Positions 1 to 64,000 of a stretch of 64,000 bases of DNA are shown piece by piece. The notes beneath the pieces are model-generated. The model was not told the DNA's origin and searched no databases. It was given only the letters and a program-made list of their open reading frames with translations. The DNA comes from Promethearchaeota archaeon (lineage in GTDB: Archaea; Asgardarchaeota; Lokiarchaeia; Sigyniarchaeales; SOKP01): positions 96,001-160,000 of the forward strand of contig JAUVXW010000001.1 of assembly GCA_030603385.1 (NCBI GenBank), in the 5' to 3' direction. Each line of letters begins with the position of its first letter. Position 1 is the first letter of the stretch. The translations under genes and the position numbers were made by a program.

Positions 1-785
1 GAACGCTTTTTTATCATTTCGTTGACTCCTACAAACTCGCCTGCTAATTCGTTTAAACATTCACCCATGGGAACTTCGAATAAAGGTCCCTTTGGATCAA
101 CTCTAGCTGCTGCTCTTGCATCAAACCAAGAAATTGAACCACATAAACTCATACGGTTGGGAGTAATACAACATGCATGTGTTGGTGCGAAAGATTGACA
201 TAAAACACAGCCATAAAACATATCTACATCTTCGTCGTTTATACTTCGGGCTCTTTCGTCTCTTTTTTCGTATATTTTTAAAGCAAAATCGTATGGGTCT
301 TCTATTTCTTTTGGATCTGTGATCAAAGTTACTTGTGCTTTTTTAATTATTGGCAATTCAGCTTTGTAAAGACGAATTAGAACAGTACCTAACATAGTTA
401 AATCGTTAAAACCTTTTTCAACTAGTTTCTTAGAGAGCCTCATCCAGTTGGTATAGCGTTGGTTTAAATGCATTATTCCATTTACAAAATTACAAAACTC
501 ATGGATTCTTCTCTCGAACACGGCTTCTAGGTCTTCTTCCAATTCAGGGCCAGAAACTTCTACTAGAATCCCGATTGGGTAACGTTCACCTTCTTTCATG
601 TCTTTAAGGTTGGGACCTATAATTGTAATTTTGCCATCTTCAATCTCCTTCTCTGGTTTAACCCTTACGAGCTCAAAATGTTTCTCGATTTTAGGTCCAC
701 CGAGTTCAACATACATTTGATTTCCTCTTATACGCTCCCCCTCATAAACTGGTCCAACATCAAAAGGAAGGTCTGCAAAACTCAT
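1..785 (-). CDS. cdhC: Acetyl-CoA decarbonylase/synthase beta subunit (acetyl-CoA synthase), 3' end runs off the window
   Basis: Not in the ORF track. Hand translation from ATG 785 gives MSFADLPFDVGPVYEGERIRGNQMYVELGGPK, later FYGCVLCQSFAPTHACCITPNRMSLCG (A-cluster cysteines). GAGGAG SD upstream; lies directly downstream of cdhB. Confidence 0.95.
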   Translation of the reverse strand, partial: MSFADLPFDVGPVYEGERIRGNQMYVELGGPKIEKHFELVRVKPEKEIEDGKITIIGPNLKDMKEGERYPIGILVEVSGPELEEDLEAVFERRIHEFCNFVNGIMHLNQRYTNWMRLSKKLVEKGFNDLTMLGTVLIRLYKAELPIIKKAQVTLITDPKEIEDPYDFALKIYEKRDERARSINDEDVDMFYGCVLCQSFAPTHACCITPNRMSLCGSISWFDARAAARVDPKGPLFEVPMGECLNELAGEFVGVNEMIKKR

Positions 786-837
786 TTCATAAATCTCCTC
801 ATTTGTTTTTGTTTTTGTTATTTTTATATTTTTTATT

Positions 838-1377
838 TTATAGCTTTTCAATTAAACTATTCAAAAATTCTTTCCAATCATCATCGCTTAGATTTGGTAA
901 GCTAAATCTAGCGTTTGGGTGTGCAAATTTATCTAATTCAATTGTTTTTACCCAGTTCGTAAAGTTTTTGATCCGAGATAATGCTTGAGAGACATAAAAT
1001 ACTATATGACCACCGAATATTGCCATTGAATATTGTCCCTCTCCATCCAGTCCAGTCCAATCTTTATCACTTAAGCGGTTTGTGATATTAATTAGTGACA
1101 TATCATACAATTTTCCATCACTAATTTTATCCTTCACATATTTATATGCATGACCAGTACTGACTACATGGCATTCAATTTTATTAGCGATTTCAATTAA
1201 ATAATCAGCGAGTTTTTTGCCATCAAGCTCCCAATTTAAAGATTCTGCACCAATGATAAAAATTTTTTTCATTGGAATTTTCAGTAAATTCGTCATTACA
1301 ACAGGATCTGAAACAGTAACGCCCATTTCAGGGCCTGGGATGTTTGCTTTTTGATACGGACGTGCCATTTTACTCAA
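838..1377 (-). CDS. cdhB: CO dehydrogenase/ACDS epsilon subunit
   Basis: PYQKANIPGP, DWTGLDGEGQY and HPNARFSLPNL motifs; adjacent to cdhC; TTG start after AGAGGA. Confidence 0.9.
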   Translation of the reverse strand: MSKMARPYQKANIPGPEMGVTVSDPVVMTNLLKIPMKKIFIIGAESLNWELDGKKLADYLIEIANKIECHVVSTGHAYKYVKDKISDGKLYDMSLINITNRLSDKDWTGLDGEGQYSMAIFGGHIVFYVSQALSRIKNFTNWVKTIELDKFAHPNARFSLPNLSDDDWKEFLNSLIEKL

Positions 1378-1535
1378 TTTCCTCTATTTTTATTTTTAGC
1401 TATAAGTTGTAAAATAATTGTATTTGAATTATTATACTTAGAATTATTAAAGACAACTTAAAAAAATTGTTTTTATTAAGTTTAACTAAAAATAGATAAT
1501 AGGTATAAAGTTAAAAAAAAAAAAATCATTAAAAA

Positions 1536-2954
1536 TTAATCAAAGTTAGGTCTTTTATCTTGCCAAGGAGCTAGTTCTTCAAATGCTTTTGAAACTTGTA
1601 AAATTAACAATTCCTGAAATCTTTTACCAACGATTTGCAATCCTATCGGTAGGTTGGCATTTGTCCATCCACAGGGAATAGTAGCAGCAGGATGTCCTGT
1701 AAAGTTAAATGGAAATGTAAATGCTTGCCACGCTGTGGGAGATACATTAATTCCATTTATTTGTGAAGGATAAGCATCTCCTGATTCAAAAGCTGGAACT
1801 GCTGTTGATGGAGTAAGAAGTATATCATAGTTTTTAAAAGTTTCGAATATCACTTGATAAAACTGACTACGAGTTCTCATAGCGTCTGGTAAACTAGAAG
1901 CAGGAAATCGTAATCCCGCTTTGACCCATGTTACTAAATTTGGATCTAGTTTATCTTTCCATTCTTCCAAATAAGGTTTTAATTCATGTCCAAACATTAT
2001 TAACCACATTGTACTAAAAGCCATTGAAGGATCCAACTCTTTAAATTTTGCTTCTTCTACTTCCCATCCAAATGATTCAAATTTATGGACTGAATTAATT
2101 ACTGCTTTTTCAACCTCTTTATCAACAATCTTTGCAAAGCCTAAATTTAAACTATAACCAATCTTTAATTTATCTGGTTTTTCATTTATATGGTCAGTGT
2201 ATTTTATATGATCTTCCGGTAATGAATGTCTATCCCCCTCAAATGGCCCCTTCATAGCATCTAGCATTAGTGCTGCATCGGAAACATATCTTACAATAGG
2301 GCCAACAACAGATAAGGTTTGACCACTATGGAAAGTTATTGGATAAATTGGAACCCTTCCAAAGCTGGGTTTAAGACCATAAACTCCGCAAAAACATGCA
2401 GGATGTCGAATAGAACCTCCTCCATCTGAGCCTTGAGCTAAAGGCCCCATTCCACAAACAACTGAAGCCGCAGCACCTCCACTAGATCCTCCAGACGTTT
2501 TCTCAAGATCCCATGGATTTGGTGTAACTCCAAAAATGAGATTATCAGTAACTCCTTTAAAACCGAATTCAGGCGTATTTGTTTTCCCTAAAATTACACA
2601 ACCCGCATCTTTTAAACGTGTTACAGCAATCGCATCTTCTTCAGGAATGTGATGTTCATAAATTTTTGAACCATAAGTGGTCCTCACCCCTTTGACTGAC
2701 AATAAATCTTTAATAGAAGTTGGGATCCCATTTAGAAGAGGTATTTTTTCCTTTCTCTTTACTCTTTCATCTGCTTTTTTTGCCATTTCCCGTGCTAAAT
2801 CGAAAGTTGGGGTACAATATGCGTTAATTATTGGATTAATCTTTTCAATCCTTTCAATAATTATTTCAGTTATTTCCTGCGAGGTTAATTCTTGATTATC
2901 TATTTTTTCTTTCATTTCCCAAGCGGGCATAAAGCATATGTCGTCTTTATTCAT
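1536..2954 (-). CDS. Amidase-signature family amidase (paralogue 1)
   Basis: SIKD, GKTNTPEFG, GGSSGG and GSDGGGSIR (Ser-cisSer-Lys triad). Start ATG 2954 or GTG 2963. Confidence 0.9.
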   Translation of the reverse strand: MNKDDICFMPAWEMKEKIDNQELTSQEITEIIIERIEKINPIINAYCTPTFDLAREMAKKADERVKRKEKIPLLNGIPTSIKDLLSVKGVRTTYGSKIYEHHIPEEDAIAVTRLKDAGCVILGKTNTPEFGFKGVTDNLIFGVTPNPWDLEKTSGGSSGGAAASVVCGMGPLAQGSDGGGSIRHPACFCGVYGLKPSFGRVPIYPITFHSGQTLSVVGPIVRYVSDAALMLDAMKGPFEGDRHSLPEDHIKYTDHINEKPDKLKIGYSLNLGFAKIVDKEVEKAVINSVHKFESFGWEVEEAKFKELDPSMAFSTMWLIMFGHELKPYLEEWKDKLDPNLVTWVKAGLRFPASSLPDAMRTRSQFYQVIFETFKNYDILLTPSTAVPAFESGDAYPSQINGINVSPTAWQAFTFPFNFTGHPAATIPCGWTNANLPIGLQIVGKRFQELLILQVSKAFEELAPWQDKRPNFD

Positions 2955-2999
2955 TTTTTTCACTTTTATGTTTTTAGTATAAATTGAACTATATTAAAA

Positions 3000-4460
3000 T
3001 TAAATTAATTTTGGTTTTTTATCTTGCCATGGAGCAATCTCTTCAAATGCCTGTGAAACTTGTAGAACAGTAACCTCATCGAATCTCTTTCCAATAATTT
3101 GCATCCCAATAGGTAATCCATCACTAGACCAACCACAGGGAATTGAAGCTGCGGGGTGACCAGTCATATTGAAGGGATGAGTATAGGGTGACCAAGCTCC
3201 CGCGGAAACCTTTTTGCCATCAATTTTACTAGGAGAGGATACACCTAATTCAAAAGCAGGGCATGCCATTGTTGGGGTAATTAAAATGTCATAATCTTTA
3301 AAATGTTTACACACATTATCATAAATAACTTCTCTTTGTATTTCAGCGGTATAGATATTTTCTGGGGTAAGTTGAAACCCAAATTGAGCCAGTTGAACTA
3401 ATCCTTGGTCTAAAATATCCCCATATTGCTCAACTATCGGTTTTAGAAAATATCCAATTCCATATGCCCAAATAATATTCCAAGTCAAACCATAATTTTC
3501 CACACTCACTTTACCTCTGAGTGTTTTTCCGGGTGATAATAAATTAATATTGCTTTTTTCAACTGACCAATTTAATTCTTCAAATTTTTTAACAGCATTT
3601 AGTACTGATTTCTCGACTTCAGAATGAATAATTTCTAGATTTCCTAAATCTATTGCATATCCTATCTTCAGTTTTTTAGGAGTTTCTTCTAATGCATCAT
3701 AGAAGCTATAGTTTGGTTTTGGTAAGGAATATCTGTCTATATCATCAGCTCCAACTAAAGCATCTAACATTAATGCAGCATCTTTTACATATCTAACTAG
3801 TGGTCCCTTTTGAACGTATGTACCCATAATACCCTCTAATTTCACAGATGTTTGTGGAATCCGTCCGAATGTTGGTTTAATACCATATAATCCACAAAAA
3901 CTACTTGGAATACGGATAGAGCCTCCCCCATCTGAACCTTGAGTTAAAGGACTTAATCCAGAAGCAGTTGCTGCTGCTCCTCCGCCAGTAGACCCTCCAG
4001 CAGTCCTTTCTAAATGCCATGGATTTTTGGTTTCACCAAAAATTAAATTATCCGTGTTTCCTTTATACCCAAAGGCAGGCATGTTTGTTTTACCTAATAT
4101 AACTACACCGGCTTCTTTTAATCTTTTGACCGCTATATCATCGTTCGGTGAAATATAATTTTCAAACGCTTTACAGCCACACGTGGTTCTAATTCCTTTA
4201 ACATCAACATTATCTTTGATAGATGTTGGTATACCATGTAATAGTCCTAATTTTTCACCCTTTTTAACAGCAGCATCAGCTTTTTTTGCCAAACCTCTAG
4301 CTAATTCAAAAGTAGGTGTACAATATGCATTAATTATTGGATTTATTTTTTCTATTCTTTCAATTATTATTTCAGTTATTTCTTCTGATGTTAATTCTTG
4401 AGTGACAATTTTTTGTTTCATTTCCCATGCGGGCATGAAATAAATTTCTTCTTTATTCAT
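3000..4460 (-). CDS. Amidase-signature family amidase (paralogue 2)
   Basis: SIKD, GGSTGG, GSDGGGSIR; N- and C-termini nearly identical to the neighbouring amidase. Confidence 0.9.
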   Translation of the reverse strand: MNKEEIYFMPAWEMKQKIVTQELTSEEITEIIIERIEKINPIINAYCTPTFELARGLAKKADAAVKKGEKLGLLHGIPTSIKDNVDVKGIRTTCGCKAFENYISPNDDIAVKRLKEAGVVILGKTNMPAFGYKGNTDNLIFGETKNPWHLERTAGGSTGGGAAATASGLSPLTQGSDGGGSIRIPSSFCGLYGIKPTFGRIPQTSVKLEGIMGTYVQKGPLVRYVKDAALMLDALVGADDIDRYSLPKPNYSFYDALEETPKKLKIGYAIDLGNLEIIHSEVEKSVLNAVKKFEELNWSVEKSNINLLSPGKTLRGKVSVENYGLTWNIIWAYGIGYFLKPIVEQYGDILDQGLVQLAQFGFQLTPENIYTAEIQREVIYDNVCKHFKDYDILITPTMACPAFELGVSSPSKIDGKKVSAGAWSPYTHPFNMTGHPAASIPCGWSSDGLPIGMQIIGKRFDEVTVLQVSQAFEEIAPWQDKKPKLI

Positions 4461-4594
4461 TTTTATCAAAATCCTTTATAGATTCAATTGTTTTAATTAA
4501 TCTCTCTTTAATTCAGTAAATTTAAAATGATGAAATTATAATACAAATATTACTTTTCATTATTTATATAAATTCATAATGAATCTCGATTAAG

Positions 4595-4900
4595 ATGTGC
4601 GAATTTAAAATTATTAGAAAAAAGGATGGTTCTCAGATATTAGAAGATATTGTTATGTTATCCTATAACGAAAAAAATGAATTAATTTTAAAGGATGTTA
4701 TTGGAATGGGAGAAATACTAGAGTCAGCTCTTATTCTTAATGTAAATACTATGAATCAAAAATGTATAATTCTTGAGAATCCTTTAATTAAAGATTTTAT
4801 AAGTTTGATTAATAACTTAAGTGAAAGTAAATCAAGCAAATCTGAAATTGATGAAATTATCAATAAACTGGAAACTATAAAATCAGAGCTCAAATCGTAG
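4595..4900 (+). CDS. cooT: CooT-family nickel-binding protein (CODH maturation)
   Basis: N-terminal MCE, then ILEDIV...LKDVIG...ILNVNT pattern, with an extra C-terminal helical tail; close to cdhBC. Confidence 0.75.
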   Translation: MCEFKIIRKKDGSQILEDIVMLSYNEKNELILKDVIGMGEILESALILNVNTMNQKCIILENPLIKDFISLINNLSESKSSKSEIDEIINKLETIKSELKS

Positions 4901-4915
4901 ATAAATTATTTGGAC

Positions 4916-5197
4916 TTATTTTTTTGGCGGAAAAATTTCAATTTCTATTGAAGAAACATTGTTACTCGTGCCGTCAGTATTTGTAATTGATTCCGTATCA
5001 ATCAAAATTTCACCATATGTGGCTCCTTTAACAAATTTGTTTATTAGGATCTCTGCAACATCCACTGCTCGTGAGATAGATCGCCCTCGAGCGAGTAGTC
5101 TTACGGGTTGTTCATTTAAAACAATCATATCAGCCATAACATAGTTTAATGATTTCTTTCTCCCAATAAAAACTTTTGCATCATCATTTTTAGCCAA
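4916..5197 (-). CDS. albA: DNA/RNA-binding protein Alba
   Basis: VFIGRK..LNYV, LLARGRSISRAVDVAE and NVSSIEIEI; AGGTGG SD before a TTG start. Confidence 0.95.
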   Translation of the reverse strand: MAKNDDAKVFIGRKKSLNYVMADMIVLNEQPVRLLARGRSISRAVDVAEILINKFVKGATYGEILIDTESITNTDGTSNNVSSIEIEIFPPKK

Positions 5198-5552
5198 TTA
5201 ATACCACCTTTACAATGTTTACGTTAGGAACTACTTTATTATACTTGTGTTACTTAAGTGCTCCTTAATTATGTTTAGCTTTTGGCAAATTATCAATATG
5301 TAGTTATGTTTATTAGCTTTAGTTAGATTTTAAAAATTATCAATTTCTGAATTTTCATAGAATTTTTTTTATACTTCTTTGATATATTGATCTTTATCTT
5401 CATAGTTATACCATATTAAAATCTAAATAATATAATGGTAAAACTCCAATTAATTTTCAATTAATAAAAAATAATAATAGATTGTTTCAATTTTATTGAA
5501 TTATAAAATAATAATAATGATAAAAACCAATAAATTCTCTAACTAGAATTAA

Positions 5553-7637
5553 ATGCCCGTAAATATTACTGATTTTTTGAACAAGAAATCCGATGGATTA
5601 AAGAAAAGAGATTTAGTAAAATCTCCGAATTTAAAAACAATCTTCAACGTTATAAATCAACATTTATATGGAAAACTAAAGTATACTGATACAGACACTA
5701 GAGCACGTTCGAAACAAATCATAAATCTTTTACTATGTAAGTTAGTCGATGAGGTTTCTAAAAAACCTGAAGAAGAGATGGAATTTTGCATTAAAAACAG
5801 TGAATCTCCAGAAAATCTATATTACAGAATCCAAAAATTTTTCGATGAGAATGTTCGGGCAAAATACAAAGAAGTTCTTGACCAAAATGAACAAATTAAG
5901 CTGACTGAAGAACTAGTTTATTTAATTGTAAGTGAAATTCAACATATCTCTCTACTTCGATCTTCTAAAGATATATTCAGTGATGCTTTTGAAATTTTTG
6001 TTAGTAAAATTCTAAAGGATGAGGCAGGACAGTTTTTTACACCTCCAAATATAGTAAAATTTATGGTACATTACTTAGATCCAGAGCTTGAAACTAAAAT
6101 TTTGGATCCTGCTTGTGGACATGGAGGGTTCCTTCTTGAAAGTAAAGATCTTCTATGGAGTAAATGCGAATTGGAAAGTGATAAAATTGATGCTATTTCT
6201 AAGTTATATGGTATTGATAAAGACTTATTCTTAGCAAAAATAAGTAGATTATATTTGGATATCCTAAGTAATGGAATATCTAATATATTTTGTGAAGATT
6301 CGTTAGATCCTAAAAATTATAGAGCTCCAGCGAAGGAATTTATAAAGAATGATAATTTTGATTTTATTTTTACTAATCCCCCTTTTGGTGTTAAAATTCC
6401 TATTAACGATAGTAAAATCTTAATAAATTATCAATTAGGTCATACATGGAAAAATGTTAGTGGCAAATTGGAAATGCAAAATAAAGTAGTAAAGCAACAA
6501 CCTCCACAAGTTCTTTTTATTGAAAGATGTGTTCAGTTACTTAAAGACGGAGGAAAATTAGGAATTGTCTTACCAGAAGGAATATTTGGGAATCCTTCAG
6601 ATCGTTATATTTGGGAGTATCTAATTTCTAATGGCAAGATCTTAGGTATTATTTCATTGGATCAGAATACTTTTCAACCCTATACTTGTAATAAAACCAG
6701 TATCCTCTTTTTCCAGAAATTGAAAATGATTCCAAAAGATTATCTAATAGATTTCGCTATTGTAGAGAATGTAGGTCATGATAAGGATGGAAAGATTTTA
6801 TACAAACTTAATAGAGATGGGAGTAAGAAATTAGATTCTAATGGAGTAGCAATAGTAAATGATGACTTACGTGATCTACACTTAAGATTAAATGAGGCTG
6901 AACAATTTAATTATTTGAAAGAACAAAAAATCTTTAAAATCAGCTTCAGTCAAATAAAAAACCAAGTTTTTATTCCTCTTTATTATACTGGAGTGGAAAA
7001 AACCTTAAAGAAACTTGCTAATGATGAAAAGTTTGAACTTCTGTCAATTAGGGAATTAGCTGAAAAAAAGTTTATTTATACTAATAAAGGAGGCTACTTA
7101 CCGCGGGGAGATGAAATAGGTTCTCATCTTTATGGATTAGGTACTATCCCATTTATAAGGACTAGTGAAATTTCCAATTGGGAAATAAATTTGGATTCAT
7201 ATAAGAAAACTAGTGAAGAAGTATATGAACAGTATAAAGAAAAACAAAACATTGAACCAGGAAATATTCTATTAGTTAAAGATGGTGGTCCAAATCTAAT
7301 TGGTAAAACAGCTTATATATCTGAAATGGATGTGAAGATAATTATACAAAGTCATCTCTTTCAAATAAAATCCTTAGAGAATGATGAATGTATTGACTCT
7401 TATCTTCTCTTATATCTATTAAATCTTGATATAGTGCAAAAACAGATTCAAGCAATAACTTTTGTTCAAGGAACTATAGCCACTATAGGAAATCGAATTA
7501 TGGAAGTAATCTTACCCATCCCAAAGGAGATTTCTAAAAGGAAAGACATTTCAAAATCAATAAAACAAATTATTGATAAAAAGACAGAAATAAGAACAAA
7601 AATACAAAACCTATCTTTGGAATCGTTTAATATCTAA
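5553..7637 (+). CDS. N6-adenine DNA methyltransferase fused to one HsdS-like target recognition domain (no nuclease domain)
   Basis: GQFFTP, DPACGHGGF (motif I), TNPPFG (motif IV); C-terminal IPFIRTSEI...GNILLVKDG...IMEVILPIP resembles a TRD half-subunit. Confidence 0.88.
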   Translation: MPVNITDFLNKKSDGLKKRDLVKSPNLKTIFNVINQHLYGKLKYTDTDTRARSKQIINLLLCKLVDEVSKKPEEEMEFCIKNSESPENLYYRIQKFFDENVRAKYKEVLDQNEQIKLTEELVYLIVSEIQHISLLRSSKDIFSDAFEIFVSKILKDEAGQFFTPPNIVKFMVHYLDPELETKILDPACGHGGFLLESKDLLWSKCELESDKIDAISKLYGIDKDLFLAKISRLYLDILSNGISNIFCEDSLDPKNYRAPAKEFIKNDNFDFIFTNPPFGVKIPINDSKILINYQLGHTWKNVSGKLEMQNKVVKQQPPQVLFIERCVQLLKDGGKLGIVLPEGIFGNPSDRYIWEYLISNGKILGIISLDQNTFQPYTCNKTSILFFQKLKMIPKDYLIDFAIVENVGHDKDGKILYKLNRDGSKKLDSNGVAIVNDDLRDLHLRLNEAEQFNYLKEQKIFKISFSQIKNQVFIPLYYTGVEKTLKKLANDEKFELLSIRELAEKKFIYTNKGGYLPRGDEIGSHLYGLGTIPFIRTSEISNWEINLDSYKKTSEEVYEQYKEKQNIEPGNILLVKDGGPNLIGKTAYISEMDVKIIIQSHLFQIKSLENDECIDSYLLLYLLNLDIVQKQIQAITFVQGTIATIGNRIMEVILPIPKEISKRKDISKSIKQIIDKKTEIRTKIQNLSLESFNI

Positions 7638-7701
7638 TATTAGAAAAATATATACGATTTTATACAAATCACTTATCAAGAAGAAGATTGAAAAATTTTC
7701 T

Positions 7702-8118
7702 ATGAAATTATATGATGAAGTGGTACAGCTATGGAAGAAAGCAGGGATTAGCGTGGGATCTTCAGATTTAAAAGAAGAAATTGAGAAAATGCTGAAACGA
7801 AATCCTAATCTATTCTTAATTGGAAAAATAAAAGAAAAAATCATTGCTGTAGTGATGGGTGGATTTGATGGCAGAAGAGGGTATGTCCATCATCTTGCTG
7901 TAGATCCAATACATCAAAAAAAGGGATATGGAAAAATGATGATGCATGATCTAATTAACGATTTCCGCAGAATTGGAGTACATAAGATTCACTTATTTAT
8001 AGAAAAACAGAATCAAGCTGTTGTAGACTTTTATAATAATTTGGGATGGCAAATGAGAGATGATCTGATTATGATGAGTATTATACCTGATAAATCTATG
8101 TATAAAATGCGGATCTAA
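7702..8118 (+). CDS. GNAT acetyltransferase (YpeA-like)
   Basis: GGFDGRRGYVHHLAVDP.HQKKGYGK, N..VVDFYNNLGW. The frame is open upstream, so the true start may be slightly earlier. Confidence 0.88.
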   Translation: MKLYDEVVQLWKKAGISVGSSDLKEEIEKMLKRNPNLFLIGKIKEKIIAVVMGGFDGRRGYVHHLAVDPIHQKKGYGKMMMHDLINDFRRIGVHKIHLFIEKQNQAVVDFYNNLGWQMRDDLIMMSIIPDKSMYKMRI

Positions 8119-8231
8119 GATAAATTCATATCTTTAAAACTCTGATTTAAAGTACAGCTAATTTTAAAGTTTTAAATATTATTGAAATGAATACTATTTA
8201 CATAAATAATAAATTTTGAAATTGAAAGAAA

Positions 8232-10016
8232 ATGCAAGAGGAAGATATACGGTATTGGGATAAAAAATGGCCTGAAGTAGTACCAAAACATATCGATTAT
8301 GATGAAATACCTTTAGGAGAGTTTCTGAAAAGAGCAGCTAACAAATACCCTAATTCTGATGTGATATTCTTTGAGGGTTTTAGAATGACATACAAGGAGT
8401 TAGATGCTCTCGTTGATCAATTTGCTACTGGACTTGCAAAATTGGGAATTAAAAAGGGTAACACTGTGGCAATTGATTTACCTAATGTCCCTCAATATGT
8501 AATTGCTCATTGGGCAATTCTTAGAATTGGAGCTGTTTCTAATCCAATCCTTCCTGTTAATCGTTATGTGGAAATTGTCCACCAGGTAAATGATTCAAAG
8601 GCTAATACTTTGATTATTCTAGATTATTTGTTTGAAGAATATCTTCTTGGGAGGGATCTTACAAAAATGCCTTCACTAAAAAGCATAATCTTAACTGCTA
8701 CTGCAGAGTATTTACCTAAAATTAAAGCTAAGTTGGGGGTAGCTCTCGGGAAAGTTCCAAGAATGAAAAATTGGCCTGATAAAATAGGAGAGATTACTTT
8801 CCATGGGTTTCAAGATATATTACAAAAAGGGTTACCGATTAATGTCCCTAAAGTAGATATTGATGTTAAAAAAGAACCTGCTATTTTGATATATACTGGG
8901 GGAACAACAGGAGTTCCCAAAGGTGTTATGACATCTCATTATAATATGATTGTAAACACAGAACAAATCGTCACATGGGCGACTACACAATTACCAGAAA
9001 TGGCAGAAGTGAAAGGAAAAGGAGGAATGTTATTAGTCGTACCACTTGCTCATTCATTTGGTAATATAGGTATGACAGTTTCCATATTTGAAGGGTGGAA
9101 ACTAATTTTACTGCCACGACCTCCAGAAAAAATATCAAAGATATTAAATGTTATTATGAAAGAAAAAGCTACATACATGCCCGCAGTTCCTACACTTTTT
9201 ATAAAAATTAATCAAGATCCTGATTCATCCAAATATAAAGGTAAACTTACTTCACTCTATGCTTGTGTTAGCGGTGCTTCAGCATTACCGTTAGAAGTAA
9301 AAAATACTTTTGAAGAACTCACCAGTGCAGTTATTGTTGAAGGCTATGGAATGTCAGAATGTTCACCTATCTTAACCATAAATCCATTTATAAAATCCCT
9401 TCAAAAAATAGATACTGTTGGATTCCCGTTATCAGATACCTTAATAAAAATCGTGGATGCTGAAGAAGGAACAAGTTTAAAACCACAATGTCCTAATGAT
9501 AACTGTGAGAATTGTGGTGCAGATGAGCAACAATATATCGGAGAAATATGTGGAACAGGACCACAAGTCATGTTGGGGTATCTAGGAAGGAAAGAGGTTA
9601 GTGAACATGCTCTAAGAAAAGACTCTCAAGGTAAGATTTGGTATTACACTGCGGATATTGGCTGTATCGATAATGAAGGATACCTTCATATAAAGGATCG
9701 TAAGAGAGATATGATAAAAAGAAAGGGTCATGCTGTTTTCCCAAGAGAAGTAGAAGATTTAATTTACATGCATGAAGCTGTAAATGAAGTTGGAGTAATT
9801 GGTGTTCCCGATCCAGAATCGGGTCAAGAAATAAAGGCATATATTTCTTTAAAACCTGATTATCAAGGAAAAGTTTCTAAAGAAGAACTCATGGAGTGGT
9901 GTCAAACAAATATAAGCCCATTTAAATATCCAAGAATAATCGAAGTTGTTCCTGAGTTACCTAAATCCGTGATTGGTAAGATTCTTAGGCGAGAATTACG
10001 AAAAGAAGGTGAATAA
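8232..10016 (+). CDS. Long-chain fatty acid--CoA ligase
   Basis: YTGGTTGVPKG, EGYGMSE, TADIG, DRKRDMI, LPKSVIGKILRR. Confidence 0.93.
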   Translation: MQEEDIRYWDKKWPEVVPKHIDYDEIPLGEFLKRAANKYPNSDVIFFEGFRMTYKELDALVDQFATGLAKLGIKKGNTVAIDLPNVPQYVIAHWAILRIGAVSNPILPVNRYVEIVHQVNDSKANTLIILDYLFEEYLLGRDLTKMPSLKSIILTATAEYLPKIKAKLGVALGKVPRMKNWPDKIGEITFHGFQDILQKGLPINVPKVDIDVKKEPAILIYTGGTTGVPKGVMTSHYNMIVNTEQIVTWATTQLPEMAEVKGKGGMLLVVPLAHSFGNIGMTVSIFEGWKLILLPRPPEKISKILNVIMKEKATYMPAVPTLFIKINQDPDSSKYKGKLTSLYACVSGASALPLEVKNTFEELTSAVIVEGYGMSECSPILTINPFIKSLQKIDTVGFPLSDTLIKIVDAEEGTSLKPQCPNDNCENCGADEQQYIGEICGTGPQVMLGYLGRKEVSEHALRKDSQGKIWYYTADIGCIDNEGYLHIKDRKRDMIKRKGHAVFPREVEDLIYMHEAVNEVGVIGVPDPESGQEIKAYISLKPDYQGKVSKEELMEWCQTNISPFKYPRIIEVVPELPKSVIGKILRRELRKEGE

Positions 10017-10089
10017 CGCTTTTTTTATATCTATTTTTTTTTAATTTTAAATCAGAATTAAATAAGGAACCAATAAGAAACAAGAAATT

Positions 10090-11118
10090 TTAAGAGATAG
10101 TAGAACTTTTGTTTTTAAGAATTTTTTCTGCCTTTTTAGCAAACCCAATTACAATTTCATCAACATCTAAAACTGAATCTATTAGACCACATGATTGTCC
10201 TACTGGTACTGCCCCATTATCCACATCGCCCTTAGTATAGACAATCTCATATTTATGGAAATCATCCATAAGATTCTCAATGTTGTTGAATAAACTCTTT
10301 TCATATGTAATTTTTTCTTCTTTCGTCATAACTCTACCATGTTCTAAGCAAAATCTATTTTTGATTAATCTTATTGGACCAAAGCCTCCTGTAGTTAGCA
10401 TAGTATCATTATCTGTAGCTGGAGGAATTAATGCCTTATAATTGGGATGGAATTCACTCTCCTTTGATGCTATGAATCTGGTTCCCATGACAACAGCATC
10501 AGCGCCCATGACTAGTGCTGCTGCTATTCCTTCTGGTGTTGCTATTCCACCACAAGCGACGGTTAGCATGTCAGGATATTTTTGGGTTATTTCTTGTACT
10601 AAAACTAAAGTAGTGATACCCTCATAACTCTGGTGCCCTCCGCCTTCAGTGCCAGTAGCGACAATACCATTACATCCAGATTCAACCACTTTATCTGCAA
10701 GCCATAAAGCTGGCGCTACATGAAAATGGTACATTTCGGGACATGTTTTTTGCCACAATTTAGCTGCTACTCTCGGACCTCCAGCACTCGTCAAACCATA
10801 AATCATCTGTTCTCTAATTTTTGGATTTTCCTTACGCCATTGCCCTACTTTTCTTAATAAAATCCTATGATCTGTTTGCATTCGTGCAACTCGAATATTA
10901 AATCCAAATGGTTTATCAGTAGCTTCTATAACTGTATCAATCTGATCTTTAAAATCTAAAATTGAGTTTTTTCCTTGTAAAGTAGCATGACTTATTACCC
11001 CTAATCCACCTGCTTCTGATACAGCAATGGCTAACTGAGTTGTATAAAAGGGTCCCATTGGTGCACTAATTATAGGATATTTTATCCCAAATTTTTCAGT
11101 AATTCTTGTTTTTATCAT
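10090..11118 (-). CDS. Nitronate monooxygenase / FabK-like FMN oxidoreductase
   Basis: IKYPIISAPM, AVSEAGGLGVI, GTEGGGH, ACGGI, VVMGTRFIASKES. Confidence 0.88.
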   Translation of the reverse strand: MIKTRITEKFGIKYPIISAPMGPFYTTQLAIAVSEAGGLGVISHATLQGKNSILDFKDQIDTVIEATDKPFGFNIRVARMQTDHRILLRKVGQWRKENPKIREQMIYGLTSAGGPRVAAKLWQKTCPEMYHFHVAPALWLADKVVESGCNGIVATGTEGGGHQSYEGITTLVLVQEITQKYPDMLTVACGGIATPEGIAAALVMGADAVVMGTRFIASKESEFHPNYKALIPPATDNDTMLTTGGFGPIRLIKNRFCLEHGRVMTKEEKITYEKSLFNNIENLMDDFHKYEIVYTKGDVDNGAVPVGQSCGLIDSVLDVDEIVIGFAKKAEKILKNKSSTIS

Positions 11119-11317
11119 TATTTATCCCTTTTTATTCAGTTTTCCCCTTATTCACCTTATTTATATTTTAATCATCAATTTTAAAAAGGTTTACTTTTGT
11201 ATTTATAAATCTTAAACTAATCAATTCTTAAAAATGAATTTCTATTGATGTAATCAAATAATATTTTGCTTTAGGGTTGATAGAAAATTAAGAAAAAATA
11301 GAAAGGAAATAAAATGA

Positions 11318-11935
11318 TTAAAATTTTTGTCCACATTTTTTGCAGACATTAATCTTTGAATACATAGGAGAATGACCAATATAACCTAAAACCTTAGATT
11401 TGTCTTCTTCAGTTTTTATGTCTTTCCCTACCGCACCACAGCTTGGGCAAATTAATCGATCATCACTCTTAAATTCTGTTGGTGCAGCTGGTTTTAATTC
11501 AGTCAATTCTGCTTCAACTTTATTTAAGCTAGCTTTTTGTTCTTCAATTACTTTTTCTTTTTCAGAAAGTGATTTTGTAATTTCATCTATTTTAGAGTCT
11601 TTTTCAGAGATAGAATTATTTAATTCTTCTGTTTTTTTAGACAAACCTTCAACCTGCGATTTTAGATCTCCCACTTCCGTACTGAAGTTGTCGTTTGAAG
11701 CTGTTAATTCTTTAACTTGACTATCTAACTCTGATATTTTACTCTTCCCTTGTTCCAGCTCAGAATTTAAATCAGTAATTTTTTCTTCTAAATTTTTAAT
11801 TCTTTCATCTTCTTTTGTTATAGTTGCTTTAAGGTCAAAAATTTCAGATTCATATTCATTGATTTTATTTTGTAATCCTTTTACAATTTTATCATCTAAA
11901 CTTTCTGTGAGATCTTTCATTTCATCTTGAGAAAT
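11318..11935 (-). CDS. Coiled-coil protein with C-terminal zinc ribbon
   Basis: About 140 aa heptad-rich region then CPSCG...CKKCG. AGAGGTG SD precedes an in-frame ATT at 11935; first ATG is at 11920. Confidence 0.75.
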   Translation of the reverse strand: MSQDEMKDLTESLDDKIVKGLQNKINEYESEIFDLKATITKEDERIKNLEEKITDLNSELEQGKSKISELDSQVKELTASNDNFSTEVGDLKSQVEGLSKKTEELNNSISEKDSKIDEITKSLSEKEKVIEEQKASLNKVEAELTELKPAAPTEFKSDDRLICPSCGAVGKDIKTEEDKSKVLGYIGHSPMYSKINVCKKCGQKF

Positions 11936-12193
11936 AAAAATAACACCTCTTTTTTTGTGTCTTTTTTATGAACCGTTAATTATACTATAGTAAATAAGCG
12001 ATATGTGCCAAAACGAATTTTAGCAATAATAAATAAATTCTTACAAAATCTTTATAATAAAATTAGTATTTAAGCTTTATTTTTACGATATTTTGTGTTT
12101 AGAAAAAGAAATTTTGCTTTGAAATTTCTGTAGTAATACCTACCACGGATTAATCTTAGATAATTTCCATTAAATTTTAAGAAAAATGATTCA

Positions 12194-13693
12194 TTATTCT
12201 ATAGAGATAATAGTATTTCTTTCAATATTAGAATCATATTGAACCATACATGTTTTTCCAACTATTTCTTGAGTCTCTAAAGCAAGAAGCAACTCTGGTT
12301 TAGTAACGAATGCAATACTACGACTCCCATTTTCAAGAGTACCTATTATAACTCCTCTGTTAGGTTGCCCTGATCGCTTATAAATAATAGAATATCCATC
12401 AACAATGAGTTTACCATTCGCTTTTTCAATTGGTTCCGGTAGTATTTTTTTTAAAATTGAATCTTGTATTTTAGAGTCATCCCGAACACCCCATTGTATC
12501 ATAGGTGGTTTTGTTCCATAGATCCCAATTGATTGTTTAGTGTTATATCCACCATTTGCTATAACCATCACTTTTAATGAAGGGTTGGCACGAATTGATT
12601 CAACAGTGTTGATAATTGCATGTAAAGAATAATTGCTTAAAGGAGTCCCAAAAAATGGAAGACCTCCTGTGAGTGTCAGATCACGCGGATCATCGTCTTT
12701 AATTCCAAGCTCATTCATAAAGATCTCTACAATTGAAGGAAAACAGCTATATAAGTCAAATTTATCAATATCACTTAACTTTAAACCCGCTTGTTCCAAA
12801 GCAAGGCGAGTTCCTTCTCTTGTTGCTGGAGAATCATCAAGTCGCGGACGTCGATAAATCTCATCAATATTTTTGAATGTTGCTCCTCCCATTATATATA
12901 TCCATTGTTTTCTATCAATATTAAGAAATTCAGCAATTTCTTCACTTGTAATTAAAACTGTTCCAGCTTGATCTACGAAATTGTTCGCGCACATACGCTT
13001 AGTGTAAGGGTGTACAATAAGACGATTCTCAGGTGAGGGTGTAATAATTTCTTCAGCGGTAAATTGCTTTTGAGTCCAGCTATAAGGATTTTTTGATGCA
13101 ATCTTAGAAAAATGTTCAAAGAGTTTTCCTATATATTTTTGGTGTTCCTCAATAGTTCGTCCAGATGATGCTCTTAATGCTGTTTCGAAAATTGCATAGG
13201 CAGTAGTTGCAAAATATAATTGGTAATTTATAACATCTTGAGCGATTGCCCATCTCTCCCCATTTATGTATTTTGGATCTTCTTTTTTCGGCCAATACTC
13301 AGGACGTTTCCCCTTAAATGTCTTTCGTATAGAATAGGCAGCCTCTCCGCCTGTAACGAGAATGCAACGGTGCTCTCCAGTGGCAATTGCTTTAGCGGCA
13401 CGATTAATTAACATTTGAGGACTTTGTCCTCCATCGGGCAAATAAATTTTCTCTTTAGGTGTGATATTGAGCCTTTTCCCAAGTTCCCCAGGTGCATCTT
13501 CATATAACCATGAACTGATATTCACCATATAAATTGCATCTATATAATCAACGATATTGTTAGCTTGTGTATCTTCTATTGCCTTTTGCCCCGTCTTTAC
13601 CATTAAACTAAGTGAGTCAAGAGGCTGGGGTGTGTCTCTACGTTGTGTAAACTGTGCGGCACCAATTATAACTGGATTGTTTTTTTTACTCAT
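12194..13693 (-). CDS. Thiolase-like protein (TLP1 type, with extra C-terminal domain)
   Basis: PVIIGAAQ, GGQSPQ, NFVDQA, DLYSCFP, LTLTGGLPFFG.P..NYSLHAI, ANGGY.TK. Confidence 0.85.
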   Translation of the reverse strand: MSKKNNPVIIGAAQFTQRRDTPQPLDSLSLMVKTGQKAIEDTQANNIVDYIDAIYMVNISSWLYEDAPGELGKRLNITPKEKIYLPDGGQSPQMLINRAAKAIATGEHRCILVTGGEAAYSIRKTFKGKRPEYWPKKEDPKYINGERWAIAQDVINYQLYFATTAYAIFETALRASSGRTIEEHQKYIGKLFEHFSKIASKNPYSWTQKQFTAEEIITPSPENRLIVHPYTKRMCANNFVDQAGTVLITSEEIAEFLNIDRKQWIYIMGGATFKNIDEIYRRPRLDDSPATREGTRLALEQAGLKLSDIDKFDLYSCFPSIVEIFMNELGIKDDDPRDLTLTGGLPFFGTPLSNYSLHAIINTVESIRANPSLKVMVIANGGYNTKQSIGIYGTKPPMIQWGVRDDSKIQDSILKKILPEPIEKANGKLIVDGYSIIYKRSGQPNRGVIIGTLENGSRSIAFVTKPELLLALETQEIVGKTCMVQYDSNIERNTIISIE

Positions 13694-13906
13694 AATTTAA
13701 ACTATTATATCTAATGTTTTGTTAAATTTCCAATTCATTTAAAAATTAATTAATTTTAATTATGCTTCAATATGAAATTAAAATCATACTTTATTTTAAA
13801 CTGCATTAAACAAATAAATTTAAGTTATTTCACGAGAACAATTACCATCGTTTTAAAAGCAAATTAAAATTCTTTTGCTGCTTCTTATAGATGAAAAAAA
13901 GAAGAA

Positions 13907-14191
13907 TTAACTAGGGTAATCATTTTTGGAACCCATTAGAGTGGTTGTTTCTTCGATCCATTGAGATAAATCCTTATCAACTCTACAGAAGGTAACAATT
14001 TTATCTAAATCCTTTAGTTTGCTAAATGAGCATTCTACAATTACATCCCATCCTCCATAAATGGGAGTAGCATACGTTACTTTCCAATCTCCTTCTGATT
14101 CTGTTGATTTTAAACCATTTAGTTTATCAACAACTTTCCATTCAGAACCAATTACCTTTAATCGAATTAATATATACCTCGATAATATCAT
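13907..14191 (-). CDS. Stand-alone Lrp/AsnC ligand-binding (RAM) domain protein
   Basis: YILI...V..L...IYGGWDVIV...L......IEETTTL ferredoxin-like pattern; no HTH. Confidence 0.7.
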   Translation of the reverse strand: MILSRYILIRLKVIGSEWKVVDKLNGLKSTESEGDWKVTYATPIYGGWDVIVECSFSKLKDLDKIVTFCRVDKDLSQWIEETTTLMGSKNDYPS

Positions 14192-14410
14192 TTTAAATAC
14201 CTCATTCTAATTTTTAACAAATTTATTGTTATCTTTTTAATAATTCCTTTTCTTATTTGGAATAAATACAGTTAAATTACTATTTCTTGTAGCATCTTTT
14301 TCTGTTCTAATAATTTCATTACACCTTCTCAAGAGTTTTGTTCTAAGTTTTGTCAGTAAGTTAAAAGAATTTTAAGATTAAAGATAATCCACAATTTACA
14401 CATTTAGAAC

Positions 14411-14426
14411 GAAACTTTTATATATG
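14411..14426 (+). promoter_or_regulatory. Candidate BRE-TATA promoter of the ABC operon
   Basis: GAAAC TTTTATATA about 100 nt upstream of the start at 14522; weak evidence in an AT-rich genome. Confidence 0.3.
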
Positions 14427-14521
14427 AACTATGAAATATATCATAAGTATAATTTATCCAAAAATTACAAATTAGAAAATTTATAAAATAAATTAAAACA
14501 AGAAAATGAGGTAAATTTATT

Positions 14522-15328
14522 ATGAAAAGAGAAATGGCAGTAGTTGGGATGATAGCTTGCTTAGCGGGAGGATTCTTGGCTGGATGGTTTATCCCTCCAC
14601 TTTTTGCCCCCCCAAGCGGTGAATTAATTAGTAAGATCAAATCCCGAGGGGAATTGCGTGTTGGAACTAGTACTGATTATCCACCCTTCGAATTTGATAA
14701 CATAACTTCGGGTGAGATTGAAGGCTTTGACGTCGATGTAAGCCGTTTGATTGCTGATGAAATTGGTGTTGATCTTGAAATGGTCAACATGGATTTTGAC
14801 GCTCTGATTGGTGCTTGTGCTGCAGGCACAATTGACATGATTGCGGCAGCAATGACGTACGATCCTACATCGGACATTGGACAAGAACGCGCACAGCAAC
14901 TTGCACCCTCTATACCCTATGTCACTGTTGCCCAAGTTGTCATCGTAACGGGAGATTCAGCACTCACAATTAATAATTTAACAGATCTTCTTGGATATGA
15001 TGTTGGCTGTCAATCGGGCACCGTAATGGAGGCTGAGTTGGATGATATACCCGGTATGACTTATACATCATTTGCTAGTGCTCTCGTGCTTATTCAAGAT
15101 TTAGTCAGTGGTATAGGTATCGACGCAGCATACATAGACGAGCCGGTTTTTACCACCTGGAATCAAACATACGACCTTAAAGTCATCTTAACTACGGGAA
15201 CTGATCCTCTATCGCTGTGGTGCAGACACGAGGACCCAGATCTGCTATATGTGATCAACACAGTCATCCTTACTGGGTATGAACCAAGTGGAACGATGTA
15301 TGATCTATTAGATAAGTGGTTTGGGTGA
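14522..15328 (+). CDS. Polar amino-acid ABC transporter substrate-binding protein
   Basis: N-terminal TM anchor; LRVGTSTDYPPFEF, GFDVDV, FDALI. Confidence 0.92.
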   Translation: MKREMAVVGMIACLAGGFLAGWFIPPLFAPPSGELISKIKSRGELRVGTSTDYPPFEFDNITSGEIEGFDVDVSRLIADEIGVDLEMVNMDFDALIGACAAGTIDMIAAAMTYDPTSDIGQERAQQLAPSIPYVTVAQVVIVTGDSALTINNLTDLLGYDVGCQSGTVMEAELDDIPGMTYTSFASALVLIQDLVSGIGIDAAYIDEPVFTTWNQTYDLKVILTTGTDPLSLWCRHEDPDLLYVINTVILTGYEPSGTMYDLLDKWFG

Positions 15329-16011
15329 CTGATCTTCCAACCCTCCCAGAAATTATTTTTTATATTCTGAGGAGAGGTCTGTACCATACATTGCTTTTAA
15401 CTGTTCTAGGTTTATTGATTGGGTTTATATTGGGTATATCGCTAGCGCTTATGCGTGTATATGGGGCTAAAGAACTCGCTTGGTTTTCAAGTGGTTATGA
15501 GAAGTTGTTTCGCGGCATCCCACTTATAGTTCTGATCTACGTCTTCGCTTTCGGATTGCCAGACATTTTTTGGTACATTGACCCACTTGAATTAAGGCTT
15601 GGCAGCGTAGTTTTAGCGCTTTCTCTTCGTAGTGCTGCCTACCAGTCTCAGATTTTTCGTGGAGCTATTTTATCAGTGACTCCAGGGCAAACGGAAGCTG
15701 CTCGTGCGCTAGGTATGGGGGGGTCCCAAGCTTTCCGACACATTGTAATGCCACAAGCCTTACGGCTAGCAGTACCTAGCTGGTCCAATGAATATGCGGT
15801 GGTCATTAAAGATTCATCTTTCGCTTCCGCGATTGGAATTATCGAGATGACTCAGTCGGCTTATTTTGTGTCTATAAATTTTCAAGAAATCTGGGCTTTA
15901 TCGTATTTAATTCTTGCAATTCTATATTTTTTATTTACATATCCCATAACAAGGATATTCGGTGAACGACAATCCAAGAAACTGAAGAAGTTTGGGATGG
16001 GAGGTGGCTAG
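15325..16011 (+). CDS. Amino-acid ABC transporter permease (HisM/Q family)
   Basis: [30 protein letters not shown]; GTG 15325 overlaps the upstream TGA (GTGA coupling). Confidence 0.92.
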
Positions 16012-16013
16012 AG

Positions 16014-16781
16014 ATGGATAAACCTATTTTACGCGTAGTTGATATTTGGAAGTCATACGAAGATTTGCAAGTCCTCAAAGGAGTTTCATTCGAGCTGGGG
16101 GAAGGAGAGGTCAAGGTTGTCTTTGGACCAAGTGGTTCTGGTAAAAGCACGTTGCTTCGTTGCATCAATATGTTGAGCCCACCAGACAAGGGGGAGGTAT
16201 ACATCCGCGGACAGAATATTAATGCCCCTGAAGTCAATATTAATGCGATGCGGGCTAGAATCGGCATGGTATTCCAACATTTTAACCTATTTACCCATCT
16301 TAAAGCGATAGATAATGTTAGTATTGGCCTTCGCCGGGTGAAAGGTTTTTCAAAGGAAGAAGCTCGAGCGAAGGCACTTGAGGTGTTACAATCGGTTAGA
16401 ATGGAGAAATGGACTGATCATTATCCTGCTGAACTATCTGGTGGTCAACAACAACGTGTGGGCATAGCTCGCGCTTTAGCTATGGACCCGGATGTAATTT
16501 TGTTTGACGAACCTACCTCTGCTCTAGATCCTGAATTGATCGGTGAAGTACTCCAAGTGATGTTGGATATTGCTAAAGCAGGCACTACAATGATAGTTGT
16601 AACCCACGAAATGGGATTCGCTAGAGCTGTCGCATCAGAAATGATTTTTCTTGGTGATGGAGTCATCATGGAAAGCGGAACACCCGAACACTTCTTCGTC
16701 TCGCCTAAATCCGAACGAGTGAAGAATTTCCTCCGCCAGCTTGATATTTTATACGGAGGCCACGAAAAACTTTTAAAATAA
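16014..16781 (+). CDS. Amino-acid ABC transporter ATPase (GlnQ family)
   Basis: [36 protein letters not shown]. Confidence 0.95.
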
Positions 16782-16801
16782 TCAAACGAGGAGGAACACA
16801 A

Positions 16802-17551
16802 GTGATATTACAAGATAGACCTAATCCGATAGGGGAACTCCTTATTGTACTGGAATACTGGGATCATATCTTCTCAGGTTTTTTGCTGACAATGTGGTTG
16901 TATGGATGGGCGCTTTTGATGGGTTTTTTCCTTGGTTTAATCTTGGCTAATCTCCGCCAGTATGGAGGGTGGTTTCTTTCACGTATTGCCTCAGGGTATG
17001 TCGAGTTTATACGTGGTACACCTTTGCTTGCGCAATTATTTTTTATTTATTTTCTCCCCTCTAGTCTAAATATCCCCGTTGGGGATTGGAAGATAGAGAC
17101 TAGTTTCACAATCCTAAATAAGGACATTACGATCATCCTCCTGAATTACCGAACTCTAGCCGGTCTCATTGCGTTAGGGATTAACAGTGCGGCTTATCAA
17201 GCTGAATACTTCCGTGGAGCTATTATGTCTGTAGGGACAGAACAGTTAATGGCTGCCCAATCGCTGGGCATGTCCCGTATAGCTGGCATTCGGCATATCG
17301 TGTTACCTCAAGCTTTACGTCGTGTTATCCCTGCATGGTCCAACGAAGCAGCTTATCTTCCGAAGTATACCGTTGTTGTTTATTTCATTGGAGTTAAGGA
17401 TCTTTTTTCCCAAGCACATCATGTCGTTGCATTTACGTTTATATCGCTCACTACCTATATCCTTATCGCTATCATCTTTATAGTTACAATCACACTTATT
17501 TCAAAGGGGCTGGATATCCTTCACAAAAAAACAATGATTCCGGGTCTGTAG
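16802..17551 (+). CDS. Amino-acid ABC transporter permease
   Basis: FIRGTPLLAQL, SAAYQAEYFRG, EQLMAAQSLGM; GAGGAGG SD. Confidence 0.92.
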   Translation: MILQDRPNPIGELLIVLEYWDHIFSGFLLTMWLYGWALLMGFFLGLILANLRQYGGWFLSRIASGYVEFIRGTPLLAQLFFIYFLPSSLNIPVGDWKIETSFTILNKDITIILLNYRTLAGLIALGINSAAYQAEYFRGAIMSVGTEQLMAAQSLGMSRIAGIRHIVLPQALRRVIPAWSNEAAYLPKYTVVVYFIGVKDLFSQAHHVVAFTFISLTTYILIAIIFIVTITLISKGLDILHKKTMIPGL

Positions 17552-17654
17552 ATTGTTCAAGTATAAATAAAACTTTTAAATTTTTTTTTATTTTTTTATT
17601 TACTTCTGATAATTCACAATTTTAATCCTTTTATCTAACATAATTCTTTAAAAT

Positions 17655-18495
17655 ATGAAAACAAAAGTTTACGTTATAAAAAGAAAACCTAATGAAACAA
17701 CTCAAGACGTAGTTTTAAGAACTCTTAAATTGATCACCTTAAAGGATATTTTCTCTAACTCAGAAAAAAAAAATCTTGATAAATCCAAACTGGGTAACCT
17801 CCGACCATTTTAGTACTGGAAATGTGACTTTAACAGATACTTTAGAAGGAATTATTATTTATCTCATTCAAGAATCCAAAATAAACCCAGAAAAAATAAT
17901 AGTTGCTGATGGTGGGTCTTTTGGAACATCAGAAAGATTTTTTAAGTTAAATGAAGTTTTTCGGTTAGAAGAATATGGAATCAAAATTATGAATTTGAAT
18001 AATGATGAGATTGTAAATGAAATTGAAGTACCTAATCCATTGTCTCTAAAAAGTGTAAATATTGCAAAAACAGCCCTAGATGCGAGCTGTATTATATCTG
18101 TTCCCTCATTAAAGGCACATAATATGGCGAGAACAACTTTAAGTATGAAGAACATGATGGGAACAATTTATCCGAAAAGCATTATGCACTCTAATTTACA
18201 TAAAAAAATAGCAGATTTAGTGTCTGTGTTGCGTTCTAAAATGAAATTTCAAATAATCGATGGAATAATTGGTTCAAATGGATGGGAACTAGGAGGGCAA
18301 CCTATTCAAATGGATTTAATTGTTGCTGGAGAAGATCCTGTAGCTGTTGAACGAGTTGGTAGTGAAATTATTGGTTTTGGGTTAAATAAAGTAAAATACT
18401 TAAAATTTGGAATGGAAAAACAACTCGGTACGGCAAATTTAGAACACATTGAAATAATTGGAAAATCAATAAGCGAAGTATATCACAAATTTTAA
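17655..18495 (+). pseudogene. DUF362 family protein, frameshifted at an A10 run (17764-17773)
   Basis: ATG 17655 reads MKTKVYVIKR...FSNSEKK and joins ILINPNWV...VPSLKAH...TLSMKNMMG...IIDGIIG...DPVAVE only if one A is removed. Confidence 0.75.
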
Positions 18496-18619
18496 ATTAA
18501 AAATTCTATTTTGGTCTTCTTTGAATTTTAAGTAAAAGTGTTAAATCTTTTTTCTTAAGATTATTTTATTAAACAAAACCTGATAAAATTTTTATATAGA
18601 TTTTTTAGGTGCAATAAAT

Positions 18620-19666
18620 TTGAGAATAGTTGATTTTCGTTCTGATACCGTTACTAAACCATCACCAGAAATGTGGGAGGCAGTTAAATCAATGGACAAT
18701 TCTAAACTCGGAGATGATGTTCTCGGAGAAGATCCTACTGTTAATGAACTAGAAAATAAAGCAGCAAAAATTACTGGAAAAGAAGCAGCTTTATTAGTAA
18801 CGTCGGGTACTCAAGGAAATCTTGTTTCACTTCTTTCGCAAACTAATCCTGGAAATGAAATCCTTTTAGAAGAACAAAGCCATATTTTTGGGCACGAAGT
18901 TGGAAGTGCTGCTCGTATTGGAGGCTTGATGATAAGTACATACCCTACAGAACGAGGAGTTCCATCGATTGAGCAACTTCAAGATTTAATTCGAGATAAA
19001 GAAGATATACATGAACCAGCAACAACTCTAATATCTGCAGAAGATACACATAATTTTCATGGTGGTGCGATAGTGAAGCCAGAAATCCTAAGAAGTTTGA
19101 AAGATTTTGCCCAAAGAAACGAATTAAAATTTCATTTAGATGGTGCAAGAATATTTAACGCCGCTGTAGGACTAAACATACCTGTAACAGAATTTACTAA
19201 ACAGGTAGATAGTGTAATGTTTTGTTTATCAAAGGGTTTGTCATGTCCTGTTGGATCTATAGTCGCGGGCACTAAAGAGTTTATTTCAAAAGCTCGGAAA
19301 TTTCGCAAAATGGTTGGAGGTGGTATGCGACAAGCAGGGATAATCGCCACTTTTGGGTTAGTAGCACTTGAACCTAAATGGATTAAAAGATTAGAAGAGG
19401 ATCATAAAACCGCTAAAATATTTGCTGAAGGATTGAAGGGATTTGATTTACCTATTAAAATCCATGACCCCGATACCAATATTGTTATTGTTGAATTTCT
19501 GAATAAAGTTAGAATTTTTAAAATAATTTCAGAGTTAGGAAAGGAAGGGGTCTTAGCGTTTAATATAAGTAAAGAAAAAATACGTTTTGTTACCCATTAT
19601 GGGATTCAAGAGGATGATATTCAATCTAGCATAGAAATAATAGGAAAAGTTTTACAAAATCTGTAG
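18620..19666 (+). CDS. ltaE: Low-specificity L-threonine aldolase
   Basis: DFRSDTVTKP, SGTQGN, HLDGARIFNA, FCLSKGL (PLP lysine), GGGMRQAG. Confidence 0.93.
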   Translation: MRIVDFRSDTVTKPSPEMWEAVKSMDNSKLGDDVLGEDPTVNELENKAAKITGKEAALLVTSGTQGNLVSLLSQTNPGNEILLEEQSHIFGHEVGSAARIGGLMISTYPTERGVPSIEQLQDLIRDKEDIHEPATTLISAEDTHNFHGGAIVKPEILRSLKDFAQRNELKFHLDGARIFNAAVGLNIPVTEFTKQVDSVMFCLSKGLSCPVGSIVAGTKEFISKARKFRKMVGGGMRQAGIIATFGLVALEPKWIKRLEEDHKTAKIFAEGLKGFDLPIKIHDPDTNIVIVEFLNKVRIFKIISELGKEGVLAFNISKEKIRFVTHYGIQEDDIQSSIEIIGKVLQNL

Positions 19667-19713
19667 AAAACTTAAATAGATTAAAAAAAAATAAGATTTA
19701 GTTTATGGTGAAG

Positions 19714-20244
19714 TTACTCTTTATGTAGATCTAAATCTCTTGCATTATCTTCTACTAAATCATAGTATTCAATATCAGCTAAACTTCCCTTAAGATCTTC
19801 ACTCCAGTGTACCTTTACAGGCATTCCAATATAAGTATCCTTATAATCAACTTCGGGATTCAATTCAACCATATATACTGTGTCTGCTCCATCCTGACGA
19901 ATCAACACCATTGGCTTCTCTTGAACTTTACCTGTACCTGGGTCTTTTAAATAAGCGATAGTAAAACTAGAGACCTCACCGGTTTCTCTTAAATCAACCC
20001 ATTGATTAGGTTTTATTAGACATTGTCCACATACTAGTCTTGGTGGAAAAAATACTCTATTACATCCTGGGCATTTTAACCCCACTAATTTTTTTTCTTT
20101 CAGCTTCTTTAAAAAGGGTTGCATGTGTGTAAGGTTAAATTTATATGTATAACTAGATAAATACCAGTTACCAGGCATTGTTCTTGTTTTCACATAATCC
20201 TTCTTAACATAATCTAAAGATTTCCTTTGCGTTCGTTTTGACAT
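19714..20244 (-). CDS. DUF35 (Zn-ribbon + OB-fold) thiolase/aldolase partner
   Basis: GLKCPGC.RVFFPPR..C..C, GEVSSFT, IGMPVKVHW. Confidence 0.88.
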   Translation of the reverse strand: MSKRTQRKSLDYVKKDYVKTRTMPGNWYLSSYTYKFNLTHMQPFLKKLKEKKLVGLKCPGCNRVFFPPRLVCGQCLIKPNQWVDLRETGEVSSFTIAYLKDPGTGKVQEKPMVLIRQDGADTVYMVELNPEVDYKDTYIGMPVKVHWSEDLKGSLADIEYYDLVEDNARDLDLHKE

Positions 20245-20250
20245 TTTAAA

Positions 20251-21498
20251 TCACCTCCATTTTCTTTGTGGTTCATCTGACATTACCATCATTGTACATA
20301 AATTAAGGGATCCCCCCCATCCATGACCAATAGCAGTATGTACCGTTTTAGGAACCTGATTACTAGCTTTCCCCATTATTTGGAGTGCTGCTTCAGCAGG
20401 TCTTTCTAAGGCAGAAGCTCCAATTGCGTTTGTTGAATTGACACCTCCAGAACAACATATTGGCAATTCACCTTTTAATGAAGTAATCCCATTTTCATAC
20501 ATCTGTGGAGCCGTAGTCTCTTCGAATAATCCAAGCTTTTCAACCCACATTAATTCTTGATTAGGGAACGGAGAATAAACTTCAGCGTAGTCAATTTCTT
20601 TTCTAGGAAATGAGATTCCTGCCTGACCGTAAGCTAATTCAGCAGACTTCATTGCTCCCAGTTGTTCTGAGGGATCTATTTGTCCTGAACCACTACAATT
20701 ATAACCAAGAACAGCAGTCTCATGGGCAATACTGGATACACCATTTACATAAACAGGAATATCGCACATATTTTTAGCTTTTTCTTCTGTAGTAAATAAA
20801 ACCGCACATGCACCATCGCTAGCCGGACAAACCATCCCATATCTTAATGGATACGAAATATAAGGTGTGTCTAAAACTTGCTCAATTGTAAGATCTGGCA
20901 TTTTCAAATGAGCCCACCATGTTTTTGCTGCATTGCGTCTATTTTGGACGACAACCCTTGCTAAATCCTCTTCCGTTATTTTTGATTTATGCATATAGTT
21001 AGTAGCTTGATAGGAAGCTACACCAATTGCAGCACCGGCAGATAGAATACGGGTTAAACGTTCATATGTAATTCCCAGTGTATTATATACAGTAATTTCA
21101 CCGTATGCTACACTAGCTAGACCAGTAGCGGTGTTGCCCTGACTTTGTTGTTCAAAACCAATAGCAAGAACCGTATCTATTCCAGGTAATCCTGCCGCAA
21201 CCGAATAATACCCCGCAATCGCGACAGTACCTCCCGTAGTACCTCCTGTTGTAACTCGCATTAAAGGTTTATTTCGTGCCCCCATCCAGTCTGTCATCCA
21301 TAATTCAGGAATATTTGCCCCTTCAAATGCAGGCATGTTACCATTTACATAAGCATCAATATCTTCAAAACTTATGCTTGGAACTTTCTTTAAGCAATCT
21401 TCTATTGCTTCGCTTATTAATTCTGGCATATTTACATCGGATCTTTTTGAAGCATGTTCAGTAAAACCAGCTGAAACTATAGCAACTTGTCTTCCCAT
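20251..21498 (-). CDS. Thiolase-fold protein, Ltp3-like (no nucleophilic Cys)
   Basis: MRVTTGGTTGG, CPASDGACA, EVYSPF, GGVNSTNAIGAS, GHGWGG. Start at ATG 21498 after GGAGG. Confidence 0.8.
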   Translation of the reverse strand: MGRQVAIVSAGFTEHASKRSDVNMPELISEAIEDCLKKVPSISFEDIDAYVNGNMPAFEGANIPELWMTDWMGARNKPLMRVTTGGTTGGTVAIAGYYSVAAGLPGIDTVLAIGFEQQSQGNTATGLASVAYGEITVYNTLGITYERLTRILSAGAAIGVASYQATNYMHKSKITEEDLARVVVQNRRNAAKTWWAHLKMPDLTIEQVLDTPYISYPLRYGMVCPASDGACAVLFTTEEKAKNMCDIPVYVNGVSSIAHETAVLGYNCSGSGQIDPSEQLGAMKSAELAYGQAGISFPRKEIDYAEVYSPFPNQELMWVEKLGLFEETTAPQMYENGITSLKGELPICCSGGVNSTNAIGASALERPAEAALQIMGKASNQVPKTVHTAIGHGWGGSLNLCTMMVMSDEPQRKWR

Positions 21499-21499
21499 T

Positions 21500-22642
21500 T
21501 TAATTACTCCCCTCCAATACATATAATATATTATTTTGTGCACACATCCCTATTTGACCGGATGCAATAGCTTTTTTAACACCTTTAACTTGATATCCAT
21601 TAGCTTCTCCTGTGAGTTGTTTAACGGCTTCAATTATTCTTATTATTCCCGTTGCACATGGAGGATTACCTCCTATTGCACCTCCAGAAGGATTTATTGG
21701 CAAATTTCCATTTATTTCGGATTCGATACTAGCACCTTTCCCTTTATCAGCAAATCCTAGTGCTTCAGCAAATATCAATTCTTCATGAGCATAAGCTTCA
21801 AAAAATTCAGCAACATCAATCTCTTCCTTTGGATTTTTTATTCCAGCAGTTTCAAATGCCATTTTACCCGCCTTTTCCATAGATTTGCAAGTTGATAAAT
21901 CTCTATCACCAAGATAATAGGTATCTTGACTATACCCTACACCTGTAATCCAAACGGGGCTATCTGTTATTTTTAAAGCTTGTTTCTCAGGAGCTAATAG
22001 TAAAGCTGCAATACCATCGCAAGGTTGTGCTACCATTAATTCTGTTACTGGATCAGCATAAATTTCTGATTCTAATATATCTTTTACTGTAATATTAGCA
22101 TTTTGAGCTTCTTCTAAGGCTAATGGATTTTTTGCTGCATTTTTCCTATTTTTCACAGACACTTTAGCAATGTCATCAACACTAACCCCATACTTCTCCA
22201 TATATGCTCTCATCTGAAACCCTGCAGAAGTGATATCGTTCACATAAGCTAATGGGCGTTCCCATGTCGGATCTGTTTCATACAATCGAGCAGAATGGTA
22301 TGGAAAACATGAGGCCATGCTTCCCCCCCAAACGACAGCTAATTTATGATTACCTGATAATACTCTCATTAATCCATATAGGACAGCATGAGCACCATCC
22401 ATTTCTACTTTACTTTCATCTGTTAAGTATGATCCTCCAACATCCACTGTAAAACAATTTGAAATAGTTCGACCATCATAATAATCATTTGTGCAAGAAA
22501 CAACGGTAGTTATATCTTTTTTCTTTAGACCAGCTTTATCAATTGCACCTCGCACAGCTTCAAAAATCATTTCATAACGCCCATAATTAGCATCTGAATA
22601 TGATTTGACTTGATTATATCCTACAATACCTACTTTTTCCAT
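21500..22642 (-). CDS. Thiolase-fold protein, Ltp4-like (no nucleophilic Cys)
   Basis: DYYDGRTIS, ESKVEMDGAHA, NPSGGAIGGNP, AQNNILYVLEG. ATG 22642 after AGGTGA. Confidence 0.8.
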   Translation of the reverse strand: MEKVGIVGYNQVKSYSDANYGRYEMIFEAVRGAIDKAGLKKKDITTVVSCTNDYYDGRTISNCFTVDVGGSYLTDESKVEMDGAHAVLYGLMRVLSGNHKLAVVWGGSMASCFPYHSARLYETDPTWERPLAYVNDITSAGFQMRAYMEKYGVSVDDIAKVSVKNRKNAAKNPLALEEAQNANITVKDILESEIYADPVTELMVAQPCDGIAALLLAPEKQALKITDSPVWITGVGYSQDTYYLGDRDLSTCKSMEKAGKMAFETAGIKNPKEEIDVAEFFEAYAHEELIFAEALGFADKGKGASIESEINGNLPINPSGGAIGGNPPCATGIIRIIEAVKQLTGEANGYQVKGVKKAIASGQIGMCAQNNILYVLEGSN

Positions 22643-22657
22643 TTTTTTTATCACCTT

Positions 22658-23119
22658 TCATATTTTCACAAAACCCTTGATATCTGAAGGGTCTCCTTTA
22701 GTTTTTTCTCCCCATTCAATTTTAAATTTCATTCCAATCCGCAGTTCTTCCGGTACTATATTTAGTAATCGATAGATTATCGCTGTATTACTTCCTTCAA
22801 TTTGTACCATGCCCAAAATCTGAGGTTTTTTCACTTTTCTGCTAGATCTATCATTAACTTTATAATGAGTTATTGTGTAATTTTGTAGAGTTCCAGTATT
22901 TGGCAGGGCTACCCAATTTTTATCAAAATCTATCTTTTCATTACATTTCCCACAATATTTCCTAGGTGGTACAAAAACATCTCCACATTTTGGGCATTTA
23001 TTTCCTATTAACTCCTTGTTCTCAAGTGCATCATAAAATTTATCCATGTATTGACCAACCCAAAATGCAAATTCCGCTCTTACAGGTCCTTTATTAGCGA
23101 CTATTATTTTTTCAGACAT
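22658..23119 (-). CDS. DUF35 (Zn-ribbon + OB-fold) protein
   Basis: GNKCPKCGDVFVPPRKYCGKC, GTLQNYT, RIGMK. Confidence 0.88.
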   Translation of the reverse strand: MSEKIIVANKGPVRAEFAFWVGQYMDKFYDALENKELIGNKCPKCGDVFVPPRKYCGKCNEKIDFDKNWVALPNTGTLQNYTITHYKVNDRSSRKVKKPQILGMVQIEGSNTAIIYRLLNIVPEELRIGMKFKIEWGEKTKGDPSDIKGFVKI

Positions 23120-23250
23120 AATTTAACAATTTAATTTTTTGAGATTCAATTGTGATAATTATATGATGTACATATATAAAACATTAATTTGAAAATGAAA
23201 GATATTGAATAAAACAATAGAAAAAAAAATAATAAAGGAGTTTATTTAAA

Positions 23251-24126
23251 TTATCTTTTATAGTTAAGCATAAAGTCAATTAACTCTGAATTTTTTTTAA
23301 AAACTTGTAACTGATTTTTTTTTAGTTTTTCAGTAGCTAATATCTTTAGTTCTTTTAGTTCAATCTCTTTTTCTCCGATCGCTTCACGAAGTATTGGTAA
23401 AAAATCACATATTATATGTAATTCTAAGACTTTGCCTTTGTACTTTTTCACCGCCAAATCACTAGCGAGAAACAAGTAAGCTGGTGATATGAAATCTGGT
23501 GGAACTGTTATAGGCATTTGTTGCCCCCATTTTCTTAAGTCTTCTGCCATTTTAGTTTCTACACCTGCTGGTGTAACAACATTGACATTAATATTATAAG
23601 GTTTTAACTCTAAACTCAAGCATCTTCCCATAGCGGATACTGCTGCTTTAGAAATAGAATATGCTACCTTATTTGGAGGAAAATAAACATTTCCATTAAC
23701 AGAAGACGTCATAACTATGCTCCCACTTTTTTGTTCAATCATTTTTGGTAGAACTTCCTTTATCATAGCATAATAGCTCAATATATTGAGGTTCAATAAC
23801 TTTTGGGCTTCTTCAATAGGAAAATCAACCACAGAAGAAACATGTGTCATCCCTGCGTTATTTATCAATATATCAATCTTATTAAAGTTTTCAAAATAGG
23901 TTTTAGCACATTCCCTAACACCTTCTAAAGTAGATAAATCAGCAGGTATCCCGAGTCCTTTGGTACCATATTTTTCAATTTCTTCAACCACTTGATTCAA
24001 TTCTACACTGGTTCGAGATGCTACAGCAACATTTGCCCCATTATTGGCTAGATCAAGAGCAACTTCTTTTCCAATACCTCGTCCCCCTCCTGTTACTAAA
24101 GAATTCTTTCCTTCAAGTAATTTCAT
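23251..24126 (-). CDS. Short-chain dehydrogenase/reductase
   Basis: TGGGRGIG, INNAG, YSISK (YxxxK). Confidence 0.92.
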   Translation of the reverse strand: MKLLEGKNSLVTGGGRGIGKEVALDLANNGANVAVASRTSVELNQVVEEIEKYGTKGLGIPADLSTLEGVRECAKTYFENFNKIDILINNAGMTHVSSVVDFPIEEAQKLLNLNILSYYAMIKEVLPKMIEQKSGSIVMTSSVNGNVYFPPNKVAYSISKAAVSAMGRCLSLELKPYNINVNVVTPAGVETKMAEDLRKWGQQMPITVPPDFISPAYLFLASDLAVKKYKGKVLELHIICDFLPILREAIGEKEIELKELKILATEKLKKNQLQVFKKNSELIDFMLNYKR

Positions 24127-24331
24127 AAATATAACCACTTTAACTTAAATTTATGTAAATATATTTTAATCTAATTTTGTTGTAGTAATTTAAAAAAGTT
24201 AACTAGATTGCCATCCAATATTCAATAATTCAGTTTTAAAATCTTCATTAAAAACTTTAAATATAATAATGAAAAAAACTAAATTTAAAGCAAAATAAAT
24301 TAACAAAACTATAATAGTCTGTGCTTAAAAT

Positions 24332-25207
24332 ATGTCAGAAGATTACTCATCAAAATTGGTAATAAGTGCTGCTCTTGCGGGATCTATGACCACAAAACAA
24401 CAAAATCCCGCAGTCCCTTATACTCATGAAGAGTTTGGAGATGAAGCAAAAAAGTGTTTGGATGCAGGTGCATCAACAGTTCATATCCACGCAAGAGATC
24501 CTAAAGCAGGATATCCTACGCCTGATTTAGAAAGAATAAAAGCAGTCATAGATAATATTCATGAAAAAGCTCCGGAGATCATCATAAATATAACTAGCTC
24601 AGTAGGTCTTACGCTTGAGCAAAGAGTTGCTCCTACTCAGACATTTAAGCCATTAATCGCTTCATTAAATACGAATTCGATGAATTTTAGTATCGGAAAT
24701 TTTAAAACTGGTGAAATAGTTGGAAATGCTGATGGAGTATTTAGAAACACTTTTCACATAATTCAAACTCTTGCTAAAGCAATGAAAGAAGCTAAAACAA
24801 AACCGGAACTAGAAGTATATGATTTTGGAGGGTTGTATAATATATTATTTCTTAACAAACAAGAAGAGTTATTTGAGCAACCTCTTCATTTCCAATTTGT
24901 ATTTGGAACCTTGGGAGGTGTTCCTTTTTCTTATCAAAATTTAGCAGGTTTTCTCAATTTGATGCCTTCTGGATGTTCATGGAGCGTATGTGGAGTAGCA
25001 AAAGATCAATTTAGGGCAGGTTTATGTGCAGCAGCAATGGGAGGACACATTCGAGTAGGATTAGAAGATAATATTCGCGTCCCAGATGGTCGGTTAGCTA
25101 AAGGTTCATGGGAACAAGTAGAATGGGCTGCAAAAGTGGCAAAACTAGCAGGAAGAGAAGTAGCAACTCCAGATGAAACACGCAAAATTTTCAATTTGTT
25201 ACAATAA
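24332..25207 (+). CDS. Beta-keto acid cleavage enzyme (BKACE/Kce, DUF849)
   Basis: NPAVPYT.EE, VHIHARD, KPELEVYD, GGHIRVGLEDN. Confidence 0.92.
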   Translation: MSEDYSSKLVISAALAGSMTTKQQNPAVPYTHEEFGDEAKKCLDAGASTVHIHARDPKAGYPTPDLERIKAVIDNIHEKAPEIIINITSSVGLTLEQRVAPTQTFKPLIASLNTNSMNFSIGNFKTGEIVGNADGVFRNTFHIIQTLAKAMKEAKTKPELEVYDFGGLYNILFLNKQEELFEQPLHFQFVFGTLGGVPFSYQNLAGFLNLMPSGCSWSVCGVAKDQFRAGLCAAAMGGHIRVGLEDNIRVPDGRLAKGSWEQVEWAAKVAKLAGREVATPDETRKIFNLLQ

Positions 25208-25369
25208 GCTGAAATAATTTAAAGTTTAACCAATTATTACTTTTTATATTTACTCTTTTATCCAATTAACGTTGGTGTCTTTTGCAAGAGTAAAATCATG
25301 TTATATGTAAGAATTTATTTAAAGGAAATCAATAACATTAAAGAAAAAGAAAAAAAATTATTAAAATAA

Positions 25370-25972
25370 CTAAAAAGTAAATCCTTCAGGTAACTCAGAT
25401 TCAGATGTTCCTTCTAGGACGAACATTAAATCCATAATTGTATAAGTTGGAGTTTTTGTTCGAAAGATTGGAACAATTTTTTTCCCAATTTCAGGCTCTC
25501 CAACTGCTAGAACGCTCATAAGAATTGTAACAACCTCTTCATCAAATTCAACATTAATGAATTTTATAGGTATGGGTAGTGTGTTGAAAGCTCCAGACCG
25601 ATGAGTTACGATAAAAGAATGGATTGTTGCGGTTTTTCGAGCTTTATCGGATATATCAATAGGTGTTGCTCTTCTCAAACAATCAGGGCAAAAAATTCTG
25701 AAAGGTTCATAAATAGAGCCTTTTGTATCGCATTTATCATTATCGCATCTTGAAGCCATGAGTTTACCTTTCCCAAGAGATTCAAAAAATATAGCTTCAC
25801 CACCATAAGAGTGTATAAAGGTCATATCACGTGGGTTTGTTACACCTGCTAATTTTCCAGTATCTTTATTAAAAATTGGTTGATTTGCTTCCGGAATGTG
25901 AAACACTCCTCTCGGTTTATATCTACCATTGACTATATCAACAAAACCTTTTTCATTATCTTTTTTCACCAT
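25370..25972 (-). CDS. DUF35 (Zn-ribbon + OB-fold) protein
   Basis: HSYGGE..FF, RCDNDKC...PFRIFCPDC; coupled to the upstream thiolase-fold gene. ATG 25972 after GGAGG. Confidence 0.82.
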   Translation of the reverse strand: MVKKDNEKGFVDIVNGRYKPRGVFHIPEANQPIFNKDTGKLAGVTNPRDMTFIHSYGGEAIFFESLGKGKLMASRCDNDKCDTKGSIYEPFRIFCPDCLRRATPIDISDKARKTATIHSFIVTHRSGAFNTLPIPIKFINVEFDEEVVTILMSVLAVGEPEIGKKIVPIFRTKTPTYTIMDLMFVLEGTSESELPEGFTF

Positions 25973-25974
25973 TA

Positions 25975-27396
25975 TTAATCCTCCTTTATTAAATAATTTG
26001 GATCCATTAAAATAGTACAAGTTACATGAGACCCTACTCCGGCATGGCTTATAGCTAATCCTCTTTTTGCTCCTTTAACTTGTAGACTTTCCCAATCTTT
26101 TGGTTTTTCCCTTCTAAAAGCTTTCCATTTCTCCTCAGGTTCATGAATTTCATCCCATCGGTTCCAGATATGGTAACCTATCTCTGCTATTTGCATAAGA
26201 CCTGTCGCTCCTACAGCATGCATACATCCTATTAACCCTCCACATGGATTGCTAGGTAGTTTTCCTGGTTTCTTAGTATTTGGGTTAATAACATACGCAT
26301 CTCCACTTTCAATATATTTTCTTCCTTCTCCATAAGGTCTTATCCCAATATCTTCATACGTCTGAATATCACTTATAGTAAATGCATCATGAAGCTCAAC
26401 CACATCAAGATCTTCACTAGGATCAATGACACCAGACATATTGTAAGCATAATAAGCAGAAATTCTAGCTGCCAAGAAACTCGTGAATCCAGGATAACGA
26501 TCTGCACCTGGAAATCTTTTCCCTAAATTGTCGTATTGTCCTTTTGTTTCATTAGGTAATAGTGGTATTTTCATATCACGACGATCTGCCACTCTTAGAG
26601 TATGGCTCCCCGCAGCAATGTAAATCCTTAGTGGTTTGTCTGTAATTTCATAAGCCGTCTTTTCATCACAAACTATTCCGCACGCAGAACCAACGCTCAT
26701 TAAGCAACAGTCTAAAACACGAAGAGGATATGCAACTATAGGAGAGTTAACCACATCCTCTACAGTAATATCCATCGGTCCTTGAGCATGTGGGTTCATT
26801 CTAGCATATCCTCGATTTTTAACTGCTATTTCTGCCATAGTGTTACGAAACGACTCTTCTTCCTTACCAAAGATTTTCCAATATCTCTGAGCCATGACCG
26901 CATAATAACCTGTATAAATATGTCCAAGAGGCGTTTCCCAATCCTTATCTGCTGCTGCTGAAATAAGATGATTACCCTCATCTGTTGGTACCTCATCCAT
27001 CCTCTCCCATCCTAATGCCAGAGTACAATCACTATATCCAGAAGCAACAGCTTTCACAGCTTCCCACATAGCAGAACCACCTGTGGCTCCCCCCGTCTTC
27101 ACACCTATATTACCTAGTGGATCCAACCCAAGTCTATCATGAATTACTGCTTCTCCAAGTAGTTGATCTCCAAAATGGTCAGCAAAATGACCATAATAAC
27201 AAGTGTGAATATATTGTTTCAGTTCGGTAGGAGTCATTTTAACGAAATCTGCTGCTGCTGTCAATGCTTCAACACATAATTCCTCAGTTCGAGTTTCAGG
27301 AAATGCCCGATCAAATTTTGACATTCCAGCTGTAGCTAAATACACAGGTCGCATTAATTTGGGTATTCTTAATTGCTTATCGCTAAATTTAATCAT
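25975..27396 (-). CDS. SCP2-type thiolase-fold protein lacking the nucleophilic Cys
   Basis: KTGGATGG at the CASG position, VVELHDAF, NPCGGL...HAVGATG, SHAG. Confidence 0.82.
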   Translation of the reverse strand: MIKFSDKQLRIPKLMRPVYLATAGMSKFDRAFPETRTEELCVEALTAAADFVKMTPTELKQYIHTCYYGHFADHFGDQLLGEAVIHDRLGLDPLGNIGVKTGGATGGSAMWEAVKAVASGYSDCTLALGWERMDEVPTDEGNHLISAAADKDWETPLGHIYTGYYAVMAQRYWKIFGKEEESFRNTMAEIAVKNRGYARMNPHAQGPMDITVEDVVNSPIVAYPLRVLDCCLMSVGSACGIVCDEKTAYEITDKPLRIYIAAGSHTLRVADRRDMKIPLLPNETKGQYDNLGKRFPGADRYPGFTSFLAARISAYYAYNMSGVIDPSEDLDVVELHDAFTISDIQTYEDIGIRPYGEGRKYIESGDAYVINPNTKKPGKLPSNPCGGLIGCMHAVGATGLMQIAEIGYHIWNRWDEIHEPEEKWKAFRREKPKDWESLQVKGAKRGLAISHAGVGSHVTCTILMDPNYLIKED

Positions 27397-27709
27397 ATTG
27401 TTTTCACTTCTTAGAATTTCTATATTCGTATAATTTTAGAATTTTGTTTTCCTATAAATTTGATATTTTATTGTTATGTTTTATTTTGATTAAAAGATTT
27501 CTAATTAAAACAATTGAATTATAGTGGGAAAAAAATCCTATTTTTAAAAAAAGGAGAATCTTATAATTTACTTCTTGAATGAACTTAGACTGTTAATCAT
27601 ATCTGTTATTTAAAGAATATATTATTCAAGGTAAATGTTTATTTTAAATTCAAATTTAAATAATATTGTAAAAATTTCATTAATTTTACAAATAGTTAGA
27701 TGATAAATT

Positions 27710-29044
27710 ATGGATACGAGAATTTCTGAGTTTGAACCCATCCGAATCCAACGATATGTTCCTGAATTGGATTTATTGAGTAATCCTGTTTTGAATGCAA
27801 AAGAAAAGGAATTTTTGGCCGATTTATATGATTTTATGGAAAAAGAACTCGATCCTGAGTTAAGAAAATTAGAGAATCTTAATTATTATGTAGAGGAACC
27901 AACCCAAGACAAGAAGAGGGAAATAGTAATTGGGATCATGAGAAAATTAGCAGAGAAAGGATATTACTCTACAGTACTTAATACTGAGAATTATGAAGTT
28001 GGCAGAATTACCAGAAATGCTCTTATAGCCTTTGCAATATGTGGGGGGCGATGGAGCGAATATAGTGAAAAGTATATAGCTGGGAATTACAGTATCGAAA
28101 TGGGAAGATTATCGGGAGGTACACTTTATTGTAACCCCATAAGTTATGCTTCTGATGAGGCACAGAAAGAACGATTTTTAGTGCCAGTTGCTAATGATGG
28201 TCAAATTGGAGCTTCAGCAATGACAGAATTTAATGCAGGTTCAGATATTTTTAGTATGGAATTGAGATTACATGAAAAGGATAATAAATTAATTGCAAAA
28301 GGCAAGAAATTATTTATTACTAATGGTATGATCGCTGATTTTATAGTTCTCTATGGACGATTGGATAATGGACAATTAGCTGCTGTAGTAGTTGATACTG
28401 AACATCAGAAATTAAGGAATTTCAGAAGTACTAGAGTAAGAACATATGGAATGACAGATGCTTTTGTAAGTCGTTTGATCTTTGATAGAGTAGAGCTCCC
28501 AAAAGAAAATATGCTTCACGGTCATGGACTTGATATTGCATTTCACCAATTAACTGAGGAGAGATTAGTCATTAGCGCTGAAGCACTTGGAGATGCAATG
28601 AAAAAACTCCTTTATTCTCATGCTTATGCTCTTCAGCGTATGCAATTTGAAAAAAGACTACACCAATATCAAGTTATTCGATTTCCTATTTCTAAAAAAA
28701 TCCGAGAACTAAATCTAATGTTTTCAGCATTAATCCAATATACAAGACAAATGGATGAGCATCCAGAATTAGGAAGTTCTAAATTAATGGCTGCTAATGC
28801 TATGGGGTTAAAAATTAGCTCTACTGAATTAGGATTTGAGAGTGCCATCCATTGCTTCAGAACCCTAGGAGGACGCGGATTCACCCGTCAATATGCTAAC
28901 GAAATAGGCTTGTTAGATCCCTATTGTATGCTTCACGGAGGAGGCTCTAATTATGTTTTAGAGGATAGTGAATCGCGAAGATTCTTTAAACATAAACCTA
29001 CCAGAAGAGAAGTCGAGGATATTATTCCGAAAATAGACTATTAA
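27710..29044 (+). CDS. Acyl-CoA dehydrogenase (IVD/LCAD-type catalytic Glu)
   Basis: AMTEFNAGSD, GKKLFITNG, LTEERL, RMQF..L..YQVI, LGGRGF, GGGSN. Confidence 0.88.
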   Translation: MDTRISEFEPIRIQRYVPELDLLSNPVLNAKEKEFLADLYDFMEKELDPELRKLENLNYYVEEPTQDKKREIVIGIMRKLAEKGYYSTVLNTENYEVGRITRNALIAFAICGGRWSEYSEKYIAGNYSIEMGRLSGGTLYCNPISYASDEAQKERFLVPVANDGQIGASAMTEFNAGSDIFSMELRLHEKDNKLIAKGKKLFITNGMIADFIVLYGRLDNGQLAAVVVDTEHQKLRNFRSTRVRTYGMTDAFVSRLIFDRVELPKENMLHGHGLDIAFHQLTEERLVISAEALGDAMKKLLYSHAYALQRMQFEKRLHQYQVIRFPISKKIRELNLMFSALIQYTRQMDEHPELGSSKLMAANAMGLKISSTELGFESAIHCFRTLGGRGFTRQYANEIGLLDPYCMLHGGGSNYVLEDSESRRFFKHKPTRREVEDIIPKIDY

Positions 29045-29173
29045 TTATAGTCTCCTGAGAATTGCATAAAATTTCTATAAATATTAAACTTCTATATTCT
29101 AACTTTATTTTAGTTTTATTATAAATCTTAAGAGAATAAATTATTAAATATATTGACCTAATTATTATAGATA

Positions 29174-30148
29174 ATGGTTTCTTACGACACTCAAAGCTTT
29201 GATATCACCCATTTAGTCGATCAATATCGAGGGAAGAAATTAGAAGAACTATATCAAGAAAATCATCATATTATTACCAATGAAATGGGAGAATTCATGG
29301 AATTAATTTGGCAAGAAGATAACTTTCCTTGCGATTTAAAGCTTTATCTAACTAGAAAAAAGTTGTTATATAACCTAAAAACAGTCCATTACATTGGGGA
29401 ATTTATAGAAAATAGGTTAAAAGGTAGAGGAATAAAAACACTAAAAGACTTGAGATTTTTAAATTTGAGATACTGGGAGTCTGCTAATTACATTTTGGAA
29501 TTAATAAAGAAAAAAGATTATGAAAGTCTTAAGAAAAATAGGTACATTGATGACTTAGATGTTGGTTTTTGTTTTAACATTGGAGATTTACTTTTTCTTG
29601 ATATTGAAACGTTAGGGTTGTATAATAATGCCATAATTATTGTAGGAATTGGTTTTTTCAAAAATCAAAAATACGAAATCCACCTTTTTTTTGCACGTAG
29701 TTTAGAAGAGGAAATAGCTATTTGTGAGCATCTAAAAACGGAAATTCTTCCTAGTTTTAAATGTTTTGTCTCATATAATGGAAAGCGATTTGATATTCCT
29801 TACATAGCTAATCGTTTTCTATATTATTTTGATGAAAATCCCATGATCTCTGAAGAAGATACTCCTTATGAAATTAGCAATACAAAATTTCATCATATTG
29901 ATCTTTATCACATTTGCCGCCGAAGATTTAGAGGAATGTTTGAAAGATATACACTTACAAACATTGAAGAGCAATTGTTAAAATTGCGAAGGCAAAATGA
30001 GCTTCCAAGTAGTATGGTGCCTGTGTGTTATAAAAAATATCAAAAAAATCCTAATAGATATATTGGATTAATTAAAGAGTGCATAGAGCACAATTATTAT
30101 GATGTCTATTCGATGCCACTAATCTTAAATAAATTATTGGAAGTATAA
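29174..30148 (+). CDS. YprB-like RNase H-fold (RNase_H_2) exonuclease with HhH-like motif
   Basis: FLDIETLG, SYNGKRFDIPY, HIDLYH, LTNIE, HNYYDV; VHYIGE.IE.RL..RGI. Confidence 0.85.
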   Translation: MVSYDTQSFDITHLVDQYRGKKLEELYQENHHIITNEMGEFMELIWQEDNFPCDLKLYLTRKKLLYNLKTVHYIGEFIENRLKGRGIKTLKDLRFLNLRYWESANYILELIKKKDYESLKKNRYIDDLDVGFCFNIGDLLFLDIETLGLYNNAIIIVGIGFFKNQKYEIHLFFARSLEEEIAICEHLKTEILPSFKCFVSYNGKRFDIPYIANRFLYYFDENPMISEEDTPYEISNTKFHHIDLYHICRRRFRGMFERYTLTNIEEQLLKLRRQNELPSSMVPVCYKKYQKNPNRYIGLIKECIEHNYYDVYSMPLILNKLLEV

Positions 30149-30256
30149 TACAAAAATATCAAGAAGATATACAATACCAATAAAAGATATGCTAAGTAAT
30201 TATAAAAATCAGAAGAAATGATTTCCTAATTTATAATTTTTAAGAAAAGAAGAAGA

Positions 30257-30637
30257 TTATTCCTTTTTATTTTTTAATACTCGTTCAATTATGGTGTAAA
30301 CATCATCATCTTTGAACGGCTTTTTAATATAGTCTTTTGCTCCTTTTTCAGTAGCTTCTACAATAGATAATTCTTGTCCCATCGCACTAACAACAATTAT
30401 ATTTGCGGATTTATCAAATTTCATTATATCTTCAATCGCTTGAAGACCGTCATAATTAGGCATAACTAAATCCATGGTTACTAAGTCTGGCTTTAAATCT
30501 TTATATAATGATACAGCATCTTCTCCATTAGAAGCTTCCCCGATAACTTCAGCAAAATCCATTTTCCCTATAATTTTTTTAATTTTATTTCTTACAAATG
30601 TTGCATCATCAACTATCAATATTTTTGACTTCTTAAT
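30257..30637 (-). CDS. Single-domain response regulator (CheY-like)
   Basis: ILIVDD, TMDLVMP (phosphoacceptor Asp), VSA, YIKKPF. The full first beta-strand needs the in-frame ATT at 30637. Confidence 0.92.
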   Translation of the reverse strand: MKKSKILIVDDATFVRNKIKKIIGKMDFAEVIGEASNGEDAVSLYKDLKPDLVTMDLVMPNYDGLQAIEDIMKFDKSANIIVVSAMGQELSIVEATEKGAKDYIKKPFKDDDVYTIIERVLKNKKE

Positions 30638-30887
30638 TTTGTCTCACTTTTTAAATATTTTTAAAGTTTTATTATCGGTGTTTTATGACTCTAAATTAGT
30701 AAAAGAACTTTATTATAAAGTTACCCAATAATGCCTAATTTCGTTGTCATTAATAGTACATCAAGTGATAATTTTGAGTCTAGGCCCTTAAAACACACGA
30801 AAAAACAATTTTTAAAAAAGGTATAGATACATTAAAGTAATCAAAGAAACTTAATTACCAAATAATCACTTTAAAACTTTGATGTAA

Positions 30888-32570
30888 ATGACTGAATTAG
30901 TTGATAAATTATTTGATCAAGATTGGAATTATGTAAATCGCCAAAAGATAATTAAAAGATTGCAAGAAACTCATTACGATATTATCGTAATTGGTGCAGG
31001 TATTACAGGAGCGGGTGTTGCAAGAGAAGCTTCTATGAGAGAGTTAAAAGTTGCAGTTGTAGATAAACAAGATTTTGCTTCTGGAACCTCATCAAGAAGT
31101 TCAAAACTAGCACATGGAGGTATAAGATATTTAGGACTTGGAGAAATGGATATTGTTCGAGAGTCAACAACAGAAAGAAATTGGATGAGAATACATATCC
31201 CACATTTAGTAAGACCAATACCATTTCTATTTGTTGCATTAGAAGGGGGAAAATATAAGAAGCGAGATATACTTGGTGCTTGTAGAATTTATGATTATTT
31301 AGGTGACGATAAATCTGATTTTAAAAATTATAAAAAACATAAATGGTATTCACCAGAAGAAATTTTTGGCATGGAACCAGAGTTTATTAAAGAAGGAAAC
31401 ATAGGTGGTGCTGTCTATTATGATAATAATGTTGATGATGCTAGGTTAACTATTGAAACACTAAAAGAAGCTATTATTAGAGGTGCAGATGTAGTCAATT
31501 ATTGTAAAATTACCGGATATATCAAAGATAAAGAAAAAATTGTAGGGGTAAAATGTACTGATTTAGAAAATAGATCTGATTTTGAAATAAAGGGGACTTT
31601 GGTGGTAAATGCTACGGGTGTTTGGACGGATGATTTATTGGAAAATTACCCAGAAGATATTCCAAAGCCACTAATTCGCCCTACAAAAGGAGTTCATATA
31701 CAATTTAGAAGAGAGCATATTAAAAATAATATGGCTACAATTATTCGTTCTATTTCTGATGATAGAGCCTTTTTTGTATTACCCCGAAATAAAAAATTTA
31801 CTATAATAGGGACTACTGATACAGATTATAAAGATGATTTGGCAAATCCAATTTGTAATAAAGAAGATGCTGATTACTTAATAAATTCAGTAAAACATTA
31901 TTTTCCCAATGCTGAATTAGATTATGATAACATTTTATCAACTTATGCTGGCATCAGACCTTTAGTTATGCAAAAAGGTAAATCTGAGAGCGAAATCTCC
32001 CGAAAACATATTATATTTTTCTCGAATGATGGTTTGTTAACAATAACAGGTGGAAAGTTGACTGCATTCAGAAGTATGGCTGAGGATATATTCAAAGAAA
32101 TTGAAGTAAAAGAGATATTTCCTAATATTAGAAGGCAGGAGAATTTTTCAAAACAAAAATATATAATTAGCCTAGACAAACAAGAATGGTTTAAAATCTT
32201 GAGAAATTCAGGTATTCAATTAGAGAAAGATATAGCTGACCATATTTATCAACAATATGGAAAAGGAGCTTTAAAGATTCTTGAAATTATTAGAGATAGT
32301 GAATCTCTTAAAGAAAAAATTTTTAAAGATAATGACTTTGTTAAGGCAGAAATAATTTATTGTCTGAGATATGAAATGACACAGCATTTAATTGATCTGT
32401 TTTGCCGTCGAACAGAGATGTCTCTCTGGATTAGTCATAAAAATGCAATTAAAGCTGCTACAATAGTTGCTGACATCATGGCAACAGAATATAATTGGAA
32501 TGAAGATAAGAAAAAGCAAGAAATAAATGCTTACATTGAGTATGTTAAAAAAACAGTTTCCTTTATCTAA
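30888..32570 (+). CDS. glpD: FAD-dependent glycerol-3-phosphate dehydrogenase/oxidase
   Basis: IGAGITGAGVA, DFASGTSSRSSKLAHGGIRYL, DDARL, IGTTDT, YAGIRPL, ITGGKLTAFR, RRT. Confidence 0.9.
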   Translation: MTELVDKLFDQDWNYVNRQKIIKRLQETHYDIIVIGAGITGAGVAREASMRELKVAVVDKQDFASGTSSRSSKLAHGGIRYLGLGEMDIVRESTTERNWMRIHIPHLVRPIPFLFVALEGGKYKKRDILGACRIYDYLGDDKSDFKNYKKHKWYSPEEIFGMEPEFIKEGNIGGAVYYDNNVDDARLTIETLKEAIIRGADVVNYCKITGYIKDKEKIVGVKCTDLENRSDFEIKGTLVVNATGVWTDDLLENYPEDIPKPLIRPTKGVHIQFRREHIKNNMATIIRSISDDRAFFVLPRNKKFTIIGTTDTDYKDDLANPICNKEDADYLINSVKHYFPNAELDYDNILSTYAGIRPLVMQKGKSESEISRKHIIFFSNDGLLTITGGKLTAFRSMAEDIFKEIEVKEIFPNIRRQENFSKQKYIISLDKQEWFKILRNSGIQLEKDIADHIYQQYGKGALKILEIIRDSESLKEKIFKDNDFVKAEIIYCLRYEMTQHLIDLFCRRTEMSLWISHKNAIKAATIVADIMATEYNWNEDKKKQEINAYIEYVKKTVSFI

Positions 32571-32682
32571 ATATTTACTTTCTTATTTTTTTTGAAATAT
32601 TGGACTATATATTTTTAATAAATATTGTTTTATATATTCAATATAATAATATATCCAAAATTAAATTATAGCGTGATATTAA

Positions 32683-33342
32683 TTGATCTTTGCTTGGGAT
32701 TTTAAAGATAACCTTTTGATACCCCTAGGTAAATTAGGTGGATTCTTCATGTTACTTTTAGGAATTATATGGGTACTTTATGCTGTGTATGAAACGAAAA
32801 GAAGAAAATCATTCAAAAAGAGGAAAACAGAAACCTGGGACTTCGATATCACAAAATTCTTGAAAGGATTGACCTATATAGGATTTATCGTTGGTTTACT
32901 ATGCATAATTTCGGGAGTTTCTGGATTAATGTTTGATATTCCTCCAAGTGTAGCATATGCAGATGGTCGTAATCTTTTTACTTCTATTTTATTAATTGTA
33001 TTTGGAATTTTAACATTTGTAAAACCTGCGAATGATCTCCCTCTTGCTAGTATTGTTGGGATGCTAGCAGCTACTTTAGTAGTAGTTTTACTGGCTTTAC
33101 TCATACCACAAACTGTGGTTGATTTAATTGCGGTGTTTATAAACCCTAAAATTTTATTAGCAATTATATTTATTATTATTTTCGCACTTATTGCTCTCAC
33201 TGCAAAATTCTATACTGCAGGTTTTATGGCGGTTTCTAAAGCAATTTCATGGCCACCTTTAGCAGTCATATTTGCCCTTTTTTGCCTGGTTCAAGGATTT
33301 TTATTAGTAGTAATAGGGGTCTCAATCTCAGGGCCATTCTAA
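32683..33342 (+). CDS. Multi-pass membrane protein of unknown function
   Basis: About 6 hydrophobic segments; GCGTGA SD-like element before TTG. Confidence 0.75.
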   Translation: MIFAWDFKDNLLIPLGKLGGFFMLLLGIIWVLYAVYETKRRKSFKKRKTETWDFDITKFLKGLTYIGFIVGLLCIISGVSGLMFDIPPSVAYADGRNLFTSILLIVFGILTFVKPANDLPLASIVGMLAATLVVVLLALLIPQTVVDLIAVFINPKILLAIIFIIIFALIALTAKFYTAGFMAVSKAISWPPLAVIFALFCLVQGFLLVVIGVSISGPF

Positions 33343-33371
33343 TAAAATTTTTTTTTAATTTTTTTACTTTT

Positions 33372-34484
33372 TTAAGAAAAGCTAAATTTATGAGAAGGAT
33401 TTTTATTAATTTCTCCAATAATATCATGATTTAGTTCATAGGCACATTTTGGGCATTTTTTTTCATTAGTAACATCTATTTTCTTAAAACTATATCCTCT
33501 TCTCTCAAATAATAAATACCCACAATTTGGGCAATATGTATTACTCCCCTGCTCATGGTTTATATTACCTACATAGGGAAAATATAATCCCACATCCTTT
33601 GCAATTTTGTATGCCAAATCCAAAGTTTCATAGGGTGTTCTTTTTTTAGAAGGAGCTTTAAAATCAGGATGATAAGCAGAAAAATGCATAGGAGTATCTT
33701 TTCCTAAATTATCTACAATCCATTTACATAATTTCAAAATATCTTCTTTACTATCATTTAGATCAGGGATAATTAAATTTGTAATCTCAACATGCATACC
33801 ATTATTTTTAAAATATTTTGCTGTGTCTAAAACAGGTTTAACAGATTTGACTCCACATATTTTTTTATAGAAATCATCTGACATTGCTTTAATATCGATA
33901 TTAGCGGCATCAATTCCTACATCTATTAGTTCTTTAGAAGCTTCTGGAGTTGAGTATCCATTAGTTACTAAAACTATTTTAATATTTTTCTCTTTAAGTA
34001 ATTTTGCTGTATCTAATATCCATTCATGCCAAATTAAGGGCTCATTGTATGTATATGCTAAAGTTTTTGCTCCACTTTTAACAACTTTTTTAACTAACTG
34101 GTCAGGTGTCATTTCCACCAATGACATTTCTCGTCCCTGATAACCCTCAAGATCATAAAATCCGTTTTTTCCATTATCTGTTGGACTAGCTTGAGATATA
34201 GACCAATTTTGACAATTTTGACACTTAAAAGAGCATCCTATTGATGCTATTGAGTAAGCTGTGGCACCCGGCCAGAAATTATAGAGTGGTTTTTTTTCAA
34301 TAGGATCTAGACTTCCAGTAGAAATATGGGACCCATAAATTAAGGTGAATATTTCTCCATCAAAATTCTTTCTCGTTCGACATATACCCACTTTTCCAGG
34401 TAAAATAATACATTCATTTGCACAAACATGACATTGAGCTTTATTGTTATCTAAGCTATCCCATAACCTTGCTTTTACCTTCAA
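33372..34484 (-). CDS. amrS: AmmeMemoRadiSam-system radical SAM enzyme (PflA-like)
   Basis: CHVCANEC...GIC, DPIEKKPLYNF.PG, GCSFKCQNCQNW (CxxxCxxC), YTYNEP, YVGN, TYCPNCG. Confidence 0.88.
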   Translation of the reverse strand: MKVKARLWDSLDNNKAQCHVCANECIILPGKVGICRTRKNFDGEIFTLIYGSHISTGSLDPIEKKPLYNFWPGATAYSIASIGCSFKCQNCQNWSISQASPTDNGKNGFYDLEGYQGREMSLVEMTPDQLVKKVVKSGAKTLAYTYNEPLIWHEWILDTAKLLKEKNIKIVLVTNGYSTPEASKELIDVGIDAANIDIKAMSDDFYKKICGVKSVKPVLDTAKYFKNNGMHVEITNLIIPDLNDSKEDILKLCKWIVDNLGKDTPMHFSAYHPDFKAPSKKRTPYETLDLAYKIAKDVGLYFPYVGNINHEQGSNTYCPNCGYLLFERRGYSFKKIDVTNEKKCPKCAYELNHDIIGEINKNPSHKFSFS

Positions 34485-34607
34485 AATTATTCACCTATTA
34501 TTTGTGATTTTTATTGAGAACTTTCTCTAAATATATAATAGATAAGAAATCTTATATTTCTTATAGATTTAGGTTATAATTTTCGAACCGAAAAGTAGAT
34601 AGTAAAA

Positions 34608-35042
34608 ATGTCAAGAATAGAAAAAGCAGTCTCTTCCTTTAAGGGAGATTTTAATTGTGCTCAATCCATATTAAGTACATATGCTATTCAATATGGATTA
34701 AATCGAGATACAGCACTAAAATTAGCAACAGGTTTTGGTGGTGGGATGGCACGTTTAGGGAGAACATGTGGTGCAGTGTCTGCAGGTTTTATGGTTATTG
34801 GTCTAAAATATGGTATGGGAATAAAGGAGGATATAGACGTGAAAGAAAAGACATATCAGCTTATACGAGAATTTTCTGATCAATTTCAAGGAATTTATGG
34901 ATCTTCAACTTGTAAGGAATTATTAGGCTGTGATATTAATACGCTTGAAGGTAAAAATTATTACTCTCAAAATGATTTTTTTGATAGAAAATGCCTCAAA
35001 TATGTAAAGACCGCAGCAGAAATTTTAGAAAAAATATTATAA
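34608..35042 (+). CDS. C_GCAxxG_C_C family putative redox protein
   Basis: FNCAQS, GFGGGM, TCGAVSAG, GS.TCKEL, C..YV. Confidence 0.92.
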   Translation: MSRIEKAVSSFKGDFNCAQSILSTYAIQYGLNRDTALKLATGFGGGMARLGRTCGAVSAGFMVIGLKYGMGIKEDIDVKEKTYQLIREFSDQFQGIYGSSTCKELLGCDINTLEGKNYYSQNDFFDRKCLKYVKTAAEILEKIL

Positions 35043-35068
35043 AGGAAATAAAATTCATATGAAATTTT

Positions 35069-35986
35069 ATGACAAATAATGAAGCAGAGCTCAATGAAGA
35101 GGAATTACAACGTTTATTAAATAAAAAGCAGAAAAATTTAGAAGAATTAGAAAAAATTAGTAAAAATTCAAACTATATTAAAGAATTAAGTGATATTGCT
35201 TTAATTCAACTACAATTAGAACAATATACTGACTCTGAGAAAAATTATTTAATTTGTTTAAAACATTTTGAAAAGCAAAAAGATAAGTTAGGGCAAGCTT
35301 CCGTTTATGGAATATTTGGAACCTTATTTTTTAAAAAAAGTGAGTATTCAAAGTCTATCGAATATTATGAAAAAGCATATAAAATATATGAGGATTTAAT
35401 GCAAAATCAAGAAAAAATCACCTGTTTAAAAGGAATTGGGAATAGTTTGATAAAATTAAACAAATTGGATGAAGCATGTGATATATTTCTGGATTGTAGC
35501 ACTATTTGTTCTGACAATAATGATATCTACAATTTATTAGATTGCCTAGGAAATTTAATTAATATTTATGAAACAAACGAAAAATGGGATGTAATTTTTG
35601 AACTATATAAAAAAACACTAGATGCTTTTAAAGAAATAAATGACTCTAAAGGTATAATTACCTCCTATTATAACTTGGGAATTCTTGAAAAGAAAAATGA
35701 TAATATGGGAGAAGCCGTACGATACTTTAAGAAAGGTACTAATATAGCAATTGATGCTAACTATGTTGAGTTAATTATTAAAGGTTTAAGCTATGTTGGG
35801 GAGACTTTGTTTTATTTAGGAGAAATTAAAGGAGCTAAAAATCAATTTATAAAAGCTTTACATTTAGCAAATAAAATTAACGCGGAAAATGCTAAACTTC
35901 AATTAAGTGTCTTGCTCCAATCACTTGGTTTACAAGATAAACAAATTATAGACGAATTAAGGATGTATAAAGAAAGCATGAAATGA
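35069..35986 (+). CDS. Tetratricopeptide-repeat protein
   Basis: Repeated about 40 aa helical units (G.L....EY.KS..YY.KA; NLG.L......AV.YF). Confidence 0.85.
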   Translation: MTNNEAELNEEELQRLLNKKQKNLEELEKISKNSNYIKELSDIALIQLQLEQYTDSEKNYLICLKHFEKQKDKLGQASVYGIFGTLFFKKSEYSKSIEYYEKAYKIYEDLMQNQEKITCLKGIGNSLIKLNKLDEACDIFLDCSTICSDNNDIYNLLDCLGNLINIYETNEKWDVIFELYKKTLDAFKEINDSKGIITSYYNLGILEKKNDNMGEAVRYFKKGTNIAIDANYVELIIKGLSYVGETLFYLGEIKGAKNQFIKALHLANKINAENAKLQLSVLLQSLGLQDKQIIDELRMYKESMK

Positions 35987-35990
35987 AATT

Positions 35991-36761
35991 TCATGAAAAC
36001 TTTGAAAAATCTGGTTTTCTTTTTTCAAAAAATGCTTTAAAAGCTTCTTGAGCTTCAGGAGATATCTGTCTTCTTACAAATTCGGCTCCTTCTTCTGGCA
36101 TTAATTTTTCAAGAACTCCATTGTAATACTTTTTGATGTATGCTTTTGTTTGTCGTAAAGCCTCTGGGGGTTTTTCAGCTAACTTTTCTGCTAAAAGAGT
36201 TACTTCTTTAATTAACTCATTTTCTGGAAAGATTTTATTTACAATTCCAATCTTACTAGCTTCTTCAGCACTAAACCAATCTCCAAAAAAGAATAGCTCA
36301 TTAGCACGTTGGCGTCCTATTAATTCTGGTAAATTAAAGGTACTTCCAAACTCTGGAATTAATCCTAAATTAACAAACGGAAATTGGAATCTACATCCCT
36401 TAGCAGCATAGATTAAATCAAAGTGTAGTAACATAGTAACCCCGACACCGATTGCATATCCGTGGACAGCTGCTATTATAGGTTTTTTAGCTGTCAAAAT
36501 CCATTCTGTCCAACTCCTTGATGGTCTAGTGCCCGATGACCACTCAAGATCTTGGAAATCTTTTAAATCATTCCCAGCACAAAAACATTTTCCATTACCG
36601 TAAATTAAAATGACTTTGATACTTGGATCTTTTTCTGCCATCTCAATTCCTTCAGCAATTCCGACATACATAACTCTTGTAAGAGCATTCCTTTTCTCCT
36701 CCCTGTTAAAAATAATATGAAGTACCCCATTTTCGGGTTTAAATATAATTTGATCATTCAT
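35991..36761 (-). CDS. Enoyl-CoA hydratase/isomerase (crotonase; ECI2-like single Glu)
   Basis: NR.EKRNAL, FCAGNDL, KPIIAAVHGYAIGVG, LGLIPEFG. Confidence 0.9.
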   Translation of the reverse strand: MNDQIIFKPENGVLHIIFNREEKRNALTRVMYVGIAEGIEMAEKDPSIKVILIYGNGKCFCAGNDLKDFQDLEWSSGTRPSRSWTEWILTAKKPIIAAVHGYAIGVGVTMLLHFDLIYAAKGCRFQFPFVNLGLIPEFGSTFNLPELIGRQRANELFFFGDWFSAEEASKIGIVNKIFPENELIKEVTLLAEKLAEKPPEALRQTKAYIKKYYNGVLEKLMPEEGAEFVRRQISPEAQEAFKAFFEKRKPDFSKFS

Positions 36762-36936
36762 TTTATCACACACAATTTGAGAAGTTCTTAATAAAATAGT
36801 TAATATCCCATCATTTTAAAGAAGAAAGATTTTACAAAATTAAGTTAAAAAACAAGATATCTTCTTAAAACCCTTATTCAAATTAGAATTTTAAGAATCC
36901 TATAAGGATTTTATTAGACCCTGTTATTTCTAAAAC

Positions 36937-37089
36937 TTATTTATTATAATTATCATAATCTTGTTTCTCTGTCTTTCTCAAAGAATCTTTTGCCCCACAT
37001 TTATCACAGTAATCATGTTTAGTATGCGCAAATTCTCCACATTTATTACAAATATAAGGGTACGTTTTTTTGAAAAGTTTCCTATCCAA
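36937..37089 (-). CDS. 50-aa zinc-ribbon microprotein (not in ORF track)
   Basis: TTG 37089 gives MDRKLFKKTYPYICNKCGEFAHTKHDYCDKCGAKDSLRKTEKQDYDNYNK*; CxxCG-x9-CxxCG; AGTGA SD-like element upstream. Confidence 0.75.
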   Translation of the reverse strand: MDRKLFKKTYPYICNKCGEFAHTKHDYCDKCGAKDSLRKTEKQDYDNYNK

Positions 37090-37407
37090 AATTGTTTCAC
37101 TTTTTTTTGCTTTTTCTTGATAAAAGAAGTGGTCGGTAAAAAGTTTTTGTATAGTTTTTCTTTTCTTTCAAGACATATAGAAATTTATAAATCAATGTAG
37201 ATGTTTTTTAACAATAATCTCTATTAACTTTTTGGGAAGAAATTACTTGAGTTGAGATTCATTCAATAAAATTGATTGTATAGGGAGTTTGACTTTCTAT
37301 TTTAGACAAGCATCTTAATGAAATTTTATTTAATTAATTATAAATAAGCTAATTTTTATTTTTTAATAAAAGGATTTCAGTTATAAACATATTAAATTTT
37401 TATATCT

Positions 37408-38832
37408 ATGAAGGTCTGCCCTTACTGTAAACAATCAATTGAAGATGATTATCCATACTGCCCAAATTGTAATAAACCTTTAATTTCAAATCTAGGGAAG
37501 GTAGTAAATCGGAATTTAAGATCTGGATTCGGTGAACCTGAGTTTTTTCCTCCTGATATGGAAGAAGAAGATGATTATTATGAAGATACAATAATAAAAG
37601 ACGAAAAAATTGAACATGAAATACAAAAAATTGATGAAGTGTTAGAGAGAAAAGAAATATTAGGAGATCCAATACCAGGTTCATTATTACTAGAAAAATC
37701 AAGCTTGTATTATAAGAAGAGAGATTTACCTAATGCTATAAAAAATCTTGAATTGGCATTAAGAAATTTTGAAAAGGAAGATGATTTATTTAATGTGGCA
37801 ACATGCCATAATGAAATTGGGCTCATTCAAGAGGATATTGGATTTTTTGACCAAGCAATCTATCACTTTAATAGGTCTCTTGAAATTCTTAAAGAAGTAA
37901 ATGATAATCAAAAATTAATCAAGGTTTTAAACAATCTAGGAAATATATATTATTCGATCAAAGATTTAGAACAATCCTATAAATATTATCAAGAGGCTCT
38001 TGATTTATCTAAACGAGAGAAGTTAATGTATGAGGAAGTAAAAACATCCAGCAATTTGGTTGAAGTTCTTTACTTACTGAAAGAGTATGAGAGGATTAAA
38101 CGAATTCTAGCAAGAAATTCAGAATTTTTCAAGCAAAATGAAGATGCATATGGGATGATTCAAGTCCATATAAAATATGGAAAATTGCATTACTTAATAG
38201 GCGAAGATTACGATCAAGTAAATGAGAGGTTAAATAATGCATTACAACTAATAGATAGAGTAAGTGAAAATCTGTCTGTTTATATGAGAGCAAAATTGGA
38301 ATGGGAATGTTTTCTTTATCTTGGAAAATTATATTTATTGTGGGATAATCTAGTAGATGGTGAAAGCAATTTTTTGAAAAGTCTTGAAGCGGTCCGTATT
38401 TTCGAAATTGGGGAAAGTATTAATCAGGGAGATATATTAGAAAGCTTAGCTGAGTTATACACAATAAAAGGAGAAAAGGACAAAACAATAGAATATTATA
38501 TTTTATCTTGCGAAATTTACCATAAATTCGGAGATAATAAGAAATGTGCTCAAATTAAATTTAAAATTGGTAAAATGTATTTAGAATATGAAAAGGATAA
38601 ATCAAATTCGATAAAATATTTTGAAGAAGCGTTAGATCTTTATGAGGATCTACAATATATAAAAGAAGCCGCTGAAGTTCTCCATAAACTAGGAGATCTC
38701 TATATTGCTATCAGAATGCCTGATATAGCTATAGAAAATTTTGAAAAAGCACGAGATTATTATAAGGAGCTTCTTGATGATTATAATTTTGGTTTAATAG
38801 ACGAAAAAATCAGATCTTTACATAATGTTTAA
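37408..38832 (+). CDS. TPR protein with N-terminal zinc ribbon and acidic linker
   Basis: CPYC...CPNC, DMEEEDDYYED, then multiple TPRs (NNLGNIYY, HKLGDLY). Confidence 0.85.
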   Translation: MKVCPYCKQSIEDDYPYCPNCNKPLISNLGKVVNRNLRSGFGEPEFFPPDMEEEDDYYEDTIIKDEKIEHEIQKIDEVLERKEILGDPIPGSLLLEKSSLYYKKRDLPNAIKNLELALRNFEKEDDLFNVATCHNEIGLIQEDIGFFDQAIYHFNRSLEILKEVNDNQKLIKVLNNLGNIYYSIKDLEQSYKYYQEALDLSKREKLMYEEVKTSSNLVEVLYLLKEYERIKRILARNSEFFKQNEDAYGMIQVHIKYGKLHYLIGEDYDQVNERLNNALQLIDRVSENLSVYMRAKLEWECFLYLGKLYLLWDNLVDGESNFLKSLEAVRIFEIGESINQGDILESLAELYTIKGEKDKTIEYYILSCEIYHKFGDNKKCAQIKFKIGKMYLEYEKDKSNSIKYFEEALDLYEDLQYIKEAAEVLHKLGDLYIAIRMPDIAIENFEKARDYYKELLDDYNFGLIDEKIRSLHNV

Positions 38833-39512
38833 TTATCATCAATTTCAAAATCTTCTTTTTTATAAATTCTTCTCTCATATTCCTCAAATCCAATTCCTTT
38901 AATAAAAGCATATGATACTACATTATCTTTATATACTTCACATCTAAGCTCCTTTACATGAGGATAGTGTTCTTTTAAATGATTCCATGCAGCCATCCCC
39001 AGTATAGTTCCAAAACCCCTCCTTTGAAATCGAGGAATGACTGCTAAGGCAGCAATTACGGCATACTCTTTATTCTCACCCTCAAAATCAAGGAGCACAA
39101 ATGCAGCATCAATACCATATATTTTTCCAATGAAGAATACGGTATCTGAATGTTCAAGAATTGTTAATAAATCAGTTTTAGTAATCGGCCTGAAAGGAGT
39201 ATTACTCGTTAACCAAGCTCGATTATATATATTTTTAAGAGTATCAAGATCTTCTTTCGTTGCCTCTCTAATTTTCCCTTGGATAATATTATGTTCAATT
39301 TTATCTGTTAATTTGACCTCAAATTCTTTAGTAATTTTTTCTACCGGAAGCCTCATCTGAATGTATACCATGCCATCTTGGTAAAGTTCTTCTGTAGTTT
39401 TGTCTACAACTTCTTTTCGTTTCTTCTTAGTTTCTATAGAAAGAAATAATGCCCTAATTCTTTTCTTTTTAAGATTAACTTTTTTTCTAAGCTCCAATTT
39501 AGATCTTGGCAT
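38829..39512 (-). CDS. GNAT acetyltransferase with basic N-terminal extension
   Basis: IREATKEDL, LAVIPRFQRRGFG, N..SYAF...GF. Confidence 0.85.
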   Translation of the reverse strand: MPRSKLELRKKVNLKKKRIRALFLSIETKKKRKEVVDKTTEELYQDGMVYIQMRLPVEKITKEFEVKLTDKIEHNIIQGKIREATKEDLDTLKNIYNRAWLTSNTPFRPITKTDLLTILEHSDTVFFIGKIYGIDAAFVLLDFEGENKEYAVIAALAVIPRFQRRGFGTILGMAAWNHLKEHYPHVKELRCEVYKDNVVSYAFIKGIGFEEYERRIYKKEDFEIDDN

Positions 39513-39533
39513 GATAAAATAGATATTTTAAAA

Positions 39534-41168
39534 TTAGGGTAATAAATTAAGATTTTCCCGAATTTTTCCTTCAATATTTTCGTTAATAAGAACTTTTTCT
39601 TTTAATTTTGAAACGCCTAACTGTATTTTCTTCTTCAAATTCACATCTTTTATCAAATTTTTACTTTCGGATGAAAATTCAAAGTTTGATCTCAATGCCA
39701 TATCATCTTCAATTCTCTCAATTAGAATGTTTTTTAATTTCATCAAGGGGTCTGAGATATATTCATAAATATTATTTGGATCATTAGTAATATATCCTGG
39801 AAATAAAATATTCATACGTTCTTCCATATTGTCTTCATTTTCGATAAACATGGCATAAACAGGCAGATAAATCCATTGTATAGGTCTTGAAAACAAATCT
39901 GATTGATTCTCATTTAATGACCATCTAACTAACTCTTGAGCTTCTTGTAAGCATGCATTATGTTTTGATTGTATTATTTCGTTAATATTACCAAACAAAA
40001 TTTCTATCTTTTCTTCTTGAATTTTTAGACCAGAAATTTTTTCTTTTCTTTCACTCTCAAATTCTGAGAGCAATTTATCTCTATCTTTTAATTTTAAACT
40101 CTGTGATTCTCTAAACCTTTCTAGTTTTACTTTAGCTTCCTCATCTATTTGACGTGCTCTTTCTTTTAAATCGACATATCTTTGGTTAAGTCCTTCAAGA
40201 GATTCTAAAAATTTCTTTCCCTCATCTTCTAAATAATTAAAATGATTTTGAAAATGGGGCAAAACATCTTCATAAACCCTACTTTTTAAGGAATCACCAC
40301 TTGTAAAAAACCTATTTTTTTTAATCATCTCTTCAAGATGTCTTTCAGATGTTTTAAATAATGTTGAAATAGCCTCAATTATCTTTTTTTTCTCCTCTAC
40401 ATTCCATTGATCGATTTTATCTTGCTCTAATTTCACTTGGTGGTCCATTTGGGTTGGATCTATTGTTGATGAAGCTTTATTCATCTGACTAGAATATCTA
40501 GTAACAAAGTCTTTAAGTTGTACGTTTAAATCAATAAGCCATTTACTAACTTCTTTTTCTATCAATTCTGTTTGAGTTTTCCACCTAAAAGCATTTCCCT
40601 TCATTGTATTTATTATATTACGATAATTCTCAGATATATTTAAAGCGATTTCAGTGGTAATTCTGTGATCTAAGACAGTATAATCAATAATTGGTTTGTA
40701 TTCTATAAGTGGAATTATCATAATTAATGTTTGAAGAAACTCTGGATTTATCAAACCATTTATTTTAAGTGTTTGATATTCAGATTCTTCACCTTCCCCT
40801 AAATCTTCTGCTTCTGTGTCTTTATAAGACAAAATATCTATTAACTTATTCAATTCTTCTATTTTAGTTCGATTTTCAATATTTCTTAGAATATGGCCAA
40901 CTAACGGTTGACGTGGGGCATTTGAAAATTTATCTCTCTTATTAAAAATACCTAATCCATCTAGCATTATGTGTGTGCCAATAGTTCCTTGTATACTTAA
41001 TATAGGCCATAGAAGTCTCGAAAAAGAAAGGATTTTCTCATTTTTGTTTAAATCCTTTGTTAAAAGATAAAATGTTAGGGATAATTCATCGTTTCCTTGA
41101 ATAACAGGTCGTTTTGTAATTTTATTCATAAAAAAAGGTAATAGATATTGGTTACCGTGTACAGACAA
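39534..41168 (-). CDS. Hypothetical protein with long central coiled coil
   Basis: 544-aa ORF; beta-rich termini (LLWPILSI / WIYLPVYAM) flank about 250 aa of heptads; AGGAG SD. Confidence 0.8.
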   Translation of the reverse strand: MSVHGNQYLLPFFMNKITKRPVIQGNDELSLTFYLLTKDLNKNEKILSFSRLLWPILSIQGTIGTHIMLDGLGIFNKRDKFSNAPRQPLVGHILRNIENRTKIEELNKLIDILSYKDTEAEDLGEGEESEYQTLKINGLINPEFLQTLIMIIPLIEYKPIIDYTVLDHRITTEIALNISENYRNIINTMKGNAFRWKTQTELIEKEVSKWLIDLNVQLKDFVTRYSSQMNKASSTIDPTQMDHQVKLEQDKIDQWNVEEKKKIIEAISTLFKTSERHLEEMIKKNRFFTSGDSLKSRVYEDVLPHFQNHFNYLEDEGKKFLESLEGLNQRYVDLKERARQIDEEAKVKLERFRESQSLKLKDRDKLLSEFESERKEKISGLKIQEEKIEILFGNINEIIQSKHNACLQEAQELVRWSLNENQSDLFSRPIQWIYLPVYAMFIENEDNMEERMNILFPGYITNDPNNIYEYISDPLMKLKNILIERIEDDMALRSNFEFSSESKNLIKDVNLKKKIQLGVSKLKEKVLINENIEGKIRENLNLLP

Positions 41169-41343
41169 GGATTTTCTCCTACTTTTTAATTTCTGTTTAT
41201 TAAAAATAATTCTGAATATATTAAATTTAAAGCGATTCAGTTTTAAAATTTTAATCTTTTTTTAAACGATAATAAAAAACTAGGAGCTCAAATATTATAA
41301 AAATGAAGTAAGTAAGGAAAATTAAAGTTTAAAATAAACAAAA

Positions 41344-42225
41344 TTATTTGAGTTGTTCATAGTTATTAGCTATTACCATTATGAGGAGTGCTAACAATAT
41401 TATTAATGGTGGTAATATCGCTCTTACATGAGGTAAATCCGCTACATCAAGTGCTCCTTGTAATATTCTTCCTCCAATAAAATAAAGGAGGAAACCAATA
41501 GCGTTTAAAGCATATGATTTTCTTAATACTCCAAAAGTTTTCCAGGCAAGATACAGAAAGATAAACGGAATTAACGCTAGGAACAATGGCATAAAGATGA
41601 AATTAAACAAAAATCTCCCAAGAGGATATTCCCAAGATCCTATTCCTATTGTAACTATATTGTCTTCCCATCCTGATAAATTATATAGACTTGGAAAATC
41701 TGGATCCATAAAAAGCCATTTTGATAAAGTTAAAGAGAGAATTCCTATTATGATAGGAACAACAATCAATCCTAAACGAATTAGTAGTTTGATGTTATTT
41801 TTATTTCCGATCCATTCTTTAAATGATTTACCTTTCTCTTCCTTTTTTCCTACCCTAGTATCAGGAGGAAATAACAAAATCCCCAATACTCCCACAGCGC
41901 AGGCGGTTCCCAACCAAGTAAAAAATACAGCAAACCGATAATTAACCATTAAAAACTCTACAACTTCAACACCATTTCCTGGGAGTGGTAAAGATTCATA
42001 CAATTCTGGGCCGAAAAAATAATATATTATGAAAAATACTCGTGCAATTCCAAAACATAGAAAGAACAAGCTAAAATACAACCAATATAATTTCTTTGAA
42101 GTTCGAAATCTAATGAATAGGAAGTAGAAAAACAATAAAAAGAAATAGCCTACAATGATAAAATAGAGCCCCATTTCAATAGCATCCCAAAATCCAAAAT
42201 CATGAAAAGTATCTTGAAACAACAT
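41344..42225 (-). CDS. About 7-TM membrane protein (sensor-like)
   Basis: Seven hydrophobic segments; YW.YFS.FF..F..AR..F pattern; no catalytic domain. Confidence 0.75.
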   Translation of the reverse strand: MLFQDTFHDFGFWDAIEMGLYFIIVGYFFLLFFYFLFIRFRTSKKLYWLYFSLFFLCFGIARVFFIIYYFFGPELYESLPLPGNGVEVVEFLMVNYRFAVFFTWLGTACAVGVLGILLFPPDTRVGKKEEKGKSFKEWIGNKNNIKLLIRLGLIVVPIIIGILSLTLSKWLFMDPDFPSLYNLSGWEDNIVTIGIGSWEYPLGRFLFNFIFMPLFLALIPFIFLYLAWKTFGVLRKSYALNAIGFLLYFIGGRILQGALDVADLPHVRAILPPLIILLALLIMVIANNYEQLK

Positions 42226-42344
42226 AATAAGTCAATTTTTATAATTACTTTAAATAATATTATTATCTTTTAGTTGTATAAAAATTTATTTCAATTTGAG
42301 TAATTCTTAAAATACAAATATTATCAATTACTTTTAGAATCTAT

Positions 42345-43838
42345 ATGAAAATCGAGAATAGCATTGAGACATTTAATTCATTAGTAAAACGTCGTGGGTT
42401 CATTTGGGGTCCTTCTCCGGAAATTTATGGCGGATTCGCAGGTTTTTATTCTTATGGTCCAGCAGGTATGGCTCTTAAAAATAATATATTAGATCTTTTT
42501 AGACGAGAATGTCGTTATTTTGGTTTTGGGGAAGTTGAGTGCCCAACAATCATGCCCAGTATCGTTTGGGAAGCTTCAGGTCACTTAGAAAGATTTATAG
42601 ATCCCGTAATGAGATGTAATAAATGCAACACGTTGTATAGAGCAGATAAATTTCTTCAAGAAAATCTTCCTGATCTTATGATAGATGGCTTATCATTTGA
42701 GGAAATGGAGAAGTTAATTAAAAAACATGAACTAACTTGTCCTAAATGTGGAAATAATTTTCAAAAAATTGAAGAATATAATTTGATGTTAAAAACATCT
42801 GTGGGAAATAATACTACAGCTTATTTACGCCCTGAGACAGCTACTACGACATATTTACTCTTCAATCGATTGGATCAAGATGCGCGTAGGCAATATCCTA
42901 TTAAAATTTTCCAATTTGGCAAAGCATATAGAAACGAAATCTCACCTAGACAAGGGGTTCTACGAATGAGGTCTTTTGATCAATTTGAGCTTCAAATATT
43001 TATCAGTAGAGAGCAAGAAATGGAATTTGTGGATTATGAAGAAGTAAAAAACAACAAATTACCCCTATTAGACTGGAAACTTCAAGAAAAGGGCATTAAT
43101 GCGCCTAATATTATTTCTCTTGATTCAGCTATCAAAGATAAAATTCTTAAAAAACCTGCTTATGCATATTGCCTTTATGTGGCACATTATTTAACAACAA
43201 TCCTGGGTATCCCTGAAGAATTAATTAGATTTAGACAGCATTCATTAAATGAACGAGCTCATTATGCTGATGATGCATGGGATTTAGAAATCAAATCAAG
43301 ACAATTCGGATGGGTTGAGATATGTGGTGTCCATGATAGAACAGATTACGATTTAAGAAGGCATGCTGAATATTCAAAACAAAACTTTGAGATCAGTATG
43401 GGATCTGACCCAAATATTAAGGAAGTTCCTCAAGTTCTTGAAATTGCATTTGGAATTGATAGAATTATATATACTTTACTCGAAACTACCTTTAATGTTG
43501 AAGAAGGAAGAATTATACTAAAACTTAACCCAAATTTAGCACCAAATACAGTAGCAGTGTTTCCTCTTGTTAGGAATAAAGAAAATATCAGAAAATTCGC
43601 ATTAAAAATTCACAGAGAGTTGTTAGAAAATCGTATAGGTTCCTTTTACGATGTGGCAGGTTCAATAGGGAAGAGATATCGAAGACAAGATGAGTTAGGT
43701 ACAAAATGGTGTATAACGATAGATTATGAATCATTAGATGATAATTGTATTACACTTAGAGACCGTGATTCAATGGAACAAATACGGATAAATATCTCAA
43801 ATCTTTCTGAAATTATAAAAAAGAAACAAAGAGAGTAA
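42345..43838 (+). CDS. glyS: Glycine--tRNA ligase (alpha2, archaeal/eukaryotic type)
   Basis: KRRGF...EIYGG, LRPETA, RNEISPRQG.LR.R.F.Q.E, AHYA, GSIGKRYRRQDELGT. Confidence 0.97.
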   Translation: MKIENSIETFNSLVKRRGFIWGPSPEIYGGFAGFYSYGPAGMALKNNILDLFRRECRYFGFGEVECPTIMPSIVWEASGHLERFIDPVMRCNKCNTLYRADKFLQENLPDLMIDGLSFEEMEKLIKKHELTCPKCGNNFQKIEEYNLMLKTSVGNNTTAYLRPETATTTYLLFNRLDQDARRQYPIKIFQFGKAYRNEISPRQGVLRMRSFDQFELQIFISREQEMEFVDYEEVKNNKLPLLDWKLQEKGINAPNIISLDSAIKDKILKKPAYAYCLYVAHYLTTILGIPEELIRFRQHSLNERAHYADDAWDLEIKSRQFGWVEICGVHDRTDYDLRRHAEYSKQNFEISMGSDPNIKEVPQVLEIAFGIDRIIYTLLETTFNVEEGRIILKLNPNLAPNTVAVFPLVRNKENIRKFALKIHRELLENRIGSFYDVAGSIGKRYRRQDELGTKWCITIDYESLDDNCITLRDRDSMEQIRINISNLSEIIKKKQRE

Positions 43839-43969
43839 TTTCTTACATTTTTGCTTAATATTCTGATCTTTTTGATTCTTTCAGAAAAAATTTTAAAGAG
43901 AAGGATTTTTTAAAAATATAAATTAAAATTTAAACAATTATTAATAATATTAATCTTATTCAATCTGAA

Positions 43970-46765
43970 ATGAGTTTTTTTAAATTCTATGCTACAGGAA
44001 AGAAAAGAAGGCAAAAAAGACAATATATTAAGATAATAATCTGTGTTTTCTTTACTTTGATGTTTACCCTAAATTTTTTAAATCATTATGTTTATTCAGA
44101 TCAGACAAATGATCTTGATGAAGTCATTGATAGTAAAAATGAAAATCTATTCAATTTTGACCAAAATAATTTAGATATTGCTACGGATATATCGATGCTT
44201 CAAAATCCTTTTACTGAAAACTTTGATTTATTACGTATTTTTTTCGAATATAATTATAAATCCAGTTTAGACCTTGATATCTCACTCTATTTTAGAGAGG
44301 GAGATGAAAATGGAATAATTACAGATGATACTATTTATTCAGAAGATAATTTGTTTATGTATAATTCGTTAATGAATACGGAACTTGACCCAACTGAAAT
44401 TTTTGATATTTATTTAAAGTTGAAATCGACTCCTTTATGGTATGAAGATGATAATGAGCAATTTAATTACGGATTTGTAAAGTCAGTTGATAACTCTACA
44501 GGTCAAGTGAAGGATGATGATAGATATTTAATCGATAACTTGTTGCCAATTTTTTTACTAATTGAAAATATTGGTGAAGATATCGATGATATTTCTATCA
44601 ATGGTAAGTTTCCAAAAGATTCGATTGAAGAAATGTTTTTTCTTATAAATTCTACTGATTTTTGGGATGAAACCTATGATGGATTCGCTGTTTCTAATTC
44701 TAGTTTTGATAAACACTCTGAAAGCAACTTCTATGGAATTTTAGCAAATCTCCTAATTCATCAGACATATTATCATCAACTTAATTTAAAAAACGCTATA
44801 ACTGATAAAGCATACGATTTAGCAAATAAAACAATGTCTTCAATTGTAAATAATATGTGGGATGAAACGGCTAAAGCTTTCCGTTATCGTGCTAATTCTG
44901 CTTGGAATCCTTTTGTGGTTCCTGGGGGTACCCGTTACCATTTAGATGTGAATGCATTAGGAATCATAACTTTATTAGAATTTTGGGTTGGCTCTGGAAT
45001 GGAAAGTGATTTTTTAGAGAAAGCAGTTAACCTCTACAATAGCTTAGATGATCACCTATGGAATTTGACTGGTGATGATCTTTATTCTAATATTGCTGAA
45101 TCTAATTGGTTTCTATTTGATAGTAGCACCAACCTTAATTCAAACGCTCTAATGCTAGAAGCATGTATAAGATTGTTCCAACTTACAGGAAATATAACAT
45201 ATTACAATAGAGCTATTGAACTTTTCGACTCATTTGAAAAAAATTTATATGATAGCGTAAATAAAGCATACGATTTTTCCATATCAGATAGTAGTAAGAA
45301 TTTTAACACCAATCTAAAGCTATATGATGCTTATTTGAAAGCATCTGAAACTTATAGCAGTACGATATTAAGGGCAAATTATAATCTAACTGCTACAGTC
45401 CCTGATTTAGTTTTTAATCAAGACATTATGAATTTAACATCAGTTTATGCATTTGAGAATACGGAATATTATTACAATCTCTCAATTGATTCTTATGTTC
45501 CTTTTACTACAAGGCATAATATAACTGATGCAGACATAAATTATATTTTTAAATATCCAAATGGAACATTTTTGTATCAATTTGAAATTAATAGTCCGGC
45601 TGAATCACAAACTCTCAATTACATTATCGAAGAAACATTGCCAATGGGAGAAGGTTATTATATTTATATTTGGGGGAATAAAACATATTTCAAATTAGCT
45701 GACACTATTAAACGTTTCAACGTTAATTCTGGGCTAATAAATGAAACAATTGAGGGTTTAGTTAGTTTTTTATATCAAGGTCCGCTCTTAAATATAACAC
45801 TTCCTATCAATTATACTAGAAGAGATAATTTGACACTAACAGCATCTTTAGAGGGCAACGATATAATTAATTTCACCGCTCAGGAAGTCAATTTTACTGC
45901 AACTACTGAATTGGAAGAATTTACATATATTAATTTTAATCTTACTGCTAGACATGGAGCTATTCCTGGTCCTAGTGAAATTGTTTTCAAAATTACTAAA
46001 GGTAATATATTATATTTAGAAATTAAAAAAATAATAGAAATTGGGTATTCATTTGATTACGAATATTTATTATATCAAAGTAAGGTTGTTAGTGGTGAAA
46101 ATATTGATATTTTTCTAGATTTAATTAATTATTTACCAAACGCAACACAATCTTTGAATATTAGTTTTACTGGAAAAACAGAAAATTCAATTGAGACTTT
46201 GAATCAAGAAGTAACTTTAGATAAAAAGGAGATTAGATCAATTTCATTTAATCTGAAAACTCTTAAAAATATCGAAAATGATATAATTAGGATAGAAATG
46301 AATATACTTCAGAATACAACCATATATTATACTGAAGAATTGACTATAGAAATTATACCAAGATTTGAAATAATTAGCGTTTCATTTCCAGGAAAAATCT
46401 CTCAAGGAGCGCCCGCTTATTTTATTGCTACGATAAAGAATAACTTAGAGAATTCAGAAGCATTTTCTTTATACGTTAATGGAAAATTAGTGCAATCAAA
46501 TATCAACGAGCTCATCCCTGGTGAGAATAGGATTGAAAAAAAAATCATCCCTACACATAATCCATATGAATTTGGAACTAAGATTTATCGGGTAATCTTA
46601 GAGGATAGCGAAAATAAAGAAATTGCGAGATTCTATTTTAAAGTTGTTTTAGAGCTCTCAACCTTTAATTTAATAATTTTTTATATAGTACCTGTCATCA
46701 TCCCCATTGGTATTATGTTATACTTCTTAAATAAACAGATAAAACATAAAAAATTGAGAAGATGA
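43970..46765 (+). CDS. Large cell-surface protein: (alpha/alpha)6-barrel-like domain + Ig-like domains + C-terminal TM
   Basis: Basic N-terminus plus hydrophobic signal/anchor; repeated Y..DN / NAL...L..L..LTG...Y...A..L helical-hairpin motifs; many NxS/T sequons; C-terminal TM followed by KHKKLRR. Confidence 0.7.
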   Translation: MSFFKFYATGKKRRQKRQYIKIIICVFFTLMFTLNFLNHYVYSDQTNDLDEVIDSKNENLFNFDQNNLDIATDISMLQNPFTENFDLLRIFFEYNYKSSLDLDISLYFREGDENGIITDDTIYSEDNLFMYNSLMNTELDPTEIFDIYLKLKSTPLWYEDDNEQFNYGFVKSVDNSTGQVKDDDRYLIDNLLPIFLLIENIGEDIDDISINGKFPKDSIEEMFFLINSTDFWDETYDGFAVSNSSFDKHSESNFYGILANLLIHQTYYHQLNLKNAITDKAYDLANKTMSSIVNNMWDETAKAFRYRANSAWNPFVVPGGTRYHLDVNALGIITLLEFWVGSGMESDFLEKAVNLYNSLDDHLWNLTGDDLYSNIAESNWFLFDSSTNLNSNALMLEACIRLFQLTGNITYYNRAIELFDSFEKNLYDSVNKAYDFSISDSSKNFNTNLKLYDAYLKASETYSSTILRANYNLTATVPDLVFNQDIMNLTSVYAFENTEYYYNLSIDSYVPFTTRHNITDADINYIFKYPNGTFLYQFEINSPAESQTLNYIIEETLPMGEGYYIYIWGNKTYFKLADTIKRFNVNSGLINETIEGLVSFLYQGPLLNITLPINYTRRDNLTLTASLEGNDIINFTAQEVNFTATTELEEFTYINFNLTARHGAIPGPSEIVFKITKGNILYLEIKKIIEIGYSFDYEYLLYQSKVVSGENIDIFLDLINYLPNATQSLNISFTGKTENSIETLNQEVTLDKKEIRSISFNLKTLKNIENDIIRIEMNILQNTTIYYTEELTIEIIPRFEIISVSFPGKISQGAPAYFIATIKNNLENSEAFSLYVNGKLVQSNINELIPGENRIEKKIIPTHNPYEFGTKIYRVILEDSENKEIARFYFKVVLELSTFNLIIFYIVPVIIPIGIMLYFLNKQIKHKKLRR

Positions 46766-46771
46766 GAAATA

Positions 46772-48463
46772 TTGAGAAATAGAAAACAAATCAGTATTGC
46801 CTTAATTCTTTTTATTGTATTTAATACTTTTTTTGGTGTTATTTTAATTTCCTTTAAGGAATCTCCAATTTCAGATATAGATGACGGGGATAGAGAAAAA
46901 ATATTTTATAATCCAAAATTATCAAATGGTAAATGGGCTTTATCTTATAATGCAATAAATCGAAGTGCTGAAACCATTTATCGGTTATTTGAATCTATCA
47001 ATTTCACTATTGACACCTTTGGGAAAAATGATGTTGATCATGCGGTTATGCAAATAGATTTTTCTAATGGCTCTACCATTAATTACAATATGGAAAATTT
47101 TACAATTTATAAATATTCTTATGAGTATACACCAGAATACAACGCACCTTTAGGTTTTCAGAATGTAAGCTTTCTAATTTACAATATTACCGAGACACTT
47201 TTAAATACACATACAACTTATACTAATTTTACAATTCAGACTAACTACATGGCATTCACTAATAGTTCTGAATATTACGTTGGAGATGACTTATATGCAG
47301 AATTAATTGTTACAAATTGTTCAAGATGGAATCTTACAATCGTAGATAGCACAATTGAATCGGAACAGCGTAATATAACTAACTTTGAATATAACTCTAT
47401 TCAGTTTATTTATCGAATTAATAATGAAACTTTTTATAACTTTTTAGGTCAAACTTTTTATATTAAACTCAATATGACAGATACAGACTTTGGCATAAAA
47501 GGCGCAGCATATTATCCATTTAAAGTTTTAAATACAAATCCAATTATAGATAGTTCATCGATAACATTTTCTCCAGAAGAACTATACAGAAATGAAGATT
47601 GTGAGATTACTCTGAATGTGACAGATACTGAAGATCTCCCAGAAAATCTAGATGTAAGTATGTCTATCGAAGATCCTCAAGGAAATTTCCTTTCTACGAT
47701 CTCACTAGATCATGATACCAATATCACTTTTTCAGGGGAATTTTCTATTGCTGCTGGAAGACCAGTTGGAAAATACAGGATTGATATTACTGCAGAAGAT
47801 AAATTTGGTGGAATCGGCTCTTACTTAGTTTTTCTCACAGTAAAAAATAATCTACCCGAAATTCACAGCGTTAAGATTAACGGAAGATCAATGGTTCAAG
47901 GATTGTCGATATTATATGGTAAGAATTTAGTCTTTTCCTTTAATGTTTCGGATGTAGAAAGAGTTGCCTATATTAAAGTCGCTCTTATAGATGAAAATGG
48001 TGAATGGTATAATATAACCCGAGACTATAAAGGTATTGATACAGAAATAAATATCCGGACTATTGACTTAATAACTGGGGTCTGGTACGTGTATATTTAT
48101 GTTATTGATTCTGATGGAGCAATCACAACCCTTACAGACGATTTTGATGGGGCCCCCCCAGCAATAACGATTATTCCTGATGTATTAAGTGATTATTTAC
48201 CATGGATTATTTTCTTTTTAGGATTAATTATTGGGATGTTAATAAGTATTGGACTTGCTTACAGACATTTTAAATCAAAAGCGATTGGATCAAAAGTAGT
48301 AACTCCTACAAAGAAAGAGATATCATCAAAAAAACCATCAATCAAGAAAAAAGAAAAAGAGAAGCAAACTGAAGAATTAATAGAAGAGAAAGAGACAGAA
48401 GAAAAAACATCGGAAAAAGAAGAAGAGAGTGTTCCTAAACGTAAAATAAAAAGAAAATTATAA
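46772..48463 (+). CDS. Membrane-anchored surface protein with Ig-like repeats and charged cytoplasmic tail
   Basis: N-terminal signal; NTNP.I / NNLP.I...NVTD.E / NVSD.E...G.Y.I.I.A.D..GG repeats; TM near aa 478-498; K/E-rich tail. Confidence 0.75.
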   Translation: MRNRKQISIALILFIVFNTFFGVILISFKESPISDIDDGDREKIFYNPKLSNGKWALSYNAINRSAETIYRLFESINFTIDTFGKNDVDHAVMQIDFSNGSTINYNMENFTIYKYSYEYTPEYNAPLGFQNVSFLIYNITETLLNTHTTYTNFTIQTNYMAFTNSSEYYVGDDLYAELIVTNCSRWNLTIVDSTIESEQRNITNFEYNSIQFIYRINNETFYNFLGQTFYIKLNMTDTDFGIKGAAYYPFKVLNTNPIIDSSSITFSPEELYRNEDCEITLNVTDTEDLPENLDVSMSIEDPQGNFLSTISLDHDTNITFSGEFSIAAGRPVGKYRIDITAEDKFGGIGSYLVFLTVKNNLPEIHSVKINGRSMVQGLSILYGKNLVFSFNVSDVERVAYIKVALIDENGEWYNITRDYKGIDTEINIRTIDLITGVWYVYIYVIDSDGAITTLTDDFDGAPPAITIIPDVLSDYLPWIIFFLGLIIGMLISIGLAYRHFKSKAIGSKVVTPTKKEISSKKPSIKKKEKEKQTEELIEEKETEEKTSEKEEESVPKRKIKRKL

Positions 48464-48512
48464 ATAAAATTTTTAAAATTTTTTCTTGTCTAAAAATTAA
48501 TAATTTTATTTG

Positions 48513-49424
48513 CTATCCTAAGACATCATAAAGCTTATATTGAAATCTCCCGAGTTTCCCTCCAAAATTACCCGCAGAAATTCTATTTATACCTGGAACT
48601 TTTACCGCAGCTTCAATTCCTAGTTTCATTCCCTTTTTTATCGCTTCTTCCGTAGCCCCATCCAAAATTACCTCATAAACACAATTATCTCCTTCGCGTA
48701 ACATAGAATTTTCAATTTTAGTTCTTAGAGTAGGACAAAGTGGATCATTTGTGGATGCATTTAAGAAACTGTACTTTGACCCTACTTTTGATCCAGATCG
48801 TGCTATACCACCGGGGAATGGAGTTATTAAGTTAGGTACATCTTTGATTGCATCTATTGCTTTTTCAGCTGCTTCAAGGGCAACCTCTTGATTCTGCCCA
48901 ATGATCAAGAAATTCCCCCCAGCTATTCCTTTCCCAACTTTCGCCATACTTTGAACAATAAATTCTCCATCCATCACTGGAATTGACCATGCCTCAAATG
49001 GAAATTTACCCTCAACTTTTTCTTGAAACCCATCACCAAAAAATTTGAGATTTGCTCCTATTTTTATTTCAAATTCTTTTTCAGGTGCTAATGATCCATC
49101 TAATGCATCATAACAAGCTGTAGTGGGGCAAGTTAAGACACACTGTCCCAACCGATTCATTACAACGTTGCTTACTTGATCTTTTTTGGTTTTGAAAAAC
49201 ATAATAATGACTCCGGGGCGATTATCTGGAGTTTTATCTGAGGGAACAAAAATATCAATTCCTGCTTCTGCATCACAATGAATTGTCGATGTTCCATAGC
49301 CCGTTGATACTAATGCCGCAATTTTTACCCACTTTTCATTCTTAGCTGTAACTAATATTCGCGTAAAAAACCCACCAAAAGCTTCACAGAAAGTATCCTC
49401 AATTTCTACACCATTTAATTCCAT
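48513..49424 (-). CDS. ftr: Formylmethanofuran:H4MPT formyltransferase
   Basis: MELNGVEIEDTFCEAF, CDAEAGI, TPDNRPG, RLGQCVLTCPTT, FPGGIARSGSKVGSKY, ISAGNFGGKLG. Confidence 0.97.
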   Translation of the reverse strand: MELNGVEIEDTFCEAFGGFFTRILVTAKNEKWVKIAALVSTGYGTSTIHCDAEAGIDIFVPSDKTPDNRPGVIIMFFKTKKDQVSNVVMNRLGQCVLTCPTTACYDALDGSLAPEKEFEIKIGANLKFFGDGFQEKVEGKFPFEAWSIPVMDGEFIVQSMAKVGKGIAGGNFLIIGQNQEVALEAAEKAIDAIKDVPNLITPFPGGIARSGSKVGSKYSFLNASTNDPLCPTLRTKIENSMLREGDNCVYEVILDGATEEAIKKGMKLGIEAAVKVPGINRISAGNFGGKLGRFQYKLYDVLG

Positions 49425-49583
49425 TTTTATTACTCCTTCTAATTGATTTTAATAATGAAAATTTTAATTGTCGTATGAACTAATAGCGTTCTATTTTATA
49501 TAAAATTTTGAAAAAAAAATAAAAAGATTGAAAAATTGTATGGTATTATATTAAAATTGAAATTACAGAGTATGTTGTAAAAA

Positions 49584-50420
49584 ATGAGCGAAAAAGTACT
49601 TAAGATTGGAATTTTAAAGAATGGAACTATTGGATCATCTCTATTACTTGCTTTCTTAATGGATGAGCGTGCTGAATCTACGATGATTAATGTATACGAA
49701 GTAACATCCGGTGCAAAAATGCACCCCCCCGAAATGTGTACAAAAACTATGGAAGATCTATTAAAATGGAATCCTGAATTAATAATTATGTCAAGTCCTA
49801 ATGCAGCTTTACCAGGACCAAAATCCGCTAGAGAAATGGCAGGAAATATTCCTACTATAGTTATTTCAGATGCGCCCGCCAAAAAAGCAGTTGAAGAAAT
49901 TAAAGATAAAAACATGGGTTATATTTTAATAAATTGTGACAGCATGATTGGAGCACGTAGACCTTTTCTTGACCCGATTGAGATGAGCATTTTCAATTCG
50001 GATTTGTTAAAGGTTCTTGCTATAACTGGAGCACTTCAAGTTATAACAGAAGAATTAAATAAAGTTATTCTGGATATGCTAGATGGAAGAACTCCTACTC
50101 TGCCTCAAATAATTGTAGACTCTAATATTGCATCAGAAGCTGCGAATTTCTCAAATCCATATGCGAGAGCAAAAGCTATTGCTGCTTTTGAATTAGCAGC
50201 TTCGGTTTCTAATATTACTGGAAAAGCTTGTTTTCAACTAAAAGAGAGATCTGAATATATACCATTACTCGCAACTGCCCACGAGATGATGAGAGCTGCT
50301 GCACTAATGTGTGATGAAGCAAGAGAAATTGAGAAATCTAATGATACCGTTATTAGAAGACCTCATCATGCTAAGCAGCATTTCCTTACAAAAATAGGTT
50401 TATATGATAAAGAACAGTAA
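49584..50420 (+). CDS. mtd: F420-dependent methylene-H4MPT dehydrogenase
   Basis: LMDERAE, SGAKM, SPNAALPGP..ARE, DSMIGARR.FLDP.EM..FN, FSNPYARAKA, AHEMMR. Confidence 0.95.
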   Translation: MSEKVLKIGILKNGTIGSSLLLAFLMDERAESTMINVYEVTSGAKMHPPEMCTKTMEDLLKWNPELIIMSSPNAALPGPKSAREMAGNIPTIVISDAPAKKAVEEIKDKNMGYILINCDSMIGARRPFLDPIEMSIFNSDLLKVLAITGALQVITEELNKVILDMLDGRTPTLPQIIVDSNIASEAANFSNPYARAKAIAAFELAASVSNITGKACFQLKERSEYIPLLATAHEMMRAAALMCDEAREIEKSNDTVIRRPHHAKQHFLTKIGLYDKEQ

Positions 50421-50490
50421 TTACACAAAAAGTAAGAAAAAAGTCCTTAAAATCTACTATTTTATTTTAATTATTTTTTTTATAAATATG

Positions 50491-51447
50491 CTAAAATTCA
50501 GAAGATTTTAAATATATTTTTAAACTATTGAAAGCTTCTCCATTTAAAGCGCCCAATACTCCTGAAAAAACTTCAGGTCGTTTACTTCTTGTAACAGCCA
50601 TTAAAACAGCTCCATTAATAACTTCTTTTACTAAAATCCAACAATCTTCTGATTCGTAAACTACAGTTGATAATTTTAATGGAGACAAATTCGTAATGCT
50701 TTGAAATTCCATAATTTGTTGATAGATACTATAGATATTAGAATCTAATGTTCCAATCTCAAATTTCATAAATTGCAATGGTTTTGATTCAAATTTACCG
50801 AACGTCGATGTAATTAATAAGCCATCAGGTTGGTTGAATAAAAGGTATTCTGATATAGTATTAATCTTTAATTCATCTAATAAATGACGAATCTTTCCTA
50901 AACGTTGTAAGGATAAAGTATTCTTCTGGATCTCAAAATCTAAAATTTCGATTAATCTATGTTGAGCACTTCCTTCTTTTACAGACACTGGCGTGAAAGA
51001 AATCTTATCAATAAATTCCCCGTTTAACCCTTTAGATAATATCTCATAATATTCATCCTCTTTCGATTCTTGTAAATCAATTTTATTTAGCAATACATAT
51101 GCTTGATCGATTTCAGGAGAAAATTCAAATAAATATTTCAAGAAGTTATTAAAAATATCTCGTACTCCCGCGTCCACAAGAGCAGAATCTACCATAAAAA
51201 CTGCAGCAGTAACCTCGGAAAATATGAGTTCGCGCTGGGAATCAGAGAAATAACGTTCTAAATACCGTTCTTGACCGCCTAGATCCCAAATTGATAGCTC
51301 TAAAATTCCTCGGAAAATGAAATTTTCTCTAGAAACACCTTTAGTAGGTTTTAGATTTAGGACTTTCATAAAGTTGTATCCTAGGCAAGTAGTCCTCATT
51401 AAACTTGTCTTGCCTGCTCCAGCAGGTCCAAATAAAAGAATTTTCAT
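50491..51447 (-). CDS. Rag/Gtr1-like small GTPase with C-terminal roadblock-like domain
   Basis: G1 GPAGAGKT, G2 KPT, G3 WDLGGQ followed by the Rag-like YLERYF..QRELIFSEV...FMVD, G4 NKID; C-terminal LFNQPDGLLITST...YESED..ILV..V...VLMAVT. Confidence 0.82.
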   Translation of the reverse strand: MKILLFGPAGAGKTSLMRTTCLGYNFMKVLNLKPTKGVSRENFIFRGILELSIWDLGGQERYLERYFSDSQRELIFSEVTAAVFMVDSALVDAGVRDIFNNFLKYLFEFSPEIDQAYVLLNKIDLQESKEDEYYEILSKGLNGEFIDKISFTPVSVKEGSAQHRLIEILDFEIQKNTLSLQRLGKIRHLLDELKINTISEYLLFNQPDGLLITSTFGKFESKPLQFMKFEIGTLDSNIYSIYQQIMEFQSITNLSPLKLSTVVYESEDCWILVKEVINGAVLMAVTRSKRPEVFSGVLGALNGEAFNSLKIYLKSSEF

Positions 51448-51683
51448 CGTTCTTTATATTTTTTTTAGAATGTAATTAAGAAATCAATACATTAATATTA
51501 TTTTCAATGAAATTAATTGATTTTATATAATCTTTATAATTTTATCTTTATTTAATTTTTTCGAATTCTTAAAAAGAATTTAGTTTAAAAGCAAATTGAT
51601 CATGTGACGATTCAATTAGATATAATTTTTAATTCAATAAAATACGATATAGATATAATAACAAAAAAAGGATTAAAAATAAA

Positions 51684-52211
51684 ATGGATCTTTTAAAATA
51701 TATACGTAATGTACCTGATTTTCCAATTAAAGGAATTCAGTTCAAGGATATTACTACTTTGGCTAAACTTCACGCACCTTTTAAAGAATCATGTGACCAG
51801 ATAATAAATTACTTTAATGACAAAGGGATAACAAAAGTTACTGCAATTGAAGCAAGGGGGTACATTTGGGGGGGGGTTATAGCATACCAATTAGAGGCTG
51901 GGTTTGTTTTAATTAGAAAGCCAGGAAAATTACCTGCTGAGACAATTAGTGAGACTTATGAACTTGAATATGGTACAGATTCTATTGAAATGCACCGTGA
52001 TGCTATTGAAGAAGGAGAAAAAGTATTAGTTTTTGATGATTTACTCGCAACTGGTGGCACAGCAAAAGCAGCATGTAATCTAGTAGAAAAAGCGGGTGGA
52101 GAGGTTGTTGGTGTTGCTTTTATAATTGAATTAACGGGAAGCCTACACGGTAGAGACAAATTAAAGGATTATAACATTGTCTCTTTAATAGAGATTCCAG
52201 TTGAAGAATAA
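51684..52211 (+). CDS. apt: Adenine phosphoribosyltransferase
   Basis: PDFP..GIQFKDITTL, EARG, IRKPGKLP, YELEYG, VFDDLLATGGT. Confidence 0.97.
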   Translation: MDLLKYIRNVPDFPIKGIQFKDITTLAKLHAPFKESCDQIINYFNDKGITKVTAIEARGYIWGGVIAYQLEAGFVLIRKPGKLPAETISETYELEYGTDSIEMHRDAIEEGEKVLVFDDLLATGGTAKAACNLVEKAGGEVVGVAFIIELTGSLHGRDKLKDYNIVSLIEIPVEE

Positions 52212-52246
52212 ATTATTATATTAAAATAATTTAACAAGTCTTTTTT

Positions 52247-53245
52247 TTATATTCCTTCTAACTCAGCAGGAGTATATCCAAATGTTATAAAAAACCTCTT
52301 TTTTACTTGTTCTAAATTAAAAACTTGTGTTTGTGCCCCGGTAGTTTCAACCACAAACGAACCAATAATAGCTCCCAATCGACAAGAATCTAATATAGTC
52401 ATATTTAATATTAAACCGGTTAGTATTCCAGCACGATATCCATCTCCTGCACCAGTTGTATCTTTAACTTCCTTAGGCGTAGCAATTGAGATATTTATTT
52501 TAAATATTTTATTAGTCTCATCTTTATAGAGCAATTCAGACCCTTCAGATCCTTTAGTTATAATAATTGCCCTAACATGTTCAAGTATAGACTCTTCATT
52601 TAACTCGGATTTTTCTTTTATTTGATTTATTTCATGGTTATTGCCAATCAAAATTTCTGATTTATTAAGTATCTCGATTAGACTATCTTTCAGGAAAAGT
52701 GGAGTAACTTGTCCAGGATCAAATATAGAGGGAATTTTTAAATCAAATAATTGACCGGCAAAATTAGTCATAGCTTCTATACTCTGTGTTGAATTTATTG
52801 CATAAATATATTCTTCCGGATTTAATATTTTTTCTTTTAAATCAATATCCTTACACTTATCTAAAGCACCACCATGAAAAATGATCATTTGATTAGATTT
52901 GATATCATTAACTATATAACAAGCTGCTGTGAAAAGATCATCATGCTCATCAACTAATAATTCTATATTTTTAAACCTTTTTATATGATCTTTATATCCT
53001 AAACTCTCAAAATCATTTCCAACTGAACCAAATAATGATGTAACTGCAATATTTAAAAGTCCCAGATTATATGCGATGTTTCCTGCTGTTCCTCCAAAAA
53101 ATTGATGACGGCTATCTGCTGTGACAGTACTTTGATATTCCCCCTTATCGTGGTCAATAGATACGGCATTAATAAAACTCTCTTTAAAACCCATTATATA
53201 ATCAAAAGCTAATGATCCAAGAACAATAACTTTGGTTTTTTGCAT
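52247..53245 (-). CDS. PfkB-family nucleoside (adenosine-like) kinase
   Basis: GSLAFDYIM, GGTAGNIAY.L, FDPGQ, DTTGAGDGYRAG. Confidence 0.85.
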   Translation of the reverse strand: MQKTKVIVLGSLAFDYIMGFKESFINAVSIDHDKGEYQSTVTADSRHQFFGGTAGNIAYNLGLLNIAVTSLFGSVGNDFESLGYKDHIKRFKNIELLVDEHDDLFTAACYIVNDIKSNQMIIFHGGALDKCKDIDLKEKILNPEEYIYAINSTQSIEAMTNFAGQLFDLKIPSIFDPGQVTPLFLKDSLIEILNKSEILIGNNHEINQIKEKSELNEESILEHVRAIIITKGSEGSELLYKDETNKIFKINISIATPKEVKDTTGAGDGYRAGILTGLILNMTILDSCRLGAIIGSFVVETTGAQTQVFNLEQVKKRFFITFGYTPAELEGI

Positions 53246-53411
53246 GAGATTTTAAATTAAAATTAAGAAATAAATTTTATAGTAATCTATACTATATTAA
53301 AGCTTTATAGGAATTGCTATCTAGTAAGTTTTTTCATTATAGTCACCGGTTAAAAATAATTTATTAAATTTCAAATATTATAATTTAAAAAACTCTAAAT
53401 GGAAAAAAAAA

Positions 53412-54167
53412 ATGGGTCAACTAAAAATTGGAATAATTGGTGGTTCTGGACTGGATGATCCGGATATTTTAAAGGATGTTAAAGATATAGATGTTGATAC
53501 TTCATATGGAAAACCTACATCTCCTCTAAAAACCGGAAAAATTCATGGTGTTGATGTAATTATCATAGCAAGACATGGAAGAGAGCATACTATTCCACCA
53601 ACACAAGTAAATTATAGAGCTAACATACAAGCATTAAAAGATCAAGGCTGTACTCATATTTTAGCTACAACAGCTTGCGGAAGTTTGAGAGAACAAATTG
53701 GAAGAGGTGATTTAATTATTCTTGACCAATTTATTGACTTCACTAGGCTCAGGAAAGTATCTTTTTTTGAAGAGTTTGCCCCTGGGGATATGAAACACAC
53801 TCCAATGGCATATCCTTATTCAGAGGAGTTAAGAAATATCCTTATTGAAACAGCAAGGGAACTTAATCTTAAATATCATGAAAAAGGAACAGTTGTTACG
53901 ATTGAAGGACCAAGATTTTCAACAAGAGCAGAATCAGAAATGTTTAGGATATGGGGTGCAGATGTGATTAATATGAGCATCGCTTCTGAGACAATTTTAG
54001 CTAATGAAGCGGGTATCCCATATGCTGCTGTTGCTATGTCTACAGATTATGATTGCTGGAAAGACGATGAAGCTCCAGTTACATGGGAAGAGATCTTAGA
54101 TATATTTGGTAAAAATGTTAACAATGTTATCGCTTTACTGACTAATAGTATAAAAAAAATTAAATAA
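53412..54167 (+). CDS. mtaP: 5'-methylthioadenosine phosphorylase
   Basis: IGIIGGSG, RHG.H.IPP..VNYRANI, ACGSL, IEGPRFSTRAES, INM, TDYDCW. Confidence 0.95.
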   Translation: MGQLKIGIIGGSGLDDPDILKDVKDIDVDTSYGKPTSPLKTGKIHGVDVIIIARHGREHTIPPTQVNYRANIQALKDQGCTHILATTACGSLREQIGRGDLIILDQFIDFTRLRKVSFFEEFAPGDMKHTPMAYPYSEELRNILIETARELNLKYHEKGTVVTIEGPRFSTRAESEMFRIWGADVINMSIASETILANEAGIPYAAVAMSTDYDCWKDDEAPVTWEEILDIFGKNVNNVIALLTNSIKKIK

Positions 54168-54336
54168 CCTTTCTTTTTCTCGGTAATTTCTTTTTCTTAA
54201 AACCTTTGGAATAAAAAGTTTTGATAATTGTTAAAATCTTACGATTTATTAATTTAATAAAATTATTATTTTTTTACATATTTAAAATACGTAAGAAATG
54301 TTTTAAAGCTTATAAAATTCTTAGAGACTTTTAAAA

Positions 54337-55641
54337 ATGGTGAGTATTTCTTTTCTCGGAGGTTGTAGAGAAGTTGGACGAAGTGCTGTACTAGTGGAAT
54401 CTAAAAGCGGGATTAAGTGCATGTTGGATTATGGGATTCGATTCCGAGGAGAAGAGAGACTTCCCTATAGTACGAATATAGAAAATCTAAAAGCAATCGC
54501 TCTAACTCATAGCCATATTGATCATTCAGGGGGCTTACCTTTATTATATAAAACGAAAAAAGTTCCGTTCTTTACAAATTCCATTTCTCTTGCAATGACT
54601 GAAATTTTAATTAAAGATATGATAAAAATATCAAATTATCCTTATCCATTTGGATATAGAGAATTCGATTATTTAAAACAAAATTCATATTTCCTCAAAA
54701 ATGGAACAAGACAAAAGATTGCTGATAATTTCTTTATAACATTCATAAATGCAGGTCACATTCCTGGGAGTGTATCTATTTTACTTGAAGTAGATCATAA
54801 AACTATTTTGTATTCTGGTGATATTAACACACAGATTTCTAATTTAATACATTCTGCGAACTATATGGATATCCCTGAAATAGATACATTAATTATAGAA
54901 TCTACATATGCTCTTAGAAAGCATCCTCCAAGAGAGCAACTTGAGAAAGAATTTATAGAGAAAATAATGAATGTAATAGATAATGGTGGAACAGTCCTAA
55001 TTCCAGCTTTTGGTGTAGCTCGTTCACAAGAAGCTTTACTCATTTTGGAAAAATATGACTACAAAGGAAAAATCTTCATCGATGGGTTAGCAAGAAAAAT
55101 ATCTAAGTTATATTTAGATCATCCAGATTTTATCAAAAATATTAAATCATTCAGAAATGCATTGAATAAAGCACAATTTGTAACAAGACCTAAAACTAGG
55201 GCAAACATTAAAAAATCTAATGGAGTTATAATTTCTCCATCTGGTATGTTAAAAGGAGGTGCTGCAATAGAGTATATACAATCAATATTGGTAGATCCTT
55301 TATCAGCAATTTATTTAGTAGGTTACCAGGTGGAAGGAACACCCGGTAGAAATTTATTAGATGAGGGAATTTTTGAATTAAAAGAGTCTCGAAAAAATAA
55401 ACCTAATTTTGATTTAAGAATTGTAGCACAATGTGATTATGACTATTTTGACTTTTCAAGTCATTCTGATGGTATCCACATTCATGATTATATTGAAAAT
55501 CTGAATTTTAAAAGAAATGCCAACAGCGATATTTTCTGTATTCATGGAGATAATAAATCAACAACCAGCTTAGCTAGCGAATTGGTGAATAAAAATTATA
55601 ACTCAGTAGCTCCTGAAACAGGAGAGATTTACCAGGTTTAG
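54337..55641 (+). CDS. Beta-CASP metallo-beta-lactamase ribonuclease (aCPSF2-like, no KH domains)
   Basis: LGGCREVGRS, THSHIDH, AGHIPGS, YSGD, ESTY, PAF...RSQE, FSSH, IHGD. Confidence 0.88.
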   Translation: MVSISFLGGCREVGRSAVLVESKSGIKCMLDYGIRFRGEERLPYSTNIENLKAIALTHSHIDHSGGLPLLYKTKKVPFFTNSISLAMTEILIKDMIKISNYPYPFGYREFDYLKQNSYFLKNGTRQKIADNFFITFINAGHIPGSVSILLEVDHKTILYSGDINTQISNLIHSANYMDIPEIDTLIIESTYALRKHPPREQLEKEFIEKIMNVIDNGGTVLIPAFGVARSQEALLILEKYDYKGKIFIDGLARKISKLYLDHPDFIKNIKSFRNALNKAQFVTRPKTRANIKKSNGVIISPSGMLKGGAAIEYIQSILVDPLSAIYLVGYQVEGTPGRNLLDEGIFELKESRKNKPNFDLRIVAQCDYDYFDFSSHSDGIHIHDYIENLNFKRNANSDIFCIHGDNKSTTSLASELVNKNYNSVAPETGEIYQV

Positions 55642-55665
55642 ACGAATTGTTTTCAATATGTGATT

Positions 55666-57186
55666 CTATTTTTTTCGTAATTGATTTCGAATTGCAATAT
55701 TACAGTTTTCCAGAAATAATTCTACTTTTTCAATAGGGATCTTGGTTCCTGCCGCAGGAGGATGTCCCCCTCCTAATACATCTAAATTTGATTGTTTGCA
55801 TGCATCTCTAATCGCTTTTGAGAGATTTATGCCTTGATTTACAATGCTTTCATGTGCTCTTCCTGAAACTTTATATACGTCCTCATCAGTTCTTTTTGCT
55901 AAACCAAATATAGGTTTTGATTTATCTACACCTTTAATATGTTCGAAGATTAACATGGAAGTAATTGTTCCTATAATATTTTCGGGAATTACATCTTCTC
56001 CAAAAAAATATTGAATCGAATCTTTCTCTTGAATTTTATCATTCTCTTGAATCCAGGAAAGGCTCTCACCCAATGACTTTCTATAGTTTTTCAAAGCTTC
56101 CTTTGATTGTTGATAAATGTCCTTTCTATTTCCCATTGCAATAGCTATCCCTAACGAAGAATTATGAGTTCGGCCACAGGCATTTAGAAGATTAGAAAAT
56201 TCTTTAGCATCGTGAAGTTCTGAGCCAGCGGGTTCCTCTTTTAATATATACCGATTAATAATTAATTTTTTTATTATTTTATTAGGTTCTAAATCAAGTT
56301 TTATTGATGCATATTCAATAATAGCAGTAGATATGATTTGTTTCTCATCTTGGTTCAATTCACTCAACGTTTTTACATTACCTTCAGAATTTTCCATTAA
56401 TATTCCCTGAGTTTTCAAGAAAATCAAAGTTCTATTTGCATCTTTAGATAATCCGGGTAAAAGAATTTCTGTTGAATAAGCAATTGCTTCATTTAAGGGT
56501 TTTAAACTACGAAAATTTAAATCATTTACAACTTCGATTAACCCTAAATTCATCGCATCTTCTAAAATTAAAGTATTTAGTCCTAGAAAAGATTTGTTTA
56601 ATCCTTGATTTTGAATATCCCCTATTGCTCCAACGATAGCGATCGGTGATAAGTCTATATTTTCTTGATTCAGACATTTGGCAAAATAGTAGCATAATCC
56701 CGCACCTGAAATTTCAACACTACCATCAATTCCAAAAAAATAAGGGTTAATATGCCAATTTTTCGTTTTTTCATGGATTTGTTCAATCAATTTAACTTCT
56801 TCTTTGTTAGAAACATTTTGAGGAATGTGGTGATCTAAAATTAAAAAAGAATTAAACTTTGCTTTATTAACTAATTCTGTTTCTAATTCTAAATATTGTC
56901 CGCTACCAAAATCAGAAAAGATTAGAAAATTATTATATTCTTGAACTTTCTTTAAGATCTTCGCAATTTCTCTTTTTTCTAATTGTCTGAGTACAGTAAT
57001 TTGAAATGGGATTTTCTCTCGATATAAAGCTTTGCCAAGAATTGCACCCGAACTTAACCCATCAGCATCTAGATGGGTATAGATATTAATAGGAGTGTTC
57101 TTGCCTTCAACATGCTTAAATAAGTTATTCTTTGCAATCTTAAGATCGGCAAGCAATTTAGTTAATTTTTCTTTCTCTGTGTCCAT
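55666..57186 (-). CDS. RecJ/Cdc45-family DHH phosphoesterase (GAN-like)
   Basis: HLDADG, SDFG, LDHH, G..EISGAG, GAIGD.Q, EFSNLLNACGR, GGGHPPAAG. Confidence 0.9.
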   Translation of the reverse strand: MDTEKEKLTKLLADLKIAKNNLFKHVEGKNTPINIYTHLDADGLSSGAILGKALYREKIPFQITVLRQLEKREIAKILKKVQEYNNFLIFSDFGSGQYLELETELVNKAKFNSFLILDHHIPQNVSNKEEVKLIEQIHEKTKNWHINPYFFGIDGSVEISGAGLCYYFAKCLNQENIDLSPIAIVGAIGDIQNQGLNKSFLGLNTLILEDAMNLGLIEVVNDLNFRSLKPLNEAIAYSTEILLPGLSKDANRTLIFLKTQGILMENSEGNVKTLSELNQDEKQIISTAIIEYASIKLDLEPNKIIKKLIINRYILKEEPAGSELHDAKEFSNLLNACGRTHNSSLGIAIAMGNRKDIYQQSKEALKNYRKSLGESLSWIQENDKIQEKDSIQYFFGEDVIPENIIGTITSMLIFEHIKGVDKSKPIFGLAKRTDEDVYKVSGRAHESIVNQGINLSKAIRDACKQSNLDVLGGGHPPAAGTKIPIEKVELFLENCNIAIRNQLRKK

Positions 57187-57300
57187 TTTTCTGAATAATT
57201 AGATAATCATAAATTCAAAATTGAAACTATAATATAATAAGATATCAAAATTATAATAAATACTCAATTAAAAAAAGTAAATTTACTAAGGTGAAAATAA

Positions 57301-58296
57301 ATGCATCATATAAGAATAAATGAGCTTGCAAGAAACATTGTAGAGAAGATAATCAACAAGAAAGATTTATATAAAGCCAGTATAATTGAATTAGCTAATA
57401 ATTCTACTATTTTAGATATGACAAATGCTTCATGGAATGGGGGTAAATTGGTGGGAGAAATTTGTATGGGTGGTTTAGGAACTGTAGAATTTTCTCATTA
57501 TAATTTAGATGGGCATTTCATACCAAGTGTTACTGTTTATACTTCAGAACCATTAATTTCATGTATAGCTTCTCAATTGGCAGGTTGGAATGTGAAATTG
57601 AAGAAAGAAGTAGAAAAAAATGGACAAATGAAAAAAAAAGTCATTTTTCAGTCATTAGGTTCAGGACCAGCTCGAGCTAAAAGTAAAGTTGAAAAAATAT
57701 TTAATGAAATTGATTACATAGATAATTCTGATTGTGCAGTTATTGTTTTTGAGACCCCAAAATTACCAAATGAAGAAGTCATGAATATTGTTGCTGAAAA
57801 ATGTAGTGTTGATATAAGTAAAACTTATGCAGTTTGCGCGCCAACAGCTTGTTTAACAGGATCTATTCAAGTAGCAGCAAGAATTGTAGAAACAGGTGTT
57901 CACAAATTACATGAGATTAAATTTCCAATAGAATTAATCAGAAATGGCTATGGAACAACAACAATTGCTCCAATTGCGAAAGATGATCTAGGTGCAATGG
58001 GACGCACTAATGATTCCATAAGCGCAGGTGGAATGACATACTATACTATCGACGTTGAGAAAGAAAAAGAAGAAGAATTATTCGAACTTATTAAAAAGGG
58101 TCCAGCAAATACATCTTCTAGTTATGGAAAACCATTCATCGAAACATTTAAAGAGGCAAATTATAACTTTTATGATATTGATCCAGGATTATTTGCTCCA
58201 GCAACATACACTTTAACTAATATTAAAACAGGGAAAAGTTTAACTGTTGGAAAAGTAAATCATGAATTATTAAAACAATCTTATGGATTAGATTAG
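57301..58296 (+). CDS. mch: Methenyl-H4MPT cyclohydrolase
   Basis: EICMGGLG, SQLAGW, GSGPARA, APT....GSIQVAARIVETG.HK, AMGRTND, FYDIDPGLFAPA. Confidence 0.97.
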   Translation: MHHIRINELARNIVEKIINKKDLYKASIIELANNSTILDMTNASWNGGKLVGEICMGGLGTVEFSHYNLDGHFIPSVTVYTSEPLISCIASQLAGWNVKLKKEVEKNGQMKKKVIFQSLGSGPARAKSKVEKIFNEIDYIDNSDCAVIVFETPKLPNEEVMNIVAEKCSVDISKTYAVCAPTACLTGSIQVAARIVETGVHKLHEIKFPIELIRNGYGTTTIAPIAKDDLGAMGRTNDSISAGGMTYYTIDVEKEKEEELFELIKKGPANTSSSYGKPFIETFKEANYNFYDIDPGLFAPATYTLTNIKTGKSLTVGKVNHELLKQSYGLD

Positions 58297-58356
58297 TTGA
58301 AAAAATAAAAACTTTGTTCTAATATCATTAATTTTTTTATTTTATAAAAATAAAGC

Positions 58357-59490
58357 CTATATATTGGTGAGTTCTTCTTGATACTTTAAAATTTCATTTA
58401 CAGAAATATCCTTATCAAAGTTTATTTTTTTATGTATCCCTAAATATGCACACGCAAGATTAGCAGCAGCAGCAATTTCGGCTTTTTTAAGGGTTACAGA
58501 ATATTCATCCTGCTGATTTTGTTCTTCTTGGTAAGCATTTTCTTGATATCGATGATCTTGAATTTTAGTAGCTCTTTCATTTTTCATCTGGTATAATAAA
58601 GATGCCATTTTATCGGCTACTTTAAAAGGTAACTGGTTCTTAACAATTAAACGAATTATATTATTTACATCAAAATAATTCAAAGTTTCATATTTAGCAC
58701 GTAGAAAACTTTTAAGATTTTCAGAGTCTTTTTCACACTCAATTTCTGTCCAATCATGGATGGCTAGTTTTCTTCTAAAGTATATCAGCTCCCAATCAAT
58801 TTCCAGTTCTTTCAGAAATTCGAGTAATTTTATATCATTAGGTTTTCTTGATTCTATAATAATATAAAGTTGAAGACCATAATATTTATGCTCCTGTTGA
58901 AGGAAAAAGCCTCTTTGTTGCATAGATGCGAGAATCAATAACTTTATTGAAAAAACCTTATCGGAAACATTCTTTTTGCTACAGTTTAAGTAAATTACAT
59001 TTCCCTCTTCACTGATATATTCACAATCCAAAAACCCTAGAATACTCTCTTTATTTTCTTTTATAAATTTATTTAATCCAGTAAGAGTAGGTTTTACATC
59101 AAAACGCTTTAAATCATCTTGTCCAATAGTAACATAATCATTATAATTACTTCCAATAGCAAGTTTTATAGCATTTAATTTAAACTCTTTATCTATTCCA
59201 AATACTTTTTGAAAGGCTTCATTTATGGGAAACACTTCATCTTCGAGAATCTTAACATCTGCTATAGAACTCTCATATGGTTCAGGATCACTTAGCATCT
59301 TATTTAACACAGGCGCTTCTGAAGCCTCTACTTCAATTTCATATGATTTTGCTAAGTCTCTTCGAATAATGCAAACAGATCTCTTTTTTTTATTAAATAT
59401 TGAAAGCGAATTGTTATCATCAACCACCGCTCGAAATTTCTCAATGAATTTGTTTTCTGCGTTCTCTGAGCCTACTCTTCTTCTTCGAAT
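58357..59490 (-). CDS. Hypothetical protein
   Basis: 356-aa ORF from GTG 59427; the frame stays open to an ATT at 59490 (MRRRRVGSENAENKF...). No family recognised. Confidence 0.7.
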   Translation of the reverse strand: MRRRRVGSENAENKFIEKFRAVVDDNNSLSIFNKKKRSVCIIRRDLAKSYEIEVEASEAPVLNKMLSDPEPYESSIADVKILEDEVFPINEAFQKVFGIDKEFKLNAIKLAIGSNYNDYVTIGQDDLKRFDVKPTLTGLNKFIKENKESILGFLDCEYISEEGNVIYLNCSKKNVSDKVFSIKLLILASMQQRGFFLQQEHKYYGLQLYIIIESRKPNDIKLLEFLKELEIDWELIYFRRKLAIHDWTEIECEKDSENLKSFLRAKYETLNYFDVNNIIRLIVKNQLPFKVADKMASLLYQMKNERATKIQDHRYQENAYQEEQNQQDEYSVTLKKAEIAAAANLACAYLGIHKKINFDKDISVNEILKYQEELTNI

Positions 59491-59675
59491 TTTTAATCAA
59501 CTAATTATTTATGAAATTTATTCTTAGTTAATTTATTTATAAAATTTTTATCTTAAATTCTTAACTAAAAGAAATTATTAATCTTAGTTTTGTATTAAAT
59601 TAAAACTAAAACAGCCTTAAAACTAAATAATTTATAAATGGATACTAGAATTTTGTCAGAAAACTAATAATTATC

Positions 59676-59855
59676 TTATTCTAATTCCTCTTCTAAGAAA
59701 TAGTTGTCATCCTTCTTTATATAAACGGTCGTAGAACCAAAATTATTACGAACAGTATATTTATCTCCTTGAACATCTAATATTTCTATTGAATATGATA
59801 ATCTCCTTTTATTTAGGATATCTTCAACTATTTTTTTCTCTTCTTTAGAATCCAT
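59676..59855 (-). CDS. 59-aa hypothetical protein (not in ORF track)
   Basis: MDSKEEKKIVEDILNKRRLSYSIEILDVQGDKYTVRNNFGSTTVYIKKDDNYFLEEELE*; genome-typical composition with a helix + beta-strand pattern. Confidence 0.7.
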   Translation of the reverse strand: MDSKEEKKIVEDILNKRRLSYSIEILDVQGDKYTVRNNFGSTTVYIKKDDNYFLEEELE

Positions 59856-60021
59856 AACTAAGATTTATATTTCAAATCAAAAAAATTTTACTATTTTTAC
59901 CAACATTTCTGTAGTAAATTTAAAGATTGTAGACTCTTTTTCATGTATTATTGAGATCTTATATATACTTATTAGATCAGCAAGTATAAACTTAAAATAG
60001 AATTTCGATTGAATCAAAAAA

Positions 60022-60122
60022 GTGGAAATCTATTTCCTAAATGAAAAAATTGAGGTTTTAATAAAGGTTATTTTTTCATTAGGGGTAATTCCACGATTTT
60101 ATTAAAAATCGGGGTTTTTTTT
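60022..60122 (+). promoter_or_regulatory. Long hairpin overlapping a second hairpin + T-run upstream of the glycosyltransferase
   Basis: GTGGAA..CCTAAATGAAAAAAT pairs with ATTTTTTCATTAGG..TTCCAC; CCACGATTTT pairs with AAAATCGGGG; then T8. Confidence 0.4.
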
Positions 60123-60213
60123 AATAAACAGTTTAATAAATAAATGAGTATTTCATTAAAATATCTACATAGCAAAATTTTGCACATAATTGATCTCTCG
60201 TCTCTGAAGCATT

Positions 60214-61464
60214 ATGGTTCAACAGAAGCTTGACATTGGATTTTTCACTAGTATGTATAGTCAAACTAATGGTACAGCCCATGCTGTGCGATTCCTATCC
60301 GAGGCAGTCGCAAAACATACGGGTCATACAGTGCATGTTTATGCACCTGGAATTCAAAAACCGAAAAACATACCAAAAAATCTCTATCTTCATAATTTTT
60401 TTGGTGCAAAAATAGCACCTAAAACCGGGTTTGTTCTAAGTTTTCCTATCCATAAATACTTTTTCTGCCAACACGATTATTTAGACATTGCTCATATTCA
60501 TACACATGCAACATTTGGTAGTATGGCGATAAATTGGTCAAAATATATGGGGATCCCAATGGCCGGAACTCATAATTCCCCCCTTTCCTTTTATACCTCT
60601 CAATATATACCTATAGTGGGGGGTCTTTTGTCTAAAATGGATTGGATCTGGCGATATGAAAGACATATCTTAGATAAATATGATCTTGTATCAGTACCGA
60701 CAAAATCTAAGAAAGATTTGCTTAGGAAGCAGAGATTTAAAGAACCCATCGTCTGTCTTTCTAATGGGATTCATGATAGCTATTTCACTGATGTTAAGGA
60801 CAACGGAGTTCGGGATAAGTATAACTTAGATAATAAAAAGATTCTACTCTATGCTTCAAGACTTTCTCCTGAGAAGCATCAATTAAGTATTATTAAAATA
60901 TTTAAGAAAATTCATAAAGAGGTACCCAATTCACATTTAGTACTTGTAGGCAGCGACGGACCATCAACTTCACATGTTCTAAAACTTATTAAGAAGAAGA
61001 ATTATAAAGATTTTGTCTCTTATTTAGGTAGAGTCCCATTCAACGATTTATTGAAACTTTACAATATAGCTGATTTATCTTGCCTATGGTCTTGGATAGA
61101 AGCAGAAGGACTGGTACTTCTAGAAAGTATGGCTCAAGGAACACCGTGTATCGGCTCTAATAGTGTTGGAATTTCAGATGTAATAAGGCACGGGCAAACC
61201 GGATATTTAAGTCAGGATTTAAATGATTTTAAGGATAGAGTAATAAAACTATTCAAAGATGATGATCTTCGACTTGAGATGGGTAAAAATGCTAGAAAAG
61301 TTGCTGAAAATTATAGGATAAGCCATGTTGCAAAAACCTGGGTAAAATTATATAAATTTTTGATTAATGAGCTTTACCCACTTAGGTATTACAAAAAAGA
61401 ACGGAAAGAAAGGGTAAAGCTAGTGAAGGAGTTTATACACAACTTACCAATAGTTAGTTTTTAA
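60214..61464 (+). CDS. Glycosyltransferase family 4 (GT-B)
   Basis: FTSMY....NG, HIHT, T.HN, SNGI, RLSPEK, EAEGLVLLESMAQGTPCI. Confidence 0.9.
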   Translation: MVQQKLDIGFFTSMYSQTNGTAHAVRFLSEAVAKHTGHTVHVYAPGIQKPKNIPKNLYLHNFFGAKIAPKTGFVLSFPIHKYFFCQHDYLDIAHIHTHATFGSMAINWSKYMGIPMAGTHNSPLSFYTSQYIPIVGGLLSKMDWIWRYERHILDKYDLVSVPTKSKKDLLRKQRFKEPIVCLSNGIHDSYFTDVKDNGVRDKYNLDNKKILLYASRLSPEKHQLSIIKIFKKIHKEVPNSHLVLVGSDGPSTSHVLKLIKKKNYKDFVSYLGRVPFNDLLKLYNIADLSCLWSWIEAEGLVLLESMAQGTPCIGSNSVGISDVIRHGQTGYLSQDLNDFKDRVIKLFKDDDLRLEMGKNARKVAENYRISHVAKTWVKLYKFLINELYPLRYYKKERKERVKLVKEFIHNLPIVSF

Positions 61465-61477
61465 ATTGTGAGTTTTA

Positions 61478-62224
61478 TTAGAAATTGAAATCTTTTCTAA
61501 TTTTATATAGTTTTATTTTACAGATTTCACATAAATAATATGATTTCTTATCAATTTCATCAATATTTTTAGAAAACCTCATAACACAGGAATTTTCCTC
61601 ACAATGGGTAAACCCCATTAAAATATGTCCTATTTCATGAATTATTTCCTTAATAACTCTTTGTTCAAATAGTTCATTATCTTTTTGTCTATCATAAAAT
61701 TGCTCTTTCAGTTTAAGTGTAGATACTACACTACATCGATGTTTTAAGTGAGTCTCTCCAAATAAAAATAATATATTGTCGTCACTACTCGAATAAATAG
61801 GAAGATCTGTGAGGGCAATTATCATACCAAGTCTATCTTTCGTTCTTATATCTATTAATGATTGATAAAATTTATTAGTGGGGTGAATACTTAACTTATC
61901 ATTGATTCCTTTCATTTCTTTATACTCTTTTTTTACACCTTTAGAGAGAAGTTCTTTTGAAAAATTATATTGCCCTAAATTTATAATCTCAAAAAAGTAG
62001 GAATCAAAAATTTGATTCAAGTAAGATTCGATTTGTCTAAACAACTTAGCATCAAAATCGGCATAAAACAAAATTCCCAAATGACAAGGTAATATTAGTT
62101 TTTTCAACTCATCATCTACTAATTCAAATTCTTCGGAATAAGAAATTCCGATTCTTGTAACAAGTTTTTTTAATTTTTCCTTGTATTTGCGTATTTTCTG
62201 CTCATATTTTCGAAACTTAGGCAT
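61478..62224 (-). CDS. Archaemetzincin (peptidase M54)
   Basis: KEIIHEIGHILMGFTHCEENSCVMRFS......D.K...LCEIC (HExxHxxG..H, Met-turn, Cys4 site); LFLFGE. Confidence 0.9.
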   Translation of the reverse strand: MPKFRKYEQKIRKYKEKLKKLVTRIGISYSEEFELVDDELKKLILPCHLGILFYADFDAKLFRQIESYLNQIFDSYFFEIINLGQYNFSKELLSKGVKKEYKEMKGINDKLSIHPTNKFYQSLIDIRTKDRLGMIIALTDLPIYSSSDDNILFLFGETHLKHRCSVVSTLKLKEQFYDRQKDNELFEQRVIKEIIHEIGHILMGFTHCEENSCVMRFSKNIDEIDKKSYYLCEICKIKLYKIRKDFNF

Positions 62225-62372
62225 TATTTGTCAAATTAAAATTTTAAGATATCTAAAATAATCATTCTCTAAAAATAAAATTAGTTTAAATTCATTAATA
62301 ATAGGTATTTAAATCATTAATTATATTATAAAATAAAATATTTCAATTTGATTGAAAATTAAGCGCAGAATT

Positions 62373-63422
62373 ATGGTTGAAAATTCAAAAAATTCAGAAG
62401 ATATGGAACAAAGGGGCGAAGAAATCGAACAAATCTCAATAGGGAAAGATTCAGATAAGAGAATTGTTAATAAAGATTTTATACCTCACTATTTTCCAAC
62501 GTATAGGATTAAAAGAACGCTTTATCCGATCCCGATATTTATAGTCGTAATAATTGCGGGGATTTTAGCACATTTAACATATGTAGAAGCTGGAGTTCAA
62601 ATAGATGGAGGATATATTTCGGAAAGTGAATATGGAGCAATTGGGGGGATAATTAATGGACTTATATATACGGGGCTAGCTGGTTTCTCGGCTTTTATTA
62701 TCATTTATATTATTAAAAAAAGAGGTGTAGGCGCTTTAATGTATATTTTTGGGATAGGATTTGGTATGGTAACCTTTTTTCAAACATGGTTCTTTGGGGA
62801 GGTAATATTATATTTATCATTTTCCAATAATCCTAGATTATACTATTTACTTGATGTTGAATTAATCTTTCTTACAGCTGTATTTACTATATTTATGATT
62901 TATAAATATTTTACTTCAAAATCAATTAAGATAAAAAATTTCATTGTGTTGTATATAGGATTACTAATTGGAGCGTCTATGGGTGTTTTAATGCCTCTTT
63001 GGACCACTCTAGCTATATTAATAGGAATTTCTTTATGGGATATGTTTGCTGTTTTGTATAAACATGGTCCTATTAAGCAATTAATTGATTTAGTTTCAGA
63101 ACCTAATGATAGTATCACCAATACTTCAGAAACAGATTTAAAAGAAAAAATACAGAGCGGAGAATATACATATGATACTTCCAAATTGGAAATCGGAATT
63201 GGTGATCTAGCATTTTATAGTATGCTTACTTCTAGTGCTCTTGTTCAAACAAATAATGTAATAATCATGATTTTAACCTCAATAGCTATAATTATTGGAA
63301 CAGGAATTACAATACTGGGTCTTAAAAGAAATAAAATTTTACCTGGTCTACCTATCTCAATTTTTCTAGGAATAGGGACAATGCTGTTCTCATGGTATAT
63401 TTTTTCATTCATATTTGTTTAA
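62373..63422 (+). CDS. Presenilin-family intramembrane aspartyl protease (A22)
   Basis: About 9 TMs; MPLWT...L..ISLWDMFAVL...GPIKQL (TM6 Asp), EIGIGDLAFYSML (GxGD), LPGLPISI (PAL variant). Confidence 0.9.
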   Translation: MVENSKNSEDMEQRGEEIEQISIGKDSDKRIVNKDFIPHYFPTYRIKRTLYPIPIFIVVIIAGILAHLTYVEAGVQIDGGYISESEYGAIGGIINGLIYTGLAGFSAFIIIYIIKKRGVGALMYIFGIGFGMVTFFQTWFFGEVILYLSFSNNPRLYYLLDVELIFLTAVFTIFMIYKYFTSKSIKIKNFIVLYIGLLIGASMGVLMPLWTTLAILIGISLWDMFAVLYKHGPIKQLIDLVSEPNDSITNTSETDLKEKIQSGEYTYDTSKLEIGIGDLAFYSMLTSSALVQTNNVIIMILTSIAIIIGTGITILGLKRNKILPGLPISIFLGIGTMLFSWYIFSFIFV

Positions 63423-63491
63423 CATTAATTTCCTAATTTTTTAAAGGAAATTTCATTTTATTCTTTAGTACCGCGTAAAAGGTGTATATTT

Positions 63492-64000
63492 ATAGTCACT
63501 ATTAATAATATTAAAACGATAACCGTAGTAGGTGCAGGGATTATGGGTCATGAAATCGCTCAAGTTGCACTCATGGGGGGTTTTAAAACTGTTATTTTAA
63601 ATGACTTAACTGAGGAAATTATTAATAAGGCTGCAATTAAAATTAAAAATAGTTTAGAAAGACTTGAATCAAAAGGTAAGCTAAATGAAGGTTATACCGC
63701 CACTAATTTAATGGATAATCTAGTAAAGGAGGTTAATTTAGAAAAAGCCTTATCGAATGCTGACTTTATTGTGGAAGCAATTCCGGAGGTAATGATACTT
63801 AAGAGAAGGCTTTTTGAGAAATTAGGAAAATTTGCCCCTAAACATGCAATTTTAGCAACAAATACTTCTACAATGAGCATTTCTGAAATAGCATCAACAT
63901 CGGGAAGACCTGATAAAGTAATTGGATGTCATTTTTTTACACCTATAGTTGTACTACGATTAATTGAGATCATTAAAGGGAAGAAAACTTCAGAAGATAC
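63492..64000 (+). CDS. 3-hydroxyacyl-CoA dehydrogenase (N-terminal part, runs off the window)
   Basis: Not in the ORF track: IKTITVVGAGIMGHEIAQV...ADFIVEAIPE...ILATNTST...GCHFFTP..VLRLIEII. Probable ATA start at 63492. Confidence 0.92.
   Translation, partial: MVTINNIKTITVVGAGIMGHEIAQVALMGGFKTVILNDLTEEIINKAAIKIKNSLERLESKGKLNEGYTATNLMDNLVKEVNLEKALSNADFIVEAIPEVMILKRRLFEKLGKFAPKHAILATNTSTMSISEIASTSGRPDKVIGCHFFTPIVVLRLIEIIKGKKTSED

Follow-up and report, generated by a model that had tools for sequence, protein, structure and literature searches.

A divergent archaemetzincin gene paired with a stand-alone presenilin gene within an old archaeal gene cluster

We analysed a 64,000-nt window of a Promethearchaeota genome (GenBank assembly GCA_030603385.1, contig JAUVXW010000001.1) in which two protease genes are divergently arranged. 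An archaemetzincin of MEROPS family M54 (248 aa) is encoded on the minus strand at 61478-62224, and a stand-alone presenilin homologue of the A22A type (PSH) on the plus strand at 62352/62373-63422. An earlier note on this DNA had put the two genes about 150 nt apart, and this holds: the gap is 127 nt if PSH begins at TTG 62352 (356 aa) and 148 nt if it begins at ATG 62373 (349 aa). The ATG is the likelier start, since alignments with PSH orthologues begin at residue 8. A GT4 glycosyltransferase gene (60214-61464, plus strand, 416 aa; PF00534 at 1e-35, also PF13439) lies on the other side of M54, and the ORF coordinates of all three genes match the earlier description. The note had described GT4 as abutting the metzincin. 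The 13-nt spacing is correct, yet the genes converge, stop to stop, and hence do not form one transcription unit. GT4 adjoins M54 only in the window's own family (f1), and on these two grounds we ruled it out as a member of the module: it is a lineage-specific insert. The GT4 gene found beside a Borrarchaeia PSH is only a distant member of the family (5e-21).

A third gene belongs to this neighbourhood and was absent from the earlier note. It encodes a beta-CASP metallo-beta-lactamase RNase, aCPSF2-like (54337-55641, plus strand, 434 aa), and was found with a profile made from the beta-CASP genes that adjoin M54 in Helarchaeota, family f26 and Bathyarchaeia (match at 2e-146). Its best PDB sequence matches are the catalytic cores of archaeal CPSF/FttA and of CPSF-73; its homologues have the Pfam domains Beta-Casp and RMMBL, and the window protein is without KH domains. 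The RNase is the third conserved member of the cluster, parted from M54 in the window by four inserted genes (55666-61464, mixed strands; Pfam and NCBIfam assignments): a RecJ-like nuclease (55666-57186, minus), Mch (57301-58296, plus), an orphan 356-aa protein (58357-59427, minus) and GT4. As a block this insert is syntenic in f1 only, and Mch and the orphan protein also occur near PSH in families f3 and f4.

The region between M54 and PSH contains a conserved core of 32 nt (62301-62332) that occurs once in the window. At six mismatches or fewer it was matched in 19 of the 20 loci with the pair from relatives in genus g1, with weaker matches in other f1 genera. Two TATA-like boxes lie in it, TATTTAAA at 62306-62313 and TATTATAAAA at 62324-62333, which we interpret as putative back-to-back core promoters for the two divergent genes. 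A structured RNA was also considered for this region and dropped, as an Rfam search of it returned no family match. Contigs from four metatranscriptome runs cover GT4, the orphan gene, Mch, RecJ and HCDH at 90-99% identity; none falls on 61682-63351, within M54 and PSH, a stretch whose lack of coverage carries no weight on expression or co-transcription.

The presenilin exceeds the curated threshold of PF01080 (85.9 against 34.3 bits, in two stretches), and among PDB sequences it matches human presenilin-1 best (6e-12). A hydropathy scan gave eight clear hydrophobic segments, to which the weakly hydrophobic GIGD segment would add a ninth. Like presenilin-1/2, the catalytic subunit of gamma-secretase, window PSH combines PF01080 with the TM6 Asp (D230, in LWD), the TM7 GxGD motif (D285, in GIGD) and a PAL-type motif (PGL at 331 in place of PAL), and it may likewise have about nine TM segments. 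It differs in the residues around them, reading WD rather than YD in TM6 and G for A in the PAL-type motif. The D, GxGD and PGLP columns are invariant in an alignment of 13 diverse archaeal PSH homologues. Unlike gamma-secretase, PSH is encoded in a genome (94% complete) where PF05450, PF06105 and PF10251 gave no match for nicastrin, APH-1 and PEN-2, in a search with no control genome that contained these families. According to PMC7997004, which cites Kuo et al. 2015, the archaeal PSH MCMJR1 (Methanoculleus marisnigri) is a stand-alone GxGD protease and does not depend on partner subunits. Window PSH is likewise predicted to be a stand-alone GxGD protease, yet it matches PF01080 only and MCMJR1 is of the PF06550 type; for nearly all Bathyarchaeia homologues listed, PF06550 is recorded beside PF01080. 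No archaeal PSH chain was among the PDB sequence matches of window PSH at E <= 1. In f1 the loop between TM6 and TM7 is long (about 46 aa), well conserved and ends in a YDTSKLEIGIGD motif; that of Bathyarchaeia is much shorter. The agreement of the PSH tree with taxonomy speaks for an old vertical linkage and against a recent transfer.

M54 scores well above the curated threshold of PF07998 (78.4 against 24.4 bits) and stays under the cut-off of the NCBIfam subfamily model NF033823 (113 against 145 bits), and it is thus a divergent archaemetzincin. Its AF2 model (pLDDT 87.3) has the AmzA structures 2X7M, 3LMC and 3ZVS as top Foldseek matches (E 5e-13 to 1e-11; TM 0.67-0.76, normalised by target length), so that AF2 and Foldseek together assign it the AmzA fold. 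The distant structural matches at ranks 6-50 include ADAM/adamalysin catalytic domains. Solved AmzA enzymes include those of Methanopyrus kandleri (2X7M), Archaeoglobus fulgidus (3ZVS/4AXQ) and Methanocorpusculum labreanum (3LMC). With AmzA, AMZ-tk and human AMZ1/AMZ2, all of family M54, the window protein shares PF07998, HExxH, the third His and the Cys4 zinc-ribbon signature; AmzA is a soluble single-domain enzyme, as is window M54, whose modelled core superposes best on the AmzA structures. Compared with AmzA, it is longer at the N-terminus by about 60 residues and has an insertion in the N-domain. The added N-terminal residues make up a conserved basic helix (residues 2-24) and a disordered linker that precede the catalytic domain. 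The helix is rich in Lys and Arg and is not a signal peptide; possibly it lets the enzyme dock to the membrane or to a partner. The 19-residue Kyte-Doolittle mean of M54 nowhere exceeds 1.17 and no hydrophobic segment was detected, which bears out the earlier remark that the metzincin has neither signal peptide nor TM segment, and on this basis M54 is predicted to be cytoplasmic.

The zinc motif, HEIGHILMGFTHC, is one residue longer than HExxHxxGxxHC, with the Cys4 site intact. The extended archaemetzincin consensus is HEXXHXXGXXHCX4CXMX17CXXC (PMC3427221); window M54 departs from it, reading HEIGH-ILM-G-FT-HC-EENS-C-V-M...C-EI-C. The extra residue sits between the second His and the Gly and is kept in all linked f1 copies, in some of which D or S replaces the Gly; the f3 copy is longer by two residues and lacks the Gly. 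Linked M54 keeps the catalytic Glu, the three His and the four Cys, and dN/dS lies at 0.13-0.27: the linked copy is a paralogue that evolves fast, yet under purifying selection. These low ratios, together with the kept Glu, His and Cys residues and the confident AmzA-like model, indicate a working gene whose product is putatively active. A second, canonical M54 is encoded elsewhere in the same genome and would have kept the general function, while the PSH-linked copy appears to have specialised in f1 by the added basic helix and a remodelled zinc-site loop. Two quick trees conflict on its origin, one placing the clade of linked f1 and f3 copies as sister to the canonical f1 copies and the other as sister to the linked f4 copies.

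Of 80 species-level PSH loci taken from the GTDB genome collection, 45 have M54 no more than 600 nt from PSH, so the adjacency is not due to chance. In f1, 32 of the 40 loci (species) have the pair, which also occurs in two sister families, in Helarchaeota and in two other Asgard families, as well as in Bathyarchaeia. Its recurrence outside close relatives, a point on which the earlier proposal depended, is thus confirmed. Conservation at genus depth proves nothing here, because the whole GT4-M54-PSH-HCDH block is syntenic within the window's genus. Arrangements vary among families: the genes are divergent and 78 nt apart in f3; in the three f4 genomes with the pair, a gene for an S15 X-Pro dipeptidyl-peptidase is inserted beside M54; the pair is also found in f5 (Helarchaeota Hel_GB_A), in one of two f7 genomes, in all three of f26 and in both of f33, where M54 and PSH overlap in the order M54->PSH. 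In Bathyarchaeia, PSH immediately follows M54 in 21 of 31 M54 loci, and 29 of 35 PSH loci have M54 next to PSH. The f33 pair resembles the Bathyarchaeia arrangement, and the best matches of f33 M54 are from Bathyarchaeia. Co-transfer of the pair between the two is unsupported, as neither the PSH nor the M54 tree puts f33 inside Bathyarchaeia. A search for M54-PSH fusions with Bathyarchaeia queries, considering longer proteins for M54 and proteins near the query length for PSH, found none among the 3 and 120 matches listed, respectively, which is a weak negative.

The linked M54 has been lost repeatedly, and its coupling to PSH is not obligatory. It is missing from 8 of the 40 f1 loci, where the sequence, length, loop and motifs of PSH are the same as in the other members of the family. 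In the sister family f2, 13 of 14 genomes have PSH and none has M54 (0/14); in f18, all 12 have PSH and one has M54; f20 has M54 and no PSH. The coupled protease module proposed earlier is therefore retained as a conserved and probably co-regulated pair, and not as an obligatory coupling.

When all ORFs within 5 kb on either side of PSH were compared (22 loci from 17 lineages), the most recurrent neighbours were beta-CASP (nine lineages) and M54 (eight lineages). We define here, independently of the literature, a beta-CASP-M54-PSH cluster as a class. In the window the three genes share one neighbourhood, and their order and orientation, beta-CASP(+), M54(-), PSH(+), are those of two Helarchaeota loci, from which the window differs by an insert of 5.8 kb. 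M54 is inverted in this way in Helarchaeota and in another Asgard family. In Bathyarchaeia the genes form a tight co-directional operon, beta-CASP->M54->PSH, with gaps of 0-30 nt, preceded by archaeosine-TGT-like and PHP genes (i.e. ArcTGT-like, PHP, beta-CASP, M54, PSH). The RNase has PAC2 and tRNA_bind/CsaA-like genes next to it in Helarchaeota, Hermodarchaeia and f26. The comparison shows that the M54-PSH pair is what survives locally of an ancient RNase-archaemetzincin-presenilin cluster of archaea, stretched by inserts in f1.

We consider a functional link between M54 and PSH likely, in a scheme other than the animal one of shedding followed by presenilin cleavage. The model that we favour, to which we give an about even chance, is that M54 serves as a facultative cytoplasmic partner peptidase of the stand-alone PSH, within the old gene cluster. 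PSH, an intramembrane aspartyl protease acting by itself, would cut transmembrane segments; M54, being soluble, would act as an accessory peptidase on the cytoplasmic face and would trim or degrade the cytoplasmic fragments that PSH releases, or else the cytoplasmic tails of PSH substrates. This contribution would be helpful yet dispensable. The proteins at 43970-48463, put forward earlier as candidate substrates, were rejected: one ORF has no Pfam family, the other a sub-threshold match to MG2, and neither has a link to the pair.

The cluster is functionally mixed, with ArcTGT-like and PHP genes in Bathyarchaeia and PAC2 and tRNA_bind/CsaA-like genes elsewhere, and the linkage of the RNase to PSH is at least as tight as that of M54, so that conservation could reflect shared expression only. 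On this account beta-CASP, M54 and PSH would be housekeeping genes with unrelated substrates, kept together much as the mixed genes of ribosomal super-operons are, and with no direct biochemical coupling. Each pairwise adjacency among the three also exists without the third gene (beta-CASP directly precedes PSH without M54 in 19 of the 80 loci), and whole families hold one gene without the other. We regard it as possible though somewhat doubtful, because the M54-PSH adjacency outlasts the inversion of M54 and the rearrangement of all other neighbours (f1, f3 and f33), because the f1 pair stayed intact when four inserted genes split off the RNase, and because the gene inserted between M54 and PSH in f4 encodes yet another peptidase. 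That the adjacency is neutral leftover synteny, as the block shared throughout the window's genus might suggest, is hardly credible: it is kept across classes and two phyla with no other common flanking gene, and by our own estimate two given genes of a genome of about 3500 would be adjacent at random in some 6 cases in 10,000.

Two further readings were considered. The earlier note had compared the pair to ADAM10/17 followed by gamma-secretase on Notch and APP, with M54 as a site-1 sheddase and PSH then cutting the stub, i.e. an archaeal two-step regulated intramembrane proteolysis. Both systems indeed pair a zinc protease of metzincin fold with a presenilin, ADAM/adamalysin domains are among the distant structural matches, and the two protease classes are adjacent in a conserved manner. 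The analogy fails on localisation: window M54 has no signal peptide or TM segment that would take it to an extracytoplasmic site, none is evident in the aligned canonical linked copies of 170-210 aa (judged from the alignment, not by hydropathy scan), and the closest solved AmzA structures are chains of 158-191 residues. The gene partner of PSH is thus a small, dispensable, cytoplasmic zinc peptidase rather than a membrane-bound sheddase, the ectodomain-measuring nicastrin is undetected along with APH-1 and PEN-2 (the search without positive control), the pairing is known from genes alone, and the third conserved member is an RNase. An ADAM-like role is unlikely given that M54 is cytoplasmic by prediction, repeatedly lost with PSH unchanged, absent from a whole sister family (f2) and nearly so from f18; the predicted localisation brings the sheddase reading close to refuted, and we leave it a very small probability. 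M54 might instead act on PSH itself, cleaving the TM6-TM7 loop in a 'presenilinase'-like maturation or controlling PSH turnover, in keeping with a cytoplasmic enzyme, tight gene linkage and the long conserved loop of f1. This is improbable too, since PSH keeps its loop length, motif and sequence where M54 is lost, f2 manages without any M54, and the linkage is tightest in Bathyarchaeia, where the loop is much shorter.

To our knowledge, archaemetzincins, human AMZ1/AMZ2 included, have no known natural substrate, and we know of no physiological role for archaeal presenilins. A literature search found no published report of M54-PSH linkage. AmzA-type enzymes have been described as lacking a known natural substrate (PMC3427221), and characterised archaemetzincins as proteases whose substrate-binding site is mouldable and whose biological role is not known (PMC3427221, PMC4681839). 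A linkage that survives in two archaeal phyla offers a concrete, testable partner for both families. In the closest archaeal relatives of eukaryotes, a eukaryote-type presenilin stands in a context unlike that of gamma-secretase: alone, with a cytoplasmic peptidase and an enzyme that degrades RNA as neighbours, and without sheddase or nicastrin. More speculatively, and with a low probability in our judgement, the triad may be one archaeal pathway older than the Asgard/TACK split, e.g. for membrane-protein rescue or quality control, in which the presenilin would cut a membrane protein that has failed or is in surplus within the membrane, the archaemetzincin digest the cytoplasmic remains and the RNase remove the message. 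If so, presenilin would originally have had the archaemetzincin as its physiological partner; both families exist in eukaryotes, as AMZ1/2 and PSEN. The specialised M54 paralogue, whose zinc motif is altered and which has been lost repeatedly, provides a natural experiment that bears on the dispensability of the partner.

The archaemetzincin (M54) and the presenilin homologue (PSH) of the window belong to a conserved three-gene neighbourhood, beta-CASP/M54/PSH, completed by an aCPSF2-like beta-CASP RNase. The three ORFs claimed by the earlier note are real and match their domain profiles: a GT4 glycosyltransferase (60214-61464, + strand; PF00534/PF13439), M54 (61478-62224, - strand; 248 aa; PF07998, 78.4 bits) and PSH (62352-63422, + strand; 356 aa; PF01080, 85.9 bits). 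GT4 had been described as abutting M54, and the gap is indeed 13 nt, but the two genes are convergent. M54 and PSH are divergent, and the claimed gap of about 150 nt measures 127 nt if PSH starts at a TTG and 148 nt if it starts at the ATG at 62373, where the orthologue alignment of PSH begins. Between them lies a 32-nt block (62301-62332) with ≤6 mismatches in 19 of 20 relative loci of genus g1 that carry the pair; it is recognisable in other genera too, occurs once in the window and matched no family in an Rfam search. Two TATA-like boxes lie within it, separated by about 18 nt, and we infer that it represents putative back-to-back core promoters; spacing from these boxes makes ATG 62373 the likelier start of PSH.

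Synteny of the GT4-M54-PSH-HCDH block throughout the genus says little by itself, and deeper sampling is decisive. PSH and M54 were located by whole-genome profile searches in 400 genomes of the phylum, and the ORFs of 80 neighbourhoods from this survey were scored with iterated profiles. Counts of linkage are samples, not censuses, of related and hence not independent genomes: in the window's family (f1), the divergent pair occurs at 32 of 40 loci, and the other 8 have lost M54, so that GT4 directly adjoins PSH. The pair recurs well beyond close relatives, in six further Asgard families and in Bathyarchaeia. In sister family f3 it is divergent with a 78-nt gap and lacks GT4; in sister family f4 it is divergent in three genomes, where a gene for an S15 X-Pro dipeptidyl-peptidase has been inserted next to M54. 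It is divergent in both f5 (Helarchaeota Hel_GB_A) genomes examined (gap of 91 nt in one, overlapping ORFs in the other), present in 1/2 genomes of f7 (Helarchaeota) and in 3/3 of f26, one of them interrupted by a TnpB-like gene, and co-directional and overlapping (M54→PSH) in 2/2 genomes of f33. The linked M54 of f5, f7, f26 and f33 is canonical and the only one in its genome. Linkage was absent in sampled Hel_GB_B, Hermodarchaeia, Borrarchaeia, Jordarchaeia and several other families, and in f2, of the same order as the window, 13 of 14 genomes have PSH and none of the 14 has M54.

The inserted S15 peptidase of f4 is about 790 aa long (PF02129 + PF08530) and lies between the pair, transcribed in the same direction as M54 (L035:2790-5153; L036:8819-11197; L107:3547-5931), a third peptidase recruited to the same spot. 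The TnpB/Cas12f-like gene of f26 (PF07282; L049:1582-2484) parts M54 from PSH by 1.4 kb, and a similar transposon-associated gene (PF07282) is inserted in the cluster of one Bathyarchaeia genome (L157:2470-3642).

When an M54 alignment was searched against GTDB at one genome per species, most matches came from Bathyarchaeia and bacteria. M54 is immediately followed by a co-oriented presenilin gene (272-313 aa, GLGD) in 21/31 Bathyarchaeia loci, and in none of the bacterial matches. The Bathyarchaeia operon runs archaeosine-TGT-like, PHP, beta-CASP RNase (about 420 aa, Beta-Casp + RMMBL domains), M54, PSH. The same RNase type adjoins M54 in f5, f7 and f26, and in Hel_GB_B, Helarchaeota LW55_61 and Hermodarchaeia it stands directly upstream of PSH, M54 being gone from between. 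In a PSH-centred scan of 80 species-level loci, M54 lay ≤600 nt from PSH in 45 and 0.6-5 kb away in 4; beta-CASP directly adjoined PSH without M54 in 19, and PSH was alone in 12, among them every sampled Borrarchaeia and Thermoplasmata locus. Clustering all ORFs within ±5 kb of PSH (22 loci, 17 lineages) gave beta-CASP (9 lineages) and M54 (8) as the most recurrent neighbours, followed by PAC2 and a tRNA_bind/CsaA-like protein (5 each). In the window the order is beta-CASP (54337-55641, + strand; profile match 2e-146), M54 (-), PSH (+), oriented as in Helarchaeota, with 5.8 kb (RecJ, Mch, an orphan gene and GT4) inserted between RNase and M54. The PSH tree tracks taxonomy (support 96 for f1+f3+f4, 89 for Helarchaeota, 100 for Bathyarchaeia), so the M54-PSH linkage appears to be ancient and maintained by vertical descent, not spread by transfer; the PSH and M54 trees are quick-mode and their deep branching order is not settled.

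The PSH-linked M54 differs from the second M54 of the window genome (contig 27, canonical motif HELGHTFRLKHC) by about 60 more N-terminal residues, an N-domain insertion and a zinc motif, HEIGHILMGFTHC, that is one residue longer than the HEXXHXXGXXHC consensus of the family (PMC3427221). All linked copies of f1 share this extra residue; those of f3 have two and lack the Gly, which is D or S in some linked copies. The catalytic Glu, three His and four Cys are kept in every one compared, and the f1 and f3 copies form a single clade (SH-aLRT 99) on a long stem. In a confident AlphaFold2 model (pLDDT 87.3), residues 2-24 form a helix (pLDDT about 65), followed by a disordered linker and a core that matches the AmzA structures 2X7M, 3LMC and 3ZVS best. 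The helix is conserved and Lys/Arg-rich (MPKFQKYEQKIRKYKEKLKKL…RIGIS). It is not hydrophobic (maximum KD19 1.17), hence neither a signal peptide nor a membrane anchor, and the sequence places M54 in the cytoplasm, as the earlier note had suspected.

PSH has about nine hydrophobic segments, and its catalytic D230 (LWD) and D285 (GIGD) and the PGL at 331 are invariant columns across 13 diverse archaeal homologues. Among solved structures, human presenilin-1 matches its sequence best (6e-12); the PDB sequence matches at E ≤ 1 include no archaeal PSH chain. Profiles of nicastrin, APH-1 and PEN-2 found no match in the 94%-complete window genome (a search without positive control), which has one presenilin and two M54 genes; judged by gene content, the presenilin stands alone. 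Pairwise dN/dS among 12 congeners was about 0.09-0.15 for PSH and 0.13-0.27 for linked M54, showing purifying selection on both, somewhat weaker on M54. At residues 270-285 of the window's PSH, the f1 TM6-TM7 loop ends in a strictly conserved G-E-Y-x-YDTSKLEI directly before GIGD, and f1 PSH has two residues inserted after the TM6 Asp (AVLYKHGP vs AV--KKGP of other archaeal presenilins).

We consider direct functional coupling of M54 and PSH about an even call. M54 would act for PSH at the cytoplasmic face, where it would trim or break down material that PSH releases. This fits the nature of archaemetzincins as soluble proteases whose substrate groove is adaptable (PMC3427221, PMC4681839), the second peptidase gene inserted beside M54 in f4, the retention of PSH without M54 in whole families, and the repeated losses of M54, which left PSH unchanged and show that M54 is dispensable. 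The main rival, that the cluster reflects only shared expression of housekeeping genes, is possible though rather unlikely; in its favour, the cluster is functionally mixed and PSH is linked with the RNase no less tightly than with M54. The ADAM-like scheme of the earlier note, M54 shedding first and presenilin cutting second, is very unlikely since it needs an exported enzyme and M54 is predicted to be cytoplasmic, and every other reading of the pair is improbable.

Presenilin homologues of Asgard archaea are already on record (PMC7997004); in our literature search, no paper connected them with archaemetzincin or beta-CASP RNases. New for this window are the conserved putative promoter core between M54 and PSH, the linked paralogue's N-terminal helix and variant zinc motif, the repeated loss of linked M54, and the recognition that GT4 and the genes next to it were inserted into the old cluster.

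The substrates proposed earlier (43970-48463) are two large ORFs of 931 and 563 aa with no Pfam family above threshold, the sole match being a weak MG2 domain (22.9 bits) in the second. The orphan protein (58357-59427, - strand; 356 aa) has no Pfam/NCBIfam match, is kept near PSH and Mch in f1, f3 and f4 (phmmer E 1e-81 to 1e-167), and its gene is covered by RNA-library contigs. In other organisms M54 is tethered to a membrane or a signalling protein, fused to a MatE multi-TM transporter domain (PF01554; P0001, 672 aa) or a sigma-54 response-regulator module (PF00072, PF00158, PF02954; P0002, 637 aa). Public MAG records with Asgard- or Bathyarchaeia-type PSH clusters titled Deferrimicrobium, Krumholzibacteriaceae, Bathyarchaeota Bin_245 and Nanopelagicaceae (L198, L224, L260, L264) are probably mislabelled bins; the contigs of L198 and L260 are those of Asgard genomes G164 and G031, and several titles, bacterial or Bathyarchaeota labels on Asgard contigs, are plainly wrong. 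Just past the RNase in Helarchaeota, Hermodarchaeia and f26 lie genes of the PAC2 proteasome-assembly-chaperone family (PF09754) and small tRNA_bind/CsaA-like genes (PF01588) (L048:11456-12172; L037:10348-11094; L051:5296-5637; L037:12334-12684), extending the neighbourhood towards proteostasis genes.
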